Shown: positions 1 to 64,000 of the stretch, piece after piece
Numbering within the stretch: position 1 is the first letter of the stretch
Layout: every line of letters begins with the position of its first letter
Assembly: GCA_963695555.1 (NCBI GenBank)
Contig: CAVOGR010000002.1
Span: 224,001-288,000, forward strand
Source of the DNA: an uncultured Gemmatimonadales bacterium
Lineage (GTDB): Bacteria; Gemmatimonadota; Gemmatimonadetes; Gemmatimonadales; GWC2-71-9
Length of the DNA: 64,000 nt
Direction: 5' to 3'
Position numbers and translations under genes: made by a program
The notes under the pieces: generated by a model
What the model was told of the DNA's origin: nothing
The model's input: only the letters and a program-made list of their open reading frames with translations
Databases searched by the model: none

Positions 1-522
1 TGGCACGGTCCCTACCACGATGACGAGTATGGCTATCCCGTCTCCGACGATGCCGTCCTCTTCGAGCGTTTGGTTTTGGAGATCAACCAGGCCGGCCTTT
101 CGTGGCTCACGATTCTCAAGAAGCGCGAGGCGTTTGGCCGGGCCTATGGCGGTTTCGTCCCCCAAGCCGTCGCGGCATTTAGCGAAGCCGATCGGGCCCG
201 CCTTCTCGCCGATGCCGGAATCATCCGCAATCGCTTGAAAGTGGATGCTGCGATCGAGAATGCGCGCCGGGTCGTCGCGCTACAGCAGGAGTACGGTTCG
301 TTCGCCCAATGGATTGCGGCCCATCATCCCCGACCGTTCGACGAGTGGGTCCGGCTCTTCAAGCGTACGTTCCGGTTTACCGGTGGCGAGATTGTGGGAG
401 AATTCCTCAAGAGCATCGGGTATCTCCCGGGGGCCCACAGCACCACGTGCCCGGTCTACCGCCGCATCGCGCAACTGAGGCCGCCGTGGATGGGCGTGCC
501 GCAGGCGCGGTCCAAGAAGTAG
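1..522 (+). CDS. tag: DNA-3-methyladenine glycosylase I (5'-truncated by window edge)
   Basis: Frame 1 is open from base 1: WHGPYHDDEYGYPV..LFERLVLEINQAGLSW..IIRNRLKV..FRFTGG, the Tag family signature. Confidence 0.9.
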   Translation, partial: WHGPYHDDEYGYPVSDDAVLFERLVLEINQAGLSWLTILKKREAFGRAYGGFVPQAVAAFSEADRARLLADAGIIRNRLKVDAAIENARRVVALQQEYGSFAQWIAAHHPRPFDEWVRLFKRTFRFTGGEIVGEFLKSIGYLPGAHSTTCPVYRRIAQLRPPWMGVPQARSKK

Positions 523-544
523 GGGGCGGTCTGGGTCTCGGGCC

Positions 545-3500
545 ATGTTCACCCACCTCCACGTCCATACCCATTTCTCCTTCGGCGTGGGCGCCTCGAG
601 TCCCGAGGAGCTCGTCGAGGCCGCCGCGGAGCGCGGATATGCCGCGTTGGCCTGCACGGACACGAACGGGGTCTATGGCGCCGTAGAGTTCCAGCGGGCC
701 GCCGAAGCCGCGGGAATTCGTCCCATTTTGGGTGCCCTGTTATCGGCAAACGGCCAGGAGACGATCGCGCTGGCAACCGATGAGCGCGGGTGGGCGACGC
801 TCTGCCGAGCCATCACGGCCATCCACTGGCACCACGACCTCGTGCTGTCCGCACAGCTCGCCGCCGATCGCCAAGGCCTGCTCCTCGTGTCGCGTGATAT
901 CCCCTTCCTCGAACGCGTGCTTCGCTTGAGCGGTCCGGAGGATCTCTATGCCGAACTCCGGCCGGGCAAAGAGCGGCATCGGGTGTTGGCGGCAGCCCAC
1001 CGCTACAAGCTGCCCGCCGCCGTGACGAATGGCGTGATTGCCGCCCATCCGGAAGGATGGAATCGGCACCGGCTCCTTCGTGCTATCGCACTGAACACCA
1101 CGCTCTCGGCGCTCTCACCCCGGGAGATCTGGCCCCGCGATGCCTGGCTTCGCCCTGCCACCGACCTCGCCCGGCTATTCCCGGATTGTCCTCGAGCGTT
1201 GCGCGTAGGTGACGACATCGCCGAGCGATGCCGGTATCGAATCCCGATCGGCCGGACAGTACCCCCCCGGCTCGCCGACATCGGGAACGCGCTCGAGCGC
1301 CTTCGCGCCTTGACCTACGAGGGCGCCGCCCAACGCTACGGCACCATCGCCCCGATTACGCGCACGCGGATCGAGCACGAGCTCCAGATCATCGGCGCCA
1401 AGGGGTTCGCCGATTACTTCCTCGTGGTGCGAGACATCGTGCTGCATGGCCCGACCCACTGCGGGCGCGGCTCCGTTGCCAATTCCATCGTGAGTTACTG
1501 TCTCGGCATCACCCATGTCGAGCCGCTGAGCGCCGGACTCCTGTTCGAGCGGTTCCTCAACCCCGAGCGGACCGATCCACCCGACATCGACCTCGACTTT
1601 CCCTGGGATGAACGCGATCGCGTCTTGGCGTACGTGTGCCGGCGCTACCCGCACCCACAGGCGGCGATGGTGTCCAATCACAACTGCCTGCGCCGCCGCG
1701 GCGCGCTTCGCGAGGTGGCAAAAGTGTACGGCCGACCAGCGGGAGAAATCCGTGAGGTGACCCGCCGCATCCCGTGGTACGGCGCAGCTGAGTCCCTCCC
1801 CGATCTGGTTGCCACGCACCCCAACTTTCAGCGCCTCGATCTCCCGCAGGTCTGGCATGAGCTCGCCCGCATCGCGGAACCGCTCGTGGGAATTCCCCGC
1901 CACCTGTCGCTTCATCCTGGTGGCGTTGTCATCGCGCCGGTCACGCTCACCGACTTCGTCCCTACCGAGCCGGCCAAGAAGACCCTCGACGGAGCCCCGG
2001 ACGTAGCGCTTCCCGTGATCCAATTTGAGAAAGACGGCGCGGAAGACGCCGGTCTCGTCAAGATCGACCTGCTCGGCAACCGTTCGCTGGCCGTCATCCG
2101 GGATGCCATTGCCGCTGTGCGTCACAACACCGGCCGCGCGATCGACTACACCACGTCGGATCCGGCGGATGACGAGGCTACCAAGTCGCTGTTCCGCACC
2201 GGCCAGACCATGGGGGTCTTCTACACCGAATCGCCGGCCTCACGACAACTCTGCGCCAAGAGCCGCGCCGACACCTTCGACCTCCTCGTGCTGAACACCA
2301 GCATTATTCGACCGGCCTCGAATCAGTATATCCGGACATACCTCGAGCGATTACACGGTGCGCCGTATACACCGCTTCATCCGGTCTTGCGCGATACCCT
2401 GAGCGAGACATTCGGCATCATGGTGTATCAGGAGGACGTGGTGAACGTGTGCGCCGCCTACGCCGGCATGCCGTTGGCGACGGCGGACGGACTGCGCAAG
2501 GCGTTGTCGAAGAAGCGGCCAGCCAAGCGGTTGGCCGCGTACGCAGAGGAGTTCTTGTGCGGCGCCGACGCGCGTGGGCATGACTCGGATACGACCAAGC
2601 AGGTGTGGGCGATGGTCCTCTCCTTCGCCGGTTACAGCTTCTGCAAGGGTCATTCGTGTTCCTATATCCAGGTCGCGCAGCACGCATGCTACCTGCGCGC
2701 GCACTATCCCGCGGAATTTATGGCCGCGGTCTTGGCGAATGGCGGGGGGTTCTATCATCCGTTTGCGTATGTCGCCGAAGCAATGCGGATGGGTATTCGG
2801 GTGCTTCCTCCCGACGTGAATGCAAGTGAGTTCCGCACGACCGGGCGGGGCCGGGAATTACGAATCGGCCTTCAGTACATCAAGGGACTCTCGACTCGCG
2901 GCGCCGAGCGCCTGCTCGCGGCTCGCACGACGCCCTATCGAAACCTGGCGGATCTGGCCCAACGCGCCGGCTTGACGCCGGATGATTTGCGCATTCTCGT
3001 CAAGGTCGGCGCCCTAGATGCCATCGCGGGGGCAAAAACCCAACCCATGCTTCTGTGGGAGATCGACGCCGCCCGCATCCGCGGGGAGCCCCGGGAACCC
3101 ACGCTCGCGGTCGAGGCGGGTCCCACCGTGCCTCCCCTCAAGCCGTATTCCACCGAGCATCGCCGCCGCGAGCACTATCAGGCTCTCGGATTTCTCACCG
3201 ATCACCATCCCATGGACCTCCACGCCGACACCCTCCGTCGCTTTCGGCTCTGCCGAAGCACCATGTTGCACAACCATGTCGGACAGCGGGTCTTAGCCGC
3301 CGGCATGCTGACAACGGCAAAGCCCGTTCATACGATTCATGACGAACCCATGCAGTTCGCGACGTTCGACGACGGGATGGGCCTCATCGAAACGGTGTTG
3401 TTTCCTCGGGTATACCACGAGCGCGGACACCTGCTCTTCGATCAGGGGCCCTTCATTTTTCGCGGGTTGGTAGAGGAACAATTCGGGGTGACCACGCTTA

Positions 3501-3607
3501 CGATCACCCACTTGGATCGTCTCGAGCGCATGGTGGCCAAGCTGGGCTCCGTACGCTCCGACCCCCAACGCACAGCGAGTGGCCACAATCAGGGCCACTC
3601 GCTGTGA
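545..3607 (+). CDS. dnaE2: DNA polymerase III alpha subunit, short error-prone DnaE2-like form
   Basis: PHP domain (HLHVHTHFS, CTD), GRGSVANS, catalytic PDIDLDF, KIDLLG, C-terminal OB fold; 1020 aa with no replicative C-terminal tail. Confidence 0.8.
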   Translation: MFTHLHVHTHFSFGVGASSPEELVEAAAERGYAALACTDTNGVYGAVEFQRAAEAAGIRPILGALLSANGQETIALATDERGWATLCRAITAIHWHHDLVLSAQLAADRQGLLLVSRDIPFLERVLRLSGPEDLYAELRPGKERHRVLAAAHRYKLPAAVTNGVIAAHPEGWNRHRLLRAIALNTTLSALSPREIWPRDAWLRPATDLARLFPDCPRALRVGDDIAERCRYRIPIGRTVPPRLADIGNALERLRALTYEGAAQRYGTIAPITRTRIEHELQIIGAKGFADYFLVVRDIVLHGPTHCGRGSVANSIVSYCLGITHVEPLSAGLLFERFLNPERTDPPDIDLDFPWDERDRVLAYVCRRYPHPQAAMVSNHNCLRRRGALREVAKVYGRPAGEIREVTRRIPWYGAAESLPDLVATHPNFQRLDLPQVWHELARIAEPLVGIPRHLSLHPGGVVIAPVTLTDFVPTEPAKKTLDGAPDVALPVIQFEKDGAEDAGLVKIDLLGNRSLAVIRDAIAAVRHNTGRAIDYTTSDPADDEATKSLFRTGQTMGVFYTESPASRQLCAKSRADTFDLLVLNTSIIRPASNQYIRTYLERLHGAPYTPLHPVLRDTLSETFGIMVYQEDVVNVCAAYAGMPLATADGLRKALSKKRPAKRLAAYAEEFLCGADARGHDSDTTKQVWAMVLSFAGYSFCKGHSCSYIQVAQHACYLRAHYPAEFMAAVLANGGGFYHPFAYVAEAMRMGIRVLPPDVNASEFRTTGRGRELRIGLQYIKGLSTRGAERLLAARTTPYRNLADLAQRAGLTPDDLRILVKVGALDAIAGAKTQPMLLWEIDAARIRGEPREPTLAVEAGPTVPPLKPYSTEHRRREHYQALGFLTDHHPMDLHADTLRRFRLCRSTMLHNHVGQRVLAAGMLTTAKPVHTIHDEPMQFATFDDGMGLIETVLFPRVYHERGHLLFDQGPFIFRGLVEEQFGVTTLTITHLDRLERMVAKLGSVRSDPQRTASGHNQGHSL

Positions 3608-3628
3608 GAGACGACCGACAGAAGGATG

Positions 3629-3832
3629 CTAGCCCTTCAGCACAAACGTCACCTTCATGTTCACTCGCCACTCCGCAACCTTGCCGCTCTTGACGATGAC
3701 GGTCTGTTCATTGACCCAGGCGCCCTGGATGTTCTCCAGGGTCTTGGACGCACGAGCAATTCCAGTTGTGATGGCGTCCTCGAAGCTCTTGGTGGAGCTC
3801 GACGTGATTTCGGAAACTTTGGCAACAGACAT
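3629..3832 (-). CDS. Dodecin-family protein
   Basis: MSVAKVSEITSSSTKSFEDAI..GIARASKTL..WRVNMKVTFVL; GGGAGG RBS before ATG at 3832. Confidence 0.88.
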   Translation of the reverse strand: MSVAKVSEITSSSTKSFEDAITTGIARASKTLENIQGAWVNEQTVIVKSGKVAEWRVNMKVTFVLKG

Positions 3833-4045
3833 GCGATCCTCCCACATTCGAATGAGTGTCATGAAGCGGTGACCGTGCTCCCGGTGCCGGTGACAGAGGG
3901 GCGGGGCCCCGCCGGTGTTCCAGGGGACAGAGGTACACTACGCGGACCAGTGGTTTTCAGCAACCGTGCGGTGGACCGACTATGTTGGGACGACGCGAGC
4001 CGCGCGGAAGGCTAGCCACATCCGCGCCCCACACGAGGGTTCAGC

Positions 4046-4996
4046 GTGACCTCCTTGTTCGATCCACCCGGCCCGTTCGATACCGATGAGTTGGGACGTC
4101 TCCGGGAGCGTCTCCCCCAACATATCCACTTTGGGACATCCACCTGGACCTATCCTGGCTGGGCTGGGCTGGTGTATCACCGCTCATACCCCAAGAGCGG
4201 CGCGGGTGCCCGAATGCTCGAGGAGTACGCCAGGTTCCCGCTGTTCACGACAGTGGGTATCGATTCGAGCTTCTATGCGCCATTGAGCGATGCCACATTG
4301 GATCGCTACGCGCGCGCGCTTCCACCCGGATTCCGCTGCGTCTGCAAGGTGTGGGATCAAATCACCGTCCACACCGTGAGCAAGCTCCGCGATCCCGCCC
4401 GGGGTGGTCAGTCAAATCCGGACTACCTGGACGCGGATCTGTTCGAGGAAGCGGTGCTCGAGCCGCATCGTCAACACTTTGCCGACCACACTGGGCCGTT
4501 TGTGTTCGAGTTTCAGGCGATCCCCGGCTCGGCCAACGTCGTACCCCTGGCATTCGTCGACCGGATCGATCGGTTTCTCGGTGCGCTGCCGCGCGACGCC
4601 AACTATGCCGTGGAAGTCCGGAATCCCGAATTTCTCATCCCGGCCTACTTCGCCGTTCTACGTGAGCATGGCGTGGCCCACGTCTTCAATTCCTGGACCC
4701 GCATGCCCCCGATCGGCGACCAATTGGACCTCCCGGGTGCGATCGGGGCGCCGTTCATCGTGGCCCGGGCCCTGCTCCGTCCCGGCCGGAGCTATCAAGA
4801 GGCCGTTGACCTGTTCGCACCGTACGACCGCATTCGGGAACCGAGCCCCGAGCTGCGCACGGACCTCGTCCGGCTCATCGAGACCGCGGTCGAAACCCGC
4901 ATACCAGCCTACTTGTTGGTGAACAACCGCGCCGAGGGGAGTGCGCCTCTCACCATCGAGGCGGTGGCGCGGATGGCGGCGGATCGGTTAGGCTAG
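4046..4996 (+). CDS. DUF72 (YecE-like) TIM-barrel protein
   Basis: FGTSTWTYPGW, L.EYA.F.TV..DSSFY, AVEVRN, YLLVNNRAEGSAP. Confidence 0.85.
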   Translation: MTSLFDPPGPFDTDELGRLRERLPQHIHFGTSTWTYPGWAGLVYHRSYPKSGAGARMLEEYARFPLFTTVGIDSSFYAPLSDATLDRYARALPPGFRCVCKVWDQITVHTVSKLRDPARGGQSNPDYLDADLFEEAVLEPHRQHFADHTGPFVFEFQAIPGSANVVPLAFVDRIDRFLGALPRDANYAVEVRNPEFLIPAYFAVLREHGVAHVFNSWTRMPPIGDQLDLPGAIGAPFIVARALLRPGRSYQEAVDLFAPYDRIREPSPELRTDLVRLIETAVETRIPAYLLVNNRAEGSAPLTIEAVARMAADRLG

Positions 4997-6199
4997 CGCG
5001 GCGGCCAGGTCGACCCCAGCCGCGGCGCACACGCGGGCAATCGTCTCGCCGATCTTGTTGTTCGGGGTCGAGGCTCCGGCGGTAATGCCTATGGTCCGGG
5101 CATTCCCGATCCAGTCTTCTTGTTCCACCAGTTCCTTCGTATCGACCATCTGGTGGCGGATGCGGCCCGTGGGCTCGACACCCGTGGCGTCCTCGATGTG
5201 GTAGGTCACGACCCCTCGGCGTGCCGCGAGTGTCGCAAGGTGGCAGGTGTTACTGGAGTTGAAGCCTCCCACCACGATCATCCGGTCGATCGGCTCCGCC
5301 AGGAGATCGAGCATCGCATCCTGACGCTCCTGCGTGGCGGAGCAAATGGTGTCGAAGGTACGGAAGTGATCCTCGAGGTGCGCTTCGCCGTACCGCCGCG
5401 CGACACTCAGCTTGATTTCCTCGGCGATCGCCAACGACTCGCCCGAGAGCATTGTGGTTTGATTCGCCAATCCGACCTTGACCAGGTCCCGGGCAAAATC
5501 GAAACCGGGTGATACCGCGCCAGCGAAGCGCTCAATGAGCGTCTCGGCATTGTCGCCCGACTCAATGAAGTTACAGACAAGCCGAGTCTCGGCCATATCC
5601 AACACGACGAGATAGCGCCCGCCGGGATACTTGGAGACCTGGCTCGCCGTAGCCTTGGTCTCTTCATGGTAGTGTTTGCCATGAATGATGGCCGTGAAAC
5701 CATCCTTGGCGTATCGCTCGACCCGCTTCCAGACGTTCAAGACCGATCCGCACGTCGTGTCCACCATAACGCACCCGATCGCGCCGAGTCGGTCGAAGTC
5801 GTTCTTGGTCACCCCGAACGCCGGTAGAATCACCACGTCGTCAGCACTCAAGCCCGAGAAATCGAAGTCTCCCTTCGTCCCATCGGCACGATGAAGGAAG
5901 GTGATACCCATTTCTTCCATCTTCCGATTGACGTGCGGATTGTGGATGATCTCGCCCACGAGCCGGATCTGCCGATCCGGAAACTTGCGTCGGGTTTCAT
6001 ACGCGTACTCAACCGCACGATCGACACCGTAACAGAAGCCAAACTCGCGTGCCAATCGGAACGTGAGCGGACCAACGGTCAGAGTGTAGTCGTTGGCCTT
6101 GATAGCCTCCACGACATGACTGTGATAGTCCTTCTCCAGCGAGCCTTTGATCTCTTGCCGGAGGCCGAAACCTTTCCGGAAATACGTCGATTCCATCAT
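4988..6199 (-). CDS. ispH: 4-hydroxy-3-methylbut-2-enyl diphosphate reductase
   Basis: FGFCYGVDRA, IIHNPHV, DTTC, HEET, TICSATQERQ, SSNT, GITAGASTP. Confidence 0.95.
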   Translation of the reverse strand: MMESTYFRKGFGLRQEIKGSLEKDYHSHVVEAIKANDYTLTVGPLTFRLAREFGFCYGVDRAVEYAYETRRKFPDRQIRLVGEIIHNPHVNRKMEEMGITFLHRADGTKGDFDFSGLSADDVVILPAFGVTKNDFDRLGAIGCVMVDTTCGSVLNVWKRVERYAKDGFTAIIHGKHYHEETKATASQVSKYPGGRYLVVLDMAETRLVCNFIESGDNAETLIERFAGAVSPGFDFARDLVKVGLANQTTMLSGESLAIAEEIKLSVARRYGEAHLEDHFRTFDTICSATQERQDAMLDLLAEPIDRMIVVGGFNSSNTCHLATLAARRGVVTYHIEDATGVEPTGRIRHQMVDTKELVEQEDWIGNARTIGITAGASTPNNKIGETIARVCAAAGVDLAAALA

Positions 6200-6203
6200 G
6201 ACC

Positions 6204-6728
6204 CTAATCTACACTGGTGTCCGAGACCTGTCTGCGGACCATCGCCGCACAGCCAGCCTCGCCGGGCATGACAGACACGTGCCGGAAGGTGCCGGCCACG
6301 GCAAGCGTTTCTGGTCGCATGACGGATACGACTCGAGCGTCGAAGTGCCCACGCATGGTTCCGTCGCTTTCCTCCGCCACGCTCACCGAACCGCTCCGAC
6401 TCTGGAAAGCATAGACAGCGTTCTCCCCGAACCACCGAAGTGCAACAGCCGCCCCCGAACCCAGCGAATCGGTCGGATCATGCACTGGGTACTCTCCCGC
6501 TCGAATCGAGTCTTCCGGGTACACCACCACTCCAACACCGGTGTCGCCGAGAAGTCCGGTAACCTCGAGCCAGTGGCCCTCCCGACACCAGCGCGCTGTG
6601 GCCGGCGCCCGAATCTGTGCGGTGTCGGCTCCAACCCACTCGATCTCCATCACACCACCAGACGGCCCTCTGGGACCGCATGCCACGAGCAGCGCCACGC
6701 CGAGAGCCGCTGACGGCAGCCGATTCAC
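6204..6728 (-). CDS. Hypothetical lipoprotein
   Basis: GTG start overlapping the upstream stop (GTGA); signal peptide with lipobox LLVAC. Confidence 0.65.
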   Translation of the reverse strand: MNRLPSAALGVALLVACGPRGPSGGVMEIEWVGADTAQIRAPATARWCREGHWLEVTGLLGDTGVGVVVYPEDSIRAGEYPVHDPTDSLGSGAAVALRWFGENAVYAFQSRSGSVSVAEESDGTMRGHFDARVVSVMRPETLAVAGTFRHVSVMPGEAGCAAMVRRQVSDTSVD

Positions 6729-7192
6729 GCTCGGCCCCCCGGCACATTCAGGTACGCCCGGGCAGCGCTCTTCGACAGCGTATACGGCTCGAGCGTGGCC
6801 ACGAGGTCTGGAGGTAGGGGTTTCGACTTGAGCGCCTTCCGATCGGTGGCCACTAAGACCAGATGCCCGTCCGCAGCCAGGCACTGCTGGCCGAGGTGAA
6901 TGACATCGACGTTTAGCGTGATTGACTTGGTTCCGATGCGGCCGAAGTACGCTGCGACGCGCAAACGGTCGTCGAGCCGGGCCGGATAATGGAATTCGGA
7001 ATGGACCTGCACTCGAGGGAGATAGAGATCGTATTTGTCGAAGACGATGCTGTAGGGCAGTCCCACCGAGCGGAACAGCTCGGTCTCGGCCAACTCGAAA
7101 AATCGGACGTAGGAGCCATAGAAGATGATCCCGGCCGCATCGACCTCGGACCATCGCACGTATTCATCAATGACAAAGGGCTTGGCCGTCAT
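6725..7192 (-). CDS. Acyl-CoA thioesterase (4HBT/YbgC hotdog family)
   Basis: VRWSEVDAAGIIFYGSYVRFFE motif. Confidence 0.9.
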   Translation of the reverse strand: MTAKPFVIDEYVRWSEVDAAGIIFYGSYVRFFELAETELFRSVGLPYSIVFDKYDLYLPRVQVHSEFHYPARLDDRLRVAAYFGRIGTKSITLNVDVIHLGQQCLAADGHLVLVATDRKALKSKPLPPDLVATLEPYTLSKSAARAYLNVPGGRA

Positions 7193-7258
7193 GTGCTCTC
7201 CCTTCGAGAGCCGGGAAGGTAGGCCGCTCGCAGGTAAGGCGGTAGGCCGGTCCCACGT

Positions 7259-9448
7259 CTACCGAGGGGCGCCAAATACGAGGTCGATTCTGAGCCCGCT
7301 CCCACCCGGGCTGAGCGGCACGCTCAAATCCAGTCGGGCCAATCCTCGGAGTGCCGAGACTCCGATCCCGCCTCCGACCAATACGCGCTGACCGAAGAGT
7401 CCATCGAGTTCGCCTACCTGCCCGGCATCGATGAAAAGCACCGGACGAACCCAATTCCGGTTGAGGGCCCAGTCAACCTGGGTCGCCCACATGGCCTGGC
7501 CGCGCGCGGTGCCATAGTCGAACCCACGTACACTCTGCAGCCCTCCGAGCCGGAACTGATGTTGTGGCAGCGTTGGGCGGCTGGCAACACCGGCGCGAGC
7601 CTGGAGTGTGAGACCGCCCGCGAGTGCGAAGGGCTGCCGCCAGTGCCCAACGAGGCGGCCGGCTACCTCTCCCTCACCCGTCATGCCGTCGACCTGCAGA
7701 CGCCAACTGGCCGGCCCGCTTAGCCCCTCGAATCCGAGGGACAGTATGCCATAAAGGCCATCGCGAATCGTTGGGTTGGCCGGAAAATTACCGGGCCCCC
7801 CGAGCACATCATTGAGCCCCGATGTGGCACCCCCGCGCACGCTTGATTGGTCCTCGACACGGCCGGTGAGCGTGAGCTCCCATCCGCTCGGAAGCGAGGT
7901 CTCATACCGTACCGAGCCCCCATGAGCAAGGTAGTAGTCAGCGTTGTCGTGTGCGGTGAAGAGCGCGTTGAGCGAATTGCCCGCCGTCTTCACCCGGAAG
8001 AACGGGTCGATCTCTCGGAGATCTCGATATGCGCTGAGGGTCACTCGTCCACCGGGACCATCTCGAATCAAAACAAGCCGGGCGAGTGCTCGGGCATCGC
8101 TCAGCCCAAAGCGCGCGGTGCCGTGGAGAGAGGTGAAGGTGGTTCCGGGTACCCGCCAGCGATAGCCGACACCGGCGGATAGTCCCTGGACCCGATTGAA
8201 ACGCAGAATGTCGGCGAAGCGTTCGTACGCGATACCGGCGCGAGGCCTGCCGGTCATGTCACTGGAGAGACCTTCAGTCAGTCGCTCCAGCTCCGCCCGC
8301 ACCCCGAGGATTCGCTCCTCGTCCTGGGCGGAACGGTTCAGGTCGAGTGGCTCAAGCCATCCGGCATAGGCCTCGAGTGAGTCACTGGGAGGGTAGTGAA
8401 TCTGGAACCGCCCCCCGCCCCATGTGCCGGCATAATCTCGCGACGACCGAACACCTCGTTCAGCCGATCGGCCTCGGCGGTCTCTTGCACCGCTCCGCCA
8501 CTCTCCTCGGCTCTCCTCCCACCCATCCGGCACTTCGCCCCCAGCCGAGTCTGGCATCGCAACGGTGAAGCGAATCGGCTCTCCCGTATTGATGGCATAA
8601 TCATCGAACGTGGTGGTGGCCTCGAACGGTACCACTATGTCGGTGATGAGCGGTACCTGAATCGTTCCTGAAACGACTTGGCGGTAGGGCATCCAGTACC
8701 GACCGTCTTGCTGACCGTACTCGAGATCGGCATCCACCCGGAGAATCCGGTTGATCAGAGCGTTCTCGCGACGGGCGGCTGCGGAGTCTCTCGTGGTCAG
8801 CTTGTCCGGAACCGACCACAGGCCAGTCCCTACGAACCGGAAGGTGAAACGCACAACCTGGGCGGTCGCGGCATCCACCCAGATTGCCCCGGCCACCAGG
8901 GCTAACCCCTCTCGTTGTGGCAGCACCTCGAGCTTGGAGACCCGGAGCACTCCCTCGGGGGTCGTGATCACCAGGCTATCGACCAGCGCGTAGCGATACC
9001 ACTCGGGACCGTCGCGGGCGAAGGGATGCAGCGCCGCCCGCTCGGGTACCTCGTTCGCGAAGAAGGAAACCGAGTCACCCAATCCTCTCGGCACAAACCA
9101 CGGTTTGTCAAAGAGGGACTGGATTTCCCATTGCTCCGATCGGGCCTGAGCCCGTCGTCCGACTATATCGACCTTAATGTCGTTGGGACGGCGCCAGCGA
9201 ATGAGCGCTTCCTGTTCTTCGGCACTTGCGATCGGGATACGGGCCCAGCGCCGCTTCCCGAACGAGAACGACAGGCGATACCGCAGGCGGGCGTGGTAAT
9301 CGGTGACGGCCGAGTCTTGACTGTGGTGCCGGGCGATCGCTCGGCGCACCAGTGACTCGGTCGTTCGATCGGCAAATGTTGCCGTGGAATCAGACTGTGG
9401 GGCTTGGGCTGAGAGAGAGGCGAGGACTACTAGGCCGAGGAGGCCCAT
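7259..9448 (-). CDS. Outer-membrane beta-barrel protein (Omp85/DUF5686-like)
   Basis: Signal peptide from ATG 9448; RFNRVQG, LGGLQSVRGF loop motif, amphipathic C-terminal strands. Confidence 0.65.
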   Translation of the reverse strand: MGLLGLVVLASLSAQAPQSDSTATFADRTTESLVRRAIARHHSQDSAVTDYHARLRYRLSFSFGKRRWARIPIASAEEQEALIRWRRPNDIKVDIVGRRAQARSEQWEIQSLFDKPWFVPRGLGDSVSFFANEVPERAALHPFARDGPEWYRYALVDSLVITTPEGVLRVSKLEVLPQREGLALVAGAIWVDAATAQVVRFTFRFVGTGLWSVPDKLTTRDSAAARRENALINRILRVDADLEYGQQDGRYWMPYRQVVSGTIQVPLITDIVVPFEATTTFDDYAINTGEPIRFTVAMPDSAGGEVPDGWEESRGEWRSGARDRRGRSAERGVRSSRDYAGTWGGGRFQIHYPPSDSLEAYAGWLEPLDLNRSAQDEERILGVRAELERLTEGLSSDMTGRPRAGIAYERFADILRFNRVQGLSAGVGYRWRVPGTTFTSLHGTARFGLSDARALARLVLIRDGPGGRVTLSAYRDLREIDPFFRVKTAGNSLNALFTAHDNADYYLAHGGSVRYETSLPSGWELTLTGRVEDQSSVRGGATSGLNDVLGGPGNFPANPTIRDGLYGILSLGFEGLSGPASWRLQVDGMTGEGEVAGRLVGHWRQPFALAGGLTLQARAGVASRPTLPQHQFRLGGLQSVRGFDYGTARGQAMWATQVDWALNRNWVRPVLFIDAGQVGELDGLFGQRVLVGGGIGVSALRGLARLDLSVPLSPGGSGLRIDLVFGAPR

Positions 9449-9891
9449 CGGCTGCGACCGTCGCGATGGATGCCGTACGCCTTGAGGCGGCGCCAGAGCG
9501 TCGTGCGGCTGATACCGAGGTAGCGGGCTGTTTCGGCAAGCTTCCAATTGTGGATGTCGAGCGACTTGACGATGGCTTCGCGCTCGCGATCGGCCAGGGT
9601 GCTCGGGCCGGAGCCACCTGGGATGAACATGGCCTCGCCCACGACCAGCGATCCCGCTTTCAATGATCGGACCCGCCCTCCCATGGCCGCCAACTTGGGC
9701 TGGAGCGAGGTGGCGTTCTCGAGTTCGATCGGGGTATCGAGCGCCTCTCGCGCGGGCATGTTCGCGTAGAGGATTCTCCCGTTGGGGTCGAACACCACAA
9801 CACCCTCGGCGAAGCCGTCGAGGAGGGCCTTCGCCAGAGGGGAGAAGACGGAAGGCAGAGCGCTGGGACTCGGATTCTCTGTCATGGTCAT
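9430..9891 (-). CDS. Small PAS + Fis-type HTH regulator (no AAA+ domain)
   Basis: PAS-like EGVVVFDPNGRILYAN; Fis HTH EREAI..NWKLAETARYLGISRTTLWRRLKAYG. Confidence 0.8.
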   Translation of the reverse strand: MTMTENPSPSALPSVFSPLAKALLDGFAEGVVVFDPNGRILYANMPAREALDTPIELENATSLQPKLAAMGGRVRSLKAGSLVVGEAMFIPGGSGPSTLADREREAIVKSLDIHNWKLAETARYLGISRTTLWRRLKAYGIHRDGRSRWASSA

Positions 9892-10099
9892 ACGATCGAT
9901 ACGGGAATATACGGGACCAAGTTTCAAGACGCGACGTACGGCTCGGGACATCCAGCGTCCGCCTTTTACTGAGAGACGAACCGCGGGGCGGCGAATAGAC
10001 ACAACGGGCAAAGAGGTAGGCCGCCCCCCCTTGATTTCCGTAGCCTGGCAACGCATGGTATTGACTGACCAGTCAGCCAAACCCGTGACGAGTGGTGCC

Positions 10100-10633
10100 A
10101 TGCAACCCATGATTCGACAACGCATTACCGATGCGGCCACCCGGGTCTTGATCCGCGATGGCCTGGATCGCTGGACCGTCGAGGCCGTGGCGACGGAGGC
10201 GGGCTGCGCGAAGGGCCTGGTTCATTACCACCACGGAACAAAGGCCAAGTTACTCGCCGAGGTGGCGCAGCAGATGTCCCGAAGCCGTATGGACCAACGG
10301 CGCAGCGCCCTCACGCACTCCGGAGCTTCGAGCCTCGACGCCTTGTGGGCGATGCTCGAGGGCAACGTCTCCTCCGGCAAGACGGCCGCGTGGCTTTCAC
10401 TTCTGGGGTACCGGGGTGGGGCCACCGAGCGGTTAGGCCCGAGTGATGACGAACTCGGTGAGTTCGCGGAGCGGGCTGCCCGAGCTTTGGCCCTCCCTGC
10501 CCTGCCACTGGCCAAAGGTCGGGCCCTTCACGCGGCCCTCGATGGGTTCGAAATCGCCCTGGCCACTCAGTCGGACACCGAGGCGGTCCATGAGGCCTAT
10601 CACACGCTCTGGCTCGTGATGATCTCTGTCTAA
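10100..10633 (+). CDS. TetR/AcrR-family transcriptional regulator
   Basis: ITDAATRVL..G....TVEAVATEAGCAKGLVHYHHGTK HTH. Confidence 0.88.
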   Translation: MQPMIRQRITDAATRVLIRDGLDRWTVEAVATEAGCAKGLVHYHHGTKAKLLAEVAQQMSRSRMDQRRSALTHSGASSLDALWAMLEGNVSSGKTAAWLSLLGYRGGATERLGPSDDELGEFAERAARALALPALPLAKGRALHAALDGFEIALATQSDTEAVHEAYHTLWLVMISV

Positions 10634-13203
10634 CGACTGCGCCGCGCCCGCCGCGGGGTCTTTGCCTTCCGCCGGTGAGACGTGGCTCCGCGGGATTCCC
10701 GCGAAAGCTCGCGGAGTTTGGTACGCAATTCCGGAAGGCTCTGCGCTCGGACCGCCGGCTGCTGGCCCCTGACGACGGTGAACCAAATGGGGCGGCCAAC
10801 ATCAGGCAGGTCTGACTCTTGGAGACGCCTGGCCTGTCCCTCGCGGAGCTGAAGACGGGCGATCCCCACGCCGCCCTCCACGTCGTAGCCGATGGGCACG
10901 GCATCGCCGCGCACCCGCACCTTCGACGGCAGGGCATTCAACCGTCGCCGCACACCGCGCTCCACCAACGATTCCCCATCGAGGTTGACGGGAGTCGCGA
11001 GAAACGACCGCCATCCCGTGACATGATCGAGCTGCGTCCGGACCAGCTGGCGGACGGCGTGGGGCGCGATGTGGTCGAGGTCGCCACCGGAGCGCCGATA
11101 GAGCTCTCCGAGGTCGCGCGCCGCGTCGCGCACCGTCCTCTGGCTGGGATGGGAGGTTCCTCCCGCGAGCAATGCCTCCGTCAGCGCGTCCCGGGCCGGC
11201 CCCAGAAGCTCGTTCGGGACCGGGTCGGGCAGCGCGGAGACCTCCGTGTCCAACGCGAATCCGAAGTACTCGAGGCGGCGTTCCGCCGTGAGCTGCGGCC
11301 GCTTGCGCGGGCCTGTCACGCTCACGATCGGCGGGCCCAGCACGGCGTGGCGGCGAATCAGCTCGTAGGGTAGCGTGGTGCCTTCGATAGCGGCACGGGG
11401 CCTGCCGAACCGGTCGGCGAAGTAGCGTAGGGTCCCGGCAACGGCCCCCCAGCTGCCGGCCATCGATGCTCGTGCCACCCTGGCTTCTTGGCCATCAATG
11501 GTCTGTTCATCAATCACCAGATCGAACGGACACACGCGGGCCACCAACTCCATGAACTGACGCTTCAATGCTTTCGAGACGACCGGAAGTTGCTTGGGCA
11601 GTGGGAGCTCAAGCGAACGATAGACGGACGCCATGCCCATCGCGGCATCCTCAATCGCCTTGACCAGAATCCCGCGCTCCAGGGCCCACTCGTCCAGGCC
11701 GTCATCGAACACGTGTCGTGGCAGGCCATAGACCGCGCCGATGGTTCCGAACTGATTCACCGCCTGGGCGTACAGGTTATACGTTGTGAGGTGGTCGCTC
11801 CCATTGACGAGGAGGCCGTGGAGATCTCGCTCGTCTCTGGTCATGCGATGGAGTGAGTCGATGTTTGCGATGACGGCTACGATGGGAATGAGGGGGGTGT
11901 CGGCATGCACCAACAATTCCCCCAACGGCCGCTCGACCGGCAGTGCCTCGACCTCGCGACCATAGGTGGTCAGCCGACCATTCGACACCAATCCACGCGC
12001 CGTCAGCAAATCGATACCCTTGCGATACGCCGCGCGATCGAGCGGTACCGGAAGGTCGAGTTCGCCGGCATCCACCCCGAGTGAGGCACAGGTCATGGCG
12101 ACACGCTCGGTGTCGCCGGCCAGTTGAAATTCGGGCGGCCCGGGACGCAGTTCGTCGAACACGAGATCCCGATCGCTGAGGATCGTCACCTCGCCGGAAG
12201 GCACCCGCCCGTGAACTCGTCCCGCCATCTGAAGGATCTCGTTGGCGCCGAGGTAGAGCCGATGCAGCACCTTCCGGCCACCATCGACTACCATGGCGTA
12301 TCGGGCATCGTAAATCACCACCGTATTCAGCCCGGGTAGATTGAGCGCGGACTGACCCGCGGCGGTCATGGCGAGCAGCCACGGGTGTTCAACGGCACCC
12401 TCGAGAAAGGGCCGGATGACGCGAATCGGCTCACCGCCGTGATAGAACGCGGTGGCCAGCCGCCGCCACTCGGCACCGAGCCGAGCCGCCAATTGTTCCA
12501 CTTCGGCCCGGGTCGGCACGAACACGGCAACGCCACGCCGTTCCTTTATCAGTCGCCGGAGGTATCTCGCGTCCAGAAATTCCTCGACACGCCGGGGGAC
12601 GACAGACACGTCGGCTCGCAGGTTGGGATCGAACGCGGACGTGGTGAGGACGTTCGTCGAATCGAGATACTCGGCGTAGAACGTGGGATCTACAGTCGCA
12701 CTCAGCCAGATGAACCGACATCCCGCCCGCTTCCCCAACGCGAGACACAGTTCTAGTTCAGCGGAAGTTTGGTGGATTTCATCGACCACGAGCGTGTCGC
12801 GGGCGCTGATGAGAGTGTCCTCGAACCAGCGGCGTGCAATGCCGGTGGTCACGATGATGACGTTCCAGTTCGGGGTCTCGGGAGTCGCCTCGCGTTCGCG
12901 GTTGACGACTCCTACGGCTAGTGGCTCTTGAAGAATTTCCCCGGCAATCGGACGGATACCGAGGGTCTTGCCGGTACCCGTGCCCGCGACGATGCCGAAA
13001 CCCGTCCCGGATCTGGCCCAGGCACGGATCTCCGGACCATGCTCACGCTCGAGCAGGGTGGATACATGCGTCGCGAGCGCGAGCTCGATCGTTTCACAGG
13101 CTGCCCGGGTCGGCGCGATCACGATGACGCGCCCACGCGGGTGACGTGCTCGGCGGTAGGCCTCCGGATCCGGAGGAAGAAGATGATCGCGTCCCGGGTG
13201 CAT
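10630..13203 (-). CDS. DExH-box (HrpB-like) SF2 helicase
   Basis: GTGTGKT, TTG, DEIH, SAT, QMAGRVHGR, winged-helix/ratchet LTTYGR. Confidence 0.8.
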   Translation of the reverse strand: MHPGRDHLLPPDPEAYRRARHPRGRVIVIAPTRAACETIELALATHVSTLLEREHGPEIRAWARSGTGFGIVAGTGTGKTLGIRPIAGEILQEPLAVGVVNREREATPETPNWNVIIVTTGIARRWFEDTLISARDTLVVDEIHQTSAELELCLALGKRAGCRFIWLSATVDPTFYAEYLDSTNVLTTSAFDPNLRADVSVVPRRVEEFLDARYLRRLIKERRGVAVFVPTRAEVEQLAARLGAEWRRLATAFYHGGEPIRVIRPFLEGAVEHPWLLAMTAAGQSALNLPGLNTVVIYDARYAMVVDGGRKVLHRLYLGANEILQMAGRVHGRVPSGEVTILSDRDLVFDELRPGPPEFQLAGDTERVAMTCASLGVDAGELDLPVPLDRAAYRKGIDLLTARGLVSNGRLTTYGREVEALPVERPLGELLVHADTPLIPIVAVIANIDSLHRMTRDERDLHGLLVNGSDHLTTYNLYAQAVNQFGTIGAVYGLPRHVFDDGLDEWALERGILVKAIEDAAMGMASVYRSLELPLPKQLPVVSKALKRQFMELVARVCPFDLVIDEQTIDGQEARVARASMAGSWGAVAGTLRYFADRFGRPRAAIEGTTLPYELIRRHAVLGPPIVSVTGPRKRPQLTAERRLEYFGFALDTEVSALPDPVPNELLGPARDALTEALLAGGTSHPSQRTVRDAARDLGELYRRSGGDLDHIAPHAVRQLVRTQLDHVTGWRSFLATPVNLDGESLVERGVRRRLNALPSKVRVRGDAVPIGYDVEGGVGIARLQLREGQARRLQESDLPDVGRPIWFTVVRGQQPAVRAQSLPELRTKLRELSRESRGATSHRRKAKTPRRARRSR

Positions 13204-13249
13204 CGGTGGAAGAAAAGGCTGGTGGCGGAACGAAGGGAAGGGCCCAAAC

Positions 13250-13283
13250 GACAGCGATCCCCACTCACGTGGGGATCGCTGTC
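13250..13283. terminator. Perfect 15-bp inverted repeat, probable terminator downstream of 13335-13811
   Basis: GACAGCGATCCCCAC-TCAC-GTGGGGATCGCTGTC; no clear U-tract. Confidence 0.6.
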
Positions 13284-13334
13284 CTGCATCTATACCCTCA
13301 GGCGCCGTGTGGCGCTCGTTTCAGTACGCCGGCC

Positions 13335-13811
13335 TTAGTCGTCGTAGTCCCAATACTCACGCGCCCCCACCTCCCGGACTCGCCGATTCCGATCATCGCT
13401 TCTCAGTCGGTCCGGTGCATCGTGATAGAATCGTCCGCCGCGTTCCCACACGACCACGCGCCGAAATGCCAAACCACGACGATTCAGGCGGTCGAAGGCG
13501 GCTCGATCATAGAATCGACCTGCATAGACATAGAGCGTGACCGGTCGATACCCATGTCGCTTCCACCAGCCGCGGGCTTGGCCGCGGGGCGCGTGCAGTC
13601 GCGCCACCCGAATGGCTCGAACGGGATAGCGATGCCCGACAAATCGCCGGTCGACATCATAGCGATAGCCATGAGGACGATCTCCAATGATTACATGTCC
13701 GCGAACCGGTCCGGAGCGGAGGACAACGTCCGCCGTCACGCGTTGCCCCGCTGCCGTTGCCGGGGCCGCAACGAAGAGCGCAACCAGCGCGCCCATTGGT
13801 ATCAGATGTCT
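13335..13811 (-). CDS. Secreted Arg/Tyr-rich hypothetical protein
   Basis: GGAGG RBS, Sec signal MRHLIPMGALVALFVAAPATA, very basic mature part. Confidence 0.7.
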   Translation of the reverse strand, partial: RHLIPMGALVALFVAAPATAAGQRVTADVVLRSGPVRGHVIIGDRPHGYRYDVDRRFVGHRYPVRAIRVARLHAPRGQARGWWKRHGYRPVTLYVYAGRFYDRAAFDRLNRRGLAFRRVVVWERGGRFYHDAPDRLRSDDRNRRVREVGAREYWDYDD

Positions 13812-13852
13812 CATTGGTGCCTCCAACCTCGTTAGGTCCTGACGAATGGAGG

Positions 13853-13887
13853 TGCCAGGGACGTGCCATTTCCATAAGTGATTGATA
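13853..13887 (-). promoter_or_regulatory. sigma54 (-24/-12) promoter with adjacent IHF site
   Basis: Minus strand TGGCACG-TCCC-TGGCA (GG-N10-GC); TATCAA-TCAC-TTA is an exact WATCAANNNNTTR match. Confidence 0.65.
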
Positions 13888-14138
13888 AAAAAGGAGATAC
13901 AGTATATCGACTGGCACCGGAGTGTCCTCTTTCACGGACATTCCTCTGCGCCTGGCGACACGAGACCGCCGGCAGGACCAGGGATGGGTCACCCTGCGCG
14001 GTCAACCGCAGGGGCGGCCCGCGGACTCGACGGGGCTCAGCCGACGGCCTACCTTTCCGCTCCGCCTCTCCCCCAGGCGGCACAACCGGCTCGTTGTCGG
14101 TACTGGATTCACCTCCATCGAATCGGCGAGGCTTCGAC

Positions 14139-14636
14139 GTGAGCGCAGCGTACCGAGTTCGGGTGAGCAAGGACTACCTCACGTTTGCCTCTGCCCACTT
14201 CATCACATTCCAAGGGCATCGTTGTGAGACGCTGCATGGACACAACTACCGGGTCGCGGCCACCGTCGAAGGGGCGCTCGACCCGGAGTGTCAGTTCGTC
14301 GTCGACTTTGGTGTGCTCAAGGCTGTGTTGCGGCGCCTGGTGGAGGATATCGACCACAAGGTCTTGCTTCCAACCAAGAACCCCAAGGTGGGGTTACGCG
14401 AGGAGCAGGACCGCCTTTTCGTGGATTATCTGGGCACATCGACGTACGTCTTTCCGGTCAGGGATTGCGCCTTGCTTCCCATTGCGAACACGACGGCAGA
14501 AGAACTTGCAGCGCACTTTGCCGCAGAAGTGCGCGAGCACCTGCTTCGTGACGGCTATACCAGCCTCACCGCCCTGGAGATCGAAGTGGAGGAGAGTTTC
14601 GGCCAGTCCGCGACCTACCGGGCACCGCTTCCCTAG
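14139..14636 (+). CDS. 6-pyruvoyl-tetrahydropterin synthase family protein (QueD/PTPS-I/III hybrid motif)
   Basis: FASAHF, CETLHGHNY, VDF..LK, DHK.L, NTTAEELA. Confidence 0.88.
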   Translation: MSAAYRVRVSKDYLTFASAHFITFQGHRCETLHGHNYRVAATVEGALDPECQFVVDFGVLKAVLRRLVEDIDHKVLLPTKNPKVGLREEQDRLFVDYLGTSTYVFPVRDCALLPIANTTAEELAAHFAAEVREHLLRDGYTSLTALEIEVEESFGQSATYRAPLP

Positions 14637-14675
14637 GCGGGTCGCGCCGCTCGGGGTGCCGCCACAGATGTTTCG

Positions 14676-16166
14676 ATGACTCACGCCGCTCCGGCATTGG
14701 CCCTGGAACTCAGTTCCCCACTCGCGCCGACGGATGCGTGTGCGCGCTTTCTCGACCTTCCGCACGTCCTCCTGCTCGACAGCGCAGCCGTGAGCTCTCA
14801 ACGGGGGCAGTTCTCGTTCTTGGCTGCCGATCCTGCCTTCGTGGTTCGAAGCAAGGGCCCGATCACCTCGGTTCGCGCTCGGGGATCGACCGTTTGGCAC
14901 GCAGCCCCGGGCGGAGCGCTCGAGACGGTGGAGCGGCTCCTGGAGACCTTCGCCACCGACCGGCTGGCCGGTCTTCCGCCCTTTCAAGGCGGGGCCGCCG
15001 GATACATCGGATACGAGTACGGCGGCCGGCTCGAGCGGTTGCCCGCTCCGTCGATTGATACACTCACCCTGCCGGACGTGGTGCTCGGCGTCTACGACTG
15101 GGTGGTGGCGTGGGATCATGCAACCGGTCACGCCTGGATCGTCTCGACGGGAATACCCGAGCGAGGTTGGCGGGCTGAGAGGCTGGCTCGCGATCGCCTG
15201 CAGATGGTAACGGACCGGCTCGCTGGGCCGGCCCAGGCTCCCACGCCAGTACCCCGCGTGCGCCCCAGACCAGCAATCGACAGCGTTCCGGTTCGTGATG
15301 TCCCTGGCGCCGACGCTATCGGTCTCCGGTCGACATTCAGCCGCGAGGGATACGTCCAGGCAGTGCGGCGTGTCCGCGAGTACATCCTGGCGGGGGACAT
15401 CTTTCAGGCCAATCTCTCTCAACGGTTCGATGCTCGGCAGGCCGGGTCCCCGTTCCTGGCCTATCGCCGATTGCGCCACCGCACCCCGGCGGCATTTGCA
15501 GCCTATCTCGTCACCGACGATGCTATCGTCCTGTCCGCGTCCCCCGAGCGCTTTTTGCGACTGGACCATCGCGGCCATGTCGAATCATCCCCGATCAAGG
15601 GTACCCGGCCCCGCGGGGATTCTCCGGAGGGCGACACCGCCCTTGCGGCGGAACTCCTGTCGAGCGAGAAGGACCGCGCCGAGAATGTCATGATCGCCGA
15701 TCTCCTGCGGAACGACCTGTCACGGGTGTGCCGCCCGGGGTCGGTCAGGGCCAGCACCATGCTCGAGCTCGAGACACACCCGACGGTCCACCACCTGGTA
15801 TCCACCATCGTCGGCGAGCTTTTGCCGGACTCGAACAGGTTCGATCTCCTCCGCGCCACGTTTCCGGGAGGGTCGATCACCGGCGCTCCCAAGGTGCGGG
15901 CCATGGAAATCATCGCAGAGCTCGAGCCGACGGTTCGCGGCGTGTACTGCGGATCCATCGGGTATTTGAGCGTGACCGGCGAGATGGATCTCAGCATTGC
16001 CATCCGTACCGGCGTGCGGGTTGGGCAGCAGTTTTACTTCCAAGCCGGAGGCGGCATCGTGGCGGACTCCGATGCCGAATCGGAATACCAGGAGACCCTG
16101 GACAAGGCGCGGGCCTTGATCGACGCCTGCCACGGGGCACCACAACCGGTCGAGATCGACCGATGA
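14676..16166 (+). CDS. pabB: Aminodeoxychorismate synthase component I
   Basis: LLDSA, GDIFQANLS, SPERFL, PIKGT (PabB-type Lys), KDRAENVMIADLLRND, FPGGSITGAPK. Confidence 0.9.
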   Translation: MTHAAPALALELSSPLAPTDACARFLDLPHVLLLDSAAVSSQRGQFSFLAADPAFVVRSKGPITSVRARGSTVWHAAPGGALETVERLLETFATDRLAGLPPFQGGAAGYIGYEYGGRLERLPAPSIDTLTLPDVVLGVYDWVVAWDHATGHAWIVSTGIPERGWRAERLARDRLQMVTDRLAGPAQAPTPVPRVRPRPAIDSVPVRDVPGADAIGLRSTFSREGYVQAVRRVREYILAGDIFQANLSQRFDARQAGSPFLAYRRLRHRTPAAFAAYLVTDDAIVLSASPERFLRLDHRGHVESSPIKGTRPRGDSPEGDTALAAELLSSEKDRAENVMIADLLRNDLSRVCRPGSVRASTMLELETHPTVHHLVSTIVGELLPDSNRFDLLRATFPGGSITGAPKVRAMEIIAELEPTVRGVYCGSIGYLSVTGEMDLSIAIRTGVRVGQQFYFQAGGGIVADSDAESEYQETLDKARALIDACHGAPQPVEIDR

Positions 16167-16810
16167 TTCTCCTCATCGACAACTACGATTCGTTCGTGTA
16201 CAACCTTGCTCGGTACGTGCGCGAACTTGGCCAAACCACGGAAGTGCGCCGACACGATGCCGTTACGTGCGACGAGATCTACGCGCTGGCGCCGACGCAC
16301 ATCATCATCTCGCCCGGCCCGCGTACGCCAACCGAGGCGGGCGTCTCCACTGACGTCGTTCGCCACCTCGGGATGGATACCCCGATTCTCGGCGTGTGTC
16401 TCGGTCACCAGTGTATCGGGGCCGCGTATGGTGCCCGGGTCGTGAGGGCTAAGCATCCGATGCACGGCAAGACATCCCGCATCTCTCACGACGGGACGGG
16501 GATCTTCACCACAATCCCCAATCCCTTCCTTGCCACGCGGTATCACTCGCTCGTGCTCGAGCCGGCGACCCTGCCGCCGGATCTGCAGGTGATCGCCACC
16601 GCCGACGACGGCGACATCATGGCAGTGCGCCACCGCCTGCATCCCGTTGTCGGCGTTCAATTTCATCCGGAATCGGTATTGACCGAGTGCGGCTATCGGC
16701 TGCTTGCCAACTTTCTCGACCTGGCTCCGGAAGCGCCCGTCCCCCCGACGGCAGACGGACTCCGAGCCGGGTATTCTGGTGCGGGTGTGGAGGAGGGTGC
16801 GGCGGACTAG
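16163..16810 (+). CDS. pabA: Glutamine amidotransferase, aminodeoxychorismate/anthranilate synthase component II
   Basis: MILLIDNYDSFVYNL, SPGP, GVCLGHQ, QFHPES; ATGA overlap with pabB. Confidence 0.92.
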   Translation: MILLIDNYDSFVYNLARYVRELGQTTEVRRHDAVTCDEIYALAPTHIIISPGPRTPTEAGVSTDVVRHLGMDTPILGVCLGHQCIGAAYGARVVRAKHPMHGKTSRISHDGTGIFTTIPNPFLATRYHSLVLEPATLPPDLQVIATADDGDIMAVRHRLHPVVGVQFHPESVLTECGYRLLANFLDLAPEAPVPPTADGLRAGYSGAGVEEGAAD

Positions 16811-17889
16811 TCGCCGAGACTGATCTCGAGGTCGCGGGCGGTAGACAGGGTGTCATTGTCCAGCGGCACTCGCTTGGTTCGTCCCTCGACTTCATCGAGC
16901 GGAACCCGGACAATGGATTGGGCTGCCAAGCCCACCATGCATCCGAACTCGCCATCGGCAACCGCACGTACGGCCGCGGTGCCGAACCGGAGCGCCAGCA
17001 ACCGGTCAAAGGTCGTGGGGGTGCCGCCGCGCTGCAGATGTCCGAGCACAAGGCAGCGGGTTTCCTTTCCCGTGCGCTCGGCGATCGCGTCAGCGACCTG
17101 ATTCCCAATGCCGCCCAGCCGCTCCGCGCCACCCGCCTTACGACGCTCGATCAGGACCGGTATTCCGCCCTTCGGGACCGCGCCCTCGGCCACGACCACC
17201 ATACTGAAACGCCGCCCGCGCGACTCCCGGAGCCGGATCTTGTCGCACACCTTCTCGATATCGAACGGGATTTCAGGAATCAAAATGACGTCGGCCGTCG
17301 CCGATATTCCGCTGTGCAGGGCGATCCACCCGGCGTGGCGGCCCATCAGTTCGATGACCATGACACGATCGTGACTCTCGGCTGTGGAGTGGAGCTTGTC
17401 GATGGCTTCCGTGGCGGTGCTCACCGCCGAGTCGAACCCAAACGTCTGCTCCGTGCCGTGCACGTCGTTGTCGATCGTCTTGGGAACTCCGACGACCGGG
17501 AGGCCCTTCCGCCAGAGACGGTGTGCGATGTGGAGGCTGCCCTCTCCACCGATCGCGACCAAGCCGTCGAGCCCCCGATCCCGAAATGCCGCGATTACGT
17601 CGTCCGCGCGATCAATTTCATGCCCGGTGCCCGTGGCAATGTCTTCCGCAACCCACCGGAACGGATCCCCGCGATTGGTAGTGCCGAGGATGGTGCCGCC
17701 CAGATGAGTGATGCCGCGCACCTCCTCGCGGCCCAGCGGGATGACGCCTTCCCCCGACAGGAGGCCCCGATACCCTCGTCGAATGCCAAATGTCTCCCAG
17801 CCGCGCGAGAGCGCGGACAGAACCACCGCCCGGATCACTGCGTTCAGGCCTGGAGCGTCGCCACCGCCGGTGTTCACCGCTATGCGCAC
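16807..17889 (-). CDS. pfkA: 6-phosphofructokinase, probably ATP-dependent
   Basis: TGGGDAPGLN, GGEGS, PKTIDND, MGR, LGHLQRGG. Confidence 0.9.
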   Translation of the reverse strand: MRIAVNTGGGDAPGLNAVIRAVVLSALSRGWETFGIRRGYRGLLSGEGVIPLGREEVRGITHLGGTILGTTNRGDPFRWVAEDIATGTGHEIDRADDVIAAFRDRGLDGLVAIGGEGSLHIAHRLWRKGLPVVGVPKTIDNDVHGTEQTFGFDSAVSTATEAIDKLHSTAESHDRVMVIELMGRHAGWIALHSGISATADVILIPEIPFDIEKVCDKIRLRESRGRRFSMVVVAEGAVPKGGIPVLIERRKAGGAERLGGIGNQVADAIAERTGKETRCLVLGHLQRGGTPTTFDRLLALRFGTAAVRAVADGEFGCMVGLAAQSIVRVPLDEVEGRTKRVPLDNDTLSTARDLEISLGD

Positions 17890-18119
17890 GGGTCACGCCT
17901 CTGTTTGATCAGGGACAACACCTCGCCGGGCTCGGCATGGCGGCCCAACGACTGCTTGGAGAACACAAGTTCTCCATCCACCACGACCTCGAACCGTCCC
18001 CCGGACGATTCGATGAGCCGTGTTTCCGCCTCCGGAAATGCCTTCTCGAGCTCGGCCGCCAAACTGGCGGCCCGGGGCTGGTAGTTTCAGACGACGCAGA
18101 ATTCGATCGTGACGACCAT
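17880..18119 (-). CDS. SelT/SelW/SelH (Rdx) family selenoprotein, Sec at UGA 18087-18089
   Basis: MVVTIEFCVV-UGA-NYQPRAASLAAEL..SSGGRFEVVVDGELVFSK; CxxU motif; two track ORFs join in frame across the UGA. Confidence 0.9.
18054..18072 (-). promoter_or_regulatory. Bacterial SECIS-like hairpin
   Basis: GGCCGCCA-GUU-UGGCGGCC, starting 14 nt 3' of the in-frame UGA, G-U in the apical loop. Confidence 0.75.
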
Positions 18120-18344
18120 CGCGCTACCTTTCTTCAAATACGACAGGTGGAACTCGAATCGTAGCCCGCTCCCTAGACCCTGCCAAGGGAGTGATCCTGG
18201 CCCGGTCACCCTCCACACGGCCGGGGCGAACGGGAGCGCGACGCGACACCGACCCAGGTATATCTTTGCATCGATTCGATGGCCAGGACTCACCCACGGG
18301 GGTTGGTATCAGCCATCGTGGCATCGGCTTCAGCGGAGGATGAT

Positions 18345-19547
18345 GTGGCGAACATCAACACCCGGAAGGGCACCATCGCAATTCTGACCGGTGGTGGCGA
18401 TGTCCCAGGCCTCAATCCGGCAATCCGGGCCCTCACCATTCGGGCCAGTCGTGAAGGGTACCGCGTGTTAGGCATTCGACGCGGCTGGGCCGGCCTCATT
18501 GAGCTGAACCCGGACAATCCGGAGACTCACGGCCAGTGCGTGGTCGAACTGAGCAAAGAGGTCGTCAACAAGGTCGGTCGTACGGGCGGCACGTTCCTGC
18601 ACACGTCGCGCACCAGACCCAGCCACGTGCCGAGGAACAACGTGCCCGAGCACTTGTCGGGCACCTACGACCAGGAAACCAACGACCTCACCCACGAGGT
18701 GCTGGCGAATCTCAGCTACCTCGGCATCGACACCCTGATCCCGATCGGCGGGGACGATACCTTGTCCTTTGCCGCCCACCTCCACCGACAAGGCGTGTCG
18801 GTCATTGCGATCCCCAAGACGATGGACAACGACGTGCCTGGCACCGACTACTGTATCGGATTCAGCACGTGCGTAACCCGCACCATCGAGATGACGCATG
18901 CGCTGCGCACGACCGCAGGGTCGCATGAACGTTTTCTCGTCATCGAAGTCTTCGGCCGCTATGCCGGATTCACGTCGTTGTTACCAACCATGGCGGGCGC
19001 GGCCAATCGCTGCGTCATTCCCGAGCATACGTTCAGCATCGAGCGGCTCTGCGAGTTGCTCACCGAGGATCGCTTCTCGAACCCCAGTCGCTACAGTGTG
19101 GCCCTGGTTTCTGAAGGGGCGACATTTGAGGGGGGCGACACGGTCTTCGCCAGTCATGAGAGCGACATGTACGGCCACAAGAAACTGGGAGGGGTCGGCG
19201 ACCAGATTTCCCAGCAGCTGAAGGAGATCTCTCCGCAATTCAATCACGGGCGAAGGATCAATGTCATCAATCAGCGCCTGGGATACTTGGTACGGTGCGG
19301 CGACCCCGACGCGCTGGATTCGATGGTTCCCATGGCGTTTGGCAATCTCGCCATGGACCTGGCCCTCGCCGGGACGAGCGGCCAGCTGGTCTGCGTGCGC
19401 GATGGACGCTATGACCACGTCCCGCTGGAGATCGTGGCGAGCCAGAAGAAGGTCGTCAACATCGAGAAGTACTACAATACCGAACGACTGCGTCCCATGT
19501 ATACCCGGTTCGACGCGAAGCCGCTGTTCATTATGACCGGCGATTGA
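18345..19547 (+). CDS. 6-phosphofructokinase, probably PPi-dependent
   Basis: GGAGGA RBS plus GTG; TGGGDVPGLN, GGDDT, PKTMDND. Confidence 0.85.
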   Translation: MANINTRKGTIAILTGGGDVPGLNPAIRALTIRASREGYRVLGIRRGWAGLIELNPDNPETHGQCVVELSKEVVNKVGRTGGTFLHTSRTRPSHVPRNNVPEHLSGTYDQETNDLTHEVLANLSYLGIDTLIPIGGDDTLSFAAHLHRQGVSVIAIPKTMDNDVPGTDYCIGFSTCVTRTIEMTHALRTTAGSHERFLVIEVFGRYAGFTSLLPTMAGAANRCVIPEHTFSIERLCELLTEDRFSNPSRYSVALVSEGATFEGGDTVFASHESDMYGHKKLGGVGDQISQQLKEISPQFNHGRRINVINQRLGYLVRCGDPDALDSMVPMAFGNLAMDLALAGTSGQLVCVRDGRYDHVPLEIVASQKKVVNIEKYYNTERLRPMYTRFDAKPLFIMTGD

Positions 19548-19703
19548 CCGTTCGAAGGCGGCGGAAGGTCGATGTTGCCCTCCACGGGCACTAGGCGCAT
19601 CCTCAGGGAGACAGGTCGCCATACCTAACCAGCCCCAGCAGGGTGGGACCACCGACGCACCCTCTGGCGAAAGGCATAACCTTTGCACCACCGCAGTCCT
19701 GCC

Positions 19704-20945
19704 ATGCCCCAACCACGCCCTAGCCGCGCGGCTCCCTTGCTCATCCTGGCGGCCCTCTGCCTGGCTCCCAGTCTATACGCGCAAAATGCCAGCGTGTGGG
19801 GCGATGAACTCCCTGCGCCGCACGCGCGGTTGCCGGATGCCGACCGGCAGCTCGGCGCTCCGATCGATTGGCCGGCGCCACCGCTGGGCGGCCCGCCAGA
19901 TCATGTCAAAGGCATTTACCTCAACGCCTGGGCCTTTGGCGACAAGCGCTTCTACCAGCTGGTTCGATTGGCGCAAGAAACGGAGATCAACGCCTTCGTC
20001 ATCGATATCAAGGACGATACCGGCTATCTCACTTATCGATCGGCGGTCGCGACCGCCATTGCGATTGGAGCCAATCGCCGCCTGCGGGCCAGGGATACGG
20101 AAGCGCGTCTGCGATTCCTCCATGAGCGGGGGATCTATCCGATCGCCCGGATCGTCGTCGCCAAGGACCCGCTGCTCGCCGCACAGAAACCCGCCTGGTC
20201 GGTGGCCCACCGCGATGGCGGGCTCTGGCGGGATCGCTTGAAATTTGCCTGGGTGGATGCCTTCAATGATTCCGTGTGGGTCTATGCCGGGCAGCTGGCG
20301 GAGGAAGCCATCCGACTGGGGTTCAGCGAGGTTCAATTCGACTACGTTCGGTTTCCGGACGAGCCCAAGTCGCGCCTCGCGAGCGCAGTGTTCGCGGCCC
20401 GTCGTCCCAACGAGACCACGCGCGACGGTGTCGTCCGGAATCTCCGGCTCCTCAAACAGTACATGGCACGCGCCGGGGCGCCGTTTACCATCGACGTCTT
20501 CGGCATGACCGCGAGTGCCACCGTCGATCTGGGTGTTGGACAAGTGTGGGAGGATCTGGTCACCACGGCCGACGTAGTCCTTCCCATGGTTTATCCCAGC
20601 CACTATTACCACAGCTTCTACGGCATCAAGCGGCCGAACAGCGAACCCTATCGCGTGGTGCGGTTCGCGTTGCAGGACGCCGTGAAGCGAACCGTCGCGG
20701 CCAACGGCACCGCCGAGATTCGGCCCTATCTCCAGGCGTTTACTCTGGGCAAGCCGCGCTATACCCCGTTCCATGTGCGGGAGCAGATTCGGGCCGCCGA
20801 GGAGGTCGGACTCAAGTCATGGGTGCTGTGGAACCCGAGAGCGGTGTATCACCGGGACTTCTTTCTCCCGAAACGCACACCACGGGTCGCGACGGAACCG
20901 GTCGCGGACTCGTCCATCACCAAGGCCGGAATGGGATTGAAATAA
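19704..20945 (+). CDS. Secreted putative glycoside hydrolase (DUF4015-like)
   Basis: Signal peptide; INAFVIDIKDD, YPIARIVVAKD, EVQFDYVRFP, PMVYPSHY, RPYLQAF, WNP. Confidence 0.8.
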   Translation: MPQPRPSRAAPLLILAALCLAPSLYAQNASVWGDELPAPHARLPDADRQLGAPIDWPAPPLGGPPDHVKGIYLNAWAFGDKRFYQLVRLAQETEINAFVIDIKDDTGYLTYRSAVATAIAIGANRRLRARDTEARLRFLHERGIYPIARIVVAKDPLLAAQKPAWSVAHRDGGLWRDRLKFAWVDAFNDSVWVYAGQLAEEAIRLGFSEVQFDYVRFPDEPKSRLASAVFAARRPNETTRDGVVRNLRLLKQYMARAGAPFTIDVFGMTASATVDLGVGQVWEDLVTTADVVLPMVYPSHYYHSFYGIKRPNSEPYRVVRFALQDAVKRTVAANGTAEIRPYLQAFTLGKPRYTPFHVREQIRAAEEVGLKSWVLWNPRAVYHRDFFLPKRTPRVATEPVADSSITKAGMGLK

Positions 20946-20955
20946 CCCGCCGCGC

Positions 20956-22998
20956 TCAGACCGCGGCGGGCACTTGCGGCGTCCACTCGGTAATGTACCC
21001 CGCCAGCGCGCTCGCCGCCGTGGTGTAGGGGCTGGCGAGATAAAGCTTGCCCGGTCCAGAGCGGCCGGGGAAGTTGCGGTTGATGGCACTGATCGTGACG
21101 GTCTCAGTGTCGTAGGAGACACCCGGACCCGCGTTGATGCAGGCGCCGCACGAGGGCTCGATGATCTCGGCGCCGACCGCTTCGAAGATTTCGATGTAGC
21201 CCCGCTCCTCCGCGTGGCGCTTCACATCCTGACTTCCAAATTGGATGTAAAACCGTACCGTCGGATGCACGCGCCGGTCGCGCTCCGCCGCCTCGCGCAG
21301 GACACGGGCGTACATGTCCATGTCTTCCTTCTTGCCCGCCGTGCAACTACCCGCATAGGCGATGTCGATTGTGATCTGCTCGCCCAGTTCTTCGATGAAC
21401 AGGCCATTGCCCGGATCGCCCGGGAGCGCAATCATGGGATGAAGATTCGTCGCGTCGATTTCGATGACTGTCTCATAACGGGCCGTGGGGTCCGACGTGA
21501 GCCCGTGGAGAAGCGGCTCGATGTCGGCTCGCTTCATGCCCCGCTCGCGTACCAAGTACTCGATTGCCTTGTCGTCCGGCTGCACGATGCCGGTGAAGGC
21601 TCCGATCTCGGCCGCCATATTAGTCATGGTCGCACGCTCGTCGATGGACAGCTGAGCCACCGCGGTCCCGGCATATTCGACGATCTTCCCGATGGCCTGG
21701 CCGTTCTTGACGTAGGGATGCCGCAGGATCTGCAGCATGAAATCCTTGGCCGTCACATTGTCGGGTTTCGCTCCGTTCACGCGGATCAGGACCGACGGCG
21801 GAACCTTGATTCGGACATCCTTGGTGAGCCACGAGTTGAAGATGGCCGTGGTGCCGACTCCGAACGCCACGCAGCCAATGGCTCCGCTGTGCGGCGTGTG
21901 AGAATCGCTTCCGATAATCACCTGCCCCGGGAGCGCGTGTTGCTCTAGCATCTTCGAGTGGCAGATCGCTTCTGATCCACGTACCACCATATTGAGCCCG
22001 AGCCGTGGCAATTCCCCGTAGAGTTTGATCCCCTGTTCAGACGCGAACTCCTCTTGCTGGCTCTTCAGTTCGAGGGCAAGATCGAGCAGCCCCTCGGCCT
22101 TGCGCTCATCCGTCATAGCCATTTCGAGAAATGTCAGGTGATCCCGGAAAAAGAAGATCGACTGGGGATCGACGACCTTTTCACCGGCGCCGACGGAGCG
22201 CCGCCAGAAGATGGCGGCCATGGGCGTGACATACTCATGGCTGAATCGGATATCCGTGCGCACAAACCCTTCGTCGCCCGGCTGAACGGCGGGGACACCA
22301 ACTCGGTCGGCTTCGAGGTCCGTGACCCAGTGTCGCGCGAGGATTTTTTCGGCCAGTGTCATCGGCTGCGGCGCGGTGTGGACCGCGGGGACCGACACCG
22401 TGCCCTGCATTCGGGCCACGTTGTATTGAAACAGCCCGCCGGCTTCGATGATGCCCCGGGTGATGTCGCCTTCGGCCTCGGTGAACACGCTGAGCGGAAT
22501 GGGCTCGCCGCGCTTGATCCGATCGAGCAGAGAAAAGTCGGTGCTCGTCAGCACGCCGAGATTCTGGCAATTCTCTCGATAGATGCGCTCGATGTTCTCG
22601 GCAATCACGAGACGGATGCCGGCGCACATTTCGGCATAGGGCGACGCTTCCCGACTCGAGCCTTTGCCGCGTCGCTTGCCGCTGACCGAAACCGCGAAGC
22701 CGCCTCGCTTCACGGCGCCTCGTGTGACCGGGAACTGGTCGCCGCACTTCAAGCCGACATACGGAAATTCCCCCAGGGTCTCGTCGTAGTAATAGCAGAC
22801 ATAGGCGGGCGTGATCTCGTCGGTGGAGATATTGTCCCGCAATGTGAGTGCGGGCGTCCACTCGAGATCCTCACCCGCGAGCTGGCGGGTGACGAGCGCA
22901 GGGTCCTCACACAGAAAGAGAATCCTGCCATCGAAACGCACGGGATCGGGCACACGGCTCGTGACCCGTTGCTTGATACTGTCCAGCATCGTCCTCAT
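20956..22998 (-). CDS. Aconitase-family (LeuD-LeuC-like fused) [4Fe-4S] dehydratase
   Basis: N-terminal swivel domain (NISTDEI, GSSREA), then TLAEKILA, DH, GSDSHT, GSCT, SCGAC, NRNFPGR. Confidence 0.85.
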   Translation of the reverse strand: MRTMLDSIKQRVTSRVPDPVRFDGRILFLCEDPALVTRQLAGEDLEWTPALTLRDNISTDEITPAYVCYYYDETLGEFPYVGLKCGDQFPVTRGAVKRGGFAVSVSGKRRGKGSSREASPYAEMCAGIRLVIAENIERIYRENCQNLGVLTSTDFSLLDRIKRGEPIPLSVFTEAEGDITRGIIEAGGLFQYNVARMQGTVSVPAVHTAPQPMTLAEKILARHWVTDLEADRVGVPAVQPGDEGFVRTDIRFSHEYVTPMAAIFWRRSVGAGEKVVDPQSIFFFRDHLTFLEMAMTDERKAEGLLDLALELKSQQEEFASEQGIKLYGELPRLGLNMVVRGSEAICHSKMLEQHALPGQVIIGSDSHTPHSGAIGCVAFGVGTTAIFNSWLTKDVRIKVPPSVLIRVNGAKPDNVTAKDFMLQILRHPYVKNGQAIGKIVEYAGTAVAQLSIDERATMTNMAAEIGAFTGIVQPDDKAIEYLVRERGMKRADIEPLLHGLTSDPTARYETVIEIDATNLHPMIALPGDPGNGLFIEELGEQITIDIAYAGSCTAGKKEDMDMYARVLREAAERDRRVHPTVRFYIQFGSQDVKRHAEERGYIEIFEAVGAEIIEPSCGACINAGPGVSYDTETVTISAINRNFPGRSGPGKLYLASPYTTAASALAGYITEWTPQVPAAV

Positions 22999-23104
22999 TC
23001 CGAAACGTCGAGTTGTCCGAACTGCTCGAATATGGAAGATCACCGCTCCCCCGCCACCCAAGCAAGGATTGGAATTCAGGCCCTGGAGCGATAAGATCCC
23101 CGCC

Positions 23105-23983
23105 ATGCGCCGGAACTTCTTGCCAGCCATCGTCTGCGTGCTGGGCGCCTGTCCCGGGCCCACGGTGACCCCGGCAAACCGCGCGGACCTCGATCGCCCT
23201 CCGACCCCATTCGTAAATCCAGCCCTCACCGAGAGCTCGGGAGTGGTCCCCAGCAGACGCTTCTCGGGCATCTTGTGGACCCACAATGATTCGGGAAACG
23301 AGCCCCTCCTCTTCGCCACCGACACCTTGGGACGCGATCTCGGCGCCATCACGGTCACCGGAGCGGAGAACCTCGACTGGGAAGACCTGGCAATCGGCCC
23401 GTGCAGCACGACGATCTGCCTCTACATCGGAGACACCGGCGACAATCGAGAGGTCCGTTCGTCGGTTGCGATCTATCGGGTGCCAGAACCCGATGTGACT
23501 GCGGTCAGGACGGCTATGGCGGAGAAACTGGAGCTACGCTACCCCGACGGACCGCACGACGCCGAGGCGATGTATGTCGATGCGCGAGGCGACCTCTATC
23601 TCGTGACAAAGGGTCGGTCGCACGGCGTCCTTTTCTTTCGAGTCAAGCACGACGCCTGGGGCAACGGTCGAGCAGTGGCCGAATCGGTCGGGAGTCTCCC
23701 CCTCGATCCGCGTGGAGCGCTCTTTGACATGGTGACCGGTGCCGACATCAACGCCAGGAACGATCTGATGGTGCTCCGCACCTATCGCAGGATCTATCTC
23801 TTCCGGCTGACGCCGAACGGCAACATCGGTTCTCCGGACCCCGTCAGTGTCTGCGACATCGCCGGCGTCGAGTCCCAGGGCGAAGGAATAGCATGGCTCG
23901 ATGAATCGCGGTTCGTCCTCACCAGCGAGGAAGGGAATCTCGGCCCCGGAACCGTCACAATCCTGCGCTGCCCCCATCCCTGA
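23105..23983 (+). CDS. Exported beta-propeller hypothetical protein (probable lipoprotein)
   Basis: Signal with LGAC; repeats ESSG, WTHNDSG, DWEDLA, YIGDTGDN, DAEAM, QGEGI. Confidence 0.7.
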   Translation: MRRNFLPAIVCVLGACPGPTVTPANRADLDRPPTPFVNPALTESSGVVPSRRFSGILWTHNDSGNEPLLFATDTLGRDLGAITVTGAENLDWEDLAIGPCSTTICLYIGDTGDNREVRSSVAIYRVPEPDVTAVRTAMAEKLELRYPDGPHDAEAMYVDARGDLYLVTKGRSHGVLFFRVKHDAWGNGRAVAESVGSLPLDPRGALFDMVTGADINARNDLMVLRTYRRIYLFRLTPNGNIGSPDPVSVCDIAGVESQGEGIAWLDESRFVLTSEEGNLGPGTVTILRCPHP

Positions 23984-23995
23984 CGCGTCGGTCCA

Positions 23996-24889
23996 ATGGC
24001 CAAGGTCCGCTGGTTGGTTGTGCTGCTCCTCGTTGCGCTTCTCGTGCTGCAGGATCGCCCCGACCCAACACCACCTCATCAAGCAGAGTGGCTCAGCGCC
24101 GGCTCACTGCAGCTCCGGACCGTTCGGGCGGGCCAGGGCGACACGACCTTGTTCCTGCTGCATGGCTACGGGGAATCCCTCCTGGCGTTTCGCGCGCTGT
24201 TCGATCAATTGGCAACGCGATACCGAGTGGTAGCGGTAGACCTCCCGGGGTTCGGCGTGAGCGACAAGCCCGAGGGCCCCTACGACCACGAGACCATGGC
24301 TGCCACCCTCTGGGACTTCCTCGATCAACACATCTATGGAGACGTGGTGGTGGTGGGCCATTCCCTGGGCGGACAGCTGGCGGTGGAGCTCGCGCTCAGT
24401 CATCCCGACCGCATCGTCGCCCTGGTCCTCATCGCTCCGGCCGGCTACGGCCTGAGCCCCTGGCATTCGGCCCTCACGGGGAGGCCGGCCCGTCTTGTCG
24501 GCTGGGCCAGTGTGCCAATCGCGTATCTGATGCCGATCCATGCACCGGACTGGCTCGGCGAACCCGACGCATTGCAGAACTACGACCCGCTGGCGGATCC
24601 GGCGTTTCGCGCCTCGGCCACCAAGGTTCTTCAGGATTTCGACTTTGCCGGGTTGCGCGACCGCTTTCACGAGCTCAAGCAACCGACGCTGCTCGTCTGG
24701 GGCCACCTCGATCCCACCATTCCCTTTAGCACCGGCCAGGCTATTGCCGCGCTGGTACCCTGCAACCGCCTGGTGGACTTCGATCGGGTACTCCACCGCC
24801 CGCATCAAACCGAGCCAGATAGCGTGTTCCGCTCCATAGTCCAGTTTCTCGCTGACCCCCCAAGGTGCCCTCCGGCCCGGAGCCCCTGA
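23996..24889 (+). CDS. Alpha/beta hydrolase
   Basis: LLHGY, DLPGFGVSD, GHSLGG nucleophile elbow; N-terminal hydrophobic anchor. Confidence 0.9.
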   Translation: MAKVRWLVVLLLVALLVLQDRPDPTPPHQAEWLSAGSLQLRTVRAGQGDTTLFLLHGYGESLLAFRALFDQLATRYRVVAVDLPGFGVSDKPEGPYDHETMAATLWDFLDQHIYGDVVVVGHSLGGQLAVELALSHPDRIVALVLIAPAGYGLSPWHSALTGRPARLVGWASVPIAYLMPIHAPDWLGEPDALQNYDPLADPAFRASATKVLQDFDFAGLRDRFHELKQPTLLVWGHLDPTIPFSTGQAIAALVPCNRLVDFDRVLHRPHQTEPDSVFRSIVQFLADPPRCPPARSP

Positions 24890-25104
24890 CAGATCCCGAG
24901 GTCCTCCCGGTGCTTCGACGTTCCATGTTGAAGCGGCATTGGAAAGTCGCCACCGTCTCGAGCATTTCGCGTAAGTGCAACAAGGTAAAGGGGATAGGGT
25001 TTTGCGAAGTTGAATGCCGGTGCCTCCTACTGGTCGCGAAGGCCACTCGGGGGTATCTTTGCGCGCTTTTCGGTTGCGTCCTTTTCATAGCCGGGAGAGA
25101 CCCC

Positions 25105-26211
25105 CTGGAACTGCCCAACGAGCACCGAGTACCCCTTACTTGGCTCGTCGAGCATGGCTGCGAGTCTGTGCGCCTGCGCACGTACCGCGACCTCGCCCCA
25201 TCCGGCTTTGCTTCTCCTGAGAGCATGCAAGAAGCCTCCGATGCGGTGGCCGCATCGAAGCTGGTCACGGCCATCACCAAGAAACAGAAACCGACAGGGG
25301 TGTGGGGCAAGACCCTCCTCGGCCCGGCGGCTCCGGGTGGCAGGGGCGAGAAGGACATGGGTGCTCTTGCCGAGTACCGCAGGCTGATCGAGCTGGGGTT
25401 GGACAGTTCGGCTAGACAGATCAAGCTTGCAGACCGCGTCTTCTTTCGGCTCTTGTCACGGGATCCCGATCCGCAATTGCTGTTCGAGTTCCGTACGCTC
25501 GCCAAGACGGATCCCACGATCGAAGGCTGGGCCCGAGAGCGAATTCGTGAAGCCGCCACGGCCGCGCTGGCCGAAGGAGGCCACAGCGACGACCCTCGTA
25601 TCCGGGGCTCCGCCCATAAGATCGCCAGCAGCATCTCTCAGTTCCTGCGCAGCCCGCTGGCCGACAAGCCCCTCGTGAAGGCCGGGCAGAAGACCTTGCT
25701 CCATCCGGATGCCCGCCCACCCACGTGGTATTCAGTGGGGATGCTTGCCGCCATGCCCAGCCTGCGCCGAGAGCGCGCTGGGTTCACCGAGCGGTTGGGG
25801 GCATACTTGGCGAAACCGGGCCTCAAGAAGGACTTCGCCATGCGGGTCGGACGGCGGATTCTGAAACCCAAGGCGCTCTTGATGGGGGATCCCATTCGCG
25901 CCGACCGCCAAGGGAGCCCGAAGGACATCCCCCTCGCCCTGCACTACATCGAGCTCCTGTCGAGAATCGGCGCACTGCACACCGCACCGAATGCGTCGAA
26001 GGTGCTCGCGCGATTGGTCAAAGACTGCGACGAGAACGGTGTGTGGCACCCCAAGAACCTGCGTTCCCGTCCGAAGTCCAGTAGCCTCATGGCCTACCAC
26101 GCGTTCCCCTTGTGCTCGGACGCGAGCACGCTCGAATCGAGGCAGGTCGATGTGACGTTCCGCCTCGCCTTGATCGCCAAGCACTTGGGCTGGGACCTCA
26201 CCTACCGCTAG
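25105..26211 (+). CDS. Hypothetical alpha-helical protein (start uncertain, possibly CTG)
   Basis: Long open frame with GC3-biased codons; GGGAGA 6 nt before in-frame CTG; QKPTGVW and DENGVW resemble alpha/alpha-toroid repeats. Confidence 0.6.
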   Translation: MELPNEHRVPLTWLVEHGCESVRLRTYRDLAPSGFASPESMQEASDAVAASKLVTAITKKQKPTGVWGKTLLGPAAPGGRGEKDMGALAEYRRLIELGLDSSARQIKLADRVFFRLLSRDPDPQLLFEFRTLAKTDPTIEGWARERIREAATAALAEGGHSDDPRIRGSAHKIASSISQFLRSPLADKPLVKAGQKTLLHPDARPPTWYSVGMLAAMPSLRRERAGFTERLGAYLAKPGLKKDFAMRVGRRILKPKALLMGDPIRADRQGSPKDIPLALHYIELLSRIGALHTAPNASKVLARLVKDCDENGVWHPKNLRSRPKSSSLMAYHAFPLCSDASTLESRQVDVTFRLALIAKHLGWDLTYR

Positions 26212-26278
26212 CCCGCGCTTCAGCCACGGGATCCCGCCAGGCTTGTCACGGGCGGTGCTAGTAGCTCATACTACCAAC

Positions 26279-26965
26279 ATGCCCCGGCTCGACCTCACAC
26301 CGTTCGGATTTACCCCCACAGAGAGCCTGGTCTATGAGGTGCTGCTCAAGACGGGGCCGGGAACGGGCTACGCCATTGCGCGGGCAGCGAGTTTGGCACG
26401 AGCCAACGCCTACAGTGCCCTGGAGGGACTGGTGGCGAAGGGGGCGGCGCGAGTAGCGGACGAGCGGCCCAAGCGATATCGGCCGGAACCTCCATCGACT
26501 CTCGTGGCCAAGATTTCAAACCAACAGGGAACAGCGCTCGAGGAACTCAGCGCAGGACTTTCCGACGTCACATCGCCCAGCTCCCCAACCCTGGTGGAAA
26601 TCGTATCCGTCCGCAGTGTGCTTCGGCTCCTCACCCATGACATCGGACGCGCGCAGACCGAAGTGCAGCTCGTGGCGCCGTCCGACGCCTACCCGCTACT
26701 GGTGCCGGCGCTCAGACGAACCTCGACGGCAAACGTAGTGCTGACACTCTGTTCCACCGCGCCGGTCGATCTCGCTTTTGCGCCGGTCGAGCAGATACCG
26801 GAGAGTCCGTCCTGGCCGGGGAGCCCCTTGGTGTCGGTGATCGACGACCGCTCTGCAATCATTGCCGCACGCCAAGAGGACTCGGTGTTCGGGCATTGGG
26901 GCACGTCCCCGACATTTGTCGCCGGGGCTCGATTGATCATCGAACGATTCCGCCAGGCAAGATGA
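26279..26965 (+). CDS. TrmB-family transcriptional regulator
   Basis: FGFTPTESLVYEVLL..TGYAIA..RANAYSALEGLVAKG wHTH plus C-terminal effector domain. Confidence 0.85.
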   Translation: MPRLDLTPFGFTPTESLVYEVLLKTGPGTGYAIARAASLARANAYSALEGLVAKGAARVADERPKRYRPEPPSTLVAKISNQQGTALEELSAGLSDVTSPSSPTLVEIVSVRSVLRLLTHDIGRAQTEVQLVAPSDAYPLLVPALRRTSTANVVLTLCSTAPVDLAFAPVEQIPESPSWPGSPLVSVIDDRSAIIAARQEDSVFGHWGTSPTFVAGARLIIERFRQAR

Positions 26966-28578
26966 CCGACCTCGATGAAGGGTTCCGGGAACTCCAGGCG
27001 GAGTACTTGGCCGAGGTGCCCAAGCGCTTGGCCGAGTTGCGTGAAGATTTCGTGGCGATCGGCGCCGGGGATACCAAGGCCCTGGACTCGCTCGCCAGGA
27101 AGTTTCATCAACTGGCGGGCTCGGGCGGCTCCTACGGTTTTCCCGAAATCAGCGCCGTCGCGCGAGAAGCGGAGCAATTCATTCGAGGGAATCCGCCCTG
27201 GAACGCCGATAATCTCGGCCACTTGGACGGAGCCATCGAGCGCTTAGGGGCGGTGGTGGCCGCAGTGACCGGCCCCGAGGAGGCATCGTCTGCCCTCGCG
27301 ATAGACCCCACTTTCCGGGGCCACGTCGCTGGTCGCCCCGGGGAGCTACGCGACGCCGTTCGGGACATCCTCACAGGTGCGGGGCTCCGTGTCACGACAG
27401 ATGGCGGTTCGGTCGAGGAAATGTCCCAGGTCGGGGATCTCCCGCCGTCCCAGTGGCCCGACGTGTTGGTCATTGTCGATCACGGCGATGACGGTGACAT
27501 CGACCCCTTCCTTCTTGCAGCCGCATGGTCATCCCTGCGAGTCGCCCGCCTGCAGGCCATCGTGCTCATCCAAGCAGGTTCCGAGGGAGGCGGGCCGGGT
27601 GTCATGCCGGGCGTCGATGCCATCTTTTCGCCTGAACAGGCTCGCTCTGAGTTGCCGGCCTACGTCACAACGACGATCCGCACCGGGTCGCCACCAATTC
27701 GGGTCCTATTGATTGAGGGCGACCTGGATCAAGCCCAGCTCATGACAGGATGGCTCGAGACTGGAGGCATCCAGGTCGTTCATGTCGGGACCGCGTCTCT
27801 GGCCCATCCCATTTTGCACGGGGAATCGCTGGATATGGTCGTCCTCGACGTGACTTTGCCCGATGCCGACGGGCTCGCCTTTGCCCGGCAGATCGAACGG
27901 CATCAACCGTGGTCGGCCCGGCCGGTCCTCCTGCTCGCCGAACCGGCGGACATCGCCCAACATCTCGAAGCCCTGCGTACAACCGGGGATGCGTTTCTCA
28001 CGAAGCCCATCGCTGACAGACAGGGCCCGTTTCTGAACCTGGTGCTTACGCGCGCAGAGCGCGGCCGTCAGCTTCGAGCGACGGCATACCGGGACAGCCT
28101 GACTGGATTGCTCAACCATGCGACCCTGATGGTCGCGCTCGAGCATGCAATCGACCACGCGCGGCGCCGAGGCACCATGACCGCCCTGCTCATCATCGGC
28201 CTCGACGATCTCGAGGGCGTGAACGCCCGGCATGGTCATCTCAGTGGGGATCAGGTGCTTGCTCATGCCGCCAAGGTGCTTCGCGGTGCGGCCCGCGGAG
28301 GCACGCTGCTTGGCCGCGTAACCGGCACGACACTTGGCGTCATCTCTCTGCCGAAGCACGCCGAAGATGCTGGCGCTCTCGCACGACAGATTCAGGCTGC
28401 CTTCGAGACGCACCCGCTCGATCGTTCCGGCGAGGAGCTTATCAGGATCACCGCCAGCATCGGTATCGCGTGTTCTCCGGGAGTTGCTGACAGCGCGCCG
28501 GCTATGCTCAAGGCTGCCAAGCAAGCGCTCGCGCGCGCGCAGGGCGGCGGCGTGGAATCCGCTCCCCCCACGGCCTGA
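26962..28578 (+). CDS. Hpt-REC-GGDEF signalling protein with degenerate GGDEF
   Basis: Hpt FHQLAGSGGSYGF; REC VLDVTLPDADG..FLTKP; DSLTGLLN..GHLSGD; A-site reads RVTGTTL. Confidence 0.8.
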   Translation: MTDLDEGFRELQAEYLAEVPKRLAELREDFVAIGAGDTKALDSLARKFHQLAGSGGSYGFPEISAVAREAEQFIRGNPPWNADNLGHLDGAIERLGAVVAAVTGPEEASSALAIDPTFRGHVAGRPGELRDAVRDILTGAGLRVTTDGGSVEEMSQVGDLPPSQWPDVLVIVDHGDDGDIDPFLLAAAWSSLRVARLQAIVLIQAGSEGGGPGVMPGVDAIFSPEQARSELPAYVTTTIRTGSPPIRVLLIEGDLDQAQLMTGWLETGGIQVVHVGTASLAHPILHGESLDMVVLDVTLPDADGLAFARQIERHQPWSARPVLLLAEPADIAQHLEALRTTGDAFLTKPIADRQGPFLNLVLTRAERGRQLRATAYRDSLTGLLNHATLMVALEHAIDHARRRGTMTALLIIGLDDLEGVNARHGHLSGDQVLAHAAKVLRGAARGGTLLGRVTGTTLGVISLPKHAEDAGALARQIQAAFETHPLDRSGEELIRITASIGIACSPGVADSAPAMLKAAKQALARAQGGGVESAPPTA

Positions 28579-28597
28579 CTTCGACTAACCGCCCCGG

Positions 28598-31165
28598 TTA
28601 GTGGGCGAAGCCTGGCCGGAGGTGGCCTGCGTCCCGTGGAGCATCGTCAACAAAGAGGAGCTGACCTTCGCGGAACGTGGCTCCGCGAAGCGTGAGCGCG
28701 AGCACCTCGCCCAATTCCTCGACCAGCTCGATCTTGAGGAGCTTCCGCACATCCTCCGGCAGATCTTCCAGGTCTCCCTCGTTCTGCTTTGGGAGAACCA
28801 CGTTGTGAATGCCCGCGCGGACCGCGCCGAGCACTTTCTCCTTCACGCCTCCGATCGGGAGGATGCGTCCGAGGAGCGAGATTTCGCCTGTCATGGCAAT
28901 GTCGAACCGGGCCGGGCGGCCCGACAAGGCCGAGACCAGGGCGGTAGCCATCGCAACGCCGGCGGACGGGCCCTCTTTGGGCACGGCCCCCGCCGGCACG
29001 TGGATGTGCACGTCCCGGTCGAACATCTCTTCGTCGATCTGCAGGGCGGCGGCGTGCGACTTGGCATAGGTCAACGCAGCGCGCGCCGATTCCTTCATTA
29101 CGTCGCCGAGTTGCCCGGTGAGCACGAGCTCTCCCTTGCCGCGCATGGTTGACACCTCGACGAACATGATGTCACCACCGGACGGCGTATAGTACATGCC
29201 GGTGGCGACGCCGATCTGATCCTCACGTGCGGCCCGCTCCGGGTGCACGCGAGCGCGCCCCAAAATTTCGGCCACCTGGTCGCGATCGACCCTCAGGCGG
29301 TCGAATTCCTTGGCGGCAATTCGTCGGGCGACCTTCCGGGCGAGCTTACCCAACTCTCGCTCGAGCTGGCGAACGCCGGCCTCACGGGTATACCCCTCCA
29401 TCACCCCGCACACGGCCGCGTCGGTGAGCTCGAGCTGGTCTACTTGAAGGCCGTTTTCGAAGAGTTGCCGCGGCAACAAGTACTTTCGGGCAATCATCAG
29501 CTTCTCTTGCTCGGTATATCCGGAGAATTCCACTACCTCCATTCGATCGAGCAGGGGGCCGGGGATGTTTTCGATGAAGTTGGCGGTCGCAATGAACATC
29601 ACCTCACTCAGATCGAACGGCACGCCGAGGTAATGATCGGTGAAGCTGTCATTTTGCGCCGGATCCAGGACTTCGAGCAGTGCGCTCGCGGGGTCTCCCT
29701 GGAACGAGACGCCTAGCTTGTCCACTTCATCGAGCAGAAAGACGGGATTCTTGGTCTCCGCTTGTTTCATCCCTTGAATGATCCGCCCCGGCATCGCTCC
29801 GACGTAGGTCCGACGATGCCCGCGAATGTCGGCCTCGTCTCGGGCACCGCCGAGCGAGATGCGCACGTAGTTTCGCCCCATGGCACGCCCGATCGACTTG
29901 GCCACTGAGGTCTTTCCCACACCCGGGGGGCCGACGAACAAGAGAATCGGCCCCTTTGCGGCCTGGTCGTCCTGGCGAGGGAGTGCCGAAGGCTCCTCGT
30001 TCGACTCGGCAGTGTCGGGCTCGGCGTGCGCTACTTTCGAATCCGGGCCTTCGGCGGAGCCGCTCGACGCCGGTGTCGTTGCTTCGGGCTCTTCCTCGCC
30101 CTCCGCCTCCCGGCGCATTGCTTCCGCATCTTGGCGCAGCTGGCGTACGGCCAGGAACTCGAGGATTCGGTCTTTCACGTCCCCCAAGCCGTAGTGGTCC
30201 TCTTCGAGGATCTCCGCCGCCCGGGCAAGATCGAGATGCTCCTCACTCCGCACGTCCCACGGCAGCTCAACGATGTTCTCGAGATAGGTGCGAATGACCT
30301 GGGACTCCATGGACTCGCGCCCAATACGCGAGAGCCGGCTGATTTCCCGGTCGACTTCCTTCCGTGCCGTTGGGGGAAGCTCGAGGGCTTCGAGTTTTTG
30401 CCGGAGATCCTCGAGCTCGTCGAGCTCGTCATCTTCTCCCAACTCGCGTTTGATCGTCTTGAGTTGCTCGCGCAGGAACATCTCGCGCTGACGCTCGCCC
30501 AGTTCCTCCTGGACCCGCGACTTGATGTCCTCCTGCGCATCATACACCGTGATCTGCCGCTGGATGTGCACCAATACCCTACGCAGCCGTTCCTCGACGG
30601 AGAGGGTTTCGAGCAGCATTTGTCGCTGGGCAGGTTCGATGTCGATGTAACCCGCCACCAAGTCAGCGAACTGGCCCGGATCGTTCACGCCGGCGAGGAC
30701 CTGCTGCACGACTTCCTCGGCGAGGCCGGATTTTTGGCCGAGTTCCGCGGCGCGGCTGCGGACCTCACGGTACAGCGCGACGAAATTGGGGTCCTCCGCA
30801 TTGAGCGGAGGCATCTCTTCGGCCTCGCGCACGATCGTTTCGAGATATCCTTCCCGGTCGGTGTATTGCATGGCAATGCCGCGTCGCTCGCCCTGGAGCA
30901 ACAGTTGCATCCCGGCGAGTCCGCGTTGCACCTGACCGATGCGTGCAATGGTACCGATGGTGTAGAGCATATCGGGTGTGACATTCTCGACGTTCTGCCG
31001 CTGGGACACGGCGAAGATGAGCCGGTCGGGTGACGCAAGCGCCGCTTCAATGGCGCGCAACGTGGCAGGTCGCCCCGCACCGATGGGCGCCGTGACCGAG
31101 GGAAACAGCACCACTTCGCGGAGCGGGAGGACGGGAAGCGTTAGATGTTCAGCCATTCGTGACAT
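28598..31165 (-). CDS. lon: ATP-dependent Lon protease
   Basis: [33 protein letters not shown] catalytic Ser, GGVKEK. Confidence 0.95.
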
Positions 31166-31222
31166 GTACCTCCAGAGGCACCGACACGGTGCCCCGCGTG
31201 GAATTCGTGCTTGGGTACCTAG

Positions 31223-31238
31223 CGCACTCCGTGTGCCA
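31223..31238 (-). promoter_or_regulatory. Candidate sigma54 promoter of lon
   Basis: Minus strand TGGCACA-CGGA-GTGCG (GG-N10-GC), about 60 nt upstream of the lon start. Confidence 0.5.
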
Positions 31239-31517
31239 GTTGAACCCCCACCCGAATGGATACTGCACATCCCGTTGTCGTGCAATATCTTACGACTGGA
31301 GCCGTCGGGCATTGTCCATGCATCGCGGAGGACCGACCAGGTCGTTCAGTAGGCTGTTTCTGCCACATTGGCGGGCGAAACTGGCAGGTGAGGCATCGGC
31401 AAAGGATGGATGGCAGGCTCGAATTGAGCGCCGACGTTGCCCCGCATTCAATTAATGGCCAGATTGTCCGGTTAGCCTGTGAGTTGCTAATCCCTTCGGC
31501 GTGAGACGGATGGCTCG

Positions 31518-33428
31518 ATGACCGAATCCCGAGAGACCCCGCTTCCAGCTCGACTGGGCAAGGCCCTCGGCGACCACTACACCATCGAGGGTGAGGTTGG
31601 TCGCGGCGGGATGGGAGTGGTCTACCGCGCCCGGGATGAACGACTCCAGCGCCGGGTCGCCATCAAGGTGCTACCCCCGGAGCTGGCTTTTCAAAAGGAC
31701 ATCCGACAGCGATTCACCCGCGAGGCCCAGACGGCCGCCCGCCTGTCCCATCCTCATATCGTCCCGATCCATACCGTCGGCGAAGGCGAGGGTCTGGTCT
31801 TCTTTATTATGGGGTACGTGGACGGCGAGTCGCTGAATCAGCGTCTCAAACGCCGTGGACCACTCGCAGTGGAAGAAGCACGGCGCATCATCAAGGAGAC
31901 GGCAGACGCACTAAGCGCCGCCCACGCCGTCTCGATCATTCACCGCGACATCAAGCCGGACAACATTCTGCTCGAAGGCAAGCGCGGACGCGTCATGGTC
32001 ACCGACTTCGGGATAGCCAAGGCGCTGTCATCCTCTTCCGGTGCCACGCTGACCGGGGCGGGCGTCGCCATTGGCACACCGTCGTACATGAGCCCGGAGC
32101 AGGCCGCCGGCGAGAGCGAGATCGACGGACGCTCAGATCTGTACAGCCTCGGCATCGTCTCGTATCAGATATTGACCGGCGTCCTGCCGTTCAATGCGCC
32201 GACGGTCGCTGGCATTCTGATGAAGCAGATAACCGAGCCGGCACCGCTGGTGACGGACAGCCGTCCCGACATCCCTGAAGACCTGGCCCTCGCAGTGAGC
32301 CGCTGTCTCGAAAAGGATCCGGAAAACCGCTGGCCGTCCGCCGATTCGCTCAGGCGGGCGCTCGAATCCCGAACGGTCTCGGGCTACCGGCCTACCGGCC
32401 TCGGCTGGCGGGCTCAGCGGGGATCACAGGCTGCCCCTCCGCCACGCACCGGTCGCTCCGCTCGGCAGGTGCCGGCTCGCCGTCCGGGCCGGGACCTGGC
32501 GCGTGTGCCTGGGTCGGGTCGTCCGGCAGGTCGGATCGATCGGGCACGGTACCGCCGGGAACGGCTCCCGCAGGCGCGGCAGGGGGCCGGCTCACCGTCC
32601 CCCAAGACGGACACCGGCGAGCCCAAGATCGTGCAGCGGGCCAGGAGCGAGTTTGCCCGCTGGGCCTCGGTATCCGGCGGGCTGTTTCTGCTTGACGTGG
32701 TCACCAGCGGCTTCCCTGATTGGTCGCTGGTCGTCGCGGGAATCTGGGCCGGCTTCGGGTTAGTACCGCGCTATGCGCGGCTGTGGCAAGCCGGGTACAG
32801 TTGGCGCGACGTTTTGAGTCGCCCGCCGGCTGCTGACTCCATCGAACGAACCCTCAAGAAGGCAGGCGGAAAACTACCGCGACAGCTCCCCCCGCCATCC
32901 GTCCGCGACTTTGGGGCGTACGTTGACCGGATCGAGCACATGCAGCGCGACCGGACGGCGATCCTCAAGCAGTGGCAGGGCCTGCCTCAGGTGGAGCGGG
33001 ACATGTTGCCGGAGATCGTGGAGACGGTCGACCGATTGTTCGAACGCGGCCAGAAACTCGGGCGGTTACTCAAGGACATGGACATCGCCGATGTAAGCGC
33101 CGCGGAAGCGGCCGATCTCGAGCGGCGGCTCGACGAAGCGCGGAGCGGCCCTAACGATGAGGAGCATCGCCGCCACGTTCAGCTCCTGGAGCGCCAGCAG
33201 CGAAACGTCCAGGCGCTCAGGGGGCAGCGTCAGGAGGCCCAACGGAATTTGGAGTCGTGCTATCTGGCGATGCAGAACCTCCGGTTCGACCTGCTCCGCC
33301 TCAAGTCGTCGAGCATCAACGAGGTCCTGGGTGAGTTGACGCAGGTCACGCAGCAGGCGCGGGCGCTTTCCCGCGACGTCGACCACGCGATCAGCGCCGT
33401 AGAGGAGGTTCGCGACGTGATCAAGTAA
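31518..33428 (+). CDS. Hanks-type Ser/Thr protein kinase with 2 TM segments and a coiled-coil C-terminus
   Basis: GRGGMGVVY, VAIK, HRDIKPDN, DFG, YMSPEQ. Confidence 0.92.
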   Translation: MTESRETPLPARLGKALGDHYTIEGEVGRGGMGVVYRARDERLQRRVAIKVLPPELAFQKDIRQRFTREAQTAARLSHPHIVPIHTVGEGEGLVFFIMGYVDGESLNQRLKRRGPLAVEEARRIIKETADALSAAHAVSIIHRDIKPDNILLEGKRGRVMVTDFGIAKALSSSSGATLTGAGVAIGTPSYMSPEQAAGESEIDGRSDLYSLGIVSYQILTGVLPFNAPTVAGILMKQITEPAPLVTDSRPDIPEDLALAVSRCLEKDPENRWPSADSLRRALESRTVSGYRPTGLGWRAQRGSQAAPPPRTGRSARQVPARRPGRDLARVPGSGRPAGRIDRARYRRERLPQARQGAGSPSPKTDTGEPKIVQRARSEFARWASVSGGLFLLDVVTSGFPDWSLVVAGIWAGFGLVPRYARLWQAGYSWRDVLSRPPAADSIERTLKKAGGKLPRQLPPPSVRDFGAYVDRIEHMQRDRTAILKQWQGLPQVERDMLPEIVETVDRLFERGQKLGRLLKDMDIADVSAAEAADLERRLDEARSGPNDEEHRRHVQLLERQQRNVQALRGQRQEAQRNLESCYLAMQNLRFDLLRLKSSSINEVLGELTQVTQQARALSRDVDHAISAVEEVRDVIK

Positions 33429-33464
33429 GCGTTCGCTCTGCGCTGGGGTCTTCCTGATGGTCGC

Positions 33465-33493
33465 GCGGCCCTCGGACAGTGTCCGGGGGCCGC
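33465..33493. terminator. GC-rich hairpin between convergent genes
   Basis: GCGGCCCTCGGAC-AGT-GTCCGGGGGCCGC. Confidence 0.55.
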
Positions 33494-33533
33494 ATCGTAT
33501 CCGACGAGAGGGGCGCGACGCAGCCCATCAGCA

Positions 33534-35669
33534 TCAAAATGCCAGCTGCTCCTCCATCGCCCGCTTCAAGTCGGCAACCTGGGGCAGGGTGACGTCCTCG
33601 AGCTGAGGCGCATATGCCACGAAGGTGTCGGTCGCCGCGACCCGTCGAACCGGCGCATCGAGGAATGGGAACGCTTCGTCGGCAAGGCGACTCGCGATCT
33701 CAGCGCCGTAGCCCCAGGAGAGCGAGTCTTCATACGCCACCAAGGCCCGGTTCGTCTTTCGCACCGACGCGTAGATTGTGTCCCAATCCACCGGCGAAAG
33801 AGATCGCAGATCGATGATCTCGACTCGCGCGCCGTGCTCTTCCTCCACTGCTTTTGCCGCGGTCAACGCACGCTGCACCACCGCCCCGTAGGTCACAACC
33901 GACAGGTCGCTGCCTTCCCTTACCACCTTTGCCTTGCCGAGGGGAATCATGAAATTCGGGCCGGGATAGGGGGCCTTGTTATAGGTCTGTCGGTACAGGT
34001 GCTTGTGCTCGAGGAACAGTACCGGGTCCGCGCAGCGAATGGCGGTTCGGAGAAGGCCGTTGGCGTCGAGCGCGGTGGACGGACACACCACCCGGAGGCC
34101 GGGCACGCCGGTGAAGATCGCGGCCCCGGTTTGCGAGTGATAGATCGCCCCACCCTTCAGGTAGCCGCCGTAGGTCACGCGGACAACCACGGGCGCTGAG
34201 AAGTGGTTGTTGGAGCGATAGCGCATGAGCGCCAACTCGTTCCGGATCTGCATGTAGGCCGGCCAGATGTAGTCGAAGAACTGGATTTCGACCACAGGCT
34301 TGAGACCGCGAATGGCCAAGCCGATCGCCCGGCCAACGATGTTGGCTTCGGCCAGCGGTGAGTTGTACACCCGGTGGCTGCCGAATTCGCGTTGCAGGCC
34401 CCACGTGACCTTGAAGACGCCGCCCTTTCCTTTGACCTCGTCGAGGTGGGCCTCGCGACTTACATCGGCCACATCTTGCCCGAACACGAGGATCGAGGGA
34501 TCACGCGCCATCTCATCCCGGAGACAGGCATTCAACAAATCGACCACCGTCGTCGGATTGCCGCTGAAGTGCGGGTCGTCTTCAGTATCAAATTGCTCCG
34601 ACGTCGGGTCGACATCGGGAGAGTAGACGTAGTGATACACCGTGTCTGGGGCTGGCTGCGGCGACGCGAGCGCAATGTCCGTCGCCACTTGGACCTCCTC
34701 GTCGACCTCCTCTGCGATACTCGCGAGTTCGGCCTCGGTCGCGATGCCCTCGTTCTGGAGGTACTGCGGGAAATGCACCAGCGGGTCGCGGGTCGTCTCG
34801 GCCTCCCGTTCTGAAGCGGATCGGTACTGCGCCTCATCGTCGGAAAGGGAGTGACTGTAAGGGCGAATGACATGGGCATGCACCAGGGCCGGTCCCTTGC
34901 GTTGTCGGGCATGCTCCATGGCTCGCCCCAAGGCATCGTAAGACGCCAAGGGATCGCAGCCATCGACTTCTTCGAGATAGAGGTTCGGAAACCCGGTGAC
35001 CAGCTTCGAAATGGAACCGCCGGCCGTGTTTACCTCAACGGGCACCGAAATCGCGTACTCATTGTCCTCGATCAGGTAGACGATCGGCAACTTGAGATTG
35101 CACGCTGTATTCAGCGACTCCCAGAATTCCCCCTCGCTGGTTGTGCCATCACCCGCGGAGCAAAACACGACTTCGTCATCGTGAAACAGCGTCTCATGGT
35201 CGGGAATGTCCGAATTCTGACTGAAGCGCAGCCACGCTTCCGCCGTTCCCACCGCTTGGAGGAACTGGGTCCCCGTCGGACTCGACGCGCTCACGATGTT
35301 GAGGTCCTCGTGTCCCCAGTGCGACGGCATCTGCCGGCCGCCGGAGTTCGGGTCATCGGCCGACGCGACGGCAGAAAGCAGCTGTTCCGTGGCCGTCATA
35401 CCGAGGCCAAGACACAGCGCACGATCGCGATAGTAGGTGTAAAACCAGTCATAGCCGGCGCGGAACACCTTCGCAGCGGCCACCAATACCGCTTCATGGC
35501 CAGCACCCGAGATCTGGAAGAAGATCTTGTTCTGCCGCTTGAGTTGGATCTCCTTGTCATCGATCCGGCGCGACAGGAGCATCAGGCGATAGATGTCCAA
35601 CAAGTCTGCCTTGTCGAGCTTGGAGGAAGCGGGCGCCTTGGTACCACGGTTGGAAGTGCTTTGTGCCAT
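33534..35669 (-). CDS. 2-oxoacid (branched-chain-type) dehydrogenase E1, fused alpha/beta
   Basis: GAGHEA, TPP motif GDG..DN, HSLSDD, then beta domain GQDVA, EIQFFDY, HSQ. Confidence 0.9.
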
Positions 35670-35714
35670 AGAGGTTACGGAATGTGGCTGGTCAGGGGTG
35701 GATGAGCGGGCCCA

Positions 35715-36890
35715 CTAAGATACCCCGGGGCCCGGCGACTGCGGGAGGTCCCGACTCGCGGTGTGATGGTCGGATTCCTTCTTCCGTGCGCCGTGCGGCT
35801 CCAACCAGTCGAGCGGCAAATCCCTGCGCGTCATCTCCTCCGAGCACCAAGTGAGGATCCGGCGACGGACCTCCTGCGGCACATCCTTGTGTCGGTCCGC
35901 CGTCCCTTTGACGAAGAGCCTGGCTTCCGTTGCCAAGATGTGCGGCGGCCCCATCTCGAAGGTGTCTCCGTGCCGTTGCATGTACTCGAAGCTGCACTTG
36001 GTGAGAACCCGTGCGAGTTCTTCGTCGGTGAGCGGTGCCAGACCCAGGAAGCCCGCGACCTGTCGGGTGATACCGGGCAAATCACGTTTCATAGCTTCGA
36101 AGTGGACGAAGAGCACGTTGCCATTCTGCTTTGATCGCTGCCACCAGCCGTCCACATGAGCCGGCCAAGTTCCCCACCACATCAGCTCGTCCGAGCAATA
36201 CCACCGCTCCGCCTCATCGAGACGCGGCGCAAAGGCGCCCATGTTGGTGTGGAGGAAATCTACGCAGCTCGCAAAGCACGACACCGGGTGCCGCGCGACG
36301 TAGACGTACTTCGCTGCGGGGTCAAAGGGACAAAGCGACGCGGGTAAATGGGTCTTGATGATTCGCGATGGGCGCTCGGCCCCGATCAGCGGCGCGTCAT
36401 CCACAGACACACTCTTTAACGCTTCGAGCCACGGCGACACGGCATACAGGGCGGTGCCCGAGGTGACCAGATCTCCGTTGCCGCGCTTGAGGATTTCGTA
36501 AACGAGATGCTGCATCCATGTCGTCCCGCATTTCATCTGCGTGACCACGAAGACGTCTTCGGCTTGGGCCTGGTAGGCGAATCCCCGCTCGAAGCTCTCG
36601 GGACTGCACGTCCCTTTCGGTCCGGCGATCCCTTCCACGCGAAACGTGGCCTTGGCCAAGGCACCGTCGCTGAACCGGCCGAGCAGGCGCAGGATGGGAG
36701 ACAGCAAGATGGCGTGACGCCGCAGCGTCTGCTTGAACTGGTCTCGCTCAACAGCGGGGAGTCCGTAATACGCCAGGCCCCGGGTCTTCTCGTCTTCCCA
36801 TCGGAGCACCACCGCAAGGTAGATGAACTCGACAACGAGGGACCCGAAGAGGCCGACAACGACCACAACACCCCACATCACTGGACTCAA
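35715..36890 (-). CDS. Membrane-anchored PAPS-dependent sulfotransferase-domain protein
   Basis: 5'-PSB loop KCGTTW, IKTHLP, 3'-PB RHPVSCFAS; AAGGAGG RBS plus TTG; N-terminal TM. Confidence 0.85.
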   Translation of the reverse strand: MSPVMWGVVVVVGLFGSLVVEFIYLAVVLRWEDEKTRGLAYYGLPAVERDQFKQTLRRHAILLSPILRLLGRFSDGALAKATFRVEGIAGPKGTCSPESFERGFAYQAQAEDVFVVTQMKCGTTWMQHLVYEILKRGNGDLVTSGTALYAVSPWLEALKSVSVDDAPLIGAERPSRIIKTHLPASLCPFDPAAKYVYVARHPVSCFASCVDFLHTNMGAFAPRLDEAERWYCSDELMWWGTWPAHVDGWWQRSKQNGNVLFVHFEAMKRDLPGITRQVAGFLGLAPLTDEELARVLTKCSFEYMQRHGDTFEMGPPHILATEARLFVKGTADRHKDVPQEVRRRILTWCSEEMTRRDLPLDWLEPHGARKKESDHHTASRDLPQSPGPGVS

Positions 36891-37015
36891 CTCAACGCCT
36901 CCTTGTGGCCGAGTTCGCCCTAGCGCTCGGCTGCAATGAATTACCGATGTACGAAACGCGAAGCAGCGTCACAACGCGGGGTACCCGTAAACTGGGAGCG
37001 GGACGTCTGGTCAGA

Positions 37016-38686
37016 TCATCTCTTCTGGAATACAACCCGACCACCAACGACGGTGGCCCTGACCTCGAGCTGTTCGATGCGGGCCGGTGGAATCGCCGTG
37101 AGATCCTCGCTCAAGAGGACGAAGTCAGCGAGATAGCCCCGCGCCAATCGACCCTGCTCGCGTTCCCTGAAGACTGCGTACGCGTTGCCCGCCGTGTAGG
37201 CCGAGAGCGCTTCCTCGGCAGTGATCTTCTGCTCCGGGACCCAGCCGTCGGGGTACCGGCCGTCGATGGTGTGACGCGCAACCGCAGCGTAGATCCCAAG
37301 CACCGGCTCGAGTGGCGCTACCGTCCAGTCCGATCCGAACGCCAGCGGCGCTCCGGCTTCGAGAAACGAGCGAAAGGCGTAGGTCGTCTTGATGCGTTCG
37401 GGGCCGATCCGCTTCTCGGCCCACCGGCCGTCGTCGATTGCATGATATGGCTGGGTCGATGCGACGACCCCGAGCTGGGCAAAGCGTCGGAAATCATCGG
37501 GTCGGAGGTGCTGGGCGTGCTCGACGCGGAAGCGCCGGTCGCGCGGCCCGTGGGCCGCCGCGACACTGTCGAAGATGTCGAGCAGGATGCCGATGGCTCG
37601 ATCGCCAATCGCGTGGATGGCGAGTTGGAATCCCGCCGAATCGGCTCCACCGATCCAGCGACGCAGGCTGTCCTCCGGATTAGTCAGCGTCCCCGCCGTG
37701 GTTGGATCATCACTGTATGGTTCATCGAACAAGGCGGTGGAGCTGCCCAGTGATCCGTCGACAAATCCCTTGAGACCGGCAAGCCACAGCCAATCATCAA
37801 CCGCGGGGAGTCGGGCGAGGCTGTCGCCGAAGGCCGGCCAGTCGGATAGTTGATGATAGAACGCCACCCGGAGGCTGAGTTTGCCTCGCTCGCGGGCCCG
37901 ACGATAGGCCGCCCAGTTCTGCCAGCTTCCGTCCATCTCGGAGATGGCAGTGACCCCCACCGAGGCCGCGTGGGCGAAGGCTCGGGCCAGCGCGGAGTCG
38001 CGCTGCGAGGGGGAGGCATCGGGAATGGCCACCCACATCGGATCCATCGCGTTGTCTTTGAGCAGGCCGGTCGGGTCGCGGCTGTTCGGGTAGCGAACGA
38101 TGACGCCGCCGGGGACGTCAGTAGTACGGCCGGTAATACCGGCAAGCTCGAGGGCTCGGCTGTTGGCGAGCCCCATGTGACCGTCCAGGCGGGACACGAA
38201 GACGGGGTTGTCCGGGGTAACGGAGTCGATCCAGTCGCGACGCGGGAGGCCGGCCTCGGGCCAGAGTTCGTGGTCCCAGTCGCCGCCGGTGACCCACTCG
38301 CCGGGCTGGAGCCGCTCGGCGTAGGCCTTGATCCGGGCGGTGAACTCTGCGGGCGAGCCTGCGTCACGAAGGTCCACGCTCGCGAGTTGGAAGCCGCCGC
38401 TCATGAAATGGGTGTGATCGTCGATGAGCCCGGGCACGATCAGGCCCCCGCCGGCCTGCAGGACCTCGGTCGACGGATCGACGAGAGCGGCAATGGCCGT
38501 GCTGTCGCCCACGGCCAGGATGGTGTCTCCTCGGACCGCCAGGGCCTCTGCCCAGGGCAGGGTCGAGTCCCCGGTCCAGACCCGGCCGAAGACGGCGAGA
38601 GTGGCGCGGGGCGGAGGAGAACAGCTAACGAGCGTCGCTACGAGTGCGGTCATTGCCGCGAGTCGAGCATAGAATCTGGTAGCCAT
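37016..38686 (-). CDS. Amidohydrolase (YtcJ-like, Amidohydro_3), exported lipoprotein
   Basis: PGLIDDHTH, KGFVDGSLGS, HAIGD, RVEHAQ, FGSDW; lipobox LVSC. Confidence 0.88.
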   Translation of the reverse strand: MATRFYARLAAMTALVATLVSCSPPPRATLAVFGRVWTGDSTLPWAEALAVRGDTILAVGDSTAIAALVDPSTEVLQAGGGLIVPGLIDDHTHFMSGGFQLASVDLRDAGSPAEFTARIKAYAERLQPGEWVTGGDWDHELWPEAGLPRRDWIDSVTPDNPVFVSRLDGHMGLANSRALELAGITGRTTDVPGGVIVRYPNSRDPTGLLKDNAMDPMWVAIPDASPSQRDSALARAFAHAASVGVTAISEMDGSWQNWAAYRRARERGKLSLRVAFYHQLSDWPAFGDSLARLPAVDDWLWLAGLKGFVDGSLGSSTALFDEPYSDDPTTAGTLTNPEDSLRRWIGGADSAGFQLAIHAIGDRAIGILLDIFDSVAAAHGPRDRRFRVEHAQHLRPDDFRRFAQLGVVASTQPYHAIDDGRWAEKRIGPERIKTTYAFRSFLEAGAPLAFGSDWTVAPLEPVLGIYAAVARHTIDGRYPDGWVPEQKITAEEALSAYTAGNAYAVFREREQGRLARGYLADFVLLSEDLTAIPPARIEQLEVRATVVGGRVVFQKR

Positions 38687-38934
38687 CATCGAAGCCTCGT
38701 GAGTCGTCGCAGGGTCTCGAGCTTCTCGAGCGCGCTGCCCTTCTTCGATTCGGCGGCGGGCGCCACCGCGAACAGGTCGCGGATGTCGAGCAGCACCTCG
38801 AAGAACAGCTGGTCTCGCATGTAGGAGTTGTCCAGCTCGGCCATGCGCCCGGGGAGGTCTTCCGATTTGGCCCGCTCGTAGGACTCACGGTAGATGGCTT
38901 CCAGGTTGATCAGGATTCGTTCGCGATCGCGCAT
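38686..38934 (-). CDS. Small helical hypothetical protein
   Basis: 82 aa, GC3-biased, stop coupled to the amidohydrolase start. Confidence 0.7.
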   Translation of the reverse strand: MRDRERILINLEAIYRESYERAKSEDLPGRMAELDNSYMRDQLFFEVLLDIRDLFAVAPAAESKKGSALEKLETLRRLTRLR

Positions 38935-39070
38935 AGGGATGCCGGGAAGAGGGTCATGAGAAGATATCCCGTGGCGCGACCCCAGGTGAGTCCCCGGCGC
39001 CCCCAACCAAAGAAACGCCGCGGTCCGGGCCACTGGGGCCCAGACCGCGGCGAGATACTCGCACTGCTGA

Positions 39071-40237
39071 CTAATTGGGGGAGTAGACCTGCATCCAGGC
39101 CCGCTCGCCAAGCGGCCGGGCCGTAGCCGACGCTCGGAGTGCGCGCTCCAGGGCACAGGAGGAGAACTGGGCCAAGGAGTTACCCGTCAGGGTCGAGGGG
39201 TCGAGGTCCACCTGGGCGGCCATGAGACCACCGAAGATATGCCCACCGGTGCCGGTGCTCTTGACCGTTCCCTGGACGATGACCGGCCCGTAGAACTCCA
39301 TCCCGCCTGAGAGGTCGAGGTCGCCTTGGACCAGGAGAATACCCTGGCCACGCCCACCGGAGATCCGGAGATTGTTAGGCGCATAGATGATCGGGAAGTA
39401 ATTGAAGCAGGGCGCGTAGATAGTCCCGCCGTAGGGCTCACCCCAGTTCCTATTGTTGGTCTTATCGCATCTTGGCGGCACCGTCGCTGTGAGTGTAGGC
39501 GCCAGCCCGTTGACCGTTCCGGTGACTTGCAGATCGGCCATTGCAGCGAGCTCGGCGAAGCTGATCCCGCCGAAATCGTTGAAGATGGTCGAATCCACCG
39601 TCGGATCGCCGCCCTGGAATTGCGGGTTGCCCTCGACGCAGGCGAGACCGCTACAGTTGGCCCCGTTGGTGTTGATGCTGGTCGCCGAACTCCGGATGCC
39701 TGCCAGGGTATCGGTAGGAGCCGCACAGCTTCCTGTCCAACCCGCAGGGTTCCGGTCGACCCCGCTCACTTCTGTGGACCCTCCGATGGTCATGGTCCCG
39801 TTCACTGTAATGGCAGCGGTCATATCGACCAGCGGCAGGATGAGCCGGGCGAAGGTTCCCACCACTCGTTGGGCCATGATGTTGCCGCCGGCGTCGGTCT
39901 TGGCGCCGGCCGAGACGATCTGGAACAGGTTGTCGTTGAGTCGGGTCACCCGCCTCACATAGCCTGCGTTGCCGCCCATGGAGACGGAGGACAGCGTGAG
40001 GGTGTCTCCAGTGGCCATGGCGTTGTAGACCGTGGGGTCCCAGTTATCCAGCACATCCACGAGCCCCGCCTCCGCCGCTTCGAACGACTGGGCCCCGGAC
40101 ATCGAGTTGAGTCCCGTCCGCTGCTCCAGCCGTCCGGCGTAGAATGTTCCCGCCACGAGGGCGCCGATGACCACGATGGCAAACACGGCCATGACCAGCG
40201 CGATGCCGCGTTCATCGGAGAGTCGAGGGGTTCGCAT
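39071..40237 (-). CDS. PilX-like type IV minor pilin/assembly protein
   Basis: ERGIALVMAV prepilin-like N-terminus lacking E5, SFEAAEAGL; AGGAG RBS. Confidence 0.8.
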   Translation of the reverse strand: MRTPRLSDERGIALVMAVFAIVVIGALVAGTFYAGRLEQRTGLNSMSGAQSFEAAEAGLVDVLDNWDPTVYNAMATGDTLTLSSVSMGGNAGYVRRVTRLNDNLFQIVSAGAKTDAGGNIMAQRVVGTFARLILPLVDMTAAITVNGTMTIGGSTEVSGVDRNPAGWTGSCAAPTDTLAGIRSSATSINTNGANCSGLACVEGNPQFQGGDPTVDSTIFNDFGGISFAELAAMADLQVTGTVNGLAPTLTATVPPRCDKTNNRNWGEPYGGTIYAPCFNYFPIIYAPNNLRISGGRGQGILLVQGDLDLSGGMEFYGPVIVQGTVKSTGTGGHIFGGLMAAQVDLDPSTLTGNSLAQFSSCALERALRASATARPLGERAWMQVYSPN

Positions 40238-40269
40238 ATGTGTGACTCCTTCTCCTAATCGGAAGTCGC

Positions 40270-41135
40270 CTACGGTTGAGGCGCGTTTCGCAAAGCAATC
40301 ATGGCCACGAGGCTGTCCTGGACGATCTGATTGGCCTGCCCCAGCCCCCGGCTGACCGCCGCCTGGGTGAGACCCCGAAGGGTGACTCGAACCGCCCGCA
40401 CGGCGGTCGCCGAGGCAGTGGGATTGCCGCTGCCATCGAAGTATTCGAGCAAGAATCCGTTGGCGGCGAGCGGGCCGAGCACCGGCTGGAGGGCGACCTC
40501 GCCGGCACTCACCGACCGGGCGCCCAGCCAGGTTTGCCCCGCCGTGGCGAAGGATTCGAGCCGCATGACCTCATAGATCCGCACCGGACTCCCGACCATC
40601 ACGTCCACGATCCCGCTCGGAGTCGCGGCGGAGATGTCGGCGAACGAAAGCGCGATGGCCGGTCGGCCGGCGCAGGTACTGGGCGCGACGCCGGTCAGCT
40701 GGCGATCGACCCAGAGGTCGTCGTTGGGGTCGGCGGGATCGACTTCGGCGAAGATCAGCACGCGATCGCGATTGTTGTTGGTGTCGATGTTCCGGAGTCC
40801 GTAGTACGGCATGTTCGGCACATCCCAGATTCGGATCTCGGTCGGGGTCACGAGACACGACACTCCGGACCCGCGCATGGCGCGATACTGGATCGCGTTG
40901 GCCCCCATGACTTGCAGGTCCGAGGCGGTCCGGCATTGATGCCCACCTCAGCTAGCTCGGAGGGCACGAGAAACGCCCCGGTTCGAAGACTTGACTGCAG
41001 GCCCACCCGCTCCGCTTGTTCGCGGGACAGGCGCTGGGTGTTCACCAGCATCCGAACCGTCGCGCCGCCCACGATCGCCATCATCACGACGACGACCATC
41101 AGCTCGACCAGGGTAAACCCGCGTGTGTTTCGCAT
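40270..41135 (-). pseudogene. PilW-like minor pilin split by a 1-nt frameshift near 40930
   Basis: MRNTRGFTLVELMV N-terminal ORF continues in another frame as TASDLQVMGAN..ALRN. Confidence 0.75.
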
Positions 41136-41137
41136 GA

Positions 41138-41512
41138 CTATCGGCACCGGATGACGGTTTGCAGGGTATCGGTGTCGGTGCCGCCGGCCCGTGGGTAGGT
41201 GACGATGGCACTCACGGCTCTACTCGTGCCGGCGCCCGGCACGATCCACGTTTCCGTGACACCGTTGGCCGTGACGGGGCCGCCGCTCGCGAAGCCGCCG
41301 GCGGTGCACGGGGGGTTGGTGGTGTTGGCAAACGCGCGGAGGGTTTCCAGGCGCCGAGTGGCGACTTCCATCGCCATGGTCGTGCGCCGGCCCTGTCCGA
41401 TCATCCGCGTCGTCATGGCGGAGGACCCCATCAAGGCGATGACGCCGACGGAGAGGACAACAACCGCCACCAGCACCTCAACGATCGTGAATCCTGCTGT
41501 GCTCTTGGTCAT
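41138..41512 (-). CDS. PilV-like minor pilin
   Basis: AGFTIVEVLVAVVVL prepilin cleavage/methylation motif. Confidence 0.85.
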   Translation of the reverse strand: MTKSTAGFTIVEVLVAVVVLSVGVIALMGSSAMTTRMIGQGRRTTMAMEVATRRLETLRAFANTTNPPCTAGGFASGGPVTANGVTETWIVPGAGTSRAVSAIVTYPRAGGTDTDTLQTVIRCR

Positions 41513-41952
41513 TTGGTCATCACCCGGCCGAATCCGCTGATCATGACGGTATCGGCGTGAGAGCCCTTGGCCAGCTCGATCATGCCGCCGCTACGGCCAA
41601 AGCCGCGCGGGTCGACGGCGAGCATCGAGTCGGACGACGTCATGGTAACTCCGTAATCGTTGTACAGGTTCTGGACGGCAACGAGGGTGTCGAGGCCGCC
41701 GCCCGGCAGTGTGGCTGTGATCAACGCCGTGTTACCGCTGATGCGTACGGCGGTTGGACGATTGGTGGTCATGGCATTGGCACGGGCCTGGTTGTAGAGC
41801 GTAACGACCTTGGTCCTGGCCCCCCGCACGTCATTCTGCTGCACGACCGAGCGGAACCGCGGCAGGGCGAGCAGCATCAGCCCTCCCATCACCACGACGA
41901 CGATCAGCATCTCGCTCAGGGTGAATCCGGTCCGATTCTTAAGACCAGTCAT
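41509..41952 (-). CDS. FimT/GspH-like minor pilin
   Basis: TGFTLSEMLIVVVV..LALPRF..QARANA..ISGFGRV. Confidence 0.85.
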   Translation of the reverse strand: MTGLKNRTGFTLSEMLIVVVVMGGLMLLALPRFRSVVQQNDVRGARTKVVTLYNQARANAMTTNRPTAVRISGNTALITATLPGGGLDTLVAVQNLYNDYGVTMTSSDSMLAVDPRGFGRSGGMIELAKGSHADTVMISGFGRVMTK

Positions 41953-42050
41953 TTCATGTCCAGTTCGTTCGGTGTGTAAAAACTGCCCATGCCCAACCCG
42001 ATGGTCTCCGCTTGGGCCACCCGGGGCGGGGCTCTCTTCTCTACTCCACC

Positions 42051-42095
42051 AGCACACCTCATGCCATGTTTAGACTGTTGTTTTACAACAACTTA
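42051..42095 (-). promoter_or_regulatory. sigma54 promoter and IHF-like site of the minor pilin operon
   Basis: Minus strand TGGCATG-AGGT-GTGCT; TTACAA-CAAC-TTA near-IHF site in AT-rich upstream DNA. Confidence 0.6.
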
Positions 42096-42454
42096 CAAAA
42101 CATGACCGAATCGCGTCACCGGCATTATGCTACACTCGACTGTCGCGATGATGCACCAAGTCAGTTGGTGGATTGATTCAGTACATAGCTAGTGGACCAC
42201 TCGGGATCCTGCAATCCATAAAAATCGTACACTGTGCGGCCGAGAGACGTTGGATGAGACGGCTATGACGTTGTCCTGTAACAACTTAAAAATTGTCCGC
42301 CGGTACGGTAGGCTGTACAGGGATGGTGATTTCAGGTGACGTGACTCCTAGGCCCGGCGTGCTGCCCGCCCGGCTTGGCCACACGACCCTGCCGGGTTTG
42401 GCGATACCGGCCGGCGCTATCTTACCGCGACACCATCGCGGAGGGACACGGACC

Positions 42455-42973
42455 ATGCGACTCGCCGGCAAGCGCGTGCTGTTCTTCGCCGGGCCGCTCT
42501 ATGAGGACCTCGAGCTCTGGTACCCGAAGCTGCGCCTGGAGGAGGAGGGCGCGGTCACCACGGTTGCCGGGACCGGGGAGAAGAGCTACCAGGGGAAGCG
42601 GGGCTATCCCATCACGCCGGACACCGACGTACACCAGGTCGACCCGGGCACATTCGATGGGCTGGTCATTCCAGGCGGCTATGCGCCGGACATCATGCGG
42701 CGTTCTGAGCGGTTGCTTGCGGTCACCCGGGCCATCTACCAGGCCGGAAAGCCGGTGGCCTTCATCTGCCACGCCGGATGGGTGCCGATTTCCGCCGGCA
42801 TCGTCCGGGGCAAACGGGGCACCAGTGTCGGGGCCATCAAGGACGACCTGGTCAATGCCGGCATGGTGTGGGAAGACAGCCCGGTGGTGGTCGACGGCAA
42901 CCTCATTTCCTCACGCACGCCGGCTGACTTGCCGCACTTTGTCAAGGCCCTGATCACCTCTCTCGAGGACTGA
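42455..42973 (+). CDS. PfpI/DJ-1 family (type 1 GATase-like) protein
   Basis: YEDLELWYP, IPGG.APD, FICHAG, VVDGNLISSRTPADL. Confidence 0.92.
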   Translation: MRLAGKRVLFFAGPLYEDLELWYPKLRLEEEGAVTTVAGTGEKSYQGKRGYPITPDTDVHQVDPGTFDGLVIPGGYAPDIMRRSERLLAVTRAIYQAGKPVAFICHAGWVPISAGIVRGKRGTSVGAIKDDLVNAGMVWEDSPVVVDGNLISSRTPADLPHFVKALITSLED

Positions 42974-42980
42974 CCGTTCC

Positions 42981-43304
42981 ATGTCGCTCGCCGAGATTCA
43001 ACAGCGGGTCGATCAATGGATCGACCAGTACAAGATCGGGTACTTCCAGCCTCTCACCAACATCGCCCGCCTCACCGAGGAGGTCGGCGAGCTCGCGCGT
43101 GAGGTGAACCACCGCTTCGGTCAGAAGCCGAAGAAGGAAGAGGAGCCCCCGGGCGACTTGGGCATGGAGATGGCCGACATTCTATTCGTCATCGTATGCA
43201 TGGCCAATCGCGAGGGCATCGACCTCGACGAGGCGTTCGAGCGCATGATGAAGAAGGTCGAGCGGCGCGATGCAGACCGATGGGTCAAGAAGGAGAAGGA
43301 GTAA
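42981..43304 (+). CDS. MazG-like nucleotide pyrophosphohydrolase (YpjD-like)
   Basis: LTEEVGELA..EMADILF. Confidence 0.9.
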   Translation: MSLAEIQQRVDQWIDQYKIGYFQPLTNIARLTEEVGELAREVNHRFGQKPKKEEEPPGDLGMEMADILFVIVCMANREGIDLDEAFERMMKKVERRDADRWVKKEKE

Positions 43305-43314
43305 CCGGCGCCCG

Positions 43315-44223
43315 TTATTCCCAGGGCTTGGGTGCGGCTTTCACCTCACCGAGCAACACCAGGTAGCTCCTGTAGCGATCGTCCTGGATCGTCCCGTTTG
43401 CGACAGCCTCCAGGACGGCGCAATCCGGCTCGTGCAGGTGCCGGCAATCGCCAAAGCGGCATTGGGCCATGAGGGGCCGGAATTCAGGGAAGCAGTCTGC
43501 CAACTCGCCTGGCTCGACACCCCAGAGCCCCACCTCGCTAAATCCTGGTGTGTCGATCACGAAGCCCCCCACAGTGAGCGGGATCATGACCGCCGAGACG
43601 GTAGTCTGCCGTCCGCGGCGAATTTTGGCGCTGATCTCCCGCACGCGAAGTTTGAGGCCCGACTCGACCGCGTTCAGCAGGCTGGACTTCCCGGCTCCCG
43701 AGGGTCCGGTCACGACGCTGGCCCTGCCGAGCAAGCCTTTGCGAAACTCCTCGATGCCTTGGCCGGTCGTGGCGCTGGTGAGGTAAACTGAGTAGCCGGC
43801 GGACCGGAACCGCTCGGCCAACGCCTCGCCCGGGGCCAGGTCGATCTTGTTGATCGCCACGGCGGCACTCAGGTGATTGACCTCGGCGATCGCGAGGTGG
43901 CGGTCGAGGAGTTGGAGTACCGGTGCGGGGTCGATGGTCGCCGTCACCACCACCACCTGATCCACATTGGCCACGACCGGGCGGAGCCCTCGTCCCTCAG
44001 GCACGCGACGCGCGAGCACAGTCCGGCGAGGCTCCACGCTGGTGATTGCGTGAAGGCCCTCGCGCTGGCCAGCCTCCAAGGAGACAACGTCTCCGACGAC
44101 AACCTTTGGCCCCTCGTCTTTGGCCTTCCCGCTCAGCACAGCGCGGACCGTACCCCTGGCCGTCGCGATGTGATAGACCGAGCCGTCGCGCTCGAGCACG
44201 GTTCCGGTCAACGCGGCGGTCAC
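43315..44223 (-). CDS. rsgA: Ribosome small subunit-dependent GTPase A
   Basis: NKIDL, GPSGAGKSS, GRQTT, DTPG, Zn-finger CRFGDCRHLHEPDC. Confidence 0.95.
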   Translation of the reverse strand: MTAALTGTVLERDGSVYHIATARGTVRAVLSGKAKDEGPKVVVGDVVSLEAGQREGLHAITSVEPRRTVLARRVPEGRGLRPVVANVDQVVVVTATIDPAPVLQLLDRHLAIAEVNHLSAAVAINKIDLAPGEALAERFRSAGYSVYLTSATTGQGIEEFRKGLLGRASVVTGPSGAGKSSLLNAVESGLKLRVREISAKIRRGRQTTVSAVMIPLTVGGFVIDTPGFSEVGLWGVEPGELADCFPEFRPLMAQCRFGDCRHLHEPDCAVLEAVANGTIQDDRYRSYLVLLGEVKAAPKPWE

Positions 44224-44537
44224 CACTCTCCTGGGGCAGTCGCGATCGCCTCGTCCAACGCCGCTTTCACGTCGAACAGTGACAGAGCTTTGAGACGCTC
44301 TTCCGATTCTTCCCGCGTTCGGCCCCACGCGAGATACTCGGTCTCCACGTGACCAACCGCGCTCGTGCCTTCCGGGGACCAACGAATGAAGAGAAGGGCC
44401 GCGCCGTAGCGACCGGTACCGTCTGGCTCGTCATCGGTGAAGATGCCGACCGAATACGCTTGGTCGTCGCTGCCGCGAAACGCAGCGGCACGCCCATGCT
44501 TCTCCATATACCCGCCTAGTGTGACTTCGGGCTTCAC
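44220..44537 (-). CDS. Hypothetical protein
   Basis: GTGA overlaps with both neighbours; 105 aa. Confidence 0.7.
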   Translation of the reverse strand: MKPEVTLGGYMEKHGRAAAFRGSDDQAYSVGIFTDDEPDGTGRYGAALLFIRWSPEGTSAVGHVETEYLAWGRTREESEERLKALSLFDVKAALDEAIATAPGEW

Positions 44538-45466
44538 GAGCTCGGCCGCATCTCCCGCAGGATATTGCCCAACATGAACGCCACATTCGATGGGCGTTCG
44601 GCCAGTCGCCGCATCAGATAGGGATACCATTGGCTGCCGAAGGGTATGTAGACCCGCACGCGGGCCCCGCTCTCACGCAACTGCCGCTGGAGATCGCGGC
44701 GCACCCCGTACAACATCTGAAATTCAAACCGGTCAGCAGCAAGCCCGTGCTGGGCCACGAAACCTTGGGCGTGACGAATAATGCGTTCGTCGTGCGTCGC
44801 GATCGCCGGGTAATGCCCGTGGAGGAGCAGGCGTTCCATGAGGGTGATGAAGTTGGCATCGACATCGGCCTTCTTGGGAAAGGCCACGTCCGGTGGCTCG
44901 AGATAGGCACCCTTGCACAAGCGGACCCGAACGCCGTCTGCAATGAGGCGCTGGACGTCGTCTGCCGAGCGACGGAGGGCCGATTGGATGACGACGCCGG
45001 TGTGGGCTCCAAAGTGTGGGCCAATCTTACTGCGGTAGAATTCGAGCGTTCGTTGGGTGTAGTCGGAACTCTCCATATCGATCCGCACAAACCCACCGTG
45101 CTCCATCGCCTTGGACGCGATGGCGGACACGTTCGCCGCGCAGAGGCCTTCGTCGATGTCGAATCCCATCTGCGTTAGCTTGACGGAAACGTTCACCTCG
45201 AGGTCGTTGGCTTTGAGCTGGCCGAGCAATACCAGGTATTGATCGCGGGCGGCCTGGGCGGCCGGAGGGGCGTCGACACTCTCTCCCAGGAAGTCGACGG
45301 TCGCTCCGACGGTCAGGTCCCGGAGGCTGAGGGCTGCGGCCACCGCGTCGTCCACCGTTTCACCGGCCACGAACCGCGAGGCCATGCGCCAGGCCAGCCG
45401 GTTTCGGCGGACGAAGCGGTAGACTCCTCGGCGTTCAGAGAGCCAGAGCAGTCCTCGTCGCAGCAT
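44534..45466 (-). CDS. Monofunctional proline dehydrogenase
   Basis: RFVAGE, SVKLTQ, RIDME, RLCKGAY, ATHD, FQMLYG, YLMRRLAE. Confidence 0.93.
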   Translation of the reverse strand: MLRRGLLWLSERRGVYRFVRRNRLAWRMASRFVAGETVDDAVAAALSLRDLTVGATVDFLGESVDAPPAAQAARDQYLVLLGQLKANDLEVNVSVKLTQMGFDIDEGLCAANVSAIASKAMEHGGFVRIDMESSDYTQRTLEFYRSKIGPHFGAHTGVVIQSALRRSADDVQRLIADGVRVRLCKGAYLEPPDVAFPKKADVDANFITLMERLLLHGHYPAIATHDERIIRHAQGFVAQHGLAADRFEFQMLYGVRRDLQRQLRESGARVRVYIPFGSQWYPYLMRRLAERPSNVAFMLGNILREMRPSS

Positions 45467-45683
45467 GCTCGGCAGCGGGCTCCGTTCACAAGGGGTTCAC
45501 GTGCGGGGGATCACTTCCCGGGGCGCCCCGAAACTAGTCCCGCCGCTCGCGGCCTACAAGACGGGCAACGACCCCACACCGGGGTGTCGCACAGTGCCAC
45601 CCAGGGCCCGGGTCGAGACAAGGTGGTTGGTTTTAACTCGTTGTCATAAAAGAACTTAATGTGTTGGTCCGCGAGGGAAATTG

Positions 45684-45699
45684 TGGCATGAGTCTCGCT
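45684..45699 (+). promoter_or_regulatory. Candidate sigma54 promoter upstream of the riboswitch
   Basis: TGGCATG-AGTC-TCGCT (GG-N10-GC) preceded by an AT-rich tract. Confidence 0.5.
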
Positions 45700-45761
45700 G
45701 TTTCGTGGGGTGCGGGCAGAGGCCCGCGCAGCAAAAAAACTCGATTGGAACGGACACACGA

Positions 45762-45852
45762 TCCGCCCGATAAGAGCACACCCGGAGCGATCCGGGGCCG
45801 CAAAACTAGAGGTCTCCCCTAGCGGGTGAGATAGCTCGGTGCCGAAGGTGGA
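45762..45852 (+). ncRNA. GEMM-I cyclic-dinucleotide riboswitch, A20 (cGAMP-type) variant
   Basis: P1 TCCGCC/GGTGGA; CGATAAG-A-GC-ACA-CC-CGGA-GCGA(GNRA)-TCCG-GG-GCC-GC-AAAAC; P3 GGTCTC..GAGATAGC; GGTGCCGAA. Confidence 0.85.
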
Positions 45853-45863
45853 AGGCAGTGCGG

Positions 45864-45897
45864 AGCGTGATCCCAGCAAGGGTCGCGCTTTTGTGTT
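45864..45897 (+). terminator. Intrinsic terminator of the riboswitch expression platform
   Basis: AGCGTGATCC-CAGCAA-GGGTCGCGCT followed by TTTGTGTT. Confidence 0.75.
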
Positions 45898-45919
45898 AAA
45901 TCGGGCGTGGGAGCCGCAA

Positions 45920-46381
45920 ATGCCTCTCACGCTACACATCCTGAAACGCTGGGCCCAACTGGCCTGCGCCTTTGCCCCGGTGGCAATCGGCGGGTGCAGT
46001 GCCTTCGAGCCAAGCGACATTCCAGCTGGGGCCATTCCCATGGACCCTCCGGCGCACTTCACCGAGTGGTGGGCGCGCACGGAGCAGTGTTCGGGCTTGA
46101 CGGGATCCATGGCGCCGATCCACTGGTACGTGATGCCGAACGTCTCCTCGTTCCAGACGGACATCGGAGAGAAGGTCGGCCTCTGGATCAAGACCCAATC
46201 GCACGTCGCGATCGTCCTGGCGGAAACCTATGCCGATCACGAGTTAGTAGTGCGCCACGAGATGCTCCACCAGCTACTCCAGCGCGCGGGGCATCCGGCG
46301 GACTACTTCGATGGCAAATGCGGCCTGACCTGGGAGCGCTGGAGCGGTGGCCCGACGATGATGGCATCATCGAGGACGTAA
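45920..46381 (+). CDS. Small lipoprotein with HExxH zincin-like motif
   Basis: Lipobox-like IGGC; VVRHEMLHQLL..GH; GGGAG RBS. Confidence 0.7.
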   Translation: MPLTLHILKRWAQLACAFAPVAIGGCSAFEPSDIPAGAIPMDPPAHFTEWWARTEQCSGLTGSMAPIHWYVMPNVSSFQTDIGEKVGLWIKTQSHVAIVLAETYADHELVVRHEMLHQLLQRAGHPADYFDGKCGLTWERWSGGPTMMASSRT

Positions 46382-46416
46382 GCCGGCGGGCGCCCCTCGA
46401 TGCCCGCGAACAAACA

Positions 46417-46452
46417 TCAACGGGGCGTGGAGTGTCATCCACGCCCCGTTGA
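46417..46452. terminator. Probable bidirectional terminator
   Basis: Perfect 15-bp stem TCAACGGGGCGTGGA-GTGTCA-TCCACGCCCCGTTGA between convergent genes, T-tracts near both ends. Confidence 0.75.
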
Positions 46453-46471
46453 CGTTTTGAGTACTCGTGTG

Positions 46472-47323
46472 CTATCGGGTGAACTGTGTTACAAGACGAT
46501 CGAGGCTGGGATTGCCCACCCCGGTGAAGGTTCCCGTAAAGACCCTCGGCGGCTGACCCACGACTTGTAGCGTGACCACGTAGTTCGATTCGGCCTCGCC
46601 GCAGTCATCGAAGTACACCAGGTTGACCGTATAGCTGCCTGTCGGCGCCCCCCCGGTTGGCCACACGATGTTTTCGTTGTTGATGCCGTCGATAGCGCAT
46701 GCGGGATTGGAATCGAGATCCAACACCCCACCGCTCGCGGACGCACGATTGGCGAAGTAGACCTCTTCCTGGGCCGGATCGATCACGTGGAGATCGACAT
46801 CGGTCGGAGCATCCCACCACACGCTCGCCTGCACATCTCCCGTGGCAACCTGAATGATCCGGACGGCACTCGAGGCCGGTGTGCCCAATCCCCCACCTTG
46901 CGCGGCGGCCCCGAACAAGAACGTGGTATTGCTGGGACGCGCCTGGCGGCTCACCGACGCAATCAGGTCCGCCGACGACACCGGCGCGGGGAACGTCAGC
47001 TCGTAGTAGCCTTCGAGCCCCTGCACCGACACGACGACGCGGGCAAAGGGGGCGCTCCCAGTGGCCTCGACCTGGAAGCTACCGCCGTTGATGGCCGTCG
47101 GCGTGGCGTCGACCGTGACCGACGGTCCGCCCGCGGCAGCTGGTCGTCCGCCCTGACGCAGCACGCCGATCACGGCGCCGTCGGCCGTGGCGAGGCGGGT
47201 GACGATGTCCTGGATGTCCGGCAAGATCCCGGTGGGTTCGCTGTCACAGCCGCTGGCACCAACCCAGGCGAGTGCGAGCGCGAGCGCGAGGCCCTGCTTG
47301 CGAATGAACTGGAGTGCTGACAC
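46472..47323 (-). CDS. Lipoprotein with YfaP/DUF2135-like C-terminal domain
   Basis: AGGAG plus GTG, lipobox ASGC; WDAPTDVDLHVIDP..GGVLDLDSN..ENI..G.YTV. Confidence 0.7.
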   Translation of the reverse strand: MSALQFIRKQGLALALALAWVGASGCDSEPTGILPDIQDIVTRLATADGAVIGVLRQGGRPAAAGGPSVTVDATPTAINGGSFQVEATGSAPFARVVVSVQGLEGYYELTFPAPVSSADLIASVSRQARPSNTTFLFGAAAQGGGLGTPASSAVRIIQVATGDVQASVWWDAPTDVDLHVIDPAQEEVYFANRASASGGVLDLDSNPACAIDGINNENIVWPTGGAPTGSYTVNLVYFDDCGEAESNYVVTLQVVGQPPRVFTGTFTGVGNPSLDRLVTQFTR

Positions 47324-47581
47324 GCGACGACTCCTGCTGGAGTGAGTGATCTCGATCACGCGACAAACAAATGCCGGGATCGCCGGATATTCGCCGGTGC
47401 CGAGGGCAATCAGGATGCGTGCCACCGCGTGATGGGCGGACGAGGGCCCGGATTCAGCGGCCCTAACTGCCCTTTTTGGCTTGAGTTATCGCTCTGGAAC
47501 AGGAAATGGGCGCGGTGGGAGAACCGATGCCGCATCTAGAAATCGGCAACGGGGTTTGGCAGGCCGCAAGGGTTCGGAGCC

Positions 47582-49717
47582 CTAGGCGGCCGTCGGATAG
47601 TAGGTGTCGCCGCGCTGGGCCATGTCCACGAGACCTTGGGCCGGGGCGAACCGAGGCCCGAAGGCCGCCTCGAGAGCGCGCAGTACTCCCACGACCTTGG
47701 CAGGCCCGAGATCGTCGATCATCCGAAGGGGCCCGCCACGAAACGGCGGGAATCCGAAGCCGAAGATTGCTCCGATGTCGCCGTCCCGCGGATTCCGCAC
47801 CACACCCTCGGCCAGCGCCATGGCCGCCTCGTTCAGCAGGGAGTACACCAGGCGCTGCTCGATGGTCTCGGGGCTTACCGCGTCGGCGGCCCGAACCCCG
47901 AGCAGGGAATAGACCGATTCATCCGGACCCTGCTTGTGTCCTTTCCGATACAGGTAAAATCCGCGTCCGTTCTTCCGTCCCTGCCGCTTGTCGACGACCA
48001 GCTTCCCCATGGCATCCGCGGGCCGCAGCCGGTCACCAAACGCGTGGTGCATTACGGATCCACCCTTGTGCGCCACGTCGAGCCCGACTTCATCTAGCAA
48101 TGCCAGTGGGCCAACCGGAAATCCGAAGCGGGTCATGGCCCGGTCGATGGCGTCGATCGGGGTTCCCTCGGCAAGGAGATGGCCGGCTTCGTTGAGGTAG
48201 GGCGAAAGGATGCGGTTGACCCAGAATCCTGGGCGGTCGCCCACCACGATCACCGTCTTGCCCATCTTCTTGCCAAACGCCACCGCTGTCACAATGGCGT
48301 CGGGAGCTGTCAGTTCGCCGGGAATGATCTCGAGCAGTGGCATCTTGTCGACCGGCGAAAAGAAGTGCATACCCAGCACTCGTTCCGGGTGGCTGGCCTC
48401 GGCGGCGATGTCGGTAATCGGTATGGTGGACGTATTGGTAGCGACAATTGCGTCGTCGCGAAGAGCTGCTTCGATTTCCGCCAACACTTTCCGCTTGACA
48501 TCGAGATCTTCGAATACCGCTTCAATCACGAGATCGGCTAATCCGAAGCCGTCATAGGAAACCGTCCCCGACAAGAGCGCCTCGAGGCGGGCATGCTCGA
48601 ACTTGGAGATGCGTCGTTTTTTCAGCCGAACGTCGAGGATCTTGCGGGCCGCTCGGAGTCCGCCTGCAACGCGCGCCAAGTCGGTATCCTTGAGCCGGAC
48701 CCCGACCCCTGCCTTGGTGACCGCCGTTCCGGCGATCGCTGCACCCATGAATCCCGATCCCACGACGCCCATGTTCTCGATCGCGTGCGGGGTGGCGCTG
48801 CCCGCAGGCACACCGTCGTCCTTCTTCAGGGCCGTCGTCGCGAAGAAGATCTGAACCAGTTTGCGGGAAACGTCGCCTACGGCGAGCTCGCCGAATTTTC
48901 CGTGTTCTACCCGAAGGCCTTCGGTCATCCCTTTCTCGAGGCCGGTCCGGACGGCGTCCAGTGCCGCGAGAGGCGCCGGATAGTGGCCGCCGCCCTTCTT
49001 TTCGAGTTGGCGCCGTGCCCCGGCGTAGACTACACGACGGCCGAGCGGATTGCCGTCGAGTAGCCACCCCATGAGACCACCGGGGCGGCGGCGTTTCTGG
49101 ATTCCGCGCTCGACCAGGCGGCTGGCGGCTTGGCGTGCCACGGCTTCCATGATGGCGGGAGGGACCACCTCGTCCACGAGGCCCAGGCGGCGTGACTTGG
49201 CTGCCGGCACAGACCGACCCGTCAGAATCATGTCGAGCGCCGCCCTGGCGCCAATCAATCGCGGGAGGCGTTGGCAGCCACCCGCACCCGGCAGGAGACC
49301 GAGCTGGACCTCGGGTAAGCCGAGTTGGGTCTTTTGGTCGTCCGTTGCGATGCGGTAGTGGCAGGCCAGGGCCAATTCCAGTCCACCGCCCAGGCAGGTG
49401 CCATTGATCGCCGCCACGATGGGCTTGGGGCTCGATGCCACCCGGTTGATCATTTCCTGCCCATTCCTGCTCAACGCCTCCGCTTCCTCTTGCGTCTGGA
49501 TGGCGGTGAACTCTTCGATGTCGGCACCCGCGATGAAGTTGCCGGGCTTGCCGGAGCGAAGGACGAACGCGTGCACGCGTTCGTCCGTCTTGAGTTCGGA
49601 AAAGAGAGTTTCGAACTCGCGCCGGGCATCGGCGTTCAGCACATTGACCGGTTGGTCGGGAAGATCGAATGTGATGACGGCGATCCCCTCGTCGATGGAT
49701 ACCTGAAAGGCCGGCAT
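47582..49717 (-). CDS. fadJ: Fatty acid oxidation complex alpha subunit (enoyl-CoA hydratase/3-hydroxyacyl-CoA dehydrogenase)
   Basis: FIAGADI, LGGGLELAL, PEVQLG, GSGFMG, HFFSPVDKMPL, GFPPFRGGP. Confidence 0.92.
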   Translation of the reverse strand: MPAFQVSIDEGIAVITFDLPDQPVNVLNADARREFETLFSELKTDERVHAFVLRSGKPGNFIAGADIEEFTAIQTQEEAEALSRNGQEMINRVASSPKPIVAAINGTCLGGGLELALACHYRIATDDQKTQLGLPEVQLGLLPGAGGCQRLPRLIGARAALDMILTGRSVPAAKSRRLGLVDEVVPPAIMEAVARQAASRLVERGIQKRRRPGGLMGWLLDGNPLGRRVVYAGARRQLEKKGGGHYPAPLAALDAVRTGLEKGMTEGLRVEHGKFGELAVGDVSRKLVQIFFATTALKKDDGVPAGSATPHAIENMGVVGSGFMGAAIAGTAVTKAGVGVRLKDTDLARVAGGLRAARKILDVRLKKRRISKFEHARLEALLSGTVSYDGFGLADLVIEAVFEDLDVKRKVLAEIEAALRDDAIVATNTSTIPITDIAAEASHPERVLGMHFFSPVDKMPLLEIIPGELTAPDAIVTAVAFGKKMGKTVIVVGDRPGFWVNRILSPYLNEAGHLLAEGTPIDAIDRAMTRFGFPVGPLALLDEVGLDVAHKGGSVMHHAFGDRLRPADAMGKLVVDKRQGRKNGRGFYLYRKGHKQGPDESVYSLLGVRAADAVSPETIEQRLVYSLLNEAAMALAEGVVRNPRDGDIGAIFGFGFPPFRGGPLRMIDDLGPAKVVGVLRALEAAFGPRFAPAQGLVDMAQRGDTYYPTAA

Positions 49718-49740
49718 GGTCTCGACTCCTCTGGGGACGG

Positions 49741-51035
49741 TTAGGCCAGCTCGAGAACGAGCGCGAACCCCATCCCACCTTGGGCGCAGATGGAAACGAG
49801 GCCGAATTGTGCGTCCCGCCGCTTCATCTCGTTGGCGAGCGTGGTCACCACCCGGGCGCCGGTGGCCCCGAAGGGATGGCCGATCGCGATCGAGCCACCC
49901 ATGACGTTGGTCTTGTCCCAGTCGACCTCACCAACGGGTTCACTGCGACCGAGGCGCGTGGCCCACTCCGTCGAGCCCCAAGCTTGCTCGTTCGACAGGA
50001 CCTGCGCCGCAAACGCCTCGTGGATCTCGACAACGCCGAGATCTCGCCAACCGATACCGGCCCGCTCCAACGCCGAGGGGACTGCAAACGCCGGTCCCAT
50101 CAACAGCTGCCAGTCCGGATCGACCGCGCTCACGGCATAGCTGCGAATGAAGGCAAGCGGCTCGTGGCCGAGGGCTCGCGCCTTGTCCTCGGCCATGAGG
50201 ATGACGGCGGCGGCCCCGTCGGTGAGGGGGAGCTGTTGCCCGCTGTCACGGTGCCATATCGCCGGTCGAAGGCCGGCCGGAGCTTGGCGAGCGCCTCCAA
50301 GGTGGTGTCCGGGCGGATCCCGTTATCGGTTGTAATGACGTCCTCTCCCTCGCGCACGTCGAGCCAGGGTACGATCTCAGCGGTCAGGCGACCGTCCGCG
50401 GTAGCGGCAGCTGCCCGGTGGTGGCTCATCAGGGCGAATCGATCCTGCGCCTCTCGGGAGATGTCGTTCTCCTTCGCCATCTTCTCGGCCGACTGACCCA
50501 TCGACTGCCCCGTCGAAGGCTCGGCAATGGCGGGGGCAATCGGAATGAGATCGCGAGGGCGGAGCCGGAGAAAGGCGCCCAGGCGCGCGCCCACGGAGCG
50601 CGCCTTGCTCGCCTGGACCAGGATTTCGCTGAAACGCCGGGAGTGTAGGATGGGGACTTGAGACAACGACTCGACTCCCCCGGCAAGCACGACATCCGCA
50701 TGGCCAAGGGCAATCTGATCGTGTCCGGAGGTGATGGCTTGCGCGGCCGAGGCGCAGGCGCGATTGAGCGAGAAGGCCGGAACCGTGCGCGGGAATTGGG
50801 GCAGCAGGCTCACTTCGCGTGCCACATTCGGGGTCAGGACGGAGGGCACGACTTGGCCGAAGATGACTTCGTCCACCTCGGAGCCCCGAAGGTCCGCTCG
50901 ATGGAGGAGCTCCTTGGCGACGTAGCGTGCCAGGCGGACGGGTGCGACATCGCGAAACGCGGTCCCTGCCTTAGCGAACGGTGTCCGTATTCCGCTGATG
51001 ATGGCCACTCGACGGCCTGCCGGAGCGGTTGTCAT
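49741..51035 (-). pseudogene. fadI: 3-ketoacyl-CoA thiolase with a 1-nt frameshift in a homopolymer at 50226-50230
   Basis: RTPF, NRACASA in the 5' ORF; GNSSP/LTDGA split; IHEAFA, GHPFGATG, CAQGG in the 3' ORF. Confidence 0.85.
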
Positions 51036-51150
51036 AGTGGAAAGCCCTTCCCCCTGGGTTGCCATTGGGGCCGTGCCCCATCGATTATCTCAGGAACGCC
51101 GGTGTGACACATCGAATTGATGCGGGCGCTCGACCTCGAACCATGGCGAC

Positions 51151-51696
51151 TCATCGGTTCTGGGCCACCACACTCGCCACCGCTCGCCACGTCTGGGCAT
51201 CGACCGGTTCGGTGACTTCCCGGCAGTGGATCACATCGAGCGGTGCCACGAGGCCGGGCAACTCCCCCGGTCGAAGCAAGTGCTCCTCACTCTGCGGGCC
51301 CCAGCCGAGGTCTCGTTGAGCGAGCGAGTAGGTTTCCATCAACAAGACGCCGCCAGGGGCAAGGCGATCCCGGACGTCGCCAATGCGGGACCGATCGAGG
51401 TAGTTGAACATCAAGACGATGTCGAACTGGCCGAGATCAGGCCAGGGAGCCTGGAGATCGACCTGTCGGAAATCTATCGAGACCCCTGCTTGGCCGGCCG
51501 CTGCCTGAGCGTCGGACAGCTTGGCCGCGTCACGGTCGAGCGCGATCACCGTGGCCCCACGGCCGGCCGCGGCGATGCTGTGCCTCCCTCTGCCACAGGC
51601 AAGGTCGAGCACCCGGACACCGGGAGTGATCAGGTAATCATGCCAGACGAACCAGGTACTGGGTCGGGCGAGGGCGGCAAGCGACGGTATGGACAC
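51151..51696 (-). CDS. Class I SAM-dependent methyltransferase (TehB-like)
   Basis: VLDLACGRGRHS, FDIVLMFNYL, LAPGG; start uncertain. Confidence 0.85.
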   Translation of the reverse strand: MSIPSLAALARPSTWFVWHDYLITPGVRVLDLACGRGRHSIAAAGRGATVIALDRDAAKLSDAQAAAGQAGVSIDFRQVDLQAPWPDLGQFDIVLMFNYLDRSRIGDVRDRLAPGGVLLMETYSLAQRDLGWGPQSEEHLLRPGELPGLVAPLDVIHCREVTEPVDAQTWRAVASVVAQNR

Positions 51697-53335
51697 TAAG
51701 GCCTCACCTGCACGACGGGCCACCCTCACGAGCCTCACCGTCCGGGCAGTCGATCTTCTCGTGATCGGAGGCGGAATAACGGGAGCAGGTATCGCCCGCG
51801 ATGCGGCCATGCGCGGCCTCAAGACCATCCTGGTCGAGCAGGGCGACCTTGGTTCTGGTACGAGTTCCCTGTCGAGCCGATTGATTCACGGCGGCCTCCG
51901 CTACCTGGAACACGGTCATCTTCGGCTCGTCCTCGAGGCAAGCAAGGAGCGGCGAGTCTTGCTCCACCTCGCCCCGCACTTGGTCCATCCGCTTCCGTTT
52001 GTCTTTCCGGTGCACCGAAGTGACCGGGTACCGCTGTGGAAGCTCATCGCCGGAATGTGGCTCTACGACCTGCTTGCGATGTTTCGGAATGTGCGGCGAC
52101 ACCGCCCCCTGAGCAAGCGCGGTGTGCTCGAAGCGGAACCGATGCTTCGCGAACGGGGCCTCGTCGGTGGCGCCCTCTACTACGACGCCCAATGCGACGA
52201 CGCACGGTTGACCCTCGCCACGGCGCGGTCGGCCATGGTGCACGGCGCCCTAGTCGCCACCTACATGCCGGTTACCGCCTTGGTGTTGGCCGACGGGACC
52301 GTGCGGGGCGTCCATGTCCGAGATGCGCTCACGGGACAGGAGGCCGTGCTCCACGCCAGCATCGTCGTCAACGCGACCGGGCCCTGGAGTGACCGGATTC
52401 GACGGATGGAGGACCCGTCGGCGCCCGCCCTATTGTGCCCCACCAAGGGGGCCCACGTCATGGTTCCCAGAAGCCGGGTCGGGAACCACCACGCCGTAAC
52501 CATCACCAGCCCGATCGACGGCCGGGTCATGTTCGTCCTCCCGTGGGGGGACCTCGCCTACATCGGGACCACCGACACCGATTCGGGCGAATCACCGGAG
52601 AGCGCCCATGCCACATCGGACGACGTCATCTATCTCCTCCGATCGGCCAATGCCTACTTCCCCAATGCCAGGCTTACCGAGGCCGACGTGGTGGCGTCTT
52701 GGGCCGGGCTCCGGCCGATGCTGGTGGCACCGCAGGGGGTCGCGGCCTCTGAACGGTCACGCGAACACCAGATCCATGTCGGGATCGGGGGAATGCTATC
52801 GATTGTCGGCGGGAAGCTGACCACCTACCGAATCATGGCGAGGGATGTCGTGAACCAGGCGGTTCGCCGGTTGCACGAGCTGGATGGCACCCGTTATCCG
52901 GTTCGCGCCGAGACCGACAAGGAGCCGCTCCCAGGAGGCGAGGCACAAGATCTTCAACCATTTCAACAGGCTCCGCGCGACTTGGGAGTGCCACTGGACA
53001 CAGTCGAACACTTGTTGAGGCACTACGGCACGGAGACCGCGGCCATCTGCAACCTGATTCGAGACGACCGGACCTTGCTCACACGCCTGCATCAAGACCA
53101 TCCGGCGATCGAGGCCGAAGTGGTACACTCCACCCGGAGAGAGCTGCCCCAGCACGTCGACGATTTCTTGATCCGCCGCATCCATCTCTACTATGAGGTC
53201 CGCGACCGCGGCGCCCCGGCCGCTGCGCGCGTAGCCGCCCTCATGGGGGCGGAGCTCGGCTGGGCTCCAGACCGGATCGCCGAGGAGGCCAAGCGTTATA
53301 CCGACTTGGTAGCCCAGAGTGCTCCCCATGACTGA
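51689..53335 (+). CDS. glpD: FAD-dependent glycerol-3-phosphate dehydrogenase
   Basis: IGGGITG, GTSSLSSRLIHGGLRYL, NATGPW, GGKLTTYR. Confidence 0.92.
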   Translation: MDTKASPARRATLTSLTVRAVDLLVIGGGITGAGIARDAAMRGLKTILVEQGDLGSGTSSLSSRLIHGGLRYLEHGHLRLVLEASKERRVLLHLAPHLVHPLPFVFPVHRSDRVPLWKLIAGMWLYDLLAMFRNVRRHRPLSKRGVLEAEPMLRERGLVGGALYYDAQCDDARLTLATARSAMVHGALVATYMPVTALVLADGTVRGVHVRDALTGQEAVLHASIVVNATGPWSDRIRRMEDPSAPALLCPTKGAHVMVPRSRVGNHHAVTITSPIDGRVMFVLPWGDLAYIGTTDTDSGESPESAHATSDDVIYLLRSANAYFPNARLTEADVVASWAGLRPMLVAPQGVAASERSREHQIHVGIGGMLSIVGGKLTTYRIMARDVVNQAVRRLHELDGTRYPVRAETDKEPLPGGEAQDLQPFQQAPRDLGVPLDTVEHLLRHYGTETAAICNLIRDDRTLLTRLHQDHPAIEAEVVHSTRRELPQHVDDFLIRRIHLYYEVRDRGAPAAARVAALMGAELGWAPDRIAEEAKRYTDLVAQSAPHD

Positions 53336-53455
53336 GGCTGACTGGGCCGACTTTCTGTCGTAGTCTCTTTGCCGCAGGTTATCTTACGACCCTTCGACCA
53401 GCGTGAAGTCCCTCGCTCGTCCGGCGCGGCCGCGAGCGACCGTAGGAGCAAAGCT

Positions 53456-56400
53456 TTGGATCCAAATCCATTCGAGACGGCAAACGCCGGGTTCGCCCAG
53501 GCGCTGTACGAGGAGTTCCTGCGCGACCCAGAGTCCGTGGGTCCCGCGTGGCGGAAGCTGTTTGAGAGCGGGGTCGTCGGCATGCCGCCGAGCGGACCCA
53601 ACGGCGCAGAGACCCGCCCGGCAGAGCCTCTACCGGCGCCAGCCAGCGAGTCCCTGCCCCCCGGCGCCGAGCCCATCACGGGTCCTGCCGCTCGGCTCGT
53701 TCTGAACATGGCCGAGAGTCTCACCGTGCCTACGGCAACGAGCTTTCGCGACGTGCCGGTGTCCGTGCTCGAGCGCCGCCGAAAGGAACTCAACGAGGCA
53801 CGTTCTGCCGCGGGGCAGGCCGACAAGATCTCCTACACACACCTCATCGGCTATGCGCTGATGGTGGCGGCTCGATCGCACCGCGGCATGGCGCACTCGC
53901 TCCGCATGATCGATGGGGTGCCCCATCGAATCGTCCCACCGGAGATCAGCCTGGGGCTCGCGGTCGACATCCAACGCAAGGATGGGAGTCGGGGGCTGGT
54001 CGTGCCGGTCATTCGTGGCGCGAGCGGCATGGGCTTCGCCGAGTTCTATGCGGCGTACGAGGCAGTGGTCGCCAAGGCCCGCAGCCACAGACTCATGCCG
54101 GATGACTTTGTCGGCGCCACAATGACACTGACCAATCCGGGCGGGCTGGGCACGGTCGCTTCCGTACCCCGCCTGATGGCTGGGCAGGGCACCATTGTGG
54201 CCGTCGGATCCATTGGCGTCCCAGCTGCGTTCGCGGACAGCCACCCTGGCCAGGTCCAAGCCTTCGGCGTCAACAAGGTGATGACCCTGACCAGCACTTA
54301 TGATCACCGCGTGATCCAGGGCGCCGAGTCGGGAGAGTTTCTGGGCGCGGTGGACGGACTGCTGCAAGGGAACGACGGATTCTATGACCAGGTGGCGGCT
54401 GATCTCGGATTGACGATCGGCCCGTCCCCACGGGGCGGTGTGCCCCTCGAGTCGGTCCCTATCTCCATGCCAGCGGTGGTGGGAACGCGACCCCGCGAGG
54501 CAGCACCGGACGATTTGACGCACGTTGCCGCGGCAATACGTTTGGTCGAAGCACTGCGGACCTTCGGGCACCTGGCCGCCCGCCTCGATCCGTTGGGAGC
54601 CAAACCCATCGGCGACCCCTCACTCGATCCCGTATCGGTCGGGCTGACGCCCGAGATCATGGCCGCGATCCCGGCCCAGGTCCTCCGCATTGCCGTCCCG
54701 GGCGAGACGCTAGCCGAAGCGTTACCCCATCTCGAAACGACATACTGCGGAACGATCGCGTACGAGATCGAGCACATCGACAATCACGACGAGCGGGTAT
54801 GGCTACGTCGTGTTATCGAATCGGGAATGTACCGCGCCCATCTCACGCCCGAGGAACAGCACCGCCTCCTGACCAGGCTGACCGAGGTCGAGACGTTAGA
54901 GCAATTCCTTCACAAGGCCTACCTCGGACACAAGCGCTTCTCGATCGAAGGCGTGGATGCGGTGGTCCCAATGTTGGACCTGGCCATCGAGAGCGCCGCC
55001 GAGGGTGGCGCTCGCGAGGTCGTCGTCGGCATGGCGCACCGAGGCCGGTTGAATGTCCTCGCCCATACGGTGGGCCGACCGTACGAGACCATCTTCGCCG
55101 AGTTCGAGGGAGGTAGGCACGTCGAAGCCGGCCGACTCACCCCTGAAGGCGGGACAGGCGACGTCAAGTATCACCATGGCGCGGAGGGCGCCTATCAGAC
55201 TGCCAGCGGACGGGCTGTCACCATTACGCTGTCCCCGAATCCCAGCCATCTCGAATACGTCAACCCGGTTGTCTGCGGTTGGGCTCGCGCGGAGCAGACC
55301 CAGCGACAGCGACAAATTGCCTCGCACGATCCGACCACCGCGCTTCCCATCCTCATCCATGGGGACGCGGCATTTGCTGGGGAGGGCATCGTAGCAGAGA
55401 CGCTCAACCTCAGCGCGCTGCGTGGCTACGGTACCGGCGGCACTCTTCACATCATTACCAACAACCAGATCGGTTTCACAACCGACATGCAGGATGCGCG
55501 CTCCACGTATTACGCGAGCGACCTCGCTAAGGGCTTCGATCTTCCGATCATCCACGTGAACGCCGACGATCCGGAGGCATGTCTGGATGCGGTACGACTG
55601 GCCATGGCGTACCGGAGCCGGTTTCACAAGGATGTCCTGATCGATCTCGTCGGGTACCGGCGTCATGGGCATAACGAAGGAGACGAACCTGCATATACGC
55701 AGCCGCTCATGACAGCGCGCATCAAGGAACTCCCGACGGTGCGCGAACGCTACGCCGACCGTCTCGCGGCCGCCGGGTCGATCGAGGGCGAGACCGCAGA
55801 GCGCGAGCGCGAAGCACAGTACCAGCGGCTGGTCGAGACCCACACCGCGTTCAAGTCATCCAGCCCGAAGACACCGCACATGGACGAGCCGGAGCGCGCC
55901 GGGACGCCGAGTGGGTTCGTGACCAGTGCGGTGCCGGCCGAGTTGTTATTGGCGTTGAATGACCAGCTGTTGCGCTGGCCCGAGGGGTTCACGGTCCATC
56001 CCAAGCTGGCGAAGCAGCTCGAGCGGCGCCGAGGGGCGCTTGGCGAAGAGCCCGCGATCGAATGGGCCCACGCCGAAGCGTTGGCGTTCGCGTCCCTCCT
56101 CTCGGAGGGAGTCCCCGTGCGTCTCACCGGACAAGACACGGAGCGCGGCACGTTCAGTCAACGGCATCTGGTGCACCATGACATCGTGACCGGCGAACGA
56201 TACGCTCCGATTCAGCACCTGCCCGGCGCACAGGCATCCATGGAGGTGTACAATAGTCCTCTCTCGGAAATGGGAGCCTTGGGTTTCGAATACGGATACG
56301 CTGCCGCGGCGCCGGACACCATGGTGCTGTGGGAGGCGCAGTTCGGCGATTTCATCAATAGCGCGCAAGTCATCGTCGATCAGTTCATTACGTCGAGCCT

Positions 56401-57091
56401 GTCCAAGTGGGGAGTTACGTCCCGCCTCACCTTGCTCTTGCCGCACGGCTATGAGGGCCAGGGCCCTGAGCACTCGAGCGCGCGCCTCGAGCGGTTTCTC
56501 GATCTTGCGGCAGAGCGGAATATCCGCTTAGCCAACTGCACCACACCGGGGCAGTACTTCCACCTTCTCCGACTCCAGGCATTGCGGCAGCGGGGCCTGC
56601 CATTGGTCATCATGACCCCGAAAAGTCTCCTCCGTTTGCCGCAGGCCCTCTCCCGACTCGAAGAGCTGTCGACCGGACGGTTCACCCGGGTGATGGACAA
56701 CACGGCACTGACCCCGAATCCGGATGCGGTTCGCCGAATTCTCCTCTGTTCGGGGAAGATCTACTACGACCTCATGGAGCAGGTGGGCAACCCGGGACCA
56801 GACGTGCCTGCCATCATCCGCCTGGAGCAACTCTACCCATTCCCCACGGACGAGCTGGTGCCGGTGCTCGCACGATACCCCGCGGCCACCGAGTTGGTGT
56901 GGGTCCAGGAGGAGCCGCGAAACATGGGCGCGTGGCGGTTTGTCCACGAGCAGATGCACAAACTCCTCCCGGACCAACCCGAGGTCCGCTATGTCGGTCG
57001 GCCCGAGCGGGCCAGCCCGGCCGAAGGCTATCCGGCACTTCACCAGCAAGAGCAACAGCACGTCATTGCCCACGCTTTAGGGCTTTCCTAA
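53456..57091 (+). CDS. sucA: Multifunctional 2-oxoglutarate dehydrogenase E1 with fused succinyltransferase domain (Kgd/OdhA type)
   Basis: AGGAG plus TTG; E2-like YDHRVIQGAESG; GMAHRGRLN, HGDAA, GHNE, WEAQFGDF, GPEHSSAR. Confidence 0.92.
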   Translation: MDPNPFETANAGFAQALYEEFLRDPESVGPAWRKLFESGVVGMPPSGPNGAETRPAEPLPAPASESLPPGAEPITGPAARLVLNMAESLTVPTATSFRDVPVSVLERRRKELNEARSAAGQADKISYTHLIGYALMVAARSHRGMAHSLRMIDGVPHRIVPPEISLGLAVDIQRKDGSRGLVVPVIRGASGMGFAEFYAAYEAVVAKARSHRLMPDDFVGATMTLTNPGGLGTVASVPRLMAGQGTIVAVGSIGVPAAFADSHPGQVQAFGVNKVMTLTSTYDHRVIQGAESGEFLGAVDGLLQGNDGFYDQVAADLGLTIGPSPRGGVPLESVPISMPAVVGTRPREAAPDDLTHVAAAIRLVEALRTFGHLAARLDPLGAKPIGDPSLDPVSVGLTPEIMAAIPAQVLRIAVPGETLAEALPHLETTYCGTIAYEIEHIDNHDERVWLRRVIESGMYRAHLTPEEQHRLLTRLTEVETLEQFLHKAYLGHKRFSIEGVDAVVPMLDLAIESAAEGGAREVVVGMAHRGRLNVLAHTVGRPYETIFAEFEGGRHVEAGRLTPEGGTGDVKYHHGAEGAYQTASGRAVTITLSPNPSHLEYVNPVVCGWARAEQTQRQRQIASHDPTTALPILIHGDAAFAGEGIVAETLNLSALRGYGTGGTLHIITNNQIGFTTDMQDARSTYYASDLAKGFDLPIIHVNADDPEACLDAVRLAMAYRSRFHKDVLIDLVGYRRHGHNEGDEPAYTQPLMTARIKELPTVRERYADRLAAAGSIEGETAEREREAQYQRLVETHTAFKSSSPKTPHMDEPERAGTPSGFVTSAVPAELLLALNDQLLRWPEGFTVHPKLAKQLERRRGALGEEPAIEWAHAEALAFASLLSEGVPVRLTGQDTERGTFSQRHLVHHDIVTGERYAPIQHLPGAQASMEVYNSPLSEMGALGFEYGYAAAAPDTMVLWEAQFGDFINSAQVIVDQFITSSLSKWGVTSRLTLLLPHGYEGQGPEHSSARLERFLDLAAERNIRLANCTTPGQYFHLLRLQALRQRGLPLVIMTPKSLLRLPQALSRLEELSTGRFTRVMDNTALTPNPDAVRRILLCSGKIYYDLMEQVGNPGPDVPAIIRLEQLYPFPTDELVPVLARYPAATELVWVQEEPRNMGAWRFVHEQMHKLLPDQPEVRYVGRPERASPAEGYPALHQQEQQHVIAHALGLS

Positions 57092-57137
57092 TCGGCTAAC
57101 CTTCACCGCCTCGTTCCGATGCGCGGTCCTTGACCCG

Positions 57138-58118
57138 ATGCGAATCTGCCTTGTCATCGACGCGGAACTGCCAGCTCGGCGCTACGGCGGAACCGAGCGG
57201 GTCGTGGTCACGCTGGGCCGTGCCCTCCGCGAACTCGGCCACGGTGTCACCTATCTTGCCCGGCCCCGCTCGCGCATCGATTTCGCCGACGTCCAGCCCC
57301 TCGACCGGGGGCGTCCGCTCGAAGCCCAGATCCCCGGAGGGACGGACATCGTCCACCTGCACACCGCTCTCCCACTACCAGAGGGCGTCCCCGCCTGCCG
57401 GACCATTCATGGCAACACCCGCGAGGCCACGGTATTTCCCCCCAATACCATCTTCGTCTCACACAGCCACGCCCGGAACCACGGCGCGACCGCATTCGTC
57501 CACAACGGGATCGATGCCCGCGACTACGGACCCGTCGAATTTACCGCGCCGCGCGACGCATTCGTCTTCCTCGCCAAGGCCGCGTGGCACGTAAAGAACG
57601 TGCGGGGGGCGATCCGCGTCGCCCGTCTCGCGGGAGCGCCGATCGACATCCTCGGCGGCCACCGGCTCAATTTCTCCATGGGGTTCCGGCTCACACTCAG
57701 TCCGAGCGCTCGTTTCCACGGCATGGTCGACGATGCGGCGAAGACCCCGGTCCTGCGCCGCGCGCGCGGCCTCATCTTTCCGGTCCTGTGGCCGGAGCCC
57801 TTCGGCCTCGCGGTGATCGAGAGCCTCTACTTCGGTGTTCCCGTCTTCGCGACGCCCTATGGATCGCTGCCCGAGCTTGTCCCCGCCGAGGCGGGCTGCC
57901 TATCCAGCGAGGCCGCTCGTCTCGCGGAGGCGGCGCGTGACTGGGAGAGCTACGACCGGCGAGCGATCCACGCCTGGTGGGCGCAGCACTTCACCGCCGA
58001 GGCTATGGCGCGCCGCTACCTCGAGTACTACACCTCGATCCTCGACGGCGAGGACCTCCATCCGGGGCCGATCTCAGCGCCCCTCGTTCGCAAGCCCGGA
58101 CTCCTCCCATGGAGCTGA
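57138..58118 (+). CDS. GT4-family glycosyltransferase
   Basis: YGGTERVV, HNGID, EPFGLAVIE, FT...MARRY. Confidence 0.9.
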   Translation: MRICLVIDAELPARRYGGTERVVVTLGRALRELGHGVTYLARPRSRIDFADVQPLDRGRPLEAQIPGGTDIVHLHTALPLPEGVPACRTIHGNTREATVFPPNTIFVSHSHARNHGATAFVHNGIDARDYGPVEFTAPRDAFVFLAKAAWHVKNVRGAIRVARLAGAPIDILGGHRLNFSMGFRLTLSPSARFHGMVDDAAKTPVLRRARGLIFPVLWPEPFGLAVIESLYFGVPVFATPYGSLPELVPAEAGCLSSEAARLAEAARDWESYDRRAIHAWWAQHFTAEAMARRYLEYYTSILDGEDLHPGPISAPLVRKPGLLPWS

Positions 58119-58245
58119 ATGCGCCACCAACCTCGGGGTCGCGGAGGCGCTCGCCGCGGCCAGCTTGCTGAGGCTCGAGGTGGACGAGGGTCTAGTCCCT
58201 GGCTTAGGGGACGTGTTTGTGAAGGAAGTTTCGGTTGGGGGGAGA

Positions 58246-58274
58246 GAAGGGCGCGCTTGGGCGGCGCGCCCTTC
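58246..58274. terminator. Hairpin just after the HNH gene stop
   Basis: GAAGGGCGCGC-TTGGGCG-GCGCGCCCTTC. Confidence 0.6.
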
Positions 58275-58280
58275 GGCTAG

Positions 58281-58700
58281 TTACGCGCTCTTGGACGGCG
58301 ACATGGGCCGCTCAGAGGCCTTGCGCGCCAGGTCCAGCAGCGGCTCCGACAGGTGCTCGCCGTAGTGAGCGAGAAACACGCCGCGGGAGCGCTTGGCCAA
58401 GAGAAAGGCGAGCAAGGGTTTGTCCGCCTTTTCCGCGTTGCAGGTCCGGCACGCCAGGACCAGGTTGTCGGGTCTGTCATAGGCCGACTTGCCCCGGCGT
58501 GGCGTGACGTGATCGAGAGTGATCGAGTGCTCCTGCGACTCCGCGCCGCAGTAGGCGCAGACTGGTCCATGCTGCTCGAGCAGCCACTCGCGATGAGCCT
58601 GGGGAGAACGTCCGCTTGACCGACGAAGTGAGGTGCGGGAAACCGATGCGGAAGGCGAGGATGAGCGGGGTGATCTGTGAATTCGTCTTCGTGTTGCCAC
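58281..58700 (-). CDS. Stand-alone HNH endonuclease (zinc-finger type)
   Basis: CAYC..TLDHVTPRRG..DNLVLACRTCNAEK. Confidence 0.88.
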   Translation of the reverse strand: MATRRRIHRSPRSSSPSASVSRTSLRRSSGRSPQAHREWLLEQHGPVCAYCGAESQEHSITLDHVTPRRGKSAYDRPDNLVLACRTCNAEKADKPLLAFLLAKRSRGVFLAHYGEHLSEPLLDLARKASERPMSPSKSA

Positions 58701-58923
58701 AAATATCCAAACAAAAGAGGTGTACTCAGGGGCCCGGACTCTCCGGACCCACGGGAACTCGACATGAGCTCATATCAAGAATAATGCCAGAAACCCCAAG
58801 CCGCCACCTTCCGGGCTGCTGCCCCGGCGCTCGAGGGCCGGGTGGCCCTGACCCCGCCCGAGGTTATTTTCTCCAGACCTTGCCGATCCCGGCTATGCGC
58901 TCCCTCGCACAAGGAGTCCCATC

Positions 58924-60987
58924 CTGACGCTCGAGGCCGCCCGCGCCCAAGAGGGCACCGCCATTTTCCCCGCCATCGACGATCCGCAGGCCTGGACCAG
59001 TATCAACACGATTCGCGCCCTCGCCATGGATGCGATCGAACAGGCCAAGAGCGGCCACCCAGGGGCACCCTTGGGGCTTGCCCCGGCGGCCTACGTGCTC
59101 TGGCAACGTCATCTCCGTCACAGCCCGCACCATCCGGACTGGGTCAACCGCGATCGCTTCGTCTTGTCGTGCGGGCACGCATCGATGTTGCTCTACAGCT
59201 TGCTGCACCTCACCGGCTACGACCTTCCGCTGGATGAGCTTCGCCGGTTTCGGCAATGGGGCTCCCACACCCCGGGCCATCCCGAGCGCGGGGTCACCCC
59301 CGGCGTCGAGGTGACCACCGGGCCTTTGGGCCAAGGGGTCGGCAACGCCGTGGGAATGGCCATCGCGGAGCGAGTCCTTGCGGGCGAATTCAACCAGCCG
59401 GGATTCCCGGTGATCGATCACCGGGTCTTTGGCTTCGTGAGTGACGGCGACCTCATGGAAGGCGTCGCGAGCGAGGCCGCCTCCTTGGCCGGTCATCTCA
59501 AGCTTGGCAAGCTGACCCTCATCTACGACAACAACCACATCACCATCGACGGATCCACTGCCCTGGCCTTCACGGAGGACGTCGGGCGCCGGTTCGAGGC
59601 TTATGGCTGGCAAGTGCGACGAGTGGACAACGGCAACGATCTGGCTGCAATCGACCGCGCGCTGGCAGCTGCCACCGCGTCGGTCGACGCTGGTCCCAAT
59701 TTGATCATCCTCCGGACAGAGATCGGCGATCCCGCGCCGACCAAGAAGGGGACCGCCGCCGCCCACGGTGCCCCGCTCGGAGCCGAGGAAGTCCGGCGCA
59801 CCAAGCAGATCATGGGATTTCCGACCGAACCAGCGTTCTATGTTCCGCCCGAGACGTATGACGATATGCGCCGCGCCGAGGCGCGTGGGGATGGGTGGGT
59901 GGAACGATGGACCACGCTGTACGACGACTATCGCGTGGCCCACCCCTCGTTGGGCCGGGAACTCGAGCGCCGCCTCGCCGGGCGGTTGCCGGAGGGGTGG
60001 GCAGGCCACTTGCCGAGCTTCGCGGCGTCCGATGCAAGGCTGGCCACGCGCCAGGCATCGGCCACCACCCTCAAGGCACTCTCCTCCGTGCTACCGGAGC
60101 TCATCGGTGGTTCGGCGGACTTGAGCGAGAGCACCGGCACGGTGTTGCCGGAACTCGGCGTGTTTGGCCCCGACCAGCCGGGGCGCAATTTTCATTGGGG
60201 AATCCGGGAACACGGCATGATGGCGTGCTTGAACGGAATGGCCGCACACGGCGGAGTGCGGCCCTATGGCAGCACGTTTCTGATCTTCGCCGACTATCTC
60301 AAGCCGGCGCTCCGTTTGGCGGCATTGTCGCACTTGCCAGTGATTCTCGTGGCGACGCATGACTCGATCGGTTTGGGAGAGGACGGACCAACCCATCAAC
60401 CGGTGGAGCAGCTCGCCATGTTGCGCGCCATGCCGAACCTCGTGGTCATACGCCCTGCCGATGCCGCGGAAACCGTCGAGGCGTGGCGAACGGCTCTTGA
60501 GCATCGCGACGGGCCCGTGGTGCTGGCTCTTACGCGGCAGAAGCTCCCGGTGCTCGACCGCGCGCGCTACGGATCGGCCACCGGAACGCGCCGCGGCGCT
60601 TACGTGCTATTCGATCCACCGGAGCCATGTGTGGCCGTGCTGATCGCGACCGGCTCGGAGGTTGCCCTTGCGCTCGATGCCGCTGCACAGCTCCTGGACC
60701 AGGGCGTCCCCACCCGAGTCGTATCGATGCCGTCGTGGGAGTTGTTCGAGACCCAGCCGGCGGAGTACCGAAACGAGGTGCTTCCTGCCAATATCCGTGC
60801 GCGTGTCGCCATCGAAGCGGGCGCTTCGATGGGATGGGCACGATACACCACCGACGACGGCCTCACGATCGGGTTGGATCATTTTGGTGCCTCGGCACCT
60901 GCCACTGAATTGTTCGCCCAGTTCGGATTCACGGTTGAGCGCGCCGTGGAGGCCGTGAAGCACGTCTCAGGACGGAGATCGCGATGA
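58924..60987 (+). CDS. tkt: Transketolase (probable CTG start)
   Basis: [52 protein letters not shown]. Confidence 0.93.
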
Positions 60988-62090
60988 CCAACCCGCTGGT
61001 GGACCTCGGCCGGCTCGGCCAGAGCATTTGGTACGATTACATCACGCGCGATCTCATGGCATCGGGCGCGCTCCGCCGTTTGATCGAGCACGACGCGCTC
61101 GCGGGCATGACCAGCAACCCCACCATCTTCGAACAGGCTATCAGCGGGAGCACGGATTACGACGCGGACATTCGTCGCTTAGCGACGAAGGGATACCGCG
61201 CCGACGCAATCTTCGATGCCCTTACCATCGCGGACGTCCAGGCCGCGTGCGACGCCTTCCGGCCGGTGTACGACACGACCGACGAGGTGGACGGCCTGGT
61301 CTCGATCGAAGTCTCCCCCTCGCTGGCCCACCAAACCGCGCCGACACTTGCCGAGGCCCGGCGACTCTGGGGTGCGGTCGATCGTCCCAATCTCATGATA
61401 AAGATCCCCGGCACCGCCCCCGGCCTGCCGGCAATCGAGCGAGCGATACGTGAAGGGATCAACGTCAATATCACATTGCTCTTTTCCGTGGACCGCCATC
61501 GTGAGGTCATCGACGCGTACATGCGCGGACTGGAGCAGCGTCTGGCCGACGGGCTTCCCCTCGACCGGGTCGCGTCGGTGGCCAGCTTCTTTGTCAGCCG
61601 GGTCGACAGCAAGATCGACCCATGGTTGGACGCGGCGGATGCCCCGCCGGAGGTTCGCAGCAAGGCCGCGATCGCCAACGCGTGCACCGCCTATGACGCG
61701 TTCGAACGCGCGTTTCGTGGCCCACGCTGGGAGCGTCTCGCCGGGGCGGGCGGGCGCGTCCAGCGGCCTCTGTGGGCCTCCACCAGCACCAAGGATCCGC
61801 AATTGCCGGATGTGTACTACGTCGAGGCTTTGATCGCACCGTACACGGTCAACACCCTCCCACCCGCCACCCTCGAGGCCTATCGCGATCACGGCCGCCC
61901 CGAGGTTCGGCTGCCAGCCGGATTAGCCGCGGCCCCGCACCAGCTCGCCGCGCTGGCGGAGCACGGTATCGATTTGGATCGGGCCACTCGCGAACTCGAA
62001 GATGAGGGCGTCCAGAAGTTTGCCGATTCTTATCTCAAGGCCATCGCCAGCATCGAGCAGAAGGCCACACTCCTCGTGAGCGCCCCATGA
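60984..62090 (+). CDS. tal: Transaldolase
   Basis: [41 protein letters not shown]. Confidence 0.95.
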
Positions 62091-63439
62091 CCGACGTCCC
62101 GGACAGCCCCTGGTACCGCAAGCTCCACTGGCAGATCATCCTCGGGCTCCTGTTCGGGGTCGCCTACGGTGTGATCGCCGCCGCAAACGGCTGGGGTGAA
62201 TTCACCAAGGACTGGATCGACCCCTTCGGTAAGATCTTCCTCAACGGGCTCAAGCTTATTGCGGTCCCGCTGGTGCTGGCGTCGCTGGTGACGGGGGTCG
62301 CGTCGCTCAGCGATCTCAAGAAGCTGTCCCGCATCGGTGGCAAGACCATCACGATCTACATCGCCACAACGGTCGTCTCCGTCACGCTGGGCCTCGTATT
62401 GGTCAATATCTTCAAGCCCGGCCATAGCGTGCCGGCCGACATGCGAGCCGAACTCCAGGCGACCTATGCGCAGGATGCGTCATCGGGCGAGGCCGCGGCG
62501 CAATCGGCCAGGGACCGGGGACCGCTCCAGATCATGGTCGACATCGTGCCCGACAATTTCTTCGAATCGGTGGGCGACAATCGGAACATGCTGCAAGTGG
62601 TGTTCCTGGCCATCTTGATCGGCATCGGCCTGATTCAGGTCCCGAAGGACCGAGCAAGCCCGGTGCTCGCGGTGTTCGAGGGATTCAACGCCATCATCAT
62701 CCGGCTGGTGGACCTGATCATGCTGATGGCCCCGGTCGGCGTGTTCGCGCTCATTGCGAGCACCATCACGTCGGTGGCCGGGGACAGCTTGGTCCAAATC
62801 GCGGAGCTGCTCCGCGCCTTGGGGTTCTACAGTCTCGTGGTGTTGTTGGGGTTGGTGCTGCACACGACGGTTACCTATCCGGTGCTGCTCAAGCTGTTCA
62901 CGCCCATGCCGCTCAAGACGTTCTTCGCCGGCATGGCACCGGTTCAATTGGTGGCGTTCTCCACGAGCTCGAGCGGCGCCACGCTGCCGCTCACGATGGA
63001 GCGCTGCGAGGAAAAACTCGGGATCTCGGAGGAGGTTTCGTCCTTCGTGCTGCCGCTCGGCGCCACCATTAACATGGATGGCACCGCCCTCTACCAAGCC
63101 GTGGCCGCGGTCTTCATTGCGCAGACCTTGGGCATGAACTTGGGACTGGGTGCGCAGTTGACCATCGTGTTGACGGCGGTGTTGGCGTCGATCGGGACGG
63201 CGGCAGTGCCGGGAGCCGGGATCATCATGTTGGTGATCATCCTCGAAGCCGTCGGCGTGCCGAGTGCGGGGATCGCATTGATTCTCGGAGTGGACCGGAT
63301 CCTGGACATGTGCCGGACGGTGACCAACGTGACCGGCGATGCCACCGTGGCCACCATTGTGGCGGCGTCTGAAAACGCGTTACTCGCGCCTGACTTGAGT
63401 GAGGCGGGGGACCGGATCCGGACGCGGTGGCGCGGCTAG
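62087..63439 (+). CDS. Dicarboxylate/amino acid:cation symporter (GltP family)
   Basis: AFSTSSSGATLP, GATINMDGTAL, GVDRILDMCRTVTN. Confidence 0.93.
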   Translation: MTDVPDSPWYRKLHWQIILGLLFGVAYGVIAAANGWGEFTKDWIDPFGKIFLNGLKLIAVPLVLASLVTGVASLSDLKKLSRIGGKTITIYIATTVVSVTLGLVLVNIFKPGHSVPADMRAELQATYAQDASSGEAAAQSARDRGPLQIMVDIVPDNFFESVGDNRNMLQVVFLAILIGIGLIQVPKDRASPVLAVFEGFNAIIIRLVDLIMLMAPVGVFALIASTITSVAGDSLVQIAELLRALGFYSLVVLLGLVLHTTVTYPVLLKLFTPMPLKTFFAGMAPVQLVAFSTSSSGATLPLTMERCEEKLGISEEVSSFVLPLGATINMDGTALYQAVAAVFIAQTLGMNLGLGAQLTIVLTAVLASIGTAAVPGAGIIMLVIILEAVGVPSAGIALILGVDRILDMCRTVTNVTGDATVATIVAASENALLAPDLSEAGDRIRTRWRG

Positions 63440-63476
63440 TCGAGCTCGAGCTCCAGTCACTTCCACATTACCACGC

Positions 63477-63520
63477 AAAAAAGAACGACCGCTCGATCCA
63501 TAGAGAACCGAGCGGTCGTT
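63477..63520 (-). terminator. Intrinsic terminator (U-tract on the minus strand)
   Basis: AACGACCGCTCG..CGAGCGGTCGTT followed on the minus strand by CTTTTTT. Confidence 0.75.
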
Positions 63521-63817
63521 ATAAGCCGGGCGGGTGGATTGTCCACCCTCAGCAGGCGCGGCGTTTTTCTACCGTGCCAGGTTCATGCCCCGAACAGGCA
63601 CAAATACCTTTTGCCCGGCCACTCAAGCGCCTCATCATGGGGCTCCTGCACACCCGCTCGGAGCGCGGTCCCCCTGGCCGTACCCCGGGGATGCCAACCT
63701 GCGGCATCCTACTCCAGCCCCCACGACCAGACGCCACGCACATCATAGCACCCGCTGTATGAAGTGGCCGGGAAGGTCGGATGAAGAAATCCGCTAGCCG
63801 GCCAACCGCTTGGGTCA

Positions 63818-64000
63818 TCAGTACTTCCATACCTGCCCGGGTTGCATGGCCTTCACCTCGACGCCGGCAGGACGGAAAGTAGACGGGTCTTGCTCGATGG
63901 GGGGCCAGGTGTTGTAGTGGATGGGGATCGCCACCTTGGGCCGAATCAGCTCGGCGGCCCGGGCGGCGAGGTCGGGCCCCATGGTGAAGCGGTCGCCGAT
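63818..64000 (-). CDS. UPF0173 metallo-beta-lactamase-fold hydrolase, C-terminal part
   Basis: [38 protein letters not shown]..stop at 63818. Confidence 0.85.

Follow-up and report, generated by a model that had tools for sequence, protein, structure and literature searches.

A candidate cGAMP riboswitch of the GEMM-I fold upstream of a zincin-like lipoprotein gene in a Gemmatimonadales bacterium

Introduction

In the published accounts drawn on here, 3′,3′-cGAMP signalling outside phage defence is described from a few deltaproteobacterial lineages and is defined by Hypr GGDEF enzymes, i.e., those with Ser or Thr at the position of PleD D344 (PMC9140294). According to PMC6456294, these Ser/Thr enzymes exclusively carry a GGDE[F/Y] motif and use several purine NTPs, and the cross-dimer Arg, present in 94% of diguanylate cyclases, is a Tyr in GacA. 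In HD-GYP phosphodiesterases of the cGAMP type, an Rxx(Q/N) motif is reported to replace Rxx(K/R); cGAMP was degraded by five of the six such proteins tested, selectively by three (bioRxiv 10.1101/600031).

The reader RNAs share the GEMM-I fold. In the Vc2 aptamer of Vibrio cholerae, C92 forms a Watson-Crick pair with the ligand guanine (PMC5888326, PMC6140456), and in the Geobacter GEMM-Ib aptamer Gs1761, located upstream of pgcA, A20 and C92 pair with the A and the G of cGAMP (PMC6140456). The published selectivity of A20 aptamers extends from about 1200-fold (PMC6456294) down to bispecific: the G20A mutant of Vc2 binds c-di-GMP at 53 nM and cGAMP at 120 nM, the natural A20 aptamer Cbe 1-2 of Clostridium beijerinckii is bispecific, and A20 aptamers are described as holding nanomolar c-di-GMP binding via a protonated adenine, bispecificity being called widespread (PMC6140456).

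Here we analyze a locus of an uncultured Gemmatimonadales bacterium, within a window of 64,000 nucleotides taken from a 3.57 Mb assembly that is 87% complete. The host is neither Geobacter nor a deltaproteobacterium, in agreement with an earlier note on this DNA, which had placed it probably outside that lineage. Our literature search, by title or abstract, returned no relevant report on riboswitches of Gemmatimonadota and no paper characterizing an Asn-type GGDEF. The comparison covered 61 related genomes. The search for GGDEF orthologues took in 36 same-family genomes and 24 genomes of two sister families, and the reading of HD-GYP motifs 37 same-family genomes. The D344 column of the readable GGDEF domains was surveyed in five genomes, namely the source genome (G000), its 98%-complete congener G002, and G020, G045 and G043.

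Results

A GEMM-I aptamer with A at position 20

A scan of the whole window against Rfam 15 (cmscan) gave a single match at the gathering threshold, RF01051 (c-di-GMP-I) at 45765-45846 on the plus strand, with 48.6 bits against a cut-off of 35, an E-value of 1.9e-6 and a span of model positions 1-87 of 87. Across the whole 3.57 Mb assembly, RF01051 matched only at this site. The features of the aptamer are as follows.

45762 to 45852, plus strand: GEMM-I aptamer including P1 (RF01051 match and covariation in relatives)
45762-67 with 45847-52, plus strand: P1, six pairs (covariation in relatives)
45775, plus strand: A in place of Vc2 G20 (model position 11 of the cmscan alignment)
45781 to 45796, plus strand: P2 hairpin, pairs 45781-86/45791-96, with a GCGA (GNRA) tetraloop at 45787-90
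45842, plus strand: C at the Vc2 C92 position (cmscan alignment), inside UGCCGAA

Besides these, a P3 helix is present, the equivalents of the G21-C46 and C22-G45 pairs are 45776/45801 and 45777/45800, and the GCAAAA junction occupies 45800-05 and includes the A47 equivalent at 45802. P1, P2 with its GNRA loop and P3 are thus shared with Vc2.

The fold was assessed on a 27-pair structure specified by hand; RNAalifold alone mis-paired the junction. In 29 distinct relatives, 96.2% of the pair cells of this named structure were paired, compared with only 28–44% in a control in which the partners were slid by 1-3 columns. Both-sided (compensatory) changes were found in 13 of the 27 pairs, against a shuffled mean of 4.5, and the observed value was reached in none of 500 shuffles. 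Such changes affected five of the six pairs of the outer P1 and three of the six of P2, where 100% of the cells were paired, and the columns equivalent to A47 and C92 were invariant. The window element is a genuine GEMM-I aptamer, beyond a chance match.

The consensus G of model position 11, unpaired and directly before the first '<<' pair, aligned to A 45775; by a recount of the Vc2 numbering we take this position to be Vc2 G20. Fold and model score make the element a member of RF01051, and the G20 contact makes it a variant subclass: A stands where the first ligand base is read, and the equivalents of A47 and C92 are kept. The GEMM-I elements that the earlier note had listed by eye (P1, P2 with GCGA, the GCAAAA junction, P3 and the conserved C in UGCCGAA) were all recovered, and the Rfam model with its position-20 column, the check it had proposed, agreed with its reading of A instead of G at 45775.

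Among the 61 related genomes, we found 98 GEMM-I matches, 56 with A20 and 41 with G20. Both kinds occurred together in 15 of the 45 genomes with matches, which argues for two functional kinds. The window aptamer belongs to a GCACACC architecture, in which position 20 was A in 31 of 32 matches and G in one. Over more than 20 genera this type hardly varies, and in the relatives it lies upstream of either the HExxH lipoprotein gene or a gene for a STAS protein. Beside A20, the type has GCACA for GCAAA and C within the GAC bulge as fixed changes, and 19 of 29 relatives lack one of the P3 pairs. Were A20 neutral or simply a weaker form, reversion would be expected in a setting where G20 coexists, which argues that A20 is under selection in the window-type aptamer. 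Unlike Vc2 and its G20A mutant, the window aptamer would therefore carry a natural, selection-held A20, and its expression platform is a different one.

The downstream gene encodes a predicted zincin-like lipoprotein

45920 to 46381, plus strand: gene for a 153-aa predicted lipoprotein, zincin-like (translation; invariant VVRHEMLH motif)

The N-terminus of the product is basic and is followed by a hydrophobic stretch and a lipobox-like AIGGC, the pattern by which lipoproteins are called. In 14 of 14 sequences C26, H113, E114 and H117, and with them HEMLH, were invariant; H125 and E108 are candidates for the third metal ligand. No Pfam or NCBIfam family scored above cut-off for the protein. Its own family has 2102 cluster representatives, and 12 of the 150 listed ones likewise had no Pfam match above cut-off.

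The AlphaFold2 model (mean pLDDT 78.5) had no Foldseek match in the PDB at E ≤0.001. In VIA-align, the top rows were all zincins, headed by minigluzincins (Z 6.5, 6.0 and 5.9) and Spartan (Z 5.8), values below 8 that may reflect merely a common arrangement. The minigluzincins (selecase, abylysin, jannalysin) and SprT/Spartan, the closest in predicted fold (Z 5.8-6.5), are likewise small single-domain HExxH proteins; unlike them, the present protein has the signal peptide of a lipoprotein and two conserved cysteines, and no sequence family is shared. It is thus predicted to be a small, exported, zincin-like HExxH protein, which agrees with the uncharacterized metallopeptidase-like lipoprotein of the earlier note.

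A candidate writer with Asn at the specificity position

The earlier note had also proposed a search for GGDEF domains with Ser or Thr at the PleD D344 position. This search came out negative: such a residue was found in none of the 13 readable GGDEF domains of the source genome and in none of the 18 of the near-complete relatives G002 and G020, the 98%-complete congener G002 giving the same picture by itself. One of the 13 domains of the source genome, however, has Asn in this column (GHEAGN), together with an RxxD I-site and the GGDEF motif; its gene lies at G000:C7:583922-585631. The protein is fused to Fe-S domains (an Fe-S/hydrogenase-like sensor), and the next gene encodes a canonical RPYR HD-GYP protein.

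Orthologues of this Asn GGDEF were present in 33 of the 36 same-family genomes and in 0 of the 24 sister-family genomes. The D344 column held Asn in 28 of 29 readable orthologues and Ser in the remaining one (G023), and the motif was GGDEF in 29 of 29. The cross-dimer column, which lies 44 residues before the specificity residue and aligns to the first Arg of the WspR NRR, read Phe in 13, Tyr in 11, Val in three, Ile in one and Leu in one of the 29, and Arg in none. Several GGDEF orthologues bore the flag "1 TGA inside"; in the one that was read, that of G020, the TGA is a normal stop codon and not selenocysteine.

With the described Hypr enzymes (GacA GSU1658, Bd0367 and GacB of MXAN), the candidate shares the I-site and the obligatory GGDEF, as opposed to GGEEF, and, as with Tyr304 of GacA, its orthologues have a non-Arg cross-dimer residue, mostly Tyr or Phe. 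It differs from them in having Asn (28 of 29) in place of Ser/Thr and in its sensor domains. This putative GMP-AMP cyclase might yet prove to be inactive or one of the ordinary kind. Neither did the search for other cyclase families give a hit: SMODS (PF18144) had no match in the five genomes, and the DncV-like family (PF21654) had no match, but the control of that search also matched nowhere. With this limit on the DncV-like search, the non-CBASS setting assumed by the earlier note stands, no CBASS-type cyclase family having been found.

A candidate eraser with an RxxQ motif

G000:C2:308222-309265: REC-HD-GYP protein with RPYQ after HHE...GYP, in agreement with the Rxx(Q/N) motif rule

The source genome has four HD-GYP domains, of which this one reads RPYQ (Pfam HD_5 at 1e-38, Response_reg at 7e-29). 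RxxQ was found in 33 of the 37 genomes of the source family. The candidate shares this motif with the PmxA-type cGAMP phosphodiesterases.

The ligand

Based on these results, we consider 3′,3′-cGAMP, perhaps with residual c-di-GMP binding, the in-cell ligand of the window switch with a probability of roughly 0.5. Since C92 demands one guanine and A20 suits an adenine, the two together would describe cGAMP. Of the cGAMP reading put forward earlier, the GEMM-I aptamer with A20 stands, but not the step from A20 to a cGAMP preference: because Vc2 G20A and Cbe 1-2 bind both ligands, A20 alone gives no proof of it. The idea is kept alive by the Asn GGDEF with its other Hypr hallmarks, by the Ser orthologue and by the conserved RxxQ HD-GYP. 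The canonical RPYR HD-GYP gene that comes after the Asn GGDEF gene counts against it.

A substantial possibility, short of even odds, is that the element is an ordinary c-di-GMP riboswitch in which A20 lowers the affinity, tunes the threshold or is a habit of the lineage; about ten canonical GGDEF enzymes would then be the source of the signal, and the Asn GGDEF and the RxxQ HD-GYP would be unrelated to it. This is consistent with the nanomolar c-di-GMP binding that A20 aptamers are described as retaining (PMC6140456), with the absence of Ser/Thr Hypr domains from the 13 and 18 domains read above and with the lack of SMODS and DncV-like matches, the control of the latter search being silent too. 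The near-complete sister-family genomes G045 and G043 point the same way: they have A20 aptamers and no SMODS match, their readable GGDEF domains are all of the Asp type (10 of 10), and their best homologues of the RxxQ HD-GYP read RAYR. One A20 aptamer of G045 lies directly upstream of a canonical GGDEF gene, which fits c-di-GMP feedback. Moreover, Big_2 surface proteins of the sister families are preceded by A20 as well as by G20 aptamers, so a distinct signal need not lie behind A20. Cbe 1-2, which likewise has A20 outside Geobacter in a host without a described Ser/Thr Hypr cyclase, offers, by analogy, a cautionary precedent for an A20 switch that reads both ligands or c-di-GMP. On the other side stand the constancy of A20 (31 of 32) across many genera in spite of G20 coexisting in 15 genomes, and the conservation in the family of matched departures, three in all, exactly where reader, writer and eraser recognize guanine. 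Such family-wide matched variants of writer and eraser also set the present case apart from Cbe 1-2 as reported in PMC6140456.

Expression platform and direction of the switch

The elements of the leader downstream of, or overlapping, the aptamer are as follows.

45757 to 45766, plus strand: predicted 5′ strand of an antiterminator, overlapping the 5′ strand of P1 and pairing with 45860-64 and 45866-69
45863 to 45897, plus strand: intrinsic-terminator-like hairpin and U-rich tract (folds of partial and full leaders)
45900 to 45907, plus strand: conserved box AUCGGGCG, directly 5′ of the Shine-Dalgarno sequence in most window-type leaders across genera
45905 to 45932, plus strand: hairpin enclosing the Shine-Dalgarno sequence (GGGAG, 45909-13) and the start codon (45920), from predicted folds
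46417 to 46452, plus strand: terminator-like hairpin closing the monocistronic unit (consensus scan: 15 pairs, 10 of them G-C, and a T-rich tail)

The terminator-like hairpin of the leader pairs 45863-73 with 45880-90 (11 pairs, three of them G-U), with the U-rich tract extending to 45897. The consensus terminator scan did not flag 45863-90; by eye, a similar hairpin with a U-rich tract was seen in other lipoprotein-linked copies. For a transcript ending at 45879, the free fold, which contains the antiterminator, had -45.8 kcal/mol, versus -37.8 kcal/mol with the aptamer enforced; the antiterminator is drawn from one sequence, the genus offering no covariation.

These folds suggest that the leader is probably a transcriptional OFF switch in which P1, antiterminator and terminator compete and which shuts off the lipoprotein gene. 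Ligand binding would close P1 (45762-67 with 45847-52) and so withdraw its 5′ strand from the antiterminator helix formed with 45860-69; the freed terminator (45863-90 and the U tract) would then form and transcription would end. In two relatives, G024 and G026, the 3′ strand of P1 doubles as the Shine-Dalgarno sequence (GGAGGA, about 10 nt upstream of the start codon), which predicts OFF. Against this logic, it is based on the thermodynamic folding of one sequence, the complete transcript favors the terminator even without ligand, and the Shine-Dalgarno hairpin is constant across the modelled states.

We regard it as less likely that this real aptamer is instead an ON switch, or acts chiefly on translation, with a conserved pairing of 45765-80 with the U tract and box (45892-45906) as the regulatory alternative and the terminator-like hairpin as a mere structural spacer. 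The box AUCGGGCG has its complement at the 5′ end of the aptamer (45764-71), and the full leader in its minimum-free-energy fold adopts this long-range helix, with the box paired to 45765-71. Box and U-rich tract are kept before the Shine-Dalgarno sequence across genera, including in the hairpin-less leader of G021, and the cGAMP switches of Geobacter are reported to be ON switches (PMC6456294). However, the probability that the Shine-Dalgarno sequence is unpaired was ≤0.09 in all three cases, whether the aptamer was enforced, the long-range helix was enforced or the fold was left unconstrained. With this equal accessibility, the model yields no translational switch; the two relatives with the Shine-Dalgarno sequence in the 3′ strand of P1 also speak for OFF. 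A CCACGC located 3′ of the start codon, which matches the Shine-Dalgarno hairpin, recurs in relatives.

As for transcription of the unit, no promoter was flagged by the consensus scan; a TTAACT / 18 nt / TAATGT pair at about 45633-45662 is visible by eye. A 656-nt contig from an RNA library covers 45590-46245, i.e., aptamer, terminator and start of the ORF; these data are contigs only, in which uncovered stretches are uninformative, and carry-over of DNA is possible, so we take the contig as a weak hint that leader and ORF are expressed.

Discussion

The closest described system is the GEMM-Ib family of Geobacter, with which the window switch shares the GEMM-I fold, the A in place of G20 and the equivalents of C92 and A47. 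There, as here, several copies occur per genome beside G20 aptamers and control exported or surface proteins, and the same genomes encode a GGDEF enzyme altered at the base-reading residue. Unlike that system, the present one is found in Gemmatimonadota and is predicted to act as an OFF rather than an ON switch; in its candidate cyclase Asn takes the place of Ser/Thr, and the sensor is Fe-S/hydrogenase-like where the Geobacter enzyme has a Rec domain; the aptamer has GCACA, has lost one P3 pair and is only putatively cGAMP-selective.

It is very improbable that the signal is some other nucleotide, for instance a linear or another mixed dinucleotide as the putative product of the Asn GGDEF. In favor of this, Hypr enzymes are reported to accept several purine NTPs (PMC6456294), and the aptamer has fixed changes of its own (GCACA, the C of the GAC bulge, the P3 pair lost in 19 of 29); against it, the remaining ligand-contacting set matches the known complexes, with the A47 and C92 equivalents invariant.

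Returning to cGAMP, we tentatively propose, at less than even odds, that one Gemmatimonadales family has a complete and hitherto undescribed cGAMP pathway, parallel to the Hypr pathway of Geobacter and built from other parts. Its writer would be the family-specific, presumably redox-sensing GGDEF cyclase fused to Fe-S domains, in which Asn (Ser in one genus) replaces the guanine-specifying Asp, Tyr, Phe or Val replaces the cross-dimer Arg and GGDEF is obligatory; it would add a third type to the Ser and Thr forms of Hypr enzyme. The readers would be two sequence classes of A20 riboswitch acting as OFF switches, the eraser would be the REC-HD-GYP protein with the RxxQ motif, and the outputs would be the zincin-like lipoprotein, STAS partner-switching proteins and Ig-like surface proteins.

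If this holds, the cGAMP pathway would extend to a new phylum that is abundant in soil and sediment, and cGAMP cyclases would include Asn-type GGDEFs, which searches based on Ser/Thr have overlooked; the matched set of reader, writer and eraser would be directly testable in vitro. If the RNA reads c-di-GMP instead, it would be a well-conserved natural case of A20 as an unreliable marker of cGAMP riboswitches, which matters for annotation. Either way, the switch offers a first regulatory handle on a large, uncharacterized family of HExxH lipoproteins.

The aptamer and its structure

A scan of the 64-kb window against Rfam 15 (cmscan) returned a single match at the gathering threshold, to c-di-GMP-I (RF01051). 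It lies at 45765-45846 on the forward strand, covers the full model and, with 48.6 bits, exceeds the cut-off of 35. This was also the only RF01051 match in the assembly (3.57 Mb, 14 contigs, 87% complete). In the cmscan alignment, A at 45775 was aligned with the unpaired consensus G directly before the first paired columns, a column which we take, by a recount of Vc2 numbering, to be G20 of this reference aptamer. The following elements were located by reading the sequence:

45787-90, +, P2 tetraloop GCGA
45802, +, A47 equivalent, in the GCAAAA junction
45842, +, C92 equivalent
within 45765-45846, +, P3 helix

The earlier note, made from the sequence alone, had claimed a GEMM-I aptamer with A instead of G at position 20, and had proposed an Infernal search with the c-di-GMP-I model and inspection of that column. 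Both claims held when this search was run, with a match above threshold, A in the column, and P2 with its GCGA loop, the GCAAAA junction, P3 and the C92 equivalent all seen. The ligand-contact roles of G20, A47 and C92 are given in PMC5888326 and PMC6140456.

The structure was tested on 29 distinct sequences of the window's aptamer type, extended by 8 nt of flank each, using 27 pairs named by hand (outer P1, G19-C93, G21-C46, C22-G45, P2 and P3). In this named structure, 96.2% of cells were paired, versus 28-44% with partners slid by 1-3 columns, a control somewhat too favourable to the named structure because the latter was partly derived from the same 29 sequences. The count of compensatory pairs is free of this weakness: both-sided changes were found in 13 of the 27 pairs, compared to a shuffled mean of 4.5, and none of 500 shuffles reached 13. 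Covariation was present in five of the six outer P1 pairs, and one pair that the Rfam model has in P3 was missing in 19 of the 29 sequences, the window's own among them. The RNA at 45765-45846 is almost certainly a real switch. Its fold and model score make it a member of RF01051, and its A20 would place it in a GEMM-Ib-like subclass, of which selectivity is the defining property.

The regulated gene and its product

The first gene 3' of the aptamer and its surroundings are as follows:

45920-46381, +, lipoprotein gene
7 nt upstream of the 45920 start, +, GGGAG
46417-52, +, strong terminator-like hairpin downstream of the lipoprotein gene
46472-47425, -, 317-aa ORF with a lipoprotein-like N-terminus, convergent with the lipoprotein gene
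upstream, -, proline dehydrogenase gene and, farther out, RsgA GTPase gene
downstream, past the 317-aa ORF, -, FadB-like enzyme gene

Since the hairpin at 46417-52 follows the gene, the unit is monocistronic. The flanking genes lie on the opposite strand, are housekeeping genes and are unrelated to the lipoprotein gene; no Pfam family was found in the 317-aa ORF.

Translation of 45920-46381 gives a 153-aa protein whose N-terminus is basic and leads into a hydrophobic stretch and AIGGC. All of its 13 close homologues are labelled hypothetical, and a profile search yielded 2102 cluster representatives at E ≤0.001, with no Pfam family above cut-off in 12 of these that were sampled. In the homologue alignment, C26, C57 and the run VVRHEMLH were invariant, and G124 and C134 nearly so. 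The AlphaFold2 model had a mean pLDDT of 78.5, exceeding 90 across most of residues 40-120, and Foldseek returned no significant structural match for it. A VIA-align search of 48,161 chains, in which a Z below 8 is not proof of fold, ranked abylysin at the top (Z 6.5, rmsd 3.7, 89 aligned), followed by selecase (Z 6.0), jannalysin (Z 5.9) and Spartan (Z 5.8), nearly all lower rows being zincin peptidases. From the invariant HExxH and this structural ranking, a minimal zincin fold would be the best reading.

In relatives, where ORF calling was crude and left a few leaders with no assigned gene, the window-type aptamer was found upstream of the HExxH lipoprotein gene in eight leaders and, in at least 15 leaders, of a gene for a STAS-domain protein of ~103 aa, Pfam STAS_2 being confirmed on two of these proteins. 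Three genomes with two aptamer copies (G020, G021 and G032) carry one before each kind of gene.

Expression platform

Folding of growing transcripts revealed three mutually exclusive helices in the leader:

45762-67 with 45847-52, +, P1
45757-60 and 45762-66 with 45866-69 and 45860-64, +, antiterminator
45863-73 with 45880-90, +, terminator with U-rich tract

When the transcript ends at 45879, with the 5' arm of the terminator emerged, the unconstrained fold contains the antiterminator (-45.8 kcal/mol), compared to -37.8 kcal/mol with the aptamer enforced. The cost to be met by bound ligand would thus be about 8 kcal/mol, an amount within reach of nanomolar binding, and termination would then be favoured, so that the element probably works as an OFF switch. 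In two relatives (G024 and G026), the 3' strand of P1 is the GGAGGA Shine-Dalgarno itself, giving the same sign. The genus is too uniform in sequence for covariation to support the antiterminator, and once full transcription is reached, folding favoured the terminator even without ligand. In the full-length leader fold, a conserved box at 45900-07 pairs with the 5' end of the aptamer, and the Shine-Dalgarno hairpin was closed in all modelled states. A 656-nt RNA-library contig, which may be DNA carry-over, covers 45590-46245 and is a weak hint of read-through RNA across the leader.

The stretch 45892-45906, made up of the U-rich tract that follows the terminator hairpin and the box before the Shine-Dalgarno, is complementary to 45765-45780, a segment that covers A20, G21 and C22. 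This complementarity is kept across genera, even in one leader without the intervening hairpin.

Distribution of A20 and G20 aptamers

The earlier note had judged the organism probably outside the Geobacter/deltaproteobacterial lineage, and close orthologues of the downstream protein, on contigs titled as Gemmatimonadales or Gemmatimonadaceae MAGs (97%, 99% and 56% identity), place it in Gemmatimonadales. RF01051 was present in 45 of 61 genomes searched (the source genome and 60 relatives, one order), and by family, with the source genome left out, in 34/36, 9/12 and 1/12. In all 98 matches listed, position 20 was read with the G21-C22 dinucleotide as anchor: 56 carried A and 41 carried G, and a single weak match had U; 15 genomes had both A20 and G20, 20 had A20 only and nine G20 only. 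The window's type, with GCACACC at positions 21-27, has a core nearly identical across more than 20 genera, and its 32 matches, grouped by the bases adjoining position 20 and not by position 20 itself, carried A20 in 31 cases and G20 in one.

A second A20 class occurs outside the window, in relatives (21 occurrences in 10 genomes, several copies per genome; L065-L068, L071, L073, L075, L076, L079, L091 and other loci). In its GCAAA junction the second A is replaced by G (GCAGAG), it ends in GCCAGC, and it lies mostly upstream of genes for Big_2/fn3 Ig-like surface proteins, the same kind that follows the G20 aptamers of the sister family.

The physiological ligand

A candidate cGAMP-making cyclase is encoded at G000:C7:583922-585631 of the source genome (also L039:1453-3165). 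Its GGDEF domain has GHEAGN in place of the canonical GHxxGD, retains the RxxD I-site and RYGGDEF, and has TVK at WspR's NRR; in the 570-aa protein, this domain is preceded by two 4Fe-4S motifs, then an Fe-hydrogenase-like domain and an Fe-S motif. Orthologues were found in 33/36 genomes of the window's family and in 0/24 of two sister families (E 1e-40). Thirty were fetched and 29 were readable; the specificity column held Asn in 28 and Ser in one (G023), the cross-dimer column F in 13, Y in 11, V in three, I in one and L in one, and the motif was GGDEF throughout. For Hypr enzymes, PMC6456294 describes GGDEF only, replacement of the Arg present in 94% of cyclases (Tyr in GacA) and replacement of the Asp. 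The candidate shares the two accessory features and falls outside the Ser/Thr definition: the Asp is replaced in both, by Ser/Thr in Hypr enzymes but by Asn here. Toggling within one orthologous group suggests that Asn and Ser may be equivalent at this column. A search of titles and abstracts found no paper on Asn-type GGDEF domains, nor on GEMM-I in Gemmatimonadota.

A candidate eraser, the REC-HD-GYP protein at G000:C2:308222-309265 (L182:1223-2266), is encoded ~20 kb past the window's end and is one of four HD-GYP proteins in the genome. Its RPYQ takes the place of the RxxK/R found in guanine-reading enzymes, and RxxQ is shared by 33 of the 37 genomes read from the window's family. According to bioRxiv 10.1101/600031, Rxx(Q/N) enzymes degraded cGAMP in five of six tested cases. 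With A20, the Asn-type GGDEF and the RxxQ HD-GYP, the candidate reader, writer and eraser thus each deviate at the guanine-reading position, family-wide, and on this comparative evidence we put the probability that cGAMP is the physiological ligand at about 0.5.

That c-di-GMP is instead the ligand is a real possibility, short of even odds, and several results count in its favour. According to PMC6140456, A20 by itself gives bispecific RNAs, Vc2 G20A binding c-di-GMP at 53 nM and cGAMP at 120 nM, and Cbe 1-2 binding both. The expected GGDEF domains with Ser/Thr at the PleD D344 column did not materialize, either among 13 readable domains of the source genome or among 18 in G020 and in G002, a 98%-complete genome of the same genus. 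The Asn-type gene is followed, in its operon, by an ORF of 255 aa that has no family and by a gene for an HD-GYP with the canonical RPYR, an order conserved in relatives as judged from their coordinates and a counterpoint to the cGAMP reading. Furthermore, G045 and G043, both near-complete and from a sister family, have A20 aptamers, yet all 10 readable GGDEF domains are Asp-type, and their homologues of the RxxQ protein read RAYR. In G045, an A20 aptamer built like the window's (C3:2425071-2425146) lies directly before a gene (C3:2423795-2424268) for a membrane protein whose GGDEF domain is of the canonical Asp type, an arrangement that could constitute a feedback loop on dinucleotide synthesis. 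No SMODS domain was found in the five genomes searched, a result that counts against cGAMP and agrees with the earlier note's proposal that any cGAMP signalling would be of a non-CBASS kind. That the aptamer reads something other than these two dinucleotides is very improbable.

The window itself also contains a GGDEF-domain match (28084-28545, +, 93.8 bits) inside a 645-aa open frame, with VTGTTL in place of GGDEF and the RxxD I-site missing; the domain is therefore probably catalytically dead.

Whether cGAMP or c-di-GMP is read by this family-wide A20 aptamer is directly testable, and the answer would be informative whichever way binding falls out.
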